DNA of 63,167 bases, the filler included, from Polymyxa betae A26-41 (lineage: Eukaryota > Protista > Endomyxa: Phytomyxea), in NCBI GenBank assembly GCA_003693705.1. It is 7 parts of 7 records of this genome, joined end to end, with 100 filler letters (N's around TTAATTAATTAA, not from the genome) between each part and the next. Parts side by side here need not be neighbours in the genome. Positions count along the whole stretch, not along the records: positions 15,253 to 28,010 come from RBZT01000813.1; 6 more parts are not named here. The stretch is one strand, 5' to 3'. Each line of letters begins with the position of its first letter. The first letter of the stretch is position 1. The notes below the pieces were generated by a model, which searched no databases, had not been told where the DNA came from, and saw nothing but the letters and a program-made list of their open reading frames with translations. The position numbers and the translations under genes were made by a program. Of this stretch, positions 1 through 63,167 are shown in pieces.

Positions 1-1971
1 TCATCTTCACTATTTCTTCGTGCAATCGTCTCAGGCTTGAACGACAGATTGCCACACTTGGGAAATCCACTCATGTGCAGAAACATGAACCGTTAGGTTA
101 TTGCGGTCATAAATATGCCGGAGCGGAATTAAATTGGTCGATAGTAGAGAAAGAAAAATTTGCAGTGGAAATGCAACGAGGAAGCCCGATTATCTGTTAA
201 TCAGCGAGCGTCCATTCAAGTTATTTGTGGACCATAAGAATTTGATTCAAATCTTCTCACCGACAAAGGTATCAAAGCCAGTAGCTCAGAAGCTACAGCG
301 TTGGGTTTTAGAGATCCAAAATTTCAACTATGAGATACAGCATATTAGGGGTGAAGATAATGTATGATCAGACTTAATGACGAGATGGGGTGCAATTCCA
401 GTTTCAGAAATTGTTGACCTCAAAGCCGTAACAGGGACGGCGACTAGGACGTCGTTGCAGATCCCCGATAACTAAACCTTTACAGAAACAAGAATTTATC
501 TGGCCTTCTGTTGAAGAGATCCGCAGTCCCCAACAGCAGCATCTGGATAAATCAAACAGAACAAACTCAGATGGTCTGATCATACAATCTGGAAAAGTTA
601 TGATTCCACTAGAGTGTAGAGATCTGAGATTGCGATTGTGCATCATAGCACACACGTGTGGCAATAGTGGTCACTTCAGGTACCAGACTGCTTCGTCTAA
701 GCTAGCCGAATAATTTTATTGGCCAAATATGATGCAAGAAATGAGAGAGTTTTGCAAGTCTTGCATGCATTGTTTGCCAACCCGCGGTGGGGTCAGGATA
801 CCACGACCGTTAAGAGAAGCTTTGCATGGGCAATATCTTAATCATGTTTTACACATGGACTGGATTCATATTATGCCCGCAGATACAGAGAATTCACACA
901 GCTATCAGTGGAATCTCATTATAAAGATGATTTGTCAGGATTTTTAAAGTTTACACCTGCAGTCATTCCTGATGCACTGGTAGCTGTGGATGCTATGATG
1001 GAGTGGAGAGCTGCTTCAAGAACTCCAGAGATACTGGTAACTGATATGGCATCATACTTTATGTCGACAGTTATGAAGGAGTTCACACAAAAGTGCAGTA
1101 TGCAGAACCACTTCACAGTAGCTTATTGACATTATAGTAATGGCTCTATCGAAGTCATTAATAAGCATTACTTAGCATTGATGAGAGCGCTTATCTCTGA
1201 GTTACATTGGATTAAGCAAGATTGGCCATGGTAAAAATAAGACCATTGAGCATACACTTAACCATCGTCCACAAGTTAGATTAGATGGCAAGGCGCCAGT
1301 GACAGTATTCACCGGCCAGCCTGCTGATATCCTTTTGATTATTTCTTTAAGAGGGCAGCGCTTAGACCATTTAAGCTACAACGCGTTAGTCCCGAAAAAG
1401 TTCGGCAATTTGTTGAGAACTTACAAACAGTCGTTGTCGAATATCCACAGGCAGGTCTCGACACTGTCTGTGCAACACAGGAAGATGAAACGGATCCAGC
1501 CTAGAATATTAAGGAGGGAACCGAACTTTCTGGTTGGGGATTTCGTGCTAAAAGTGGATCCAGATCCAACGCGCGCGGAGACCTGGAAAGCAACTATTGT
1601 TGATATGGAAAGGACCATCTAAGATCACTGATACATTGAATAATTATATTTTCGAGGTTGAGAATATAATCAATGGATCTAAACAAATAGTCCATGGGGT
1701 TAGAATTAGATTTTATTGTGACAGCAAACTAAATGTAACTGAGCAGATCAAAGATCAGGTTGCTTACGATTGCTCAAGTTATGAGTTTGCAAACTTCAGG
1801 GACTGTCGCATTAATCCCCAAACCCATGAGGTTGAGTTCCTTGTTGACTGGAAGGGATTCTCTCAGTCAGAGAGCAGCTGGGAACCTTTGAAAAATTTAC
1901 GGGAAGATGTTCCTGTACTAGTTAATAACTATCTAAGAGAATTAAAAGAGCGCAGGTCATGCACTTGCTGA
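1..1971 (+). mobile_element. Degenerate Ty3/Gypsy (chromovirus-type) pol: RNase H, integrase, chromodomain
   Basis: Motifs FKLFVDHKNL..QKLQRW..IQHIRGEDN (RNase H) and HHCC CKSCMHC; integrase core HMDW/PEILVTDMASYF; chromodomain FLVDWKGFSQSESSWEP. Many stops and frameshifts. Colinear with the element at 25.4-26.9 kb. Confidence 0.93.
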
Positions 1972-2105
1972 CACTGCGGAGGCATTTATTAAACCGAGGA
2001 CTTGTTAATGAGTTGCATGCTTTTTTCCATACATAGCCCTTGGTTTTTTAAAGCCGCAACCATTGATTAAGCTTAGACTCTTTTAACTAGAAACTGCCAT
2101 TTTTT

Positions 2106-2378
2106 GAGGAGGGGATTGTGCCAATATAAAGTAATGTTACCTGTAGCATTACTTATTGACCAAGAAAGCACTGGAAGAGTGATTGGTGGAGATTACTCGG
2201 TACATCAGTGGCGGAGAATATTCAGAGAGTGGGTTTTAATCGATGAATCTTCCCAGTCGATTCCCAGTGGTCCCAATTCGTGGCTAGTGCTGTCTCGAGC
2301 ATGTGAATCCTCAGACTATAAAAGGGCAAATTACATTGCATAATAAATCATAATTCATTACACATCACAACAGTAACA
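2106..2378 (+). repeat. Polypurine tract and 3' LTR region of the first Gypsy element
   Basis: GAGGAGGGGA at 2106-2115 is followed by TGTGCCAATAT at 2117, the same start as the TGTGTCAATAT LTR family. TATA and AATAAA-like signals lie downstream. The right boundary is uncertain. Confidence 0.6.
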
Positions 2379-2398
2379 TCAAAGTTTAAGATTGCCAT

Positions 2399-5300
2399 AT
2401 GTCCCAGCTCCCGAAGATCGCAGTTCACTGGCTGAACGGCATTAAGGCGAACGGTCCCGACCGAGTTAGTACTGTGCGGAAGATCATCACTCAGTTGACT
2501 TTGTTTTGCTCAGCCGAGCGTTCGGCTCAAGCCCTACAACCGCAAGCTATCAACACAAACGTAAGCCAGGCTTCATCCGGTGCCATCAATGCTCGGGCTT
2601 CGAAGCGGTGTGAGTTAGATGGAGTTGGCGTGCATGCAACATCCGAATGTCGTGTCCAGGCCGCCAGGAAGCCTAACAAAACCGTGGCCGAGACTCCCGC
2701 GAGCAAACCATCACCGCCTAGCAATTCGACCTCACAGTCGGCAGTAAATCCAACAGAAAAGGCGTTATTGTCAGGCGTCCGTTGCTTTCGCTGTCAAGGC
2801 ATGGGACACAATGCGTCGCGCGGCACTGTACCGGCACCGACTTCACCTAAGATTCAAGCACCAGGCCCATCGAACCACCACTCTGAGGACGCACTACAGG
2901 AAGATGCCCTCGAAGACTTCCAAGGTGTTCACACGATCGAAGATTATGATCAGATATTCACAGCGTCCAGCACCATTCACAGCGCATAAACGGCCATTGA
3001 GGACATCCGCTCAAACGTTATACCAGGTAAAAACACGTCTCGTGTCGATTTTTCCACAGCCATCTTCACGCCGATAATTCTTGATGGGATACAAATCGAA
3101 GGGTACGTGGACACAGGAACATCGCATTCTACAATCGATAAAGCACTTTATAAACGGCTTTCTAGAAACGTGCACTCGTCGTTCAAGCCCGTTATTCCAG
3201 GTCTTCTTATCTCGCTGGGTGTTAAGGGCCAGTTCGCCCATAGCCCAGCGAACGCTGCTGTCCCAGTACGCTACGGGAAGAGGAACATTCAGCACCGGTT
3301 CGATATTGGAGATACACCAGATGGCTTTACCGTGATTATTGGGCGGGACTTGCAGCGAGTATTGGGAATATCAGTAACTGCATTGTCGTTACCATCAGAG
3401 TCTCGGCAAGATCAATTCGAGGTCGACGAGGAGCCACTTCACCGGCTATTTAACGATCCGAAGTTAAAAGACGCTCTCAAACGCAACCAGGCCATCCCAA
3501 AAAATAGCTTCTGCAACTTTCCACAAGCGGTCGTTGAGCTCGACACCGGCGACAACGGCCCAGTCTATCGTCGTCGTTATCCTATCGCGAACGATATACA
3601 GCCAGTAGTCAACAGGCAGGTCCCAGAGTAGCTCGACAACGGAAAGGTTATGGCAGCGCAGAGGTCATGTCAATGGAACCTGCCGATATTGGTAGCACCC
3701 TAGAAAGACACAGTTACAGCAGAGAAGAATCCAGGGAGAGTATGCATTGATGCTAGGGCACACAATGCCATGCTCAAACTCGACCGTTATCCACTTCCAC
3801 TTGTGTCTGAAATCTTCCAGTTTTTTGCTGGCAAGTCTGTCTTCAGCGCCATCGACCCGGAGCAGTCCTTCCTACAGCTGCCTGTGCAGGAGTCAGACCG
3901 TGAAAGCTAGCATTTACATGGGCTGGACGCCACCTGATGTCGTCGGGAGGCCTGATCCCGACACCGTCGGTCCTCCAACGAACCATGCGGCGCGTCTTTG
4001 ATGGTTGGCGTGCTGAAATTGCGTTCCTGGACGATATGCCGGTTGGCTCCAGTTCGCCGGAGGATCACCTGGAAGATTTGACAGACCTAATCGACCGCCT
4101 TACAGCTGCTAACCTAGATATAAATATTGAGAAGTCGCATTTTTTCTGGCGCTCTCTTCACTTGGACATATTTTCTCAGCAGAGGGTATCACAATGGATC
4201 GCCGCAAGCTCATTGATGTCGAGAAATGGTCATTACCGCAGACCGGCAATGAGATGGAAAAATATTTGGGCTTAATGATTTTTCGGGATTTCATTCCTTG
4301 TTATTCAATGTTAGCGGCGCCTTTAGAATTTTTGAGAAAGCTAAGCCACTTGGATGACACAATCTGGACTAAAGAGCGCTGTGATGGATTTGAAACGCTC
4401 AAGGCTGTTTTGAGATCACTTTCTCTGCCATTCAGACACCTTCTAAAGATATACTTGATTGATATCACATGCATAAGCAGTCAATAGCTATGTTAAATGG
4501 AATTTCAAGGATGGAACTTTCCTTCATTTTCCTGATTTTAATCGAACCTTCCATGCTGCCACAGATGCGTCTGACGTTGGCATTGGAACCGTCCTGTACC
4601 AGCTGCGGGACGACAAGCAAGTTGACGAGCCACCCAACAGGCGTTATAATCTCTTTGCGGCTTGTGTCAATATTAAGCGCACTATATTGACTAATCTCCG
4701 ATGAATCGGAAAGCTCACTATATTGAATAAGCTCCGATGAACCGGAAACTCTCCGAGGTCCGAGCCATCCTCCGACTCTGGCTATATTTAAGGGCTTGTA
4801 ATCTATCTAATATATTCATTCTGCATTCATCATTGCAATCTTAACATCGAGATCTCAAGTAGCGCTATAGGCTCAAGCTTTACGAGCTTCCGAGCGTAAT
4901 TATTCGGCATCTAAAAAGGAGTTATTTGCTGTTATCTTTGCTTTGAAACGGTTTCATTATTATCTTTATGGCAGGCATTTTAAGCTGTTCTCTGATCATC
5001 GGGCTTTATCCTTCCTTTTCACTCAGAAGGACGTTTATCCTCTGTTGGCAAACTGGATCGAGACGATTCTGTCCTACAATTTCCAAATCATTCACAGACC
5101 TGGTATTGCAGATGTTCTACCTGATACATTGTCACGATTGTTTCCAGAATTGAGGTCAAATGCAGGAAATGCTGGCAGTTCTATGACACATTATCGAGAA
5201 AACCCAAGCCCCCTGGTGACTTTACCTGAAGATCAACGATTGTCGGCGATAGAGCAAGCTCATCTGCAGGGCCATTTTGGAGTCGGATCGACTGTAGCGT

Positions 5301-6463
5301 GGTTGATCCAGCGCAATCAAACATGGCCTTCAATGAGACGCGATGTTGAGCTGTTTATCAAGCGTTGTCTTCAATGTCAGCGATTCACGATTGTCAGGCA
5401 AGGCTACCATCCCTTGAAGGCCATCACCGCGTCAAACCCGATGGATCATTTGGCCATCGATACCGCTTTATCTTTCCCAGTATCGGTAACGGGCAAAAGC
5501 GTGCTACTCGACGTCGTTTGTGTCCACACCCGCTTCTGCTGGCTTCGCGAGCTACAAGACAAGTCGGCGTCTTCGGTTGCTGAGGCTCTCTTCTTGATTT
5601 TTTGTGACTTTGGCTTTCCTAAAATAGTTCAGTCAGACAATGGCACTGAATCTTTTACTCAGTTAATGAATTACCTATTTAAGCACGCGGCGATTGTTCG
5701 TCGGCTTGTGACGAAATACCATCCACGAGCCAATGGTTTGGCTGAGCGGTTTGTCCAAACGTCATGTCGAGTCATCCACAAATAATTGAATGGAGAAGAT
5801 CGTCAATGGGATCGTCACCTGCATGCTGTGCAGATGTTTATCAATTCAATAATTGCGGCAGCTCATAACTCAGCACCATTTAGCGTTATGTTTGGTCGTC
5901 TTCAGAACTCGCTGGAGGATTATTCCATTGAACAAGTATATCCAGAGGCTGAACTTCACCACGCTTACCTTCGTGTTCGTCAAAGAATGCAATTTATGAC
6001 CGACTCCTGTTCCCGGCCGTCGAAGATCGCCTTCTCGACCACGCGTCACGTGCCATCAATATGTTCGCTCGCTCGAAAGTATTTTGTAAGACCCTTTTCC
6101 TGCTGGTTCGTATGTCTTGGCTGCCGACGTACCCCACCCGTTCTAGCAAGACCGAGCCAGTCTACGAAGGTCCTTATAAAGTCCTTCGCCGTACTCGCGG
6201 CGGCAGCTACCAGCTCCTGGATCATGATCAGCAGCTCTACCAGCGCCCTGTCGCACCGGTTCAGATGAAGCTCGTTTCGTTATCGACCACATCGTTTGTC
6301 ATCGTGGTCCGGAATCCAAGCGTGAATATCTGGTTCGATGGAAAGGCCAACCTGCAGCCGAAGACAGTTGGGAACCCACCGCCAACTTAAATGATGAACC
6401 AGTCATTCGTGATTACTGGCGTCGTATCTCTTCCCAGCCACCTTCCTTTTTGGAAGAGGGCAA
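2399..6463 (+). mobile_element. Second Ty3/Gypsy element (gag zinc knuckle, protease, RT, RNase H, integrase, chromodomain), degenerate
   Basis: RCFRCQGMGH knuckle; VDTGTSHS protease; AFLDD RT; TDAS..ERNYS..KKEL RNase H; HLQGHFG..CLQCQ and SDNGTE..ANGLAER integrase; YEGPYKV; chromodomain remnant; PPT GGAAGAGGGCAA. Confidence 0.92.
4663..4869 (+). repeat. Solo LTR inserted in the RNase H region of the second Gypsy element, 4-bp TSD GGCT
   Basis: Runs TGTGTCAATATT...GCTATA and is flanked by GGCT at 4659-4662 and 4870-4873. Removing it restores LFAA-QALRASERNYS. Confidence 0.8.
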
Positions 6464-6816
6464 TGTCGTGTCACACGAAATCAAAACCCTAAGCCTTAAA
6501 ACCCTACCTGTCGAAGTCGGAGAGCCTCAGCCTTTCAAAACAGATGAAGATGCTACTCCGGCGCAACCCGCCCGAGAGGCCGCTCCTGGCAAGACAGCTG
6601 CTTTGACCAGCAGCGGTCCAGTCCAGCACGCCCTGCACGCAACTGCCGTTTCTATCAAGCGACGTTCGCGCAGCACCCGTCCTGTCCGATCCTGTCCTGT
6701 CCTGTTTTTGTCCTTGTCCTTTTTTCCTTTCATAATGATCTTTGAGAAATAAAGCGTGGTTCCAATCCGCTTGATCCGCTGTCTCTATCTTCTCGAAGGT
6801 TGATTGTCACATTAAC
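6464..6816 (+). repeat. 3' LTR of the second Gypsy element
   Basis: TGT start directly after the PPT, a pyrimidine-rich tract and AATAAA. The right end is approximate. Confidence 0.65.
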
Positions 6817-7198
6817 AGCACAATCATCATGAATCATGATTCACGACGGTCAAATACCCGACCTTTTATCACAATATTATTACACACCATGTTATATAGA
6901 TCTCCTACTACGTATTCGATGGAAAGTCCTTGGTGATGAAAATGGTCTCGCCAGTTACCTCAAACATTTTATTGGTTCTTATCAGCTGGTAATATTAAAT
7001 GTGATATGTTGGGTAATGGGAAGAGTCGACCAGAGAGATGCCGTCGATGATGTCGAGGCTGGTTTGCATGAATATAGTATGTAAAATCCATGCTGGGAAA
7101 ACAATCGAAGTTGAATGGGAAATAGGAGAAGCGAAGACGAACTGAAGCATTGTTTAATGGCACATAGACTCAACGGAGACAAGAATTGCTGACCATCA

Positions 7199-7516
7199 GA
7201 GCATCCTCACCGCGCACTTCTATTCGCGAATCTATGCTAAAATAGAAATAAAATAGCGAAAAATCGCCACACCGCACAGCTCTATTTCTTAGGTTAAAAT
7301 AGATCAACGTTATTCACCCCCCCCCCCCGATCGTCGTTAAAATAGCACCTCAGCTATCCGGCACTTTCTATCCGGTTCTTAAACAAAAACGAAATACAAC
7401 TGCGGATAGTTAATCCCCGCGGTGTGAGAATTCGGTTCTATTTTATTTTACGCGGATTATTTCTGCTCTATTTGAGAATAGATTTGGACGAATAGAAGTG
7501 CGCAGTGTGGATGCTC
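7199..7516. mobile_element. PIF/Harbinger (Tourist-like) MITE
   Basis: TIRs GAGCATCCTCACCGCGCACTTCTATTCG / CGAATAGAAGTGCGCAGTGTGGATGCTC, with a 3-bp TSD TCA on both sides and no coding capacity. Confidence 0.92.
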
Positions 7517-8640
7517 TCATGCGGTCATGTGCAATAAAAATATCTATTCGAAAAATCTCAACGCTGTTCCATTGAAATCGATCGTTTGGCCCTGAACTTC
7601 CTCAGGAAGGTGTTTTTTGGTAAAGATTTTGCAGATACCATCCTGATTTTGTATGGGTCCAGGACCCATGTCCCACTGTGTTTGAGGCACGCGCTGCCCT
7701 CTCCGCAGTTTGGATATCACCATCGCGCAGAAAAGAAAGTTTGCCAGTGCAATTATTGCCGATTTCAAGGATTTTGTCATCGCACTGTTGTGTAAGCTCC
7801 AACCTTTTGATAATCATAGAAATAGAACTCTGCTTCATATTCATCTCTTAAAGTCTTGAAATATTCATCTCGGAGAATGAAGTTCATCGGCCAAATAGCT
7901 CATGTTGTTGAGTCGCGCTATGCCAGTCCACACAACTGTATAAAGCCCCATTATAAAATACCCCGTGGCCGAATTTATTGTTCAGAGCCCTGTTTTACTG
8001 TTCGTCAACTCAGGCTAAATTGAGTCATTGCTGACATAGATTCACAGCAAATCTGGCCTTGGGACCCATTTTTAATCTTAAATATGAGCTGTTTTGATAA
8101 AACCCTGCAATTTGGCCCCATTGGAATGGGACAAATACCCCGGTTTTGGCACGCGATCCCCAAGGTCGCCAGAATCAAGATTCTGTAATCCAATATAGCT
8201 ACGATTTTGACATGCTTGGAAAGGATCTTCGCTACTTGAAGCATTTATTCAACGATATTATCAATAAAATTGATTTGGCCCCATCGAAAGGCAGGAATTG
8301 CGCAAGCAGAAGAATCACAGGGATGCAACCGGGTTTTAAGAAAGTGCGTGGCCTGATATAGATGTCACCACCATAGGACACAATTTGTGAATCTCAGGCA
8401 CTGACAATTGCAACGTCGGCCGATCCCGCTCCGACCGTGACCGACCGTCTAGCAGCAGTTATAATTATTCGGATAGTTTGGCCAGTCCGTTACGACGAAA
8501 GCGATGTCGTCATTACAGCCACAGCAGGCGTCGGTCCCGCTCTCTTTATCTTTATCGCTCCAGCTCTTTGTCGTCTTCGAGCTCTAGCTTTCATTCAGAT
8601 TCAAATTGCGATCAAAGTTGTTCTAGTGTGGTGGAGAATC

Positions 8641-8820
8641 TATGTCAATATTTACGAAGTATATTAATGATCCGACAGTTAATCTCTGGACCGATGAACA
8701 GCAATCCTGTCCGATGATCTGGAATCCCTCCGACATCTGAGCTACCCTCCGATTTTGGCTCTTTAAAAGGGCTTATGATCTATCTAATACATTCATTCTA
8801 CAATTCAGTTTATAATCACG
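8641..8820 (+). repeat. Degenerate LTR of the TGTGTCAATAT family
   Basis: Shares TGTCAATATT, CCTCCGA...GGCT..TT.AAGGGCTT and ATCTATCTAATA.ATTCATTCT with 4663-4869. Preceded by the purine-rich GGTGGAGAA. Confidence 0.65.
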
Positions 8821-9506
8821 AGGACTTTCCCGGCGGCGGGTTGCTGTCAAAAGAGAGGTCCTGGGACTGGAAGTACTAGGGGCACACGCTGAGTGTGATA
8901 TGGCATTTTTCTAATTCTTTTGTGAATAAAATCCTAACTTTTGTCATTGGGGTATTCTGTGCGAAGTTGATATCGTGACCGCAGCTCAAGACCAACAAGC
9001 TCAGATTCAAGATTCTGAAGTCGATGCTCTGCAGGATCTGTCCAGCCAAAGGCTTCTACATTCCACATTTTTAACAGAGTTGAAAGCGTTGGAAACTGAA
9101 GCGTCAGCTTTCGTTCCAGGCGCCAATTACGGTAATTCTCTAAGTATGATTAAGGAACTAAGAAAGGTTTTTATAGAAAAAAAAACAGAGAGGATTCTAC
9201 ACCAGAGACCTCTAGGTTCTCCATCATCCAGCAGAACAAAATATCGCCGAACCATCACGTCAAGTGGCAGCTGACTTTGTCATCGACGCGGACAGCCAAG
9301 AGGAGACGACTGGATCAGCGTCGTAAGCCAGATTTTGAGGATTTTTCAATTCTCTCTCAGGAACTAAGTATGGTATCCAGTAAAACACTTTTCCAAATAC
9401 TAATTTGGTTTGCAGGATCGGTTGCCCCTGTTGTCGTTGAAGTTGGATCCGCTATGATTGCAGTGGAATCCATTAAATGATTTTTTGAACTAAAATAACT
9501 TATTTA

Positions 9507-10860
9507 GAGCATCACCAGCGCGGGCGACCTAAACCTATTTTTCCCTGTGAGCGTCACATGACAGGTCAAAATCACGATTCCATCGCGACCACCCAAACCT
9601 AAATATTTGGGTCCTGTGACCGGACGCTCGCCTATTTTCTCCAGGGGTGGGTATCTTCCCAAACGTCCGACCTATCTTGTTTCATTGCAATAAAAAATGT
9701 CTAAACCAGTTCCAAAAACGACTCCTCGCGCCGCTCGTGGTAAGAACTGGACAGCGGACGAACGAATAGCGTTATCCCGCCGCTGGATTGCCGCCACCGA
9801 AGATCCTATTGTCGGAAAGGACCAAAAATCGGATGATTTTTGGAAAAAAATGCTATTCACATCCTTGATCGTCCCTGGCTATCTTGCTCAAAAGAATTCG
9901 CGAATATCTCGAAGGCCTGCCAGACATTTACTGGAATTTACTCTCAGCTGATAAAGAAAAAACCCAGCGGAACAGTCTCCGATGTTGTAATTGACAAGGC
10001 CAAGGAGGCCTTTGAGCAAGAAACAGGAAATGAATTCAAGCATCTGGAATGCTGGCGAGTCCTGAAATCTCATGCTAAATTTGGCCCATTTGCTAGCCAC
10101 TTCAGCACTTCATCATCATCTTCGACGACAAAAGGAAGCGCGGACTGGGAGATATACGATCCAGATTCCCGACCGCCTGGTTGCAAAGCGGCCAAACGGC
10201 AACGAATGGAAGTGGCCCAGGATCAACACTTCCAGAAGGTAATGGCAGAAGATCGCCAGAAGCTTATCGATGTTTCCGCCCAACGAAATGCAGCGATGAC
10301 TGCACAGAATAAGTCTTTGGAGGAGCTGACGCGAGCGCTGCAAGAGCAGGCCCAGGCCATGAGAGATCGAAATGCAATCCAGATATTCTCCATTAAGGAT
10401 GAAGAGATCCCGGCGAGTTCTGCTGAATTTTGCGCCATAATGAAGGCGAAAACAATGGCTGAGTTGCAAAGAAGCCAGAGTAATCAAATTTAAGATAAAA
10501 TTTATCGGGATACTCTATTTTAATCCTCGCCTTCCATGTTCCAAAAATGATCAATCAACGCATTCGAAAGTCGTTTGTGCTGTTCACGGTCTCGCACTTG
10601 CTTCAACCGTCGACAAACGAACCCTGCTGGCAATGCAGATACATCTACATTCGGCTCGTCACAAAAATCGATGTCGCAAGTTGCAGTTTGATCATCCTGT
10701 CGGGTGATTTCGCGGATGAAGTTTTTCATGGTCTTCTATGGAAGACTCTTCTTTCTCATCCTCGATGATCATGTTGTGTAAATTCACCGCTGCTTTTACA
10801 ATATAATGCATTTTCCTAGACTTCCACGAGCGGGCGGGAATTGATAAGATGTTGAAGCGA
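9507..10860. mobile_element. Truncated PIF/Harbinger element: left TIR, Myb/SANT-like ORF (+) and transposase C-terminus (-)
   Basis: TTA followed by GAGCATCACC TIR. ORFs 9697-10493 contain RGKNWT..E..AL..W..D.IVG.DQK..DFW, FKHLECWRVLK and RPPGCKAAK. The minus strand reads RFNIL..LHNMIIEDE..H..L.NALIDHFW. Confidence 0.85.
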
Positions 10861-11220
10861 CCCTGCTCCTTCCCCGCATCAGAATCAAACAAAGACTGGC
10901 AGTTATGCTCCTCAATGATCTTATCCAATTGAGTCAGCAGATCCATAATTCTGGCAGATGTTGGCTTCATCTTCAAATCCAACTTGACACTCTCCTTGAT
11001 GATGATACGAATATGACCATGCGACGAGTCATCATTAAGCTTATAATTATTTAAAAAACCCTTGACATCATTCTCCACAAGTTCCTCCTTCGATGTTTTC
11101 AGAATAAATTTGACATTCATATTCAAAAAAAGGACTAATAAAAGACAGAACAACCCGTCTAGGAATATCGTTCCCTCCCATTTTCTGATTATACTGAACG
11201 TGCTGGTCATATTCGTATAC
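10861..11220 (-). mobile_element. Gypsy gag remnant, continuing on the far side of the Harbinger element at about 13823-14030
   Basis: VKLDLKMKPTSARIMDLLTQLDKIIEEH resembles gag at 23105 (MDPRITPPSGRVMAMMIRFDQIVEENG). It is split by the Harbinger insertion at a TCA site. Confidence 0.65.
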
Positions 11221-11395
11221 TCAGAGCATGTTTACCGGGCGCAGTTATCGTTATCGTTATCGGTATATTTGAGGATAACGATAGCGAAATTGCGTTGCAC
11301 AGCGACATTGTTTTTTTTTAATAGAGGCAATTACATTTAACGAATCGTTATATCGCGCATTAAATCTGAGGTTCTGTCTGACGATATCGTTTATC

Positions 11396-12304
11396 ATGGT
11401 AGGAGAGGCTAGAATCCAATCCCAGGAAAGGCAGAAGGGGCCGGGCAAGGTTTCTGGAACAAAAAACTTTCAGCCTGTGGAAGATATCAATATCGCCAAA
11501 GCTTATAATGAGGTCACTCTTGATGCTGCTGTAGGCACTGATCAAGATAGCAATGCTTATTACAATCGAATTAGCGAAAGATTCTCAGCGTTGATGGGCG
11601 ATGCAAAAGTGCAAGATCGTACCGCCGATGCGATAAAGAACCGATGGCTGAATTCAATTCAGAAGGCTTTATTGAAATTTCTGCCTGTTTGAACAAAGCT
11701 GTCTCAGAGTATCATTCTGGATGGCAGATAGAGAATTACGTTAGTCTGGCGAAGCAGAAGTTTCAAGGTGAAACGAGAAAGCCCCTTATCCATAAGCTAT
11801 GCTGGCTGGAAGTCAAAAATCTGCCTAAATTCTGTATATCTACCGATGATATGACACCGCAGATGAAGAAAGCTTTGCAATTGGACGAGTCTGAAGAGGA
11901 TGAAGACGATAGCTGCAATCAAAAACGTGCCAGCAGAAGTTAAACTTCCAGGATCGGTGTCGTCCAAGCGTTCTTTGAAAATGACCCCAAGACCAGGACT
12001 AGGTAAGAAAGCTGCGAAGAAGTTGAGATATGAAACTTCTGGGACGGCCAGTGCTGAGAAAGCCGCTTATTATAAACGAATGGCCGTCAACGCTGACGAG
12101 CGTACTGCTTTCCAAAAGGAACGCTTCACTTTGTCGCTGTTTTCTTTGAATCCAGAATCTGAGGAAGCCCGGCGGTACCTCAAAATCAAACAGGAAGAGG
12201 CTCGGATTGATGCCGAACTAAACTTAGCTCGTAAGAAGCGGGCGTTGGCTGAGCTCCAGGCAGCAGGCGCAGGCAGCCATGATGAGGACGAAGCTGATGC
12301 TTGA
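11396..12304 (+). pseudogene. Harbinger Myb/SANT-like DNA-binding partner ORF (frameshifted)
   Basis: NF...EDINIAKAY..V..D..VGTDQ..R...AIKNRW; CWLEVKNLPKF; RPGLGKKAAK. Confidence 0.85.
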
Positions 12305-12326
12305 TTTATTATCATTGAATAATAAA

Positions 12327-13695
12327 TCATGCTTCTTCATTGCCAGCATGGTTCCATAAGTGCGCTATCAAGTCATCCCGAAGCTTCCGATGCATTGCAG
12401 CATCTTGTATTCGGGACATTTCGATCGCTGCTTCACTTTCAGTGAACACGAATCCTGACCTCCTAGCAGAAACAGTAAATTGATGTTTCGGAACATACCT
12501 ACTGTGATTGATGTAATTAACATACAAAGCGTTCTGCTTCTCATAGTCCAGAATCAGATTGTGAAGAATAACACATGTCTTCATGACTGAATACATGGCA
12601 TCACGACACCACAGCATACAAGGAGTCGTCAAAATATGGAATCGCGCTTGCAGCATTCCGAATGCTCTCTCGGTATCCTTCCGCTTGCCCTCCTGCATAG
12701 ATGAAAATTTCTTCTCCTTTAGGGTTTTCGGATTGCTGATTGTTTTGACGAAGCAGTGATGGTTAGGATAAATCCCTTCGGCTAGCCAGTATGGGATGGT
12801 GTATGTATTCCCTTTTACCTGATTAGAAGTAGTCAGTGATTGATCAATCATAGGAAACAGGAAACCTTGTAGTTAACAATCGGCGATCGGCCATTAATAG
12901 CATCGTGCAGAAGAATAGACCGATCCAGGACGTTAATGTCGTTCAGCGAGCCTGGCATTCCAAAAATGAAGTGCCAAAACCGGCAAGAACGGTCAGCGAC
13001 CGCCTCTAATACCACTGTTGGCGACCCTTCTTTGCCTGTGAACATTCCCGCCCAAGCAATAGGACAGTTTTTCCAGGTCCAATGCATGCAGTCAATGGAA
13101 CCAATGCATCCAGGCCATCCTTGTCCATAGCTTTGATCTAGTAGTTTGTTTAGGTCTTGGATAGTTGGTTTACGAAGAGCATGTCGCCATAGATTGCCTC
13201 AATTGCAGCACAGAAGCGCATCATGGATTGTCGGGTCGTGACTTTGGACATTCGAAATTGATCATCTTGCTGTTCTGCCGAAACACCTGAAGCAAATATG
13301 CGAACGACATTGCTAATCTTTTGGCGTGCACTGAGGCCTAATTTTTTACAGGCGTCCCGTTTCTGGATAAAATAATTGTCGTACTCCTGCACTTTTTCAA
13401 CGATCGTGTCAAACAGGCCAATCGGAAGGCGAAACCGAGCTTTAAAATCTTCGGCATCCTAAACTGGATTAGGACCCCAGTAATCCTCATGAAGAAGCTG
13501 ATCGTAAAGGGCTCGCCGACGATCTTTATTTGGAGATCGGCGTTTTCTGGTATTGCTAGCCTCTTCTTCGCTGGACGAATCATCCATAAGTTCCTGCATG
13601 ATCATCTCGAGATCGCTACAATCCTCGCTGTCAGAAACATATCGATCAGGACGAAATTGCTCCCAGAATGCATTTAGATCCATGCTATCGCTCAA
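12327..13695 (-). pseudogene. Harbinger DDE transposase with a 47-nt intron (12819-12865) and frameshifts
   Basis: GSIDCMHWTWKNCP; LEAVAD..FWH..GMPGSLNDINVL; YWLAEGIYP; KDTERAFGMLQARF; CVILHN. Confidence 0.9.
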
Positions 13696-14003
13696 TCGTC
13701 AGATTTAACGATTCGTCGATTTTTGAATACCGGTGCGAAACCCGCGCGAAATCGTTAAGCGTAGTTTATTGATGTATTAAAACTAACGATAACGATAATT
13801 GCGCCCGGTAAACATGCTCTCAGATAAAAATTTTAAAGTATCCTTGTACGCAGAGCCGTCAACAAAGGTGATTCGCAAGGTTGAAAGGCCACACTCGGAC
13901 AACCGTGCTGCTGGTCTATTAGAAACATTATTCACTGGCTGGAAACTATATCTCCCACGATGCCAATCAGAATGAGTCCCAATGTCCACATCTGAATCAC
14001 TCA

Positions 14004-14716
14004 TTGTGTAATCAGCAGAGTCACACAATATCTTTCTCTGACCGAGCAGACGATAAACTGAATATGATTAGTTTCTCGAAACCGGAGCTTAGGACTGACC
14101 AGGTTACGTTCGTGGAGCAACTGCTGGCAGATGTGGATAAGTATGAGTCAGAAGTGAGTCGCATTCTGATTCGGTCGGATAAGAATCATGGACAGAAAAC
14201 CGCTACGTTTCCAAGAAACGTGGGGTTTCAAAGCAGAATAATGGTGTTCAACACAAAAAGCGTAAGTTTGAAGACGTTGAATGTTTGAAGTGTCGCCGGA
14301 AGAAGCATGTTATGAAATACTGTCATTTGAAGCCTTCAGCTAAGGAACAATCGAAGCTGTTGAAACCATTTCAGGCATTGAAGAATACTTCAATAAATAA
14401 GAACTCTTCGTATCTTTTGATAATTGCTCGGATTGTAGATTCCGATGCTACTGCATCCGACATTGAGAGCAGAATTGAAGTCAGCTTAGTAAATGGAAAA
14501 GTTCTATGCCCAGGAATTTTGGATAGCGGTGCTGATGCCCCAATTTTTCCAGGAAACATTGCACAAAAGATTTGTCAAATGGATAATCGAGTTTCTTTTA
14601 CAAACATTACAGGAACCAATGAGGGCTGTGTTGTCTGATGGTCGAATGGTTGAGATTGCTCAACAAATGTTTGTTGATATTACGCTTCAGTCCAAAGCTG
14701 GTCCACTAGTGATTAG
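14004..14716 (+). mobile_element. Gypsy gag-protease remnant
   Basis: GILDSGA aspartic protease motif as in the 23646 ORF, preceded by a degenerate knuckle. Confidence 0.7.
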
Positions 14717-15152
14717 TGTCAGGGGACGAGCAAAGGCGAGGGGAAGTTCAGGGACAAAACGGGACGAAAATGCTAATAAGATCGAAGTCGGATGTTTATA
14801 ATGTAAAGAGATAATCGGAATGACTACAACCGAGAGTGATTTGGTCTTAAGTAGTCATCTATGGATTCCTTGGAATGTTCTACCACAGTACTGGATAGCG
14901 ATTCTGCGGTATGAAAACTCCGTGGAAAGTCTGTAAGGGAGGAAGGTTCTGGCCAGAGCGAGAGGCGACATGAAGATTCTTACTGTTACTGCATAGGATC
15001 CGTGAACGGTTCCATCTCGGTCGCTGTCGGAGGCGCAGCCCCTGACATTGCCCCTCTTTTATGGCTCGCTTTTGTCAGAGCTGGTCCAGGTTTCTCCGGA
15101 AACTTCTAGTGAAAGTCCTTGATATGTTGGGTGTGTCGTTTGTCTCCTACGT
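14717..15152 (-). mobile_element. 3' LTR (14717-15047), PPT and chromodomain tail of a minus-strand Gypsy element
   Basis: Inverted termini TGTCAGGGG...CCCCTGACA; adjacent minus-strand PPT AAAAGAGGGGCAA; upstream IKDFH..FPEKP. Confidence 0.85.
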
Positions 15153-15252
15153 NNNNNNNNNNNNNNNNNNNNNNNNNNNNNNNNNNNNNNNNNNNNTTAA
15201 TTAATTAANNNNNNNNNNNNNNNNNNNNNNNNNNNNNNNNNNNNNNNNNNNN
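15153..15252. other. Artificial contig spacer (44N-TTAATTAATTAA-44N); also at 28011-28110, 34680-34779, 43792-43891, 49435-49534 and 59769-59868
   Basis: The identical 100-nt construct, with stops in all six frames, occurs six times. Confidence 0.98.
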
Positions 15253-15399
15253 GGAGGCCGCTCCTCGCCATTCATAGTAGGGAGACGAGGGGACCCGCGC
15301 AGTCCGTGACAGTTAGGGCTCTTCCCCTATAGGAATCGTCAGCAGGGGCGCAGCCCTCTGCGCAGCCCCTCGGGCCAGTACGACTGCCTGGTGGTTGGC

Positions 15400-17260
15400 T
15401 GGGCGGCTGCGAGTACTGTCATGCTCAATGGGCATGACAGTGCATCAGTTTCGCTGCTTGCTGATTCTTGTTCAAGAATTGATTCTCTATCGAGTTCATG
15501 ATTAGCCTCGTCCGAAGGATCTAACGGCAAGTATGTCATGGGATCTTCAGGTTCTAAGCAATCGGAGCGGCCAAGGGTGAATTCGTTTTCGCAGATGGTG
15601 GCATCGGAGAATCTCGAACAGAATATTCGAGCCTTGGCAGTGTCCCAAAGCTGGTAGCCTTTGTGTTTTGCCGGATATCCTATGAAGATCATCTTCTTTG
15701 TCCTTGCATTGAGTTTCCGTCTGAGTTGATGAGGGGTATGTACGTATGCGTCGCAGCCAAAAACCCGTAGCGTCTGTATATTTTCTGGGTGAGAATGCAA
15801 GAGGGGATATGGGTAGGGTTCGGGTATGGGGCTGGTATCCGACCCGACCCGACCCGATCGGAGCCCTAGCGTTGATACGCATGCATTGTGCACTTTCTCA
15901 AATGGTCCTGTTGATTCTCTCTGCCATGCCGTTTTGTTCTGGTTGGTAGGCCACTGATGTTCGATGGGAGATACCATGATCTGAGAACAGGTCCTGACGT
16001 TGCTTTGATAGGTATTCAGAGCCATTAGAGAGTTTTCGGAACGCTGATTTGGACGGATTCAGATTCAGATGGCACCCCGTTAGAGCTACGTGTATGGCAT
16101 CACTTTTGCGCTTCAGTCCAAAGATATGTGCGTACCTTGTGAATTCGTCGAGAAATGTGATAAAATATTTCAAGCGATGGTGCAAGCTTTCAGGAAAGGG
16201 TCCACAAATATCACTGTGAATTATCTGCAGCGGACGAATTGCTGGAAACTCGGATTGTTTGGGTATATGACCACGAGCGGATTTCCCATGTAGACATCCC
16301 TGACAATGGAAACTATCCTCGCTGTCCCTTGGAAGGTTGATTTGATGTTTCTCAAGGATCGTCTTCAGAGCTTTCTCATTGAGGTGACCCAACCTGGAAT
16401 GCCACTTTTGGAGCAAGCTTTCGGTCTTTAAAGCTGAGCAGGCTAATTTGCTGGACTCACAGGCATTTGAACTTACAATTTTATACAAGTTATTTTTGTC
16501 TTTGGTGACTTCGTTAATAAGTCGATTTTTGCTGTCGAATATATTGCAAAGATTATCTTCGAATAGGAATGAGAGTCCTGCTTTTGTGCATTTGCCAAGT
16601 GATATTAGATTTTGTGAAATTTCGTCAGAGTGGAACACTTCGTTGAGGCTAATTTTTCCTTGACCAATCATTAGTGAGGCCGTGCCTCTTTTTGGAAGCT
16701 TGACGACCTGATAAAACTTTTTTGAAAATCTTACTAGCTGAGATTGAATGCCTGGATGATACGGGTCCATCATTGATAGCTGCGAATGCGTGGCATTGTG
16801 GAATTGCTGAAGATTGTTGAGCTCTTCTGCCATCGCCGCATCCATTTCTTGTGACGTGACTCTGCGGCATGGCCCAGCATGACCTGCGGCGTCTATTATT
16901 TGCTGCGGTCACGCGTTCGCTGCTTGTTTGGATAATGTTGTTGAGAAGCCCGATAACGTTGCTAATGTTCAGAGAGCTACCTGAATCGAGAAGCCATTCA
17001 GTTGGCTTTTGGACAGTCGGACAAGTGAGGGAAGCGATGTAATACTGGGAATCAGATTCTACTTGTTTATTGGATTTTTCAAAGCGCTTGGGTTTGAGTT
17101 CAGGATGCTGGTACCAGCACGAACTGTCATCGTGGCTCTTGGTCTTGTGGATACTGCACCACTTACTCCCCTGTGTTCTTTTTGCGACTTTTTCTTCTTC
17201 ACACTGTCGATGTGCAAGCTGAGATTCAAAGTTCGGAATCTCGTTTCTTCCGCCGGCTGA
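15400..17260 (-). mobile_element. Degenerate Ty1/Copia element (gag knuckle, GAG-pre-integrase, integrase)
   Basis: WCSIHKTKSHDDSSC knuckle; WHSRLGHLN..CQGCLHGK; IHSDICGP; YQPEQNGMAERINRTI; LRVFGCDAYVH..MIFIGYP. Confidence 0.9.
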
Positions 17261-18409
17261 AACTGGGCTGCTCTTCCTCCGGCTGAAATCAGGTTGCGCT
17301 TCCGCCGGGTCTGATACTAGAGATAACTTGTCACAGTGCTGTTCACCCAGCGTCTCAGTCCTCTGTGATCGGCGTTGTTATTGAAGATCTGATACCTTGC
17401 CTTCGCCGCCAAAGATGGTTTTATGATCAGAATTGAATATCGGTTAATAGTTTTCCTTGGGATATCAATTACTGTTCCCCGTTTTGCTCAGCAGTGATTC
17501 CTATTTTGTATTTCTTAAACATGTATATTTCAAAAGTTGAGCAATTGTGCCTCAGCAATTTGCAGTTCGTCAAATCCTGCGCTATAGGGATTCGATTGGA
17601 GGGGGCAACCGCTGAGATGCGATTCTGTGATTTTGAATCCCTCTCGATTCGCAATCAGAACATCGAATCCTGCCACCACGCTGCATGTTGTAAGCTCGTT
17701 GATCGTGCACAACCTGTGCAACGGCGACGTTTACCGGAGCCGCTGTTGGCATCTGCTGATGCTGGCTGGCAAGCGGCTGTGAGGATAATACCGTCTAGGG
17801 GCAACGTGATCACCCTGCTCGGTGGGATTCCACAGGAACTACATTGTGACAACGGCAAACCGAGCATACTCGTTTGGCTCGCTGTTTAGGTCGCAGACCT
17901 GTTCGAGCTAAAACCGAGCGATTTTCTAAATCTTGGTTTCGGACACGCCCCCGTTGGCGCTCTGGGGCTAGCACTCCTAGTGCCGGCGCCGTTTCTGTAT
18001 CAAAAATGTCAGTGGCTTGGGAGCCTGCAGTGTTGATTAAACTGGCGATCGTCAATCTGGTTCGCTTGTACAGATTGGGGGATTCTTGCGCTAATGCAAC
18101 CAGCTGCTTTAAATTCTGCATTAAGCGGCTATATCTCGCAGCTTGATCGCGAGCAAAATCAATTTGCTAGTATGCAGCCACTTGCAAACTTATTACAACG
18201 CTTGCAGTCTCGTTGGGTTCGGAAAGAGGTCTTTCTATACCACCACCACCGGAACTGCGCAGCTCTTCTTTTGCCTGCCTTTTGAACATGCAAAATTTCC
18301 CACAAAAAAAGCATGCCACGGAACGCACTTTTTTGAATTCCAAATGCATTGGATGGCAAACCAAATGCATGTATCGGCAGGTCTGCGGAAGCGCAGTTTG
18401 GCAGTTCCA

Positions 18410-18554
18410 TTATTTCAGGAGACCGGCTGTCGCCGTACACTCTGCCTTGGCTACGCGTTAGCAATCAATTGCAATCTTAGTTGTAGCTAGGTAACCAGAG
18501 GGTCGTCCGTTATTTCAGGAGACCGGCTGTCGCCGTACACTCTGCCTTGGCTAC
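18410..18554. repeat. Pair of identical 45-bp direct repeats with a 100-bp period
   Basis: TTATTTCAGGAGACCGGCTGTCGCCGTACACTCTGCCTTGGCTAC at 18410-18454 and 18510-18554. Confidence 0.95.
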
Positions 18555-20469
18555 AAGATCGTTACTTGCGTGTAGATCTAGACCACCATGAAATGCTTTC
18601 GTAGTGTATGTTAACACTAAAACGATCACGATATAATGCAAATGCATTGGCAACGTCGTACTTGCGGACCTTCGCAGTCCGAGAAAAAGCTGAATTTTTC
18701 AAGAACTAGCTTGCAAAATGGAGACTGCTGCAGCTGTCTCTATGGTAATTTTTGTTCAAGATGAAAAACTATAGCAAAGGTGCAGCTCCTATCTGAAGAG
18801 AGCAATCCGAAGAAACATCGCGAGTCGATCCATAATCATTCGATAGATTTGGAAACGCAACGGTGTGTCAAAATTTGCCAATTATTGACTAAGGAGACTC
18901 CTCCCTTTGTCTCAACTGATGGTTACAACGAAGAAATCGCAGTAAAGGGTTTACGGTTCGTTGCTAAACTTGAAAATCTTCAATTTAGCGTTACCCGACC
19001 AGGTAAAATAGGAATATTTTCTAATACAAATTTTTAAAACTCACTCGTATGTAATTGCAGCCAAACGCGCCAAGGATACCGAAAAGTTGTCTAAATCAAA
19101 TCGAGATGCTTACTGGCCCAGACACCTCTGGCTTGATCATCCAGAAGATGCCATCATGACAACGGCAAGCCAAGAGAAAGGAACGAAATGTCTCGCTTGG
19201 TTCGCAATCAGATCCGAAAGCACAAGTATGAACACAACTGTCTGTTTGAGATCAACTTGAGCCATGAAATAGTATGACACCAGAGACGTTGAATGCCGAT
19301 GCCGAAATTCTCCTGGCCGAAATCAATGCTCATTTACCAGGCGCTGAGGCTGATATTGAGATCGTGAGAGCAGGTAAAGCTTGACCTTTTTGCCATTCCT
19401 CTCCTCTCTGAATACATAATCACCTCAGAGTTTTTGCGTAAGCTACGCAATGCTAGATCGAAAGCTAATTACAGAAACAAGCACGGATCCAACAACAAGA
19501 ATAATGAAGGTGAAAATTCTGATTTCTTGCTTGGTAATGACAACCTTGGTCTTTTGCTGGCAACCATTCACCAGGAATTTGTTCAATCTGGAGATTCATC
19601 AAAGGTTCTGTTTGATCCTGAATCTGTAACAGGCTCAAAATTACGAACTAAATTAGTTCAACATTTAAAGAAACAGCTTCAAAACAAAAAATGAGGCTTC
19701 AGAATATGATTGAATAAAGAGTAGTTAAATTACGACGATCGCTCAGTGTCCCACATAGCCTATGAACAGTGTATGACACAAGACGTATCAAGCATCTCGG
19801 TTGTCACCTCCAATGTCGAAGATTTCAAAGCCAAAGCGAACACGCAATGGGTTACAGCAGTATTGCTATTGCCAAACATATAGATGCAATGGAAAGCTTC
19901 GCGATCCACGAACATTTAGTAAGCATTGCCAAGCCGATATTGAGCGAGTCGAGGTTTCTTCACCTGCTTCATTATCTTGTTCCGAAATAGAATGTAGGTA
20001 TTGAGAATATCCTGGAATCCGCACTCAATTTTCCACAGCAATAGCTGAAAGTGATGAAATCATTGCAGAACATGTTACGCAAGGTTGAAAAACATTCCAC
20101 CCATCAACTTCAGCTCTTAACTTTTTAGTGGCAGGTATTTTGGAAGAGGACAACCTCTGTGGTTATACTAGCTCTATTGCTGATATGAATGATGTGAATA
20201 TGTCTGGTTCTCAGGAAGAAGATGAGACTGATAAGGGATCGGGACTCCTGAATGATCTATCAAAACTCAGCAGCTCCGATAGCATATCAGAAGAAAGTGA
20301 CTGCTATAAGTTTGATACTCGCATTTGCAGTGGCATTCAGAGCGCCAGAGCAATTTTGAGAACTTTGTCGACAGTACATCGAAACCAAATGCACGAACTC
20401 GAAATCGAGAGCCTGAAACATCTTGAAAAAATCAAGATAAAGATAATGCAGCTCGCAGACCAACGATTT

Positions 20470-21269
20470 CGCTCTGCGATCATCTCGGAGGAGGTGAGCA
20501 TCCGGCACCCCGCCAGGCTGAGCAGGACGTCCTCCGGGAGTGTTCTGTGCTTCGTGTTTGACAGGTAGTCAGAGCGGATAGTGGCATGTGTGCCTTGCAA
20601 AAGGCTCGCCACGACATCGGTGATGGTGCTCTTGCCTGTTCCTCCCTCAACTAGGAGGAGCATAACCTTGTGAACCTGTCCGGGATCTAATAGGGAGTTG
20701 CCCAGGAACCACTTAAAGGAGTTGAACTCCTCCTCCGAGCTAAACAGGGGCCGCAGAAATCTCTCCGTTCGCGTGACTTGGGACACATCCACGTGTTCGC
20801 CTAGGTGTACATAGTGGTAAGGACTGCAGACCGAGAACGTCGACACTCTCGGGTTGATCTGTTCCGGAACTGGGACGATACCCATCACAGGCTCAAGCTT
20901 GAACACATCGGGCCACTGGGTGTCTCGGATCAAGTACCGCGTGTCCCAGACACAGATAGACTCCGGTACGAGGACGTGGACATGGACGCGCCGGGTGAGC
21001 AGGGATACATAAGGCTCGAAAGCCTTTGCCCAGTTGACTGGGGCATACGAGCCGACAGTGCTCAATACCTGGGCCGCTGCGGCAGGCGAGCACAGGGGGA
21101 GCCAGCAGCCTGACTCGTCACTCCAGATATAGAATGAGTTGCTGTATCCACAGCAGAGACCCGGCTCGATGTAATGTTTGTATATTAGGCGTGATTCCGA
21201 GCTGAGCTTGGTTAAAGTCTCAACTGGTTCGAACGCCTGCAAGCACGAGGACATAGATGGTCGCTCCAT
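20470..21269 (-). CDS. Virus-like D5-family (superfamily 3) helicase, C-terminally truncated
   Basis: D5_N-like FYIWSDESGCW; FKWFLGNSL; Walker A EGGTGKST; Walker B-like LAGCRMLTSSE. Intronless and visibly richer in GC than its flanks. Confidence 0.8.
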
Positions 21270-21301
21270 AGCTGGTTCCGTGCCATCTGCGATGCATACA
21301 A

Positions 21302-21628
21302 ATGTCTGCGATTCACAACGTTCACTACGACGTGAAGTCTGATCGCATCACCACCCGCCTGTGTCGAAGGGACGGCAAGTACATTACCGAGACGATCGAG
21401 ATAGATATTCTTCCCGTGCAGGTTGAAGACAACCCGGAAGTCATCCTCAAGTCTGAGTACGATGTGAGAGACGAGCTCACTGGGCCTGTGTTTAGCTCGT
21501 CCAAGGTTTTAAAGTTGCTTCGGAGTGCTGCTGTGTACGGTGTGACTCTGGGATTGTCTCGAGGTCCCGGACGAACCCCTATTCCAACCTTAGACGATGC
21601 AACGGGAAAAGCTTCGACGAATTCCTGA
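21302..21628 (+). CDS. Hypothetical protein divergent from the D5-like ORF, probably truncated
   Basis: The ATG is 33 nt from the helicase ATG, it has the same composition, and it ends at the junction back into CACTA sequence. Confidence 0.5.
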   Translation: MSAIHNVHYDVKSDRITTRLCRRDGKYITETIEIDILPVQVEDNPEVILKSEYDVRDELTGPVFSSSKVLKLLRSAAVYGVTLGLSRGPGRTPIPTLDDATGKASTNS

Positions 21629-22273
21629 CTTTATATCTCTCTGAAATGTCGTCAGCGCCAGATCCTGAGACAGGGGAGCTTATACCTATCTACAAAAACT
21701 TCCCATGAGGATGGAATCAAGCTAAAGTCTCTCTGCTCAGAGATATATTCTTGTCGTTGAAGCCCATCCCTATGGAATGCTGTTCCCTAGGCCACTGCAT
21801 CTACGTTTTTGATCTGGAAAATGCCAGCCAATGTCCTATTTGTACTGCACCCAGAACAGAATCCAAGCTGTTTTTATACTGTCCAATTTCTTTTGATTTA
21901 CAAGTATGTCGTTGATGAAGATACCGGTAATGATGCCACGTTTTGAAGAAGGAAATTTCTTAGATGCGGTTCTCATTTCCATCATTTGCAGCCTTTTTCT
22001 GGGAAGGCTTTGCACAGATCCAGGACCTTGTAAACTTATACAGCGATCACCATCAAAAAGAAGAGCTCATGACAGACTGGGTTCATGGAGACCTTTTCTA
22101 TGATATCTATATCCCCTTTCACACCAGAGGATTCCAAGACCGGAAACGAGGCTACTGGTAAAGTGCTGCTTATTTTGTAAACTCAAGGCTGAAGCTAACA
22201 CCTGAGCACAGATAAGAGAAGAATGATTATCGCCTTGTCGCGTTGTTTTGATGGTGCCAAAATTCATGATTCG

Positions 22274-25200
22274 TGTGTCAATATTTGCAGAATATTTCCA
22301 GAAAAAGACTCTTATTGTATTATGAATATAAACGGCCCTATATTCAGGACGACTCCGCCACGGACTCAAATGGACTCCGTGACGGAATAACCGGACTGGA
22401 AATGGGAGCTGGAATACAGAATTCATTTAGCCCCAAATCACGAAGATCTGAACCCGTAGATCTGCTACAAAGACGTCTTATCTAGCAAAGATGACTGTGA
22501 GGATAACTGAAGAAGAATCTCAGAACCACGTGGACGACATGTCAATCGAATACGAAGAAGATGATCACCGCAGTGATGTGGTTAATGAAGAAACCGAAGA
22601 TGAAACTGCGACAGATGAAGCCGGTGACGTCAATGACGAGTCGTCCGAAGCAGCAATGGCGACGGCGGAGGCCATCGCCAATGGTGCATTCTCCAATGCT
22701 GACATTGTTCGGCAGCAGAGCATGCACCGGGAAGATCCAGAAGAGGTAGCTGACCGTCGTGGTAACAGCTATCGTGGGGATGGGCTGGCCTCTGGCGGCC
22801 TCGCCGTACTGGAGACGAATCGGGCGCTGATCCTGAAGATCCCCGACCGGAACCGTATGTTGAAGTTTCGGAAAGAACGAGAGCGCTAAATAGGCGTTTT
22901 TCGAGAGGCCGAATTCCCGGGAGTAACCCCACGCTCGTTGGTGTCCTGCATTGAACCGTCGATGTTAAAGTTTATTTGTGAAAATAAGTTTGAAATATCA
23001 GTTGAAGATGTGACGATCAGGATATCGAAGGTTGGATGGACGGTTTTCTGGCCTCCGACCTTTCTAACGATGCGCTCATGGACTAGAAGCTGAAGGCCGT
23101 TAAGATGGACCCACGCATCACACCTCCCAGTGGCCGAGTGATGGCTATGATGATCCGTTTCGATCAGATTGTCGAAGAAAACGGATGGGGTGACGTCTTC
23201 AAAGAAGAAGAACGGAAGAAGCGGAAGGTAAAATCTTTACTGAACGCTGTTGAACCTGTAGGTCTTAAGACGATTATGGAGACCGCGCTAAAAAGAGAGC
23301 CGAAGCTGTGGTCGCGGCCTCAGGCGTTCGGCATAATCCTTGAGATGATGGCCGAGAGCCATGAGGAGACCGCAACAGCTTTAAAGGCGGTTAGCGAAAG
23401 GAAGATCACGGGAAAGAAGCGCTCCCGTGAACAACAGCTAACTGCTAATCCGAAGAAACCCCAGAAGGAGAAGAACCCGAAGAGTAGAGAAATCGATGAA
23501 AACTGTACGCTGGAATGTTTCAGCTGTCGCAAAAGTGGGCATCCGGCCTTTCTGTGCCCAACCCATCCCTTGACTAAAGCGGAAATTCGCGCACTTTTGA
23601 TGGAGAAAGATAACAAAATTCAGGAAGAAACATTCAAAGTATCCATTGGTATGCCGAATTGGGAGTAGGGTAGATGACAAACAAATAGATGTTAGGATCT
23701 GTGAAGGTTTATACGTACCAGGTATCCTAGATAGCGGCGCCACGGCGGTGTCTCTAATACGAAAAATAATAGCCGATCGTGCTATGAAAATTGACCCTAC
23801 CATAGAAAAGATACAGCTCGCAGAACCCGTGCGGTTACTTCTGGGCGATAATGTTACAGAGGTAATCGTCACGGACGCCGTAACTCTAGACATTAGACTA
23901 CGGACATGTGCGGGTGAAGTCGTATCACTCCGACGGAAGTGCCTGATATGGGATGTACCCAGTGACGAAATCATACTGGGGAGCGACCTGCTTGAAGAAC
24001 TGGGAATAGAGCCAAAAACTGCGCTCGATGCACTTATTTGGCGGAAGAATGTCAGAAACGAAGCTAATGGCACCCAGAGAACTGATGAAGAATCGCCAAA
24101 CAGTGATATCGAAGAAGGGAGTGACCAGGATGAGGGCGCAGTAATTGGGTCCGTGGACCAAACGGAGGTGCGGTCCGAAATTGAAGCAATGCTGAAGAGA
24201 GCAGAAGAAAATGGTCTCCCCAAAGAATGGCGAAATAAACTGAAGAAATTATTATACAAATTTGAAAAAGCATGGCAGGTGAAGTTAGGGCCAGAACCGC
24301 CAGCAAAGGTCACGCCTTTCGTGACTCAGCTGAAGCCCAATTCACAACCTTACAAATGCCTGGCAAGAAAATACAAATCAGAAGATAGCGAATTCCTACA
24401 GAAATTCGTAGAAGAATTGATGAAATATGGACTGGTCTATGAAAATCAAAATTCAAAATGGGCCTCTCCTGTAGTTGTTGTGAAGAAATGTGACAGTGGA
24501 AAAAGAATGTGCGTCGATCTGAGAGCAGTCAACGCGTTCAGCGAGAGCACAGCGTGGCCTATGCCATTTTTAGAATCCATAGTCAACCATTTAGCGGGAT
24601 CCAGGCACTGGTTCAAGCTGGATGCATTCAAAGAATTCTGGATGATGCCGCTAGCAGAAGATTGTCAAGAAATGTTCTTATTTATGACAGATAATGGCGT
24701 CTATACGCCTAGGTCAATTCAGGGCGCTTTAAATTCAGCGACCCAGTTTCAGGCAAGAATGGCTGGAGTCTTTAAAAGCCTCCTTAATAAAGCCTTGATT
24801 ATATGGATTGATGACCTGCTGGGACATGCGAAGACATTAGATGACTGGTTCCAGTATCTTGAGAAGACATTACAATTGGCCTTAGAAAGTAACATAAAAT
24901 TTAACGTGAAGAAGTGTGAACTCTACAGTAGGTCGGCCAAATTCTGTGGACGAATACTCTCTCCAGATGGCGTAACCCACGACCCGGAAAGGACTGAGAC
25001 CCTGCTAGCAATACCGCAGCCCAAAACTGCGCGAGACCTGCAGCAATTTCTCATGGCGACTCTGTGGATGAGCCGATCGATTCCAGAATATAATAAGACA
25101 GTTAGATGCTTACAAGATATATTTGAAGAATCAATGAAGAACCACCCCGCACGAACGAAAAGCGTAGCGAGACAAGTTCGCTTATCGAAGTATGGCTGGG

Positions 25201-26920
25201 GCCCGCAGCATGCGCTGGCTTTCGAGAAGCTGAAGACCGCGATTGCATATCGTACAAAGCTTTCATTCCCAAGAGATGATATGATTCATGTATGTTCACT
25301 GATGCGAATGACTATAATACATCTGGAATGGTTACACAAATTCCGATTGAAGATNNNNNNNNNNNNNNNNNNNNNNNNNNNNNNNNNNNNNNNNNNNNNN
25401 NNNNNNNNNNNNNNNNNNNNNNNNNNNNNNNNNNNNNNNNNNNNNNNNAGAAACCATTTAAACTTTTCTGCGATCATAAAAATTTGATACAGATTTTTTC
25501 TCCGCATCAGGTGTCGAAACCTACTGCGCAGAAATTGCAGAGATGGGCCCTAGAAATGCAGAGATTTCGTTACGAGATAGAGCATATCAAAGGCGAAGAA
25601 AATTATTGGGTTGACCTCATGTCACGCTGGGGGGCCAGTACGACAGGAGAAGAAGATGGGCCTGTCCTCATAAGAAGAGCGAAAGTATTGAAGATCACAG
25701 ACGAAGGGCGAGTACGACCCACGCAGAGGCCTGATTTTGTATGGCCTTCGATAGAAGAAATCAAAAAGGCGCAACAAGACTTTTTACAAGTCAAAAACCC
25801 TAAATACAATGAAGATGGGTTATTAGTTACGCATGATAAACAGAAGATTATAATTCCTAAAGAAGCGGAAAATTTGAAGATTAGGCTTTGTATAATTGCG
25901 CATTCAGGCGAAAACAGCGGCCACCTAGGCTATCAGGCTGCTACGCAGAAACTTTCGCAGTATTTTTACTGGCAAAACTGCGCAGAAGACATGCGCACTT
26001 TATGTAACTGGTGTTTACATTGCCTACCAACAAGAGGGGGAATGTGTATTCCTAGGCCGCTAGGTACACAAATTCACGCATCCAAATGCAATAAATTGAT
26101 CCATATGGACTGGATTTATGTATGGCCAACGAAGAAAAACGGGGTTCACGAATATCAGTGGAACCTGAATTTGCGCGACGACCTTTCGGGCCTCGTGAAG
26201 ATAACACCCGCAAAGATCCCTGATACAGAAGTCACGGTCGACGCACTGATGGAATGGCGCGCGTTGTTTGGGACCCCGGAGATATTGGTCTCAGACATGG
26301 CGTCGTACTTTGTGTTCGAATACATGAAGAAATTTGCGCTGAAGTTTAATGTTACACAACATCTCAATACAACGTACGGGCACTATAATAACGGAAGCAT
26401 CGAAGTGGTGAATAAGTGCTATCTATCGCTGATGAGAGCACTGCTTTCCGAGTTACGTTGGGACAAGGAATACTGGCCCTGGTTGAATTCCAACGTTGAG
26501 TATACGTTGAATCATAGACCGCAGAGCCGACTCAACGGAAACGCTCCCATAACAGTGATGACTGGCTTACAGCCAGATAACCCATTAGAAGAAATTTTCA
26601 AAAATCCAAAAAATCTTAATTTTATTAAAATATGAATTTCGAAAGACCAGATTCAAAAACTGGTTGATGACCTTGAAAATGCGTTAGAAAAAATGCATAA
26701 GGAAGTAGAAGAAACGTCTCGGAAGCAACGAGATGCGAAGAAAAGGACCGCAAACAAATACCGAAGAGAGCCGAATTTCGGTATCGGCGATTACGTGTTA
26801 GTTGGCATAGCGGAGCCCGCTAAAATGTCCGGACGCAAACTTTTCTTAAAGTGGCGCGGCCCGTACCGAATAGTCGCTACAGAGGACCACTACATATTCG
26901 AAGTCGAAAACATCGTGGAT
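22274..26920 (+). mobile_element. Ty3/Gypsy element: 5' LTR (22274-22469), gag, protease-RT-RNase H-integrase; 3' truncated
   Basis: LTR TGTGTCAATATT...GCTACA; CFSCRKSGHPAFLC; ILDSGA; RMCVDLR, WIDD; integrase HMDW..SDMASYF..NGSIEVVN; WRGPY. Long open pol frames. Confidence 0.95.
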
Positions 26921-27060
26921 TCGATTGCCTCAGTTGTTCTAGTTGTCTTCAATGTGAGACAGCCTCACTACACACTACGTCCCCCAAGGCAAGTTCACCT
27001 TGCGACAAATTTTCATAGCTAAACCGCTCTGTGAGCCGGATTTCAAATTCGAACTTGAAT

Positions 27061-27790
27061 TCATTTCCGCATGCTAGCCTTAGTCCCCGAAATAATCTTC
27101 TTAAGTTCAGTGGCATACTGATGTGATTTGTTTCGAGCATGGTACAACTTAACCAACGCAGGTGCATCTGCATTAATTGAGGTAGCTGGTTCCCAGGAGT
27201 TTTCAGCCTCTGAAAATCCTTTCCATTGGATTAACAGCTGGAGTTCGCCAGTCTCTTCATGCATACGCATGTCGATCACTTTGTCTATGTCAAAGGATGC
27301 ATTATCAAAAGCAAACTGCGTTTTGATATCCTCGGTAACATTCAACATATTATCTGCATAGAACTGCAGCCGATCTCCGTGCACTTGCTGTCTCTGTCTG
27401 GTTACAATGTTTTCGACTTGAAATACATACCCATTTAGCAGATCAACCACACGAAATGGCCCACGCCAGTTCAACGACAACTTCTGCCCATGTCTTTTCT
27501 CGGAATCTCGACTAAGAGATAGTCACCGAGTCCAACGTTAGGCTTCTGTCGCTTATGCTGTGATTTCGGTGTGCTAGGCGCTCACGCTCGTTAGCTTCAT
27601 CAATGATCTTATGCATATGATTCATACTCATTTGCAATTCTTCAACATATTTCCGAATACGTTCATCTGGGATTTGTTTTCTGTCCACCAGTACATTTGA
27701 CGGATCGTGGAAAACAATGTGCAATGGATTATCAGGCTCCTTGCCTGTCCAGACCGTGTATGGCGCCAATCCTCCCAGTCTGGCTTGTGT
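27061..27790 (-). mobile_element. Gypsy integrase C-terminus and chromodomain
   Basis: WRGPFRV..VHGDRLQFY..LLIQWKGFSEAENSWEP. Confidence 0.9.
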
Positions 27791-27865
27791 ATCAGATTTA
27801 TTAAAAATTACATAAAACTTCTGATTTTCCCAAAAATAGCGTACGCAGTTTGATGGAACTGCGTC

Positions 27866-28010
27866 CGCAATAAGACTCGAAGACTGACGCATAAATCTGA
27901 TGCGTATTAAAGATGCGAACATTGATGAAGTATGAAGACCTACTCTAATAATATTGGGCTCGACTCCCAGAGGTCCGTACGGACACCGTACGGACTGAGC
28001 TGAATGAAGC
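27866..28010. repeat. 145-bp sequence nearly identical to 59869-60013
   Basis: Two visible mismatches between copies. Both copies sit at contig ends. Confidence 0.9.
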
Positions 28011-28110
28011 NNNNNNNNNNNNNNNNNNNNNNNNNNNNNNNNNNNNNNNNNNNNTTAATTAATTAANNNNNNNNNNNNNNNNNNNNNNNNNNNNNNNNNN
28101 NNNNNNNNNN

Positions 28111-28539
28111 CGAATTGCAGGGCTTTCTTTGGCACTGGGCTGCTCGAAAATCGTACACATTGCCGGCGGTGTGCCAGCTGGAGAATGGCCAGATTTGCGT
28201 CTGGCGCGCCATTGCCTGGTGCCCAAACTAACGCCTGGCGAGCAGGTTGCTGCTGATTTGGGATACACAGACGGTGATAATTACTTTCTCACCCCTTTTC
28301 AAAATCCTAAGACAGAATACGAAAGATATTTCAATAGGCAGCTGAAGCGGGTCATCATGTCCCGTCACGAAACTTTAAATAAGCGCTTTGAGCACTTTGA
28401 GGCCTTAGCGACAAGAAAATTCCGCCACTCAAGAGAACAGCATGCGGTGTTTTCTGAGGCTGCAGCAAATCTAGTTCAGCTCAGTCTCCAAAATGAGCCG
28501 CTCTGGGATGTAAAAAGCCGATTGATGCAATATCAATGA
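28111..28539 (+). mobile_element. DDE_Tnp_4-type (Harbinger/ISL2EU-like) transposase C-terminus
   Basis: G.PAGEWPD..A..ADLGY..RHETLNKRF..F.AL..FRH. Confidence 0.75.
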
Positions 28540-28704
28540 TTTATTCGGTTAATAATACACAACCCGCATCATATCGAGATTGATACAGTGTGTATTTCCT
28601 TTTATATTCAGACGGCAGTGAAGGGATTGCAAGTTACAATGCACAATACTGCGATTATCAAATCTGGGATAAATGCGCGAATTCGAGATTTACAGCATCT
28701 TCCA

Positions 28705-30082
28705 GGCAACCAGATGCTCCTATAAGTATGTGGGCAACCACGGGGCTGCGCTTTTAAGAAGCGGGCAACCCCTCCTATGCGGGCAACCCCTCCCTCCCTA
28801 TATAGAGAGGGTGAGAGCGAGTGAGAGAGAAGGAAACTGCCGATGTTTAGACGCCTGGCGAATCTGGCCTAACGACTGTTTCCTGAACCGCCCTCTCGAT
28901 TCTCTGAGCGCGGTGTCTACAACTGGTTCTGATGATATCGCTTGCACTTCGGGTGGATTTTGTTTCGAGTCTTGCCTTCCCCGTCCGAGAAAATCATTAC
29001 AGAAGAAAATCGTTTGGAGGAACCTGCGAGCGACCATTGCTGTCCGCCTTTTTATTTGGTTCTGAGGAATCGATGCAAGTATTGTTCCAGAGACGATGTC
29101 GTTATCAGAAGGCAGTCTTCCTATTCCCTCTGAAGCTCGGGATGCATGCCAACACTCGCCCAGAGCCCTATTAAAGTTTTTACGAAGTCTAAAAACATTA
29201 ATTTTAATTTTTTTAAATAATAATGAAGCTACTGTAGATGAATAAATATAGCAGAAGTCACGGGAGCTCCATCAATTTGTGTCGTTCTTTTGTTTCAGAG
29301 CTAAAACTACGCGAAAGCAGAATCGCAGGTGCCTACTTAGCTCCACAGAAAACGAAAAGCAAATAAATGCGGATTCACGTTCAAGATCAAGCTGAAGGCC
29401 ATAGGAGAAATGAAATGGCTTTTAGATACTGAAATATCCACGTGAAACCGAATCACAATCATGAGGTGTTTGCGGACTTAAAGCTGTCGCAGCTTGCTCA
29501 TAATCGAATGATTTTTTAAGAGGTCAAGTCTCCAATGTTGGAGCTCAACAGCCGGGGAGTATTGACTAGCTCGTACATTCAAACACTGAGGAAAGTGAAT
29601 TCAATAGCCCAATGATTGGTGCAAAAGCGACATGCAAAATCTGTTTCAGCGTGTCGAAAAATCGGAAGTTTATAACGCGATATTTTGTGTTAATGGTGAT
29701 TAGCAAGGCGACAGAAGGCTGGAGACAAGAATACAGCTTAATGAGCTAACACTTCGGCTGGAAGGAAGATTGTGGATTTCGAAATGTAAATAGGTAGATG
29801 CTAAAAAAGAAAAAGAAGACGAAATAAAATCAGTTCTTTCCAAATGCAACGAGAATCAGTAATTGATACAACCACGTTTTATCAGTGAAGCGAAAGGTAT
29901 AACTGAGTCAAGTAGAATAAGGTGTTTTCACCACTCTGTCTAAACAATGAGAGGTCTTTGTTGCTCCCTGGTGCTGTCTCATCGCCATCAGCCTCTCCCA
30001 CACTCAAACTCTCTCAACCTCTCTATATAGTGAGGGGTTGCCTTCGTGAATGCCCACGTACTTATAAGGGCATCTGGTTGCC
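28705..30082. mobile_element. Non-autonomous element with long imperfect TIRs (Mutator/foldback-like)
   Basis: GGCAACCAGATGC..TATAAGTA.GTGGGCA..GGCAACCCCTC..CTATATAGAGAGG is mirrored at about 29990-30082. No TSD was found. Confidence 0.7.
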
Positions 30083-30697
30083 AGTGTAGCAATGTCGTAA
30101 AAAAACCACCAGCATGAAACTCGAACTCGGAACTTACAAATGCCAGAACTACAGTCTGCCTATAAGGTCAAGTTGTCGCTGATTTGAGTTTCGTTTTCTG
30201 TATGTGGCATACATTCTAAAATCCAGAAAAAAAAACACCTAAAAAGCACATTAAAAAGCACATTAAAAAGCCCCTAAAAAACCAGCCACTCAGACAGGCA
30301 CGCTCTACAGGCTCGGAATCCTTGGGCAATTATATAACTCTCATGAACCGATGATGTTCCGATAAGGAATAATTCATATCTTGATTATCTTATAATCTAT
30401 ACGAATATCTTCACAATGATAATATTCAAGAAATCTGAAGAATGTGGAATGAATTCAACTATCAGCAATAGCTTCGAATCTCCCTCTGGACAAAACCTCT
30501 AACTGTGTGCAGGTGCCAACACTCTGCATAATAAATCTGACTAATGAGAAGTATTAGTTAGAATTGAGCCTGTAGGCTCGCGATTTACTGAGAGGAAGTT
30601 GTCGAGAAAAGGAGAGCAAATAAAGCAATACACAAAGATGAGATGAAGGACTGTATTGGAACAATCTTGAAACATTTCAAGTTTAATGCGAAACTGT

Positions 30698-32303
30698 TTA
30701 AAGCGGCTTTTTGGCAGAGCATAAAATACCATTGATGTCATGATTATGAATATTTGAATATTGAATGAGTTCAGATTTAACATCTTCTGGGATCTTCCAA
30801 TAGAGAGGATGTTGAACTAGATCACGGATATGTTGATTGTGTTCCATATACTTCAAAAGGACAAAAGACTTAAGAGAATTTTTCAGTCCTGGGATGTCTG
30901 AGAGCATCAGTTTGATGAATTCCGAGCACATTAGGAAGTTGATAGTCCGCTGGAGAGAACAGCCTATTTTTTCTTGAAGAATGAGATCGAAGACGGAATT
31001 CGTGTCAGGAGGCTTCGCGAACAGAGACGCATTCGGAATTCCCATCAGAATCTGCGCAATATCGTAATAGTTTTCGGAAACGGCACACCTCAGCAGCATC
31101 TGAGTAGGCATTGCTCGAATAGGATACATTGATGACTTCGGGCATGAACGGAAGTTGGGCCAGACTCCGGACAAACTCCGTGTACTTCGATCTCAGCATG
31201 TCGCAGGCGTATTCGATGAACGTCTTAGGCTCTGAGAGAATTTGTCGCTGAATAAACGGGATCCGCAGCCATTGCAGAGCCTGGTCCGGGCCAGTACGTC
31301 CATCATGGGTCTGTTGGTGGACATCGGAGCATCGGGCCGTGACCAGCTTGCGTAAGGATTCCATGACTGTAGAAAAAGAGCGAAAATTGAGCAAAGGGGC
31401 GATATTCGGAATAGATTCGGGAGAAATCTGGACATAGTCAAGATAGTTATGGAAATGGAACACGATCCCGAGCTCACGCAGAGCCAGTAAATTTTGCCAT
31501 TTCGCAAGAGGATGAGATTCTTTGGGAAACGATTCCAGAATCAGGCAGAGGACGTCGTATCTGTCCACATAACGGAACGGGAAAGGATAACGAGGGCCGA
31601 TTATGTTGTCGAGTTCATGGGCATCTGGATATTCGATCCGACCGGCTTTATTGGCTTGACGTCGTCGGAGGATTCGGCCCAGCTTCCCTCGTTGATGCCG
31701 AGGCAACATCTCTTCGATCTTCTGCATGATCACAAGGAAACCGGGGTCCTGAAGTGACTGTGATGGAGCGGAAACGCAAACGACAGGAAGTCCGGGAAAA
31801 AGGCGACCAGTTTTTGTCTTAAAGAATGCGTTCACATCATTCACCAAGGTCAGGCCCAGATCTACGATCATAGTCCGCAGCACTTCGGCCTTCTCCTTAT
31901 AGCTCAATTTCCCAGCCCACATAATAAACTGATACACGCCCATGACCAGCTGCGGAGAGATATTCTTGAGATCATCGCGGGTCTTGGAATCGTACCGGAC
32001 TCGGACTGCAAGAATACGGACCAGCTCGGGGATCTCGCGGATCCGGGTATTGGGCGATTCGAAAAGGGCCTGTACGACCCGGCCGCGGTCCACCTGAAGC
32101 AGTCGGCGGCATGTCAGACTGAGATGTCCCAGGTCCGTGACAGAGCATTGCTTGAAGATCTGCTCCAAGATATCATCCGGCAGACCAAGGATATTAAATT
32201 CCTGATCCGGGAGAGGAACGAGATCAGATTCCGGGTCGGAGGAGGCGGCCGCTGCCCCCAGGACCAGTACGGCCGCCGCCATCATGACAACCAGAGCGCG
32301 CAT
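30698..32303 (-). CDS. Signal-peptide F-box protein (candidate effector) with one +1 frameshift near 31121
   Basis: MRALVVMMAAAVLVLGAAAASS signal peptide; LPDDILEQIFKQCSVTDLGHLSLTCRRL F-box; ankyrin-like LLRCAV..YDIAQILM near the C-terminus. Confidence 0.8.
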
Positions 32304-32519
32304 GATGGTGGGAATTAAGGACGAGAGTGTTTCTTCCAGGCCGGTCGGACCGGGTAGGTCCACCACGCAGTTTCTGCGGCCATTGGGCACAGGGCCACCA
32401 GTCTTGTTAGGGTTTGAAGGACTCCTTCCAGTCGATCAATGTCGCTGATTAATCACTGACTGTGTTTTCCAATCTACTGGAATTTGAGACAGCCAAACAT
32501 CATACTATACGACACCATA

Positions 32520-32600
32520 TACAGTCCTCCCTCTCTATAACGACACTCTTTATAACAACATCTTTATATAACCCCATAATGTTACATTGTACGGATATTA
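32520..32600 (+). mobile_element. Tc1/pogo-like terminal sequence
   Basis: TA followed by CAGTCCTCCCTCTCTATAACGACACTC. The same motif is tandemly amplified at 44048-44260. Confidence 0.55.
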
Positions 32601-32699
32601 TTCTATAGATTCTCTACAACTACATCAATGACATGGAGGCGCGGCCCATGGCTATCAAGTAAGATTATTATGGGGCTCTTTGATATATTCATACGGCTT

Positions 32700-32910
32700 T
32701 TACATCGAGCGACATATTGAGAGAGCAGGAAATCCAAGAGGTGAGTAGTTAGGGTTAGAGTACATTGGGTTTGAGCCCTCGTAGGATTGGGCGTGTGACT
32801 TCCTTTTCTTTGAAAAACTCTCTTAGGTCCTGCATATAGGGCCGCTGACGATCAAAAATCATACAAACGGGGAAGTACTGTAAAACCCCGAAATCGCTAG
32901 AAGGGGTTCA
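32700..32910 (+). repeat. Homolog of the LINE 3' UTR at 37062-37260
   Basis: Shared blocks GAGTACAT.GGGTT.GAG, GTAGGATTGGGCG, ACTCTC.TAGGTCCT, AGGGCCG, AAACGGG and AACCCC. Confidence 0.7.
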
Positions 32911-33019
32911 GGAATATCTATGGCATAGCATTTTAGAAAGGCGTTTATGAGATAGCGCGCCTGTTGATTCAAATTAACGAACTAGTCCAATCCAATCCCT
33001 TCCAAAAACGCTGCATAAT

Positions 33020-34022
33020 AAATCTGATTAATGAGAAGTAATACATAGAATAAATATTGCGAGCCTGTAGGCGAGCGCATTTCTGAGAAAAGTCGTCTAT
33101 AAAGGGAGTGCAAACAGCGCAATACACAAAGCTGAGATTAAGGATCGTATTGGAAACAATCTTGAAACATTTCAGTTTTAGTGAAAAACGTTTTGAGCTG
33201 GCTTCTTGGCAGAGCATAATATATCATAGAGTTCATGATAATGAATATTTGAATATTGAATGAGTTCAGATTTAACATCTTCTGGGATCTTCCAGAGGAT
33301 GTTGAACTAGATCACGGATTTGTGGCAAATCTCGATCATCTATAAGAGACTTAAGAGATTAGGGTTTTGTGATGAAGAACGGCATCCTTCAGCAGCGTCT
33401 GACAAAAGTTTTTGCCTCCAATGGATACATTGATGATCTCGGGCATGAATGGAAGTTGGGCCAGACCCCGGAAAAACTCCGTGTTATTCGATCGCAACAA
33501 ATCGCAGGCGGATTGAACGAACGTTTCGGGCTGCGAGACGATTAGTCGCTGAATAAACGGGATCCATAGCCATTGCAGAGCCTGCTCGGGACGAGTACGT
33601 CCATCATGGGTCTGTCGATAGCCACTGGAATGTTGTGCTACGTGAGAAAGAGGCGAAGAATCGAGCAGATGAGACCTCGCTCTGTATTAGAAAGGAGAAT
33701 GAAAGGAAAAGAGAAATAGGACAAGAACACGTGGCCTAGCACACAGTCACAGTGCAGCAAGAAGATCAGGATAGCTGCGGTCCAGTACGGCATCGACGTG
33801 CTGGTCCACGACCTAGGGTTCTAGGGTTTAGGGTTTGTGGTGGCACCACATGTAGTAGTTGGCTGCGACCACCCAGCTCAAAAGCTCCAAAACATACCGA
33901 GGTTTGCTGAGTTTTAGGAGAGGGGCGATATCCGGAATAGATTCGGGCTGAGTACGAACTTGGACAGACTGAAAAAAGCTGGTGAAATGGAACACGATCC
34001 CGAGCTGGCTCAGTGTCAGCAT
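33020..34022 (-). pseudogene. Partial paralog of the F-box gene (C-terminal part and 3' flank), with a deletion and an insertion at about 33616-33836
   Basis: LGIVFHF..PESIPDIAPLL and THDGRT.P.QALQWL.IPFIQR align with 31100-31490. 33020-33320 duplicates 30530-30830. Confidence 0.85.
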
Positions 34023-34479
34023 CTCTTATGATTTATATAACTCTCCGGAACCGATGTTGTTCCTATGGGGAAAATTTCATATCTCGATTATCTTATAGTT
34101 TATACGAATATTTCAAGAATAATGATATCGAAGGGATAAGAAAAAGGTGTAATATACCGTAGACATCACAATATCAACACAACTTTAATAACAGCACTTG
34201 GGGGTCAGACAACATAAGTCGCTGCACATCCCTAAAAAAATGTGTTTATATCTACACATACAGATCCTGTCCCTGTGACAGGGCTGCGCTTGCGCAGCCA
34301 AAAAATGGCAAATTTTAAAAAATCCCATGAGCTAGAACGACGTAACTGCGCTCCCGGACTATTTTAAGCGCAGTCGTTCACTTCCTCGTGCCCTCCTCGT
34401 CCCTCGTTCTTGCTTTATCTCGTCTGTCTCCTCATTCTCCATGTCGCAGTGGTCCGAAAGGAGTACATGAATTTTCGAT

Positions 34480-34679
34480 ACGAATCGCTTCAGGGAAAAA
34501 GCGCCAATGATCTCTCCGGGTGCGTGTTAACAGTACCGCGCGAAGATTTAGTTTCCATGATCGAGAGCGCATTCGACGCTATTAATGGCGAGAACAAACG
34601 GCGTCGTTGGATTGCCAACACGTTCGAAATATGCGGGCAGAATCCTTGGGCTGAAAACGACAATGCCTTTGAGCAGCAT
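34480..34679 (+). mobile_element. Possible pogo-type transposase C-terminal fragment
   Basis: PREDLVSMIESAFDAI..IANTFEICG resembles the end of DDE_1 transposases. Confidence 0.4.
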
Positions 34680-34779
34680 NNNNNNNNNNNNNNNNNNNNN
34701 NNNNNNNNNNNNNNNNNNNNNNNTTAATTAATTAANNNNNNNNNNNNNNNNNNNNNNNNNNNNNNNNNNNNNNNNNNNN

Positions 34780-37260
34780 CAGGGGAATACCGACCCATCA
34801 GTTTGTTACCAAACCTATCCAAATTAGTCGAATACATGATACAAATACGAATGAGAGAAGTCGTAGAGAAGAAACTTTCACGTCAGCAGTTCGGATGCAG
34901 ACCAGGACATTCAACATCGCAAGCATTAATGCGGCTGTTACATTATTCAGGAATTGCAGCAGGATCTGATAAACAGTTCGGCGCAATCCTCTACGAGTTC
35001 ACGAAAGCATATGACAGAGTACCCAAACACATTTTAGTAAAAAAAAATGATCAAATTAAAAATCCCAGCATACCTCATCAACATTGTTTACGATTGGTTG
35101 ACAGATCGAACTTTTACTGTAACATATCGAGGACATGAAACACAGCCCAGACAACAAGAAATTGGCATTCCACAGGGATCCAGCCTCAGCGTCAATTTAT
35201 GGCTGATCTTTGTATACGACATCCCCTTAAACGAAATGAATTCCAACACATACGTAGACGATACGATTGGCTGGGCCATCAAATCCGAGAAAGATCATGT
35301 AAAAAGCAGTTTGCAACACCAATTAGCCAAGATGGTCTGTTGGTGCGCCAAAAACAAAATCAAAATCAACGCAGACAAAACTCATGTCATATTCAATGAA
35401 TATCATCCTAAAGACTGCATTAAACTGAACGGTATGAAGATAAAAACCGCGGAATCAGTAAATATCTGGGAGCGGAAATTGTCGCCAACAAAGCCAAAAA
35501 CAATTCAACATTTTTAATACGAACAGACAAAGTCGCTAAAGAGATCATTAAAAGATGCAAAATATCAAGCGAATTCGCCGATACAGAATTCCTGATAAAG
35601 TCTTTCAACAAGCCTGTCATGCTTTCATAGGAGGCATGTTTAATTACTATATTCCTTGGCTGGGAGGTGAAACAGCCATCAAAACAACTATAAAACCACT
35701 TGAGCTCTCATATAAAGAATACATGAGAACATTTCCAGGATGTATGAGATCAACTCCAATCCCTCTACTACACACAATCTCAAGATTTCCCCTTCTTTTG
35801 GATAAAATACTCACAGATTCTGCCCTCACAGTTATAAAAGCTGAAGCTCAAGGAAACTTGTTAGGAAAAGACTACCGCGAATGGGACAAACAAGGGTGAA
35901 AAGTCGATGGATGGACGCCTTTTGGACGAGTCAGATACGCTCTGGAACAAACAAGAGCAAAGAATTTCTGCTCTAGAATTCACACACAACAAATCATTAA
36001 ATCGCAGACACTCGAATCGCTGAATAAGTGTAAATTCAATATGCATACACGTGAATCAGCTCTCGAATTGCATCAAAATGGACTCCTAATCCCAGAAAAT
36101 ACAGATATCGAGATATGGACAGATGGAAGCCTAACCCGACATAGACGCGGAAATGGTGAAGAAGTCATTCTAACCGGAGCAGCTGCGATAGTTCACATTT
36201 CAAATTGGGAAGACCATGAAGAGATCGAGGAACACCCCATCAAAAAAACTTTACAAATAGAAAATGCTGTATCGAGTTATGAAGCTGAAATAATAGCCAT
36301 ACAAGCAGGTCTAGATATATTACTTCCACTTAAATTAACAGAACGACAGATTCACCTCTTCACAGACTCACTTTCATGCATACAGCAGTTAGCCACGCTC
36401 CCTTTCAAATATAAATATACAAACGTAGTGGTGAAAGATGTCGCGAAACAGTTAGCTGAACTAACAAATCAGAACGAAGTGGAAATACACTTCGTCCCGT
36501 CTCATACAGAAGAACAAATTGCACAAAGTGAGGAAATCGACCAACTGGCAAAAGAGGCCGCCGAGTCTGGGGATTGGGATGTAGATCATGACCCATTTAC
36601 ATCCTCATACAAGTTAATGTTTAAGAAACGTGAAAGACTCCGACTGCAGAATTATCTGAAAGCGAATGTTAAACGTAGCAAATTTAATGGCTACCCAGAT
36701 AGAGCACTTCTAATAGAAGGCAAAATGCAGATCAACAACGACGATAGGAGGAGGATACAGTCGTCCCCATTACCAATAATCATACACTACTAAACAGAGT
36801 CCGAACAGGTCATACACGGGCTAGAGCACATCTAAAGAATATAGGAATAGAATCTGTAGATACATGCCGACATTGTAACAGACACACAGAAATAATCGAA
36901 CATCAGTTAATTCGATGCAAAAAGTATAAAAAACGACTGAAAAAATTCCGAGACAAATACACTGAACTCGACATCAGCAGCTTCAACGAAGCACTGTACA
37001 CACACAGCACATTTATGGCCGACTTCCTTACATACGCTTACCAGAAAGGCTGCTACATATAACGCTTAAGATTGGAAGCTGGGAAACCAGTAGGGGGGTA
37101 TCTGAGAGGTATGAGTACATGGGTTCGAGTAACTGTAGGATTGGGCGGGTGCCTACTCTACTTCATCAGTACTCTCCTAGGTCCTACTAACAGGGCCGAT
37201 CGACATAGAGATCAGCATAAACGGGTGTAATGAAGAACCCCTTCGAAATTGGAAGTAGAA
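34780..37260 (+). mobile_element. Non-LTR retrotransposon ORF2 (RT, RNase H, C-terminal zinc motif) and 3' UTR, frameshifted
   Basis: YRPISLL; QFGCRPGHST; KAYDRV; GIPQGS; YVDD; IWTDGS..EAE..FTDS..VPSH..DQLAK; RTGH..CRHC..EHQLIRC. Stop at 37060-37062. Confidence 0.93.
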
Positions 37261-37289
37261 GCACTGATAGATATTATGGACAGACGCAC

Positions 37290-38022
37290 CGTTAATTTTC
37301 GATGTTAATGGTTTCCAGATGGAGTTGACCGAAACATGTGAAATTTATCAGGCTACGAGTACTTTGCAGAAGCTCATTGTAATTTGTCGCTTATATAAGA
37401 AATTAATATGGGCCGAAGATCAGGGATGGAAATCTCGAAAATCTAACTGGATGACTCGTTGTGTCCCGATTTTATGCTGTGTCACTATCTGCTGCCAGAA
37501 AGATCTGAAAACTTTTCAGTCTCGATGGGGAAACCCATTTCCACATTCCAGATTTTTCCAGAAGTGCTACAGCATCATCACTGACGGGTCTTGTTGTGGT
37601 TTTGAACAGCAGATTCAATGGCTCAAGGTTTTTGTGATGTTCAATTCATTCGGGATTCTGATCATAAAAATCTCTATGATTGTTTAACTAGATATCAAAT
37701 CAAAGGTCTCCAAACAGTATGGTATAACTCCGAACGGTTCTGATTATCTCTCAGAAGACATTTCTTCGCTGTATTCGAGCGCTGTCAGATAAAGTTCAGG
37801 AACAAAAGTCGAAATGTTCCTCCGGTTTAATCATTTATATAACAGATATTGTGGATCCAATATTGAACTGCCTTCATTATCATTGTAATGACGATGTGGA
37901 GTATTTTATTCAGATTTTCGGAGATCATTTCGACTACAATCAATTCCGACAGAAATATTGTTCTGGATTCTCAGAACATTGTTCAGCTCTATGTCAAATG
38001 ACTGCGAATATGCAGAAATGAA
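37290..38022 (+). pseudogene. Member of the TLQKL/WG repeat-module family, 5' part cut off by the LINE
   Basis: STLQKLIVICRLY..CVPILCCVTICCQKDLKTFQSRWGNPF; an intron after KGLQT; PILNCLHYHCNDDVEYFIQIFG. Confidence 0.8.
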
Positions 38023-38559
38023 GTAATCTCTTTACAAGTCTGATAATTGCCAGTAGCTAAAATCTTTTATAAAAGCATCAATTGACGTTATCACCTGCTC
38101 TGCTGCTGGTTGCAACAGCAACATGAGAGATTATTTCGTATTTCCATATCTTATCTGCTGTTGCAAAGTGGAAGCAATAATAGCAGCAGCCAGATCTAAG
38201 ACGCGGCCAAGACCCCAATAAATGGCTCTCACTCTGTATCCCCAGCACTGACAGACATGTTATGTACACAAGACAATAGCTAGATCTACAACTGTACCAT
38301 GGTATTATACTAATACATTTGATAAACAGCCGAGGCATTACATCGATTTTGACTGGGCGTTTCGATGGAAGTTCTTAACGGGCATCCCACAATTATGCAC
38401 GATACGTTCAGGACGTCAGCAGAAGTGTTTCGAAACCATGCTGTTTGATTTGGATTTCAGGGGTGTTCGAATCATAGCTCCAACCCCATCCTGGTTTGTT
38501 TTCGAGCAAATCATAATTCTACGGGGTATATTTAGTTATCAGCTGATCAAATATCAATA

Positions 38560-40466
38560 CGCAATCCCTTTCCAGATGCCTTCCAGGATGGGGCGGCTGC
38601 TCGCTCAGATCCTGGTGCAGTACCGAGGAGAAAGAAGAGATGGGAGCGCAGATCGCGGGAGCTGGCTTGGGTCGTAAACTCATCGATGGCGTCCATGATG
38701 GTGTCATGGGCTCGGCGCTGCTCCTCGTTCAACGCCGAAAGGTCGCGTTGATAGCGCTGAAAGATCCTGCCAACGTCGGCGGTCAGGTCTCCTACGGTCT
38801 GCAGCTGGTCGACCAGGCTGTCTCCGTCGAAGGTTTCCACTTGATGAAGCAGGTCGTCTGGGAACGATGCCAGCTGTGGCAACGACGTGAAGTCGGCAAG
38901 ACTGGATTCCATCGATTCCAGGATCGAATGGAGCATGCACAGCAGCAAAACTGATCGCTTCGGTCGGAATGCCGGCCAACAGACGTCGGTGTCGCCGTCG
39001 ACGAATATCTTCGGTGAGTGCGTTGCTGAAGCGGTCGAAGAGAGCCGCCAGGTCCGATGGGCTGGCACTACGTTTACTCTGAATACCATTATCGATGGTG
39101 TTCGGTCGCGCGGTCGCATTGCAATCGTGTATTATTCATCGCGCATATCGGCGCTGTTGTTGCACGGAGGGCGTACTGCACATTCGGCTTTCAAGATTCC
39201 CGTCCACAACATTAATGACGAGAACGCCTGCTGGCTACCTCTCCAGTCCGAGATGGCTGCCAAGATCCGGGACTCGGTACTTACGATCTGGGACGAGAGC
39301 TTCATGCAGGACCGGTAGTGCTTCGAGTCTGTGGACCGACTGTACCGCGACATCTGCATCCGCCCACAGATCCCGCTCGGAGGCAAGGTCGATCGCTCAA
39401 GGCGTCAATGTCCAAGACCAAGTGCGATTCGCTGCGCTGCTGGCCGCAACTGGCGATAGAAGGGTGCCCAAATTCCAAGTTCGGACTCAACAGGTTGCGC
39501 TTCCGCCCCAATGGTGCCTGCCGGTCAGCAATTCGTTCCGCAACGATATCAAGACCCTGATCGACGCCATCTACCCGAACCTAGCAGCGCAGCTCGATAA
39601 TCAGCAGGACGACCTAGCGTCGCGATGCATCCTGACTACCAAGCACCCGGACGTGGACCAAATCAACAACACCAGCCTGGGTTTGCTCCCCGGCGATGCT
39701 CAGGAGCTGGTCTCCGTCGACGCCATGGATCCGGAATCGGGGCGCGGTGGCGACTCTTTTCCCATTCAGGCCATCCAGAAAGCTGCACCGGGCGACTTGG
39801 CTCCACACCGGCTCCGAGTCAAACCCAGGATGCATCTCTTTCGGATGCGCAACATTGATCCCGAGGCAGTGATGTGCAGTGGAACGCGATTGATCATGGA
39901 ACAAGCCAGCGACATGCTGCTCAGCTGCCGGATTGCAACTGGGACCCGTACAGGCAAGCACTTTTTTCTGTCTCGCATTGCTTCCGAGTCATCGTCCAGC
40001 AAGTTCCACATCACTTTCCGCCGGACACAGTTCCCAGTAAAGCCGGCGTCGCGGTAACAGTCAACTAGGCACAAGGGCAGACCCTGGGTCTGTTGGGTAT
40101 ATTTCTCTACGACCAGGTATTCGCTCACGGGCTGTACGTGGCGCTCTCCCGGGTTTGTCATGGTACTGCAGGCGCAGCCTGTGTAGTTTCTTCCCGGTAA
40201 CTCATGCAAAAAGAATTCTTCCTTGGCAGTCATCAGCCAAAACAAAACAAAACAAAAACGAGTTGTACGCGTTCGAATTCCTTTTGGTCAGTTAGCTGCT
40301 GTGAAGTTCAGGCGGCAGTTTCGACAGAATAACCGCTCCAGGGCTGTTAGTTCAGGGCCCACTTAAACATTACAACTCACTCCTTTGCACTCATCAACCA
40401 AAACAAGGAAAAGTCGTACGCGCGCCCTAAAAAGGACCGCTCATCTGAGCGGTCTGTGTATAGTAG
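38560..40466 (+). mobile_element. Helitron RepHel (PIF1 helicase) remnant with an internal inversion and a 3' hairpin
   Basis: SALLLHGGRTAHSAFKIP; IWDE; RNID...CSGTRL; RRTQFPV; QGQTL; HGLYVALSRV. Hairpin GACCGCTCA-TC-TGAGCGGTC at 40435-40454, then GTAG|T. Confidence 0.88.
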
Positions 40467-40521
40467 TCAGACTTTAGTAACGAGAATTGCCCACATAACA
40501 GCTAGTGGCGCTCCTTAACGT

Positions 40522-40690
40522 CTAAACATCCCGAGTTATGCCATTTGCCTCAAGTTTTACAGCTACATTCTTCCAGGGCTCAGGTTTATACCCATTCTGG
40601 GCCCGCTTGCCCAATACAATCGCTTGGAGAATAAACTCGGACAGTATGATGGTATCCGGATCATCCAAATCTGGTTGAATCTCCATTGCA
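40522..40690 (-). pseudogene. Myb/SANT-like fragment of Harbinger accessory-protein type
   Basis: L..AIVLGKRAQNGYKPEPWKNVA. Confidence 0.55.
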
Positions 40691-41004
40691 GAGCAGTGTA
40701 AGGCACAGACGATAAAACAACAAGGCTCTATGCTCATTTCCGGCTTTCCTTTCATGTATATTCAATTTTTATAACTTAATTCATTTTTAAAAATAGATTT
40801 ATTATGTTGAATTCATATCAACATCATATTTTTAATATGTACATACTGTATATCTACAATTTTTACCTGCGGAAAGAAATTTCCGAGATTATTGTTTTTC
40901 CCCTGGAGTTGCGGGGGTTTCGTGTGCTGACAATCGAGCTTTAAATGAAGCAACAAAGTTGCGCAACTCCTAAGGCCGACTAATAGATTTCACTTGCCTG
41001 GGAA

Positions 41005-41860
41005 ATGGGAATGGATGGCCCAGAGATTGTATTGCTGATACTGAGACTATCTGAGTGCTTGGCTGCATTCAGTTCTGGGTCTAGTAATGTTACAGATTTT
41101 CTTGAGGAGGCCCATGTTACTTTCTCTCCTCTCGACCTTCACGTTACTGACGCCACAGTAAGACTACTCTGTCAGAAAATGTCACATCTCTTTAACATGC
41201 ATTATAGGAACCGATTCTCTATGAATCATATTCAATCCAAAATTTCTCTGATCCTCCCAATTTCAACAACAGCTTTGATCCCTCTTTTGATCTGGATGTG
41301 AATTTTGATGTCTGAAATTGATATATAACTGATACCTATTTTGAAAATAATTCATTATTCAGATATACAAATGAGAATCAAATTCGTGAAGCAGACACCA
41401 TTCCTGATATTGGAATGTTATCACATCAACATCTTTATTACACCATAAAGAGGTTGTTCCAGATTTTCGTCATATTCAGAAATCTATCAATGTAGTGCTT
41501 CATTTCAAGTCGCATGTCTTAGAAATGACTGAAATTTTCATAATCAGTCTGATCGGTATAGTCAGGCTACAGACTTTCTTGAAGAGACTCATGTTACTGT
41601 CTCTCCTCTCGACCTTCACGTTACAGGAGTAAGAATACTCTGCCAGCAAGAAGTGGCATCTCTGTAACATGCATTATAGGCACCGATCCATTCTGATTCA
41701 TATTCAATCTAAAATTTCTCATATCTTCCGCAAATCAACAACCTCTTTGATTCCTCTTTTAACCTGGACGTACATTTTGATGTATGAAATGATTATGTAA
41801 ATGTGATATCTATAGAGTGATTTACTATTCAGATATTCAATAAGAATCAAATTTGTGAAA
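41005..41860 (+). pseudogene. 5' exons (signal peptide) of a repeat-module family member, internally duplicated and cut by Copia
   Basis: Homologous to 48400-48696. 41090-41390 is repeated at 41570-41860, with conserved GT..ATTATAG introns. Confidence 0.8.
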
Positions 41861-43791
41861 CGTTGGTTATGCGCCAAGAGCATGGCGCTTCAGCCAGAGA
41901 GCATGGGCGCCACAATGGATGAAGAAGATATCATCATCTTGATCTTAGGGAAGCTACCTTATTCCCTGAAACATGCAGCAGCCGCCATTCGCAGTGAGCG
42001 AGGCGCGAACAAAAGAAACCTGGACGAGGTCCTCAAGTATCTGACTGATGAGGCGGAGATTGAAGAGGCACAACGTTAGCGTCGCAACGGTGGACGAAAT
42101 AAGCGAAATGATAAGGATGACACTGAGGATAACGAGTCAGCATTTTTTGGTCCGTGGATACAAAGGGAAGAAGAACAATCAAAGTGCCAAGAAGCAAGGA
42201 GCGAAATCAAAAGACATTGTATGTCATCGATGCGACAAGACCGGTCACATTGCTCGCAACTGTCGTGAAACCCTGCCGGACGACACTTCATCAACGGCAG
42301 CCCTTTATGCCACATTTATGGCGAAGGCATTGATTCAAGAGACGTCGTCAAGAACATGGTGGATCGACTCCGGATGTACCGCACACATGACGAATGATAA
42401 GTCGGCTTTGACAAACCTGAGAGAGCCGCATACTAACGCGGTGATTATCGGAGATGGAACAAAAATGGATGTCAGTGCTACGGGAGACTACACTGAAGGA
42501 GGCGTCACGCTGCAGAACGTTCTGTACGTTCCAAGTCTGAAGGACAAGCTGATGTCAGTGAGCTGCGCTCTGGACAAGGGCGTCGACAAGGTGGTGTTTC
42601 TAAGAAATTCGGTCGAGATCATCAAGCAAGGGAAAATGATCGCAACTGGCAAGCGAGACGGACTTCTATTTCGACAGAATATCGAGAAAGACAGCACGCA
42701 ACGCAAGACTTCTACAAACTCCCAAGAGAAGACGACAGCAAAAGCAACCTACGAGCTCTGGCAAAGAAGGTTCGGACACCTACACTACGAGGCCATCAAG
42801 AAACTTCACCAAGAAGGAAGGATCATCGCTACGGGTTCCGTCCCTGACCAGCCCTGCTCAACCTGTGTAATAAGCAAGCTTCCACGGAAGCCGATCAACC
42901 AAGGTCCCATTGTCCGATCTAAGTCGGTGGGCGAGGTAATTCACTCGGATGTTTGTGGACCATTTAACGTCGTAGGCAATTCTGGTGCGAAGTATTTCGT
43001 AACATTCATCGACGGCAAGAGCCGCTTCATCGCTATCTATCCTATCGTAAAGGAGTCGGAGGTGTTCGGAAAGTTCAAGAACTTTGCTGCGGCCCTTGAA
43101 GTGGAGATCGGACGCAAGATCATTCGACAACTAATATCCGACAATGGCGGAGAGTATACCGGTGAATTCTTTCGCAACTACTGCAAAGCCAACGGCATCC
43201 AGCAAGTGACGACCGTTCCTCATACCCCACAGCAGAATGGAGTTGCAGAACGCGTTAATCGGACGATTGTTGAAGGAGCCCGTTCTATGATGCAAGAAAC
43301 CTCCATGCCGTCAAGCTCCTGGTCAGAGGCTGTAGTGTACGCAGCATACGTCAGAAATCGCTCACATTCACGTGTTCTGGACCACAAGACACCATACGAG
43401 ATGAGGTTCGGACAAGTTCCGGACTTGAAAAAGATCAGAATATTCGGAGCCAATGTATATTACCATGTACCTAAGGCAACGCGCACAAAGCTAGACGACA
43501 AAGCAGAAATGGGACGATTTGTTGGCATCCCTTCTTCACAACATGGTTTCCTTGTCAGAACTATGTACGGCAAGCTGACAAGTTCTAGAGATGTCGTATT
43601 CGCTGAGAACCAAAGCATCAACGAGGCTTCGGACGATGATAATGAAACAGAGATTCCGTTCCCGGCCGCATCTAAGGATAATCGCATTTCAAATCCAAAG
43701 ACCAATGATGAAAGTACTGACCAAGACGAGAGCAGCGATGATGATGACGACTTCCACACCGTAGAAGAATATATGGATGCAACAGAAGACG
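41861..43791 (+). mobile_element. Ty1/Copia element (gag, protease, integrase), truncated by the contig end
   Basis: CHRCDKTGHIARNC; WWIDSGCTAHM; IHSDVCGP; SDNGGEY; TPQQNGVAERVNRT; TKLDDKA..GRFVG. Confidence 0.95.
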
Positions 43792-44047
43792 NNNNNNNNN
43801 NNNNNNNNNNNNNNNNNNNNNNNNNNNNNNNNNNNTTAATTAATTAANNNNNNNNNNNNNNNNNNNNNNNNNNNNNNNNNNNNNNNNNNNNCCTTATCGG
43901 AACATCATCGGTTCCGGATAGTTAAATAAATCAAGGGTCACCTGCCTCTCAGAAATGGAAATGGTGATATAGACATCGGTATAAACTCCAACCATAAATT
44001 ACCTAATAGAGAGAGAGCTGGACGTTTAAGGACCTAAATACAAAAAC

Positions 44048-44260
44048 CTTCCTCTCTATAGCGACACTCTTTCCTCTCTCTATAACGACACTCTTTATAC
44101 AGTCCTCCTCTTTATAGCGACACTCTTTCCTCTCTCTATAACGACAATCTTTATACAGTCCTCCTCTTTATAACGACACTCTTTCCTCTCTCTATAACGA
44201 CACTCTTTATACAGTCCTCCTCTCTATAGCGACACTCTTTCCTCCCTCTCTATATCGACA
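44048..44260. repeat. Tandem array of about 56-bp units built from CCTCT(C/T)TATA(A/G)CGACACTCTTT subunits
   Basis: About eight subunits, alternating with ATACAGTCCT linkers. Confidence 0.9.
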
Positions 44261-44289
44261 AACAGCTCCACGTTTCTAATACAAACCAC

Positions 44290-45150
44290 AGGAATAGCAA
44301 AACAGATCTACAAGCGCTGGGTCCTGATTACAAGTCTAAGTCGCTTAAAAATCCCGAACAAGATTTTCCACCATGCTTGTCATGCCTTCATCGGATGTAT
44401 GTTTTATCACATATCATGGATTGCAGGCAAATCCTCCATTAAATAAACAATTCGCCCTTTACAGTTTCCGTCTATATGAGAACATACAGTATAAGATCAA
44501 CTCCCATTAACCCTATCACAAGCGATCTCCAGATTTTCTCCAGCAAGATAACCTTTTTACAGAATTTGCCTTAACTGTAATGGAAGCCGATGCAGAAGGA
44601 AATCTGTTAGGAGATGATTACCGCTGATGGGATCAAGCTGGATTCCATGTCGACGGCGGGACACCATTTGGACGGGTCAGAAGCGACAGTTAAGCAGTTT
44701 GACTCAAGAATCCTCTCACAAAAAATTATCGATTCAGAAACCCTCGAAGCACTTTTATACCCGCGATGTCACATTGGAACTTCTCCAAACGGGAAAATCA
44801 TTCCTAAGGATCCAGATAGAGCTCCTTGGACTGATGAAAGTCTGAACCATTTTCTGGAATAAAGAACCGCAAGAACCAATGCTAGAACGAACCAGTGGCG
44901 CAGCAGCCATTGTTCATATGGTAGCGGCCACCTCAAACCCTCAACTCTGTGATTGGTGACATGAAATGGCGGATAGATTTTGATCAACCTAGGCTGGTGT
45001 GATGGCTCAGAATATAACAGCGTCATTGAGAGGTCGCAGGTTCCTACACCTCCCAAAACCGGTACAAACTTCTGGAACACCGAGAGCTGTTCTCGCTCTA
45101 GTTGGGAGGTCGATTACTCAGACTATTGAGGTTGCTGTTAGAAGGCCGAG
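44290..45150 (+). mobile_element. Degenerate, internally deleted relative of the LINE at 34780
   Basis: ACHAFIG, RSTP, SRF, EAD.EGNLLG, GHHLDG/WTPFGR and WTDES align with 35555-36200. Confidence 0.75.
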
Positions 45151-46451
45151 AGAAGAGACTGCCACACTTTACAGAAGGTATTCGTCATCGTGACGGAATT
45201 TCGCCAAACGAGGACAACGGAGCTTCAAAACGAAAAAGTCCGCAGCTGAGCAAAAACGTTCCAAAGGTGAAAGAGCTTTGAAAGGATCAGGAGGTAGGAG
45301 CTGAGCTCCTTCTTCCCTGCATTAAGCCTCGAACATCTTGATGTAATTCTCCTCCTGGACACAGCCATTGCCGGGACTTGGTCTTATCGCCGGTAAAGAA
45401 AGGCGGTTTTATAAAAGTCCGATTAGGTGGGCCCAGGCTAGATCAATTCGAAACAGATGAATTGATAGATAAATTGATTTACCTGCGAAACTTCAGTATG
45501 AATTGATTGAGCTCGATGGACGGCTTTATTATGATTTTACGTTGCCACAATCTGAGACATGAGACTCTCAATCAATGGGTCGACGCCTTGTGCGACAATG
45601 TTCGCTTCCAGGGGCAGGAGCGAGCGAGAGAGCTTGAGCGTGCAGAATTCACAGATCCGAACCATCTGATTCTGCCGAAGGATCTGGACTTGGCGTTGTG
45701 CTGATCATTTTCACAGTTCGGTGAAACTGTTATGAACCATCAAAACAACAGAATACTTAAATACAGAGATCATCAGAGCTACAGAGAACAGGAACCGAAG
45801 TTAGAACGAGAGACGAGATAAATTGTTGATTCAAGAATGGCGCTAACAAGACTCCTCATTTCGTTCAGCTGATTATCAAGTCGACTGCTATGGTGGAGCC
45901 GGCAACGAGGCTGCGCCGAGAGCCCAAGCGGGACAGAGGCCCGAATCTGTCTTCGTCCTTTGAGGAGGATCAAGTGCTGGTTTTGGTGCGGAGTTCTCGA
46001 CACCAAACTACATATTGGAAATTCCAGTTTCCAGGAAAACCAATTCTGAAAGTTTTTTGTGGCATCGAAACGAGGCCTAAAGGCAGTTAAGTATCTTGAT
46101 AATGATGGAAATGTGCAACTTGCAAGATTGGAAGTGGCGGCGCAGCCTTCGTGCGTGGCCTTCTTGTGATATCGTTATGTTACCATCATGGTGTTTTGTC
46201 GTCTGATAGTTCTACAAGACGAATTCGGCAATTGAATGTATTCAAAGATCAACAACTTTTCACGCGTTTAAACTTGGAAACAGAATTCGATGATGTCACT
46301 TATTGTGGTCGTTCCAGAACGGAACTGTTTGATTGCGCTCATACAGTATCTATAACATTCGAATTCTTTAGATAGGCTGCACAGAAAATAAACAGCTTTA
46401 TTCACTTGTAGAGCTGAATCAAATTGAACAATCCTTTAAATACTGATTATA

Positions 46452-48696
46452 CTACTTAGTAGCATCGACAGCAGATTGAGCAGGACATTGTCTAGTACGT
46501 CCAGGACAATAATTGTGTTGAAATTGATAATGATCTAATTCATGTCCAAATATATGACAGAAATAATTGACATCATTACTGCAATGATGTTCAAGACAGA
46601 ATAATATTGGATGAAGAGAATGTCCGAGATATTCAATCAGATCAGAGGATGGATTCAACTTCCACTTCTTCAGTTCATCCTTCATTCGCTGAAGACACTC
46701 CAAAATAAGCTTCTGTGATATATTCAGATAATACAAATGATATTGAACACAGTATTACCGTATCAAATCCTTTCAAGGAAATATTCAATAGACAATGAGT
46801 GAGACCAACTCTATCACGAACTAGTTGTGATTTGATCGAGAATTTTCCCTTGTTACTTACAATGCGAATCTGAAATCCGCATTGTTTATTCTTGCCATTG
46901 AACCTAGAACAAAGCTCCATAAAATGACTATGAAGAAACGGATTTCCCCATCGAGATTGAAAAATCCGAAGATCATTCTGACAGCATTCCGTAACACATG
47001 AGAGTACTGGGTAACATGTTCGTCGCAGCCAATTCTCACATCCTTCACGCGTCATGTTCATTTTCGGGTCGGTAATCTTGGCCCGAACTATTTTTAGACA
47101 TAAACTGGCCACCAATATCAACTTCTGTAACGTGGACTTCGAAGAAGAGAATTCCGAGGTTTCCGTCAATATGAGCTGATCATCGAGAACTTTGATAATA
47201 ACAGGGGGTTTTGCAGCATAACTTTTGCCATTTAATGGGAACAATAAATTTGTATCAGTAAGAAACGCGTATTCGTCATCATCAGGCTGCTTTTTCTGTA
47301 TGACAGATTCAGTCTGGGATTCCCCATTTCAATATGAATAAATCTCACCAGAAAAGCACACAGAGTTGTGTAGTCTGTGATCTTCTCAACACCAAAATCA
47401 CACGATTTCAGACATTCGGGCACAATGCTAAGCATTGGAAGAACGAAATCCTTTGGTGCTGAACTATGTTTTATCCGTTTGAAGGGGCGACCTTCGCAAT
47501 TCTGCACAGCAAGACGTTCAACAGAAGTGAAACAACAATATTGTTTGATAGACGGATCGGGAGCTGAGAGTTTGGCTCGGCATTCATCTCCGGAACATGT
47601 TCTAGGGAGATTCCAATAATAGAAGGGATCCCCCCAGAGTGTCTGAAACATTCGGAGATCTTTCTGACAGCATTCTATGACCAATCTCAATACAGGACGA
47701 CACACACTATACATCCAATGGCGAATTTTTCCATCAACCTTGTTCCAATGCCATTCGTATTTCTGGGAGGCCCAGATCAATTTCCGATACAGATTCGCAA
47801 TCAGAATCAGCTTTTGTAATGTGCTCTGAGCAGAACGGATTCGTTTGGTTTCGCTCAGATCAAGATCATGTCCTTTCACATTGATAACAAAGTCACAGTT
47901 GATCTCGGAGCATTGACCTTTAGCACGATCGGACTTTGAAGACAGAAAATGAAGTTCTTCATTATTCGGCTTTTTGATCTTAACTACAGTCAATATACAG
48001 AAGGACAAAAGGCTCCTCAAAATTCACCAGAAACTTGCAGAGACTGTTATAGTCATTGATATCAGGTACATCATGATTGAAGGAATACAGAAAGTCGGTT
48101 GGCGATGATGTCTCGTCAGTACGAGGACGTTTCCGGGAGATAGTTTCAACAGGTTCAGTATTCTGATTAAAAATATCAGAGATTTTCAGGACATAAAGCA
48201 TGATAAAATGACATTACATTGATAGATTTGAATAGGAGCTAGAGCCTGAACATCTTCTGTATGATGTAATGAAGATGTTGAAGTTGATAACGTTCCAATA
48301 TCAGGTCGGGTGTCCAATGATTCACGAAATCCATTCTCAGTGAATATCTGAATAATGCATCAAATTGATACCATCACAGTTATAGAATAAAAGTAAAATT
48401 TACATCCAGATCAAAACCAAATGAGTGATCAAAGGGCTCGTTGTGATCGGGAAGATCTGAGTAGCCTTGGACTGAATATGAATTATAGAGGATGGGTTCC
48501 TATAATGCATGTTAAACAGAGGGGATTTGATTTGACATTTCAAATTTACAGTGGTTTCTGTAACGTACAGGTCGAGAGGAGAGACTGTAACAGGACTCTC
48601 CGCCAGATAGTCTGTAACATCATTTGGACCAAAAGTGAATGCAGCCAAGCAATCAGATAGGTTCAGTACCAGGAAGACAATAGCAGAGCCCACCAT
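46452..48696 (-). CDS. Multi-exon secreted protein with tandem cysteine-containing helical modules (candidate effector)
   Basis: Signal peptide MVGSAIVFLVLNLSDCLA; SRKRPR; two TLQKL..CCQxDLRxFQxxWG modules. GT-AG introns at 47979-48027, 47296-47348 and 46713-46758 join the ORF pieces in frame. Confidence 0.8.
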
Positions 48697-49051
48697 TTCC
48701 TGGCGAATTCAAGTCTGATCGTCGGACTTCAAATCTGCGAAACTTTTGCGTGATTATAAATCAAAACAATTCTCCGCGATGATTTTACCATACGAAATTA
48801 ATAAATCAACACAGAACGGAAAGCGTTCGGAATATTACAATGATGTTTAAGACAGTATTGTATGGTTTTTTGAAAATCCAGTTCCCAGGAAAATTCGATA
48901 TTTTCAAGTCCGTGACATCGAATCGAGTCCGAAAGTCAGTCAAATATTGATAATCATGGAAATTTGCAACATGCAAGATTGTAAATGGTGGCGCAGCCTT
49001 GGGACGTGGCCTTTTTAGCTGCTTTTGTCGAAAATGACGATTCCTCAGGTT

Positions 49052-49174
49052 AGGAATATTCTGGGATCCTCCGGAGGGGCTGCGCTCCGATGAAGGAGAG
49101 CAGGTTTGTAACTTCGGAATATTCTGCGCAGCCTCTGGAGGGGTTGCACTCCACTGAAGGAGAGCAGGTTTGTA
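49052..49174. repeat. Two imperfect direct repeats of about 60 bp
   Basis: GGAATATTCTG...GGAGGGG.TGC.CTCC..TGAAGGAGAGCAGGTTTGTAA occurs twice. Confidence 0.85.
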
Positions 49175-49675
49175 AGAGACTGGTTGAAATAGAAAAAGTC
49201 TCACTTTTTAGTCACTCACTTTTTGGCCAGCTTACTGGACTGTGACCATCAGCAGTAACTTTTTGAAAAAGTATGTCAGAGACTTACTTTTTCAAAAGTC
49301 TGCAGATCGCAGTCGTTGTGTGACCACAAAAGCCGGTGAAAATTCAGAGTAAAAGTTATATTATATTTGAAGATGCCTGTTCGCAACTCGACTATTATCG
49401 CTTTAACAACTTGCATCAGCGCTATTGTCGCTGCNNNNNNNNNNNNNNNNNNNNNNNNNNNNNNNNNNNNNNNNNNNNTTAATTAATTAANNNNNNNNNN
49501 NNNNNNNNNNNNNNNNNNNNNNNNNNNNNNNNNNTCTTGAGCGAACTAATCCGCCAAGACACTCTGGAGCGGCTATCCCGTCTGAAACAGAGCGATATTC
49601 GCTCGTACTTTTGAACTGATCACTGATAACCTAGGAGCGTTAGAATGGAAATGAAAATTTAATGATTTTTTATGT

Positions 49676-49833
49676 AACTCTCTTATAATTAATACAGCCA
49701 TTTCGGGTATTAATTATGAAATATTAGAGAGTATTAATTATAAGTCATACTACCGATGTCGGTCGACCGGATCTCTATCAGTTATAAGAGAGAATTAATT
49801 ATAAGAGAATTAATTATAAGAGAGCCTACGGTA
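49676..49833 (-). mobile_element. Tc1/pogo-like MITE end with repeated CTCTTATAATTAAT motifs
   Basis: The minus strand reads TA-CCGTAGGCTCTCTTATAATTAATTCTCTTATAATTAATT, with an inverted copy at 49678. Confidence 0.45.
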
Positions 49834-50625
49834 CAACGTGTTTTAAAAAATAAAACAAAGTCATCTTCGCAGTTTTTAATGCATCTTAGAGAAAATCACG
49901 AGATTTCAAAAGTGCGACAGTCACGCAATGTCTGTTGCGCCATGCGATTAGTACGATTAACTCAACGAGTATTTGAGTTATGACAGCGCCGAACAGTGAT
50001 TCGGTACCGGGATGCTATCAGCAACAAGAATACCCAATCAGATCGACTTGAAAATTTGTAGTTCATTATTCAAAAATTGTAACAAAAATTGCGATTTTGA
50101 CAGCATAGACAGCTCTACAATAGACATACGCAAGCCCGAATTCATCTGAAAACCAATGCGATGGAATCGGAAGATACAATTCGTCAGTGACACCGATATA
50201 CAAAAGAGCATCGATTGATTGAATGAAGCACACTCAGGACAAGCTTGAAAGAGATTATTGAAGAGTTCTCCAACTCAGTTTGAAGAAGCGATTCTTGGCC
50301 GATGTTGCACTGTAACGTACGAACACGGAGTATATTTGTGACGAGATCTACAAATTTGTTTTTCATTACACCATTCGAAGAAAACTTTCAATTTTTCCAC
50401 TCTAGCAAGCTTTCGCCCAAGATGTTCCGTTCTGGGATGTATTATGGCAGAGATACGCGAAGTCTCTCAACAGCTGCGGGAAGTTTTCAGTGTTTTTATG
50501 TAGTCCTGGAGGCCGTTTGGTCAAAATCGAGCCTATGAACACCGTCTGCCAAAAGGTAAAGCAAAGCCATGTCCACTCATTCCGGATTTGTAGGGTTTTA
50601 GGGTTTGTCAGGCGGCCAATTTATT

Positions 50626-62450: not shown

Positions 62451-63167
62451 CCTCAGTTGTTTTTTGGCACCAGTCTCTTGGAGAACGGACTGAACCGGGT
62501 TTCGATTCAGAATTGCATAGAAGCATGACGGAACCTTACATTTTGCCTCGAGTCCGCAGAACTGCGCAGGCCTGCGTTTTACCGCATTTTCGAACCTGCG
62601 AATTTTTCACCTCCGTTTCGCAAGTTCACGCAGAATTTTGCACTTCGAATTGAGTGAAATCGCAGATTCTGCTGAGAGATATTTGCTGAGCATTGAAGAT
62701 ATTTGCATGAGCCATCTGCGTAAATTTACATATCCAAAACGCATGTAATCACCGAATAATTGCAGAGAAACGCAATCAGGATAAATTCAATTTTTACAAT
62801 AAATCACAGCTAGCTCTAATCAATCAGTCTCGAACATAAAGTAAAGTATTATCTGTTTTGAAGTTTATTTGTCAAAGTTATTCCCAGCCTAGCCATATCA
62901 GCCAATACATCACCCGTAAAGCAATCCAATTAAAATTGCCAGGAATCTCTTTCATATCCAATTGTATCAGATTTAATAAAGCCCCGTACGCAAACTTGTA
63001 AAGACGAGTGCGCAATACCATATTGCCATACGAAGTATTCATCGCATAAATCTGAAAGGTTTAAAAACTACGACCAAGCTCAAGTATGACAAGCTGCACT
63101 ATAATAGTACAGCTACCAAGTCCGCCCGGCGTCGAGAGGTCCGCACGGCATGACCAGGCCAAATTTA

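Follow-up and report, generated by a model that had tools for sequence, protein, structure and literature searches.

A dead two-gene fragment within a host repeat of Polymyxa betae, likely derived from a small self-replicating DNA element

Double-stranded DNA viruses are considered rare in fungi and protists. The D5 protein of poxviruses is a ring helicase, and a DNA-unwinding role for the helicase family described here is proposed by analogy with it. The primase-helicases of poxviruses (D5/E5), ASFV and SaPI5/phage P4-type elements share with this family a collar plus ATPase fold and the Walker A and Walker B motifs; these enzymes, however, are about 780-900 aa long and have a primase or zinc domain in front, whereas members of the family are about 450 aa long and have neither. 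Killer/helper plasmids of the pGKL type carry two RNA polymerase subunits, a capping enzyme and a superfamily 2 helicase, not a D5-type one. According to PMC13348850, the pGKL-type polymerase is a protein-primed PolB, in contrast to the RNA-primed type suggested for the present family; the same paper describes fungal cytosolic virus-like elements as high-copy, capsid-less linear DNAs that are recognised by a read depth 7-58-fold above that of the nucleus and leave integrated remnants.

Larger or better described viral groups also offer points of comparison. Mriyaviricetes, giant-virus relatives of 35-45 kb with an HUH endonuclease, resemble the family in their small genomes and in SF3 helicases with a degraded primase, yet, according to PMC11253617, they have no DNA polymerase and their helicase is the C-terminal part of a larger protein, whereas the family is stand-alone, with one member joined to a PolB. 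Mycodnaviridae, giant viruses of zoosporic fungi with chytrid hosts, carry PolB and a D5-like gene (PMC13533422); their genomes measure 200-350 kb and encode a D5 helicase-primase, whereas the present family is without primase and lies mostly on short contigs. Polinton-like viruses (Polisuviricotina) and their endogenous protist copies share with the family the size class (15-30 kb), the occurrence as separate contigs in protist and chytrid assemblies and, in some cases, stand-alone SF3 helicases. They differ in that the fragment, the only part of the element read, showed neither a capsid or integrase gene nor an A32 ATPase or a terminal repeat, and in that the one polymerase linked to the family is of the RNA-primed type.

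The locus compared here with these systems lies in a window of 63,167 nucleotides from P. betae (the whole stretch of DNA that was analysed; all coordinates are positions along this window, not along its records), and data on it were taken from six listed public sequencing runs (X1-X6). Words of the stretch 20470-21628 were found in five of the six runs, belonging to three studies (all words in X1, 88% in X2, 10-15% in X3-X5); X1 may be the source of the assembly. A single contig of 1,182 nt over 20453-21634 spanned both ends of the insert in X1 with 0 differences, and a contig of the same length and extent did so with 7 differences in X2, which belongs to a separate study. Since contigs from two studies cross both junctions, as the earlier proposal of a spanning check had anticipated for a real insertion, the insert is genomic and not a chimera.

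Its limits were obtained from empty sister copies of the surrounding repeat. In both X1 and X2, contigs of such copies passed from 20479 to 21600 with 1 letter between; a second joint, also present in contigs of both runs, passed from 20482 to 21605 with 3 letters between, and each joint amounts to a net 1,119 nt. The insert, to which no strand is assigned, therefore occupies 20483..21601 or, equally, 20481-21599 (1,119 nt, 55% GC), the two readings being equivalent because the letters 'CA' stand at both ends (20481..20482 on the plus strand and again 21600-21601), as microhomology or a duplication. A reading made from the sequence alone (hereafter the sequence-only reading) had placed the edges at 20470 and 21628, which these joints do not bear out. 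The look-alike junction words that it had pointed to, ACGATTTC (20463) and ACGAATTC (21617), belong to the host and stand 12-16 nt beyond the edges of the insert. Words of this kind occur 6 times in the window, and the pair was rejected as a target duplication. No integrase-made target duplication was found at the insertion, where the overlap is of two letters only, a result that concerns the fragment and not the donor, and no terminal inverted repeat of the insert was found (9 of the 20 first letters match). The segment was rightly described as richer in GC (55% versus 41-42% in the flanks), although this contrast is valid only against the repeat, because other gene-like parts of the window reach 54-62%, and GC content was rejected as proof of foreign origin.

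The depth of the spanning contigs (193.5 in X1 and 12 in X2) was close to that of the empty-site contigs (144 and 199.5 in X1; 10.7 and 16.5 in X2), so the filled copy is single. The allele of the insert in X2 showed three non-silent and one silent codon changes among the 5 of 7 differences listed. Altogether the insert is a decaying, truncated, single-copy fragment of two genes inside a host repeat, for which the earlier term 'cassette' was too strong.

The two genes are arranged back to back. Two divergent, stop-free frames begin at 21269 (minus strand) and 21302 (plus strand), as had been noticed before, although the start codons are separated by 32 nt and not by 33; both are truncated at the insert edges, in agreement with the earlier observation. 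The gap between the start codons (21270..21301, no strand) is likely a compact two-way promoter. On the minus strand, 20483..21269 comprises the 5' part (262 codons) of the gene for a D5-type SF3 helicase without primase, which breaks off directly behind Walker B; its start is intact because the insert aligns from near the first residue of the family members. The frame continues into host DNA up to a stop at 20337. The Walker A/B-like motifs that had been recognised in this ORF are present: by alignment, Walker A corresponds to codons 207-214 (20628..20651, minus strand) and the Walker B region to codons 257-262 (20484..20501, minus strand), which end at the acidic residue of the family (D in 41 and E in 12 of 53 members). 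The first glycine of Walker A was kept in all 53 other aligned family members, as well as in the relatives of the insert in X1 and X2, and is a valine in the insert. The set of residues of a working enzyme is thus incomplete, given the valine in Walker A and the end of the sequence after Walker B, before the sensor and the arginine finger. The insert is dead: its helicase is cut after Walker B and lacks the otherwise invariant glycine.

The plus-strand gene (ORF2) is represented by its 5' part of 100 codons (21302..21601), delimited by the frame and by relatives at 85-88% identity; the frame extends into host DNA and stops at 21628. Four of the six listed codon changes between ORF2 and its relatives were silent. 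No hit to Pfam, PHROGs or the Atlas, no word-indexed homologue and no match among the collected family proteins was obtained for it, and its single-sequence model (pLDDT 37) gave no usable fold. Profile searches, proposed earlier for both ORFs, yielded a helicase family for the minus-strand ORF and none for ORF2.

The host repeat, on the plus strand, is divided by the insert into a left part (18400..20482, left limit approximate), which contains an ORF at 20089-20482, and a right part (21602..22273). It is decayed and present in a few copies, with several divergent contigs per run. By its motifs it may be a CACTA-like (Tnp2) DNA transposon; the name 'CACTA-like transposase' had the same basis, and Pfam recognised no transposase family in any of the nine read-through frames (9/9, stops read as X). 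The right limit, at 22273-22274, is marked by a jump in depth together with loose ends, where the transposon gives way to a high-copy repeat that precedes a Ty3/gypsy-like element. This repeat (22273-22470), at about 40-110 times the single-copy depth, cuts the host transposon, and just past it 23087-27022 presumably represents a Ty3/gypsy-like gag-pol, by its motifs. Near the left limit, a 49-nt direct repeat with a spacing of 100 was observed at 18406-18554, with joints that vary in other copies; these are perhaps subterminal repeats of the host transposon. Elsewhere in the window, pieces at 15339-17377, 42045-43847, 12327-12872 and 38547-40057 were assumed, again by their motifs, to be decayed Ty1/copia-like, PIF/Harbinger-like and Helitron-like elements. 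Other frames of the window included one of 476 aa at 31005-32435 (minus strand), whose start resembles a signal peptide by eye and which continues with an F-box (Pfam E 5e-8), possibly a secreted F-box protein; two at 55507-57069 (minus) and 57623-58303 (plus) made of repeated CxxC...H zinc-finger-like units, the first with weak Pfam hits; and one of 507 aa at 50626-52149 (minus), with about 60% GC, hydrophobic stretches and no Pfam family.

Without the insert, the host frame of 20089-20482 runs in phase into a frame ending at 21708, and the length of the insert (1,119 = 373 x 3) keeps this phase. That observation, together with the absence of stops in both foreign frames, would favour the idea that the transposon gained useful cargo by taking up the piece, which it now uses or spreads. 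Against this highly improbable account stand the single-copy state of the insert with its empty sister copies, the stop met by the split host frame at 20568, within the insert, the cut helicase devoid of its Walker A glycine, and the mostly non-silent changes listed for the X2 allele.

In order to place the minus-strand protein, several collections were searched. Pfam gave sub-threshold matches only (best E 0.055; DUF5906 0.11) and word-indexed homologue searches gave no match, whereas the Atlas placed the protein with D5_N and DUF5906 clusters at 0.97 and PHROGs matched it to primase-helicase families at E 4e-9. Homologues were found only by a full HMMER scan, which returned 100 clusters at E<=0.001 (best 4e-33, 30% identity), 57 of which were 400-520 aa long. 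The fold was examined on the closest full-length relative (P0003, model pLDDT 92.9) and not on the truncated protein of the insert. This model showed a collar (D5_N) plus SF3 ATPase fold, and matched the SaPI5 primase-helicase (Z 20.5, rmsd 4.7, 315 aligned) and, from residue 322 on, vaccinia D5 (Z 18.4, rmsd 5.5, 307 aligned), residue 15 of the model aligning with about residue 323 of D5. Identity to all listed matches was 11-17%, and all of the top ones were D5-type helicases. Because P0003 aligns to D5 from residue 322 onward, the family is a D5-type helicase without the primase part; in agreement, the N-terminal archaeo-eukaryotic primase domain is absent, as the ORF and most relatives begin at the collar. 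The minus-strand ORF corresponds to the first 262 codons of a D5-type superfamily-3 helicase of about 450 aa without a primase domain.

These matches, together with the spanning contig of an independent study, refute the view that the insert arose by chimeric assembly or is part of a cellular ATPase gene, which is almost certainly wrong. In its favour there were the sub-threshold Pfam results and a sequence search of solved structures, in which ABC and AAA ATPases came out on top through the P-loop only; the fold of the family, the top matches of which are all D5-type, and the PHROGs primase-helicase match speak against it, and the grouping with a cellular ATPase that the sequence-only reading had named as its own refutation was not observed.

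The family appears distinct from viral D5-like proteins in the reference sets considered. A quick tree placed 30 family rows, the insert among them, on one side of a branch and 28 IMG/VR D5-like ATPases on the other (support 94, not starred); the quick trees were built without giant-virus or Polinton-like references, another one left out hits of <330 aa and P0083, and the place of the insert within the family was not settled by them. No family member was found in IMG/VR, JGI metagenomes or prokaryote genomes, IMG/VR having been covered by pattern scans of limited reach, and 80 IMG/VR loci and 371 phage records matched the ATPase core only. No published description of the family was found in the literature search, within the portions of the papers it covered; the supplements of 10.64898/2026.06.19.733378 may already include the chytrid contigs of this family. 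Of the 30 clusters looked up, six carry an organism name, in each case that of a fungus (Rhizoclosmatium, Blyttiomyces, Lobulomyces/Clydaea, Globomyces, Blumeria and Gautieria). The earlier notion that the insert is the footprint of a DNA virus or self-replicating element, as yet unclassified, is supported, although not its restriction to this lineage, as the named family members are fungal.

The longest contig per cluster measured 14-36 kb in 16 of these 30 clusters, >100 kb in 3 and <14 kb in 11, so that 14 of 30 lie outside the 14-36 kb range, and all such lengths are a lower bound on element size. Two clusters contained many contigs of nearly equal length (18.9-19.4 kb and 17.4 kb), a pattern that points to small but complete genomes. 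One member, from Rhizoclosmatium (P0064), had its helicase joined to a family B polymerase (PF00136 PolB, E 1e-37; PF03175 only 0.0035), the best solved matches of which were archaeal PolB, followed by delta and alpha; by these similarities the polymerase is of the RNA-primed kind. This link was present in one of the 100 hits and may reflect an automatic gene call joining neighbouring genes; an RNA-primed family B polymerase, as in Nucleocytoviricota, was present in that fusion and was not seen for the element of P. betae. No protein-primed PolB, TVpol or AEP-SF3 replicase was found in the hits scanned, where the sole polymerase was of the PF00136 type. Other members showed additional domains: a NADAR domain in P0040 (E 3e-39), a dUTPase-like tail recognised by eye, with no confirmation from Pfam, in P0091 and P0098, and an extra domain in P0122.

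The same runs that contain the insert also include relatives about 85% alike to it, with pieces at 80-88% over both genes. The differences listed (40 of 69 rows) comprised 35 for these relatives and 5 for the X2 allele. Among the 35 differences of the relatives, 25 were silent and 7 were non-silent codons (24% silent expected, p 2e-10), and 25 fell at third codon positions (p 5e-6); the predominance of silent differences indicates that the divergence of the relatives arose under selection in working genes. In X2 a relative extends 69 nt beyond the left junction, and the 30 letters shown, read by hand, keep the helicase frame open. Relatives were present in X1, X2, X3, X5 and X6 (five of six runs, three studies), with none among the X4 matches listed.

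Depth, given as rough per-contig figures, separated at least two types. Type 1 had a depth of 499 in X1, 2.6 times that of the insert, and a piece in X2 with a depth of 33.6 (2.8 times the insert) has listed changes equal to those of the type at 499 in X1, so that type 1 was steady at about 2.7 copies in both runs. Type 2 reached a depth of about 11,000 in X1, about 55-60 times the chromosomal depth, and was not seen at such depth in X2. The X1/X2 depth ratio was 12-16 at single loci; a high-copy host repeat gave 21-31, and pieces of the relative gave 319-394. More types were recorded at depths of 216 and 9.6, and a 1,635-nt contig of X1 matching 20762-20873 (80% alike over 112 nt) had single-copy depth (165.6) and probably represents another integrated copy of part of an element from this family. 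No relative at least 80% alike covers about 21115-21391, so the relatives do not show the two genes to be adjacent in the high-depth type. We infer that the genome of the high-depth relative is free and replicates, by the same reasoning with which PMC13348850 reads 7-58-fold depths as free elements; P. betae is therefore likely to harbour a live DNA virus or plasmid-like element that has yet to be classified.

The same depths could be produced by about 55 chromosomal copies if the donor were an integrating Polinton-like virus or self-synthesising transposon and not free DNA. We regard this as unlikely. The steady 2.6-2.8 copies of type 1 in both runs and the 3 of 30 clusters on contigs >100 kb are in line with integration, and so are the many integrated 15-30 kb viruses of protists that assemble as separate contigs (PMC10120064), the A32-like ATPases in chytrid genomes (10.64898/2026.06.19.733378, preprint) and the stand-alone SF3 helicases of polisuviruses (10.64898/2026.10.13.758929). 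The only polymerase seen in the family, however, is of the RNA-primed and not the protein-primed type; a 20-fold strain difference in one family is large when another repeat shifts at most 2-fold; and no family member appeared in the limited IMG/VR pattern scans, where the 80 loci match the ATPase core only.

Alternatively, the insert could be a real fossil while the 55-fold signal was created by amplification ahead of sequencing, or stems from an element carried by some other organism in a sample that was not axenic, with nothing active in the host. The library method of X1 is not on record, and the high type occurs in one of the two deep runs, the one that may be the source of the assembly. 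The recurrence of relatives in five of six runs from three studies, the relative at depth 6 in X6, where the insert was not seen, and the differences between types 1 and 2 at third codon positions all argue against this account, which appears quite improbable; besides, amplification bias would itself favour a free circular molecule, as is generally known.

Integrases insert from the ends of an element. Capture by end-joining is therefore favoured for the fragment, which has a microhomology of two letters and no terminal repeats and is cut within each of its genes. Taking the evidence together, we consider it probable that the insert is a dead, single-copy piece of two back-to-back genes, likely from a self-replicating element of about 20 kb (a virus or virus-like plasmid), which was likely end-joined into a break in the host transposon. 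Under this explanation, a donor fragment would have been patched into a break in one transposon copy. The donor would be a sister of the element still present, which probably persists in a small, stable number of copies and, in one sample, reaches dozens of free ones. As one fungal member of the family suggests, the element would unwind its DNA with the ring helicase and replicate it with an RNA-primed family B polymerase of its own; the primers would come either from a separate gene or from the host. The polymerase, capsid and size assigned to the element are borrowed from distant relatives (22-33% identity), no full genome of it having been seen, and the odds that it makes particles are about even.

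More tentatively, and with somewhat less than an even chance in our judgement, the host may be persistently infected by an unnamed lineage of DNA replicons of about 17-36 kb that extends across chytrids, higher fungi and at least this eukaryote. Such replicons would copy themselves in the manner of miniature giant viruses, would have an RNA-primed PolB and a primase-less D5 helicase, perhaps also an RNA polymerase of their own, would shift between few integrated and dozens of free copies per cell, and would shed fragments into chromosomes.

The fragment itself is junk, and endogenous viral pieces are common in protists; its value is that of a pointer. It leads to a distinct helicase family, tied to a specific host, that has no close relative among solved or predicted viral structures. 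Moreover, the element is probably present in the public run X1 at about 11,000-fold depth, which would allow its genome to be read directly. From that genome one could decide whether fungi and protists harbour a small replicon that copies itself in the style of giant viruses, and whether this replicon is a virus or plasmid-like.
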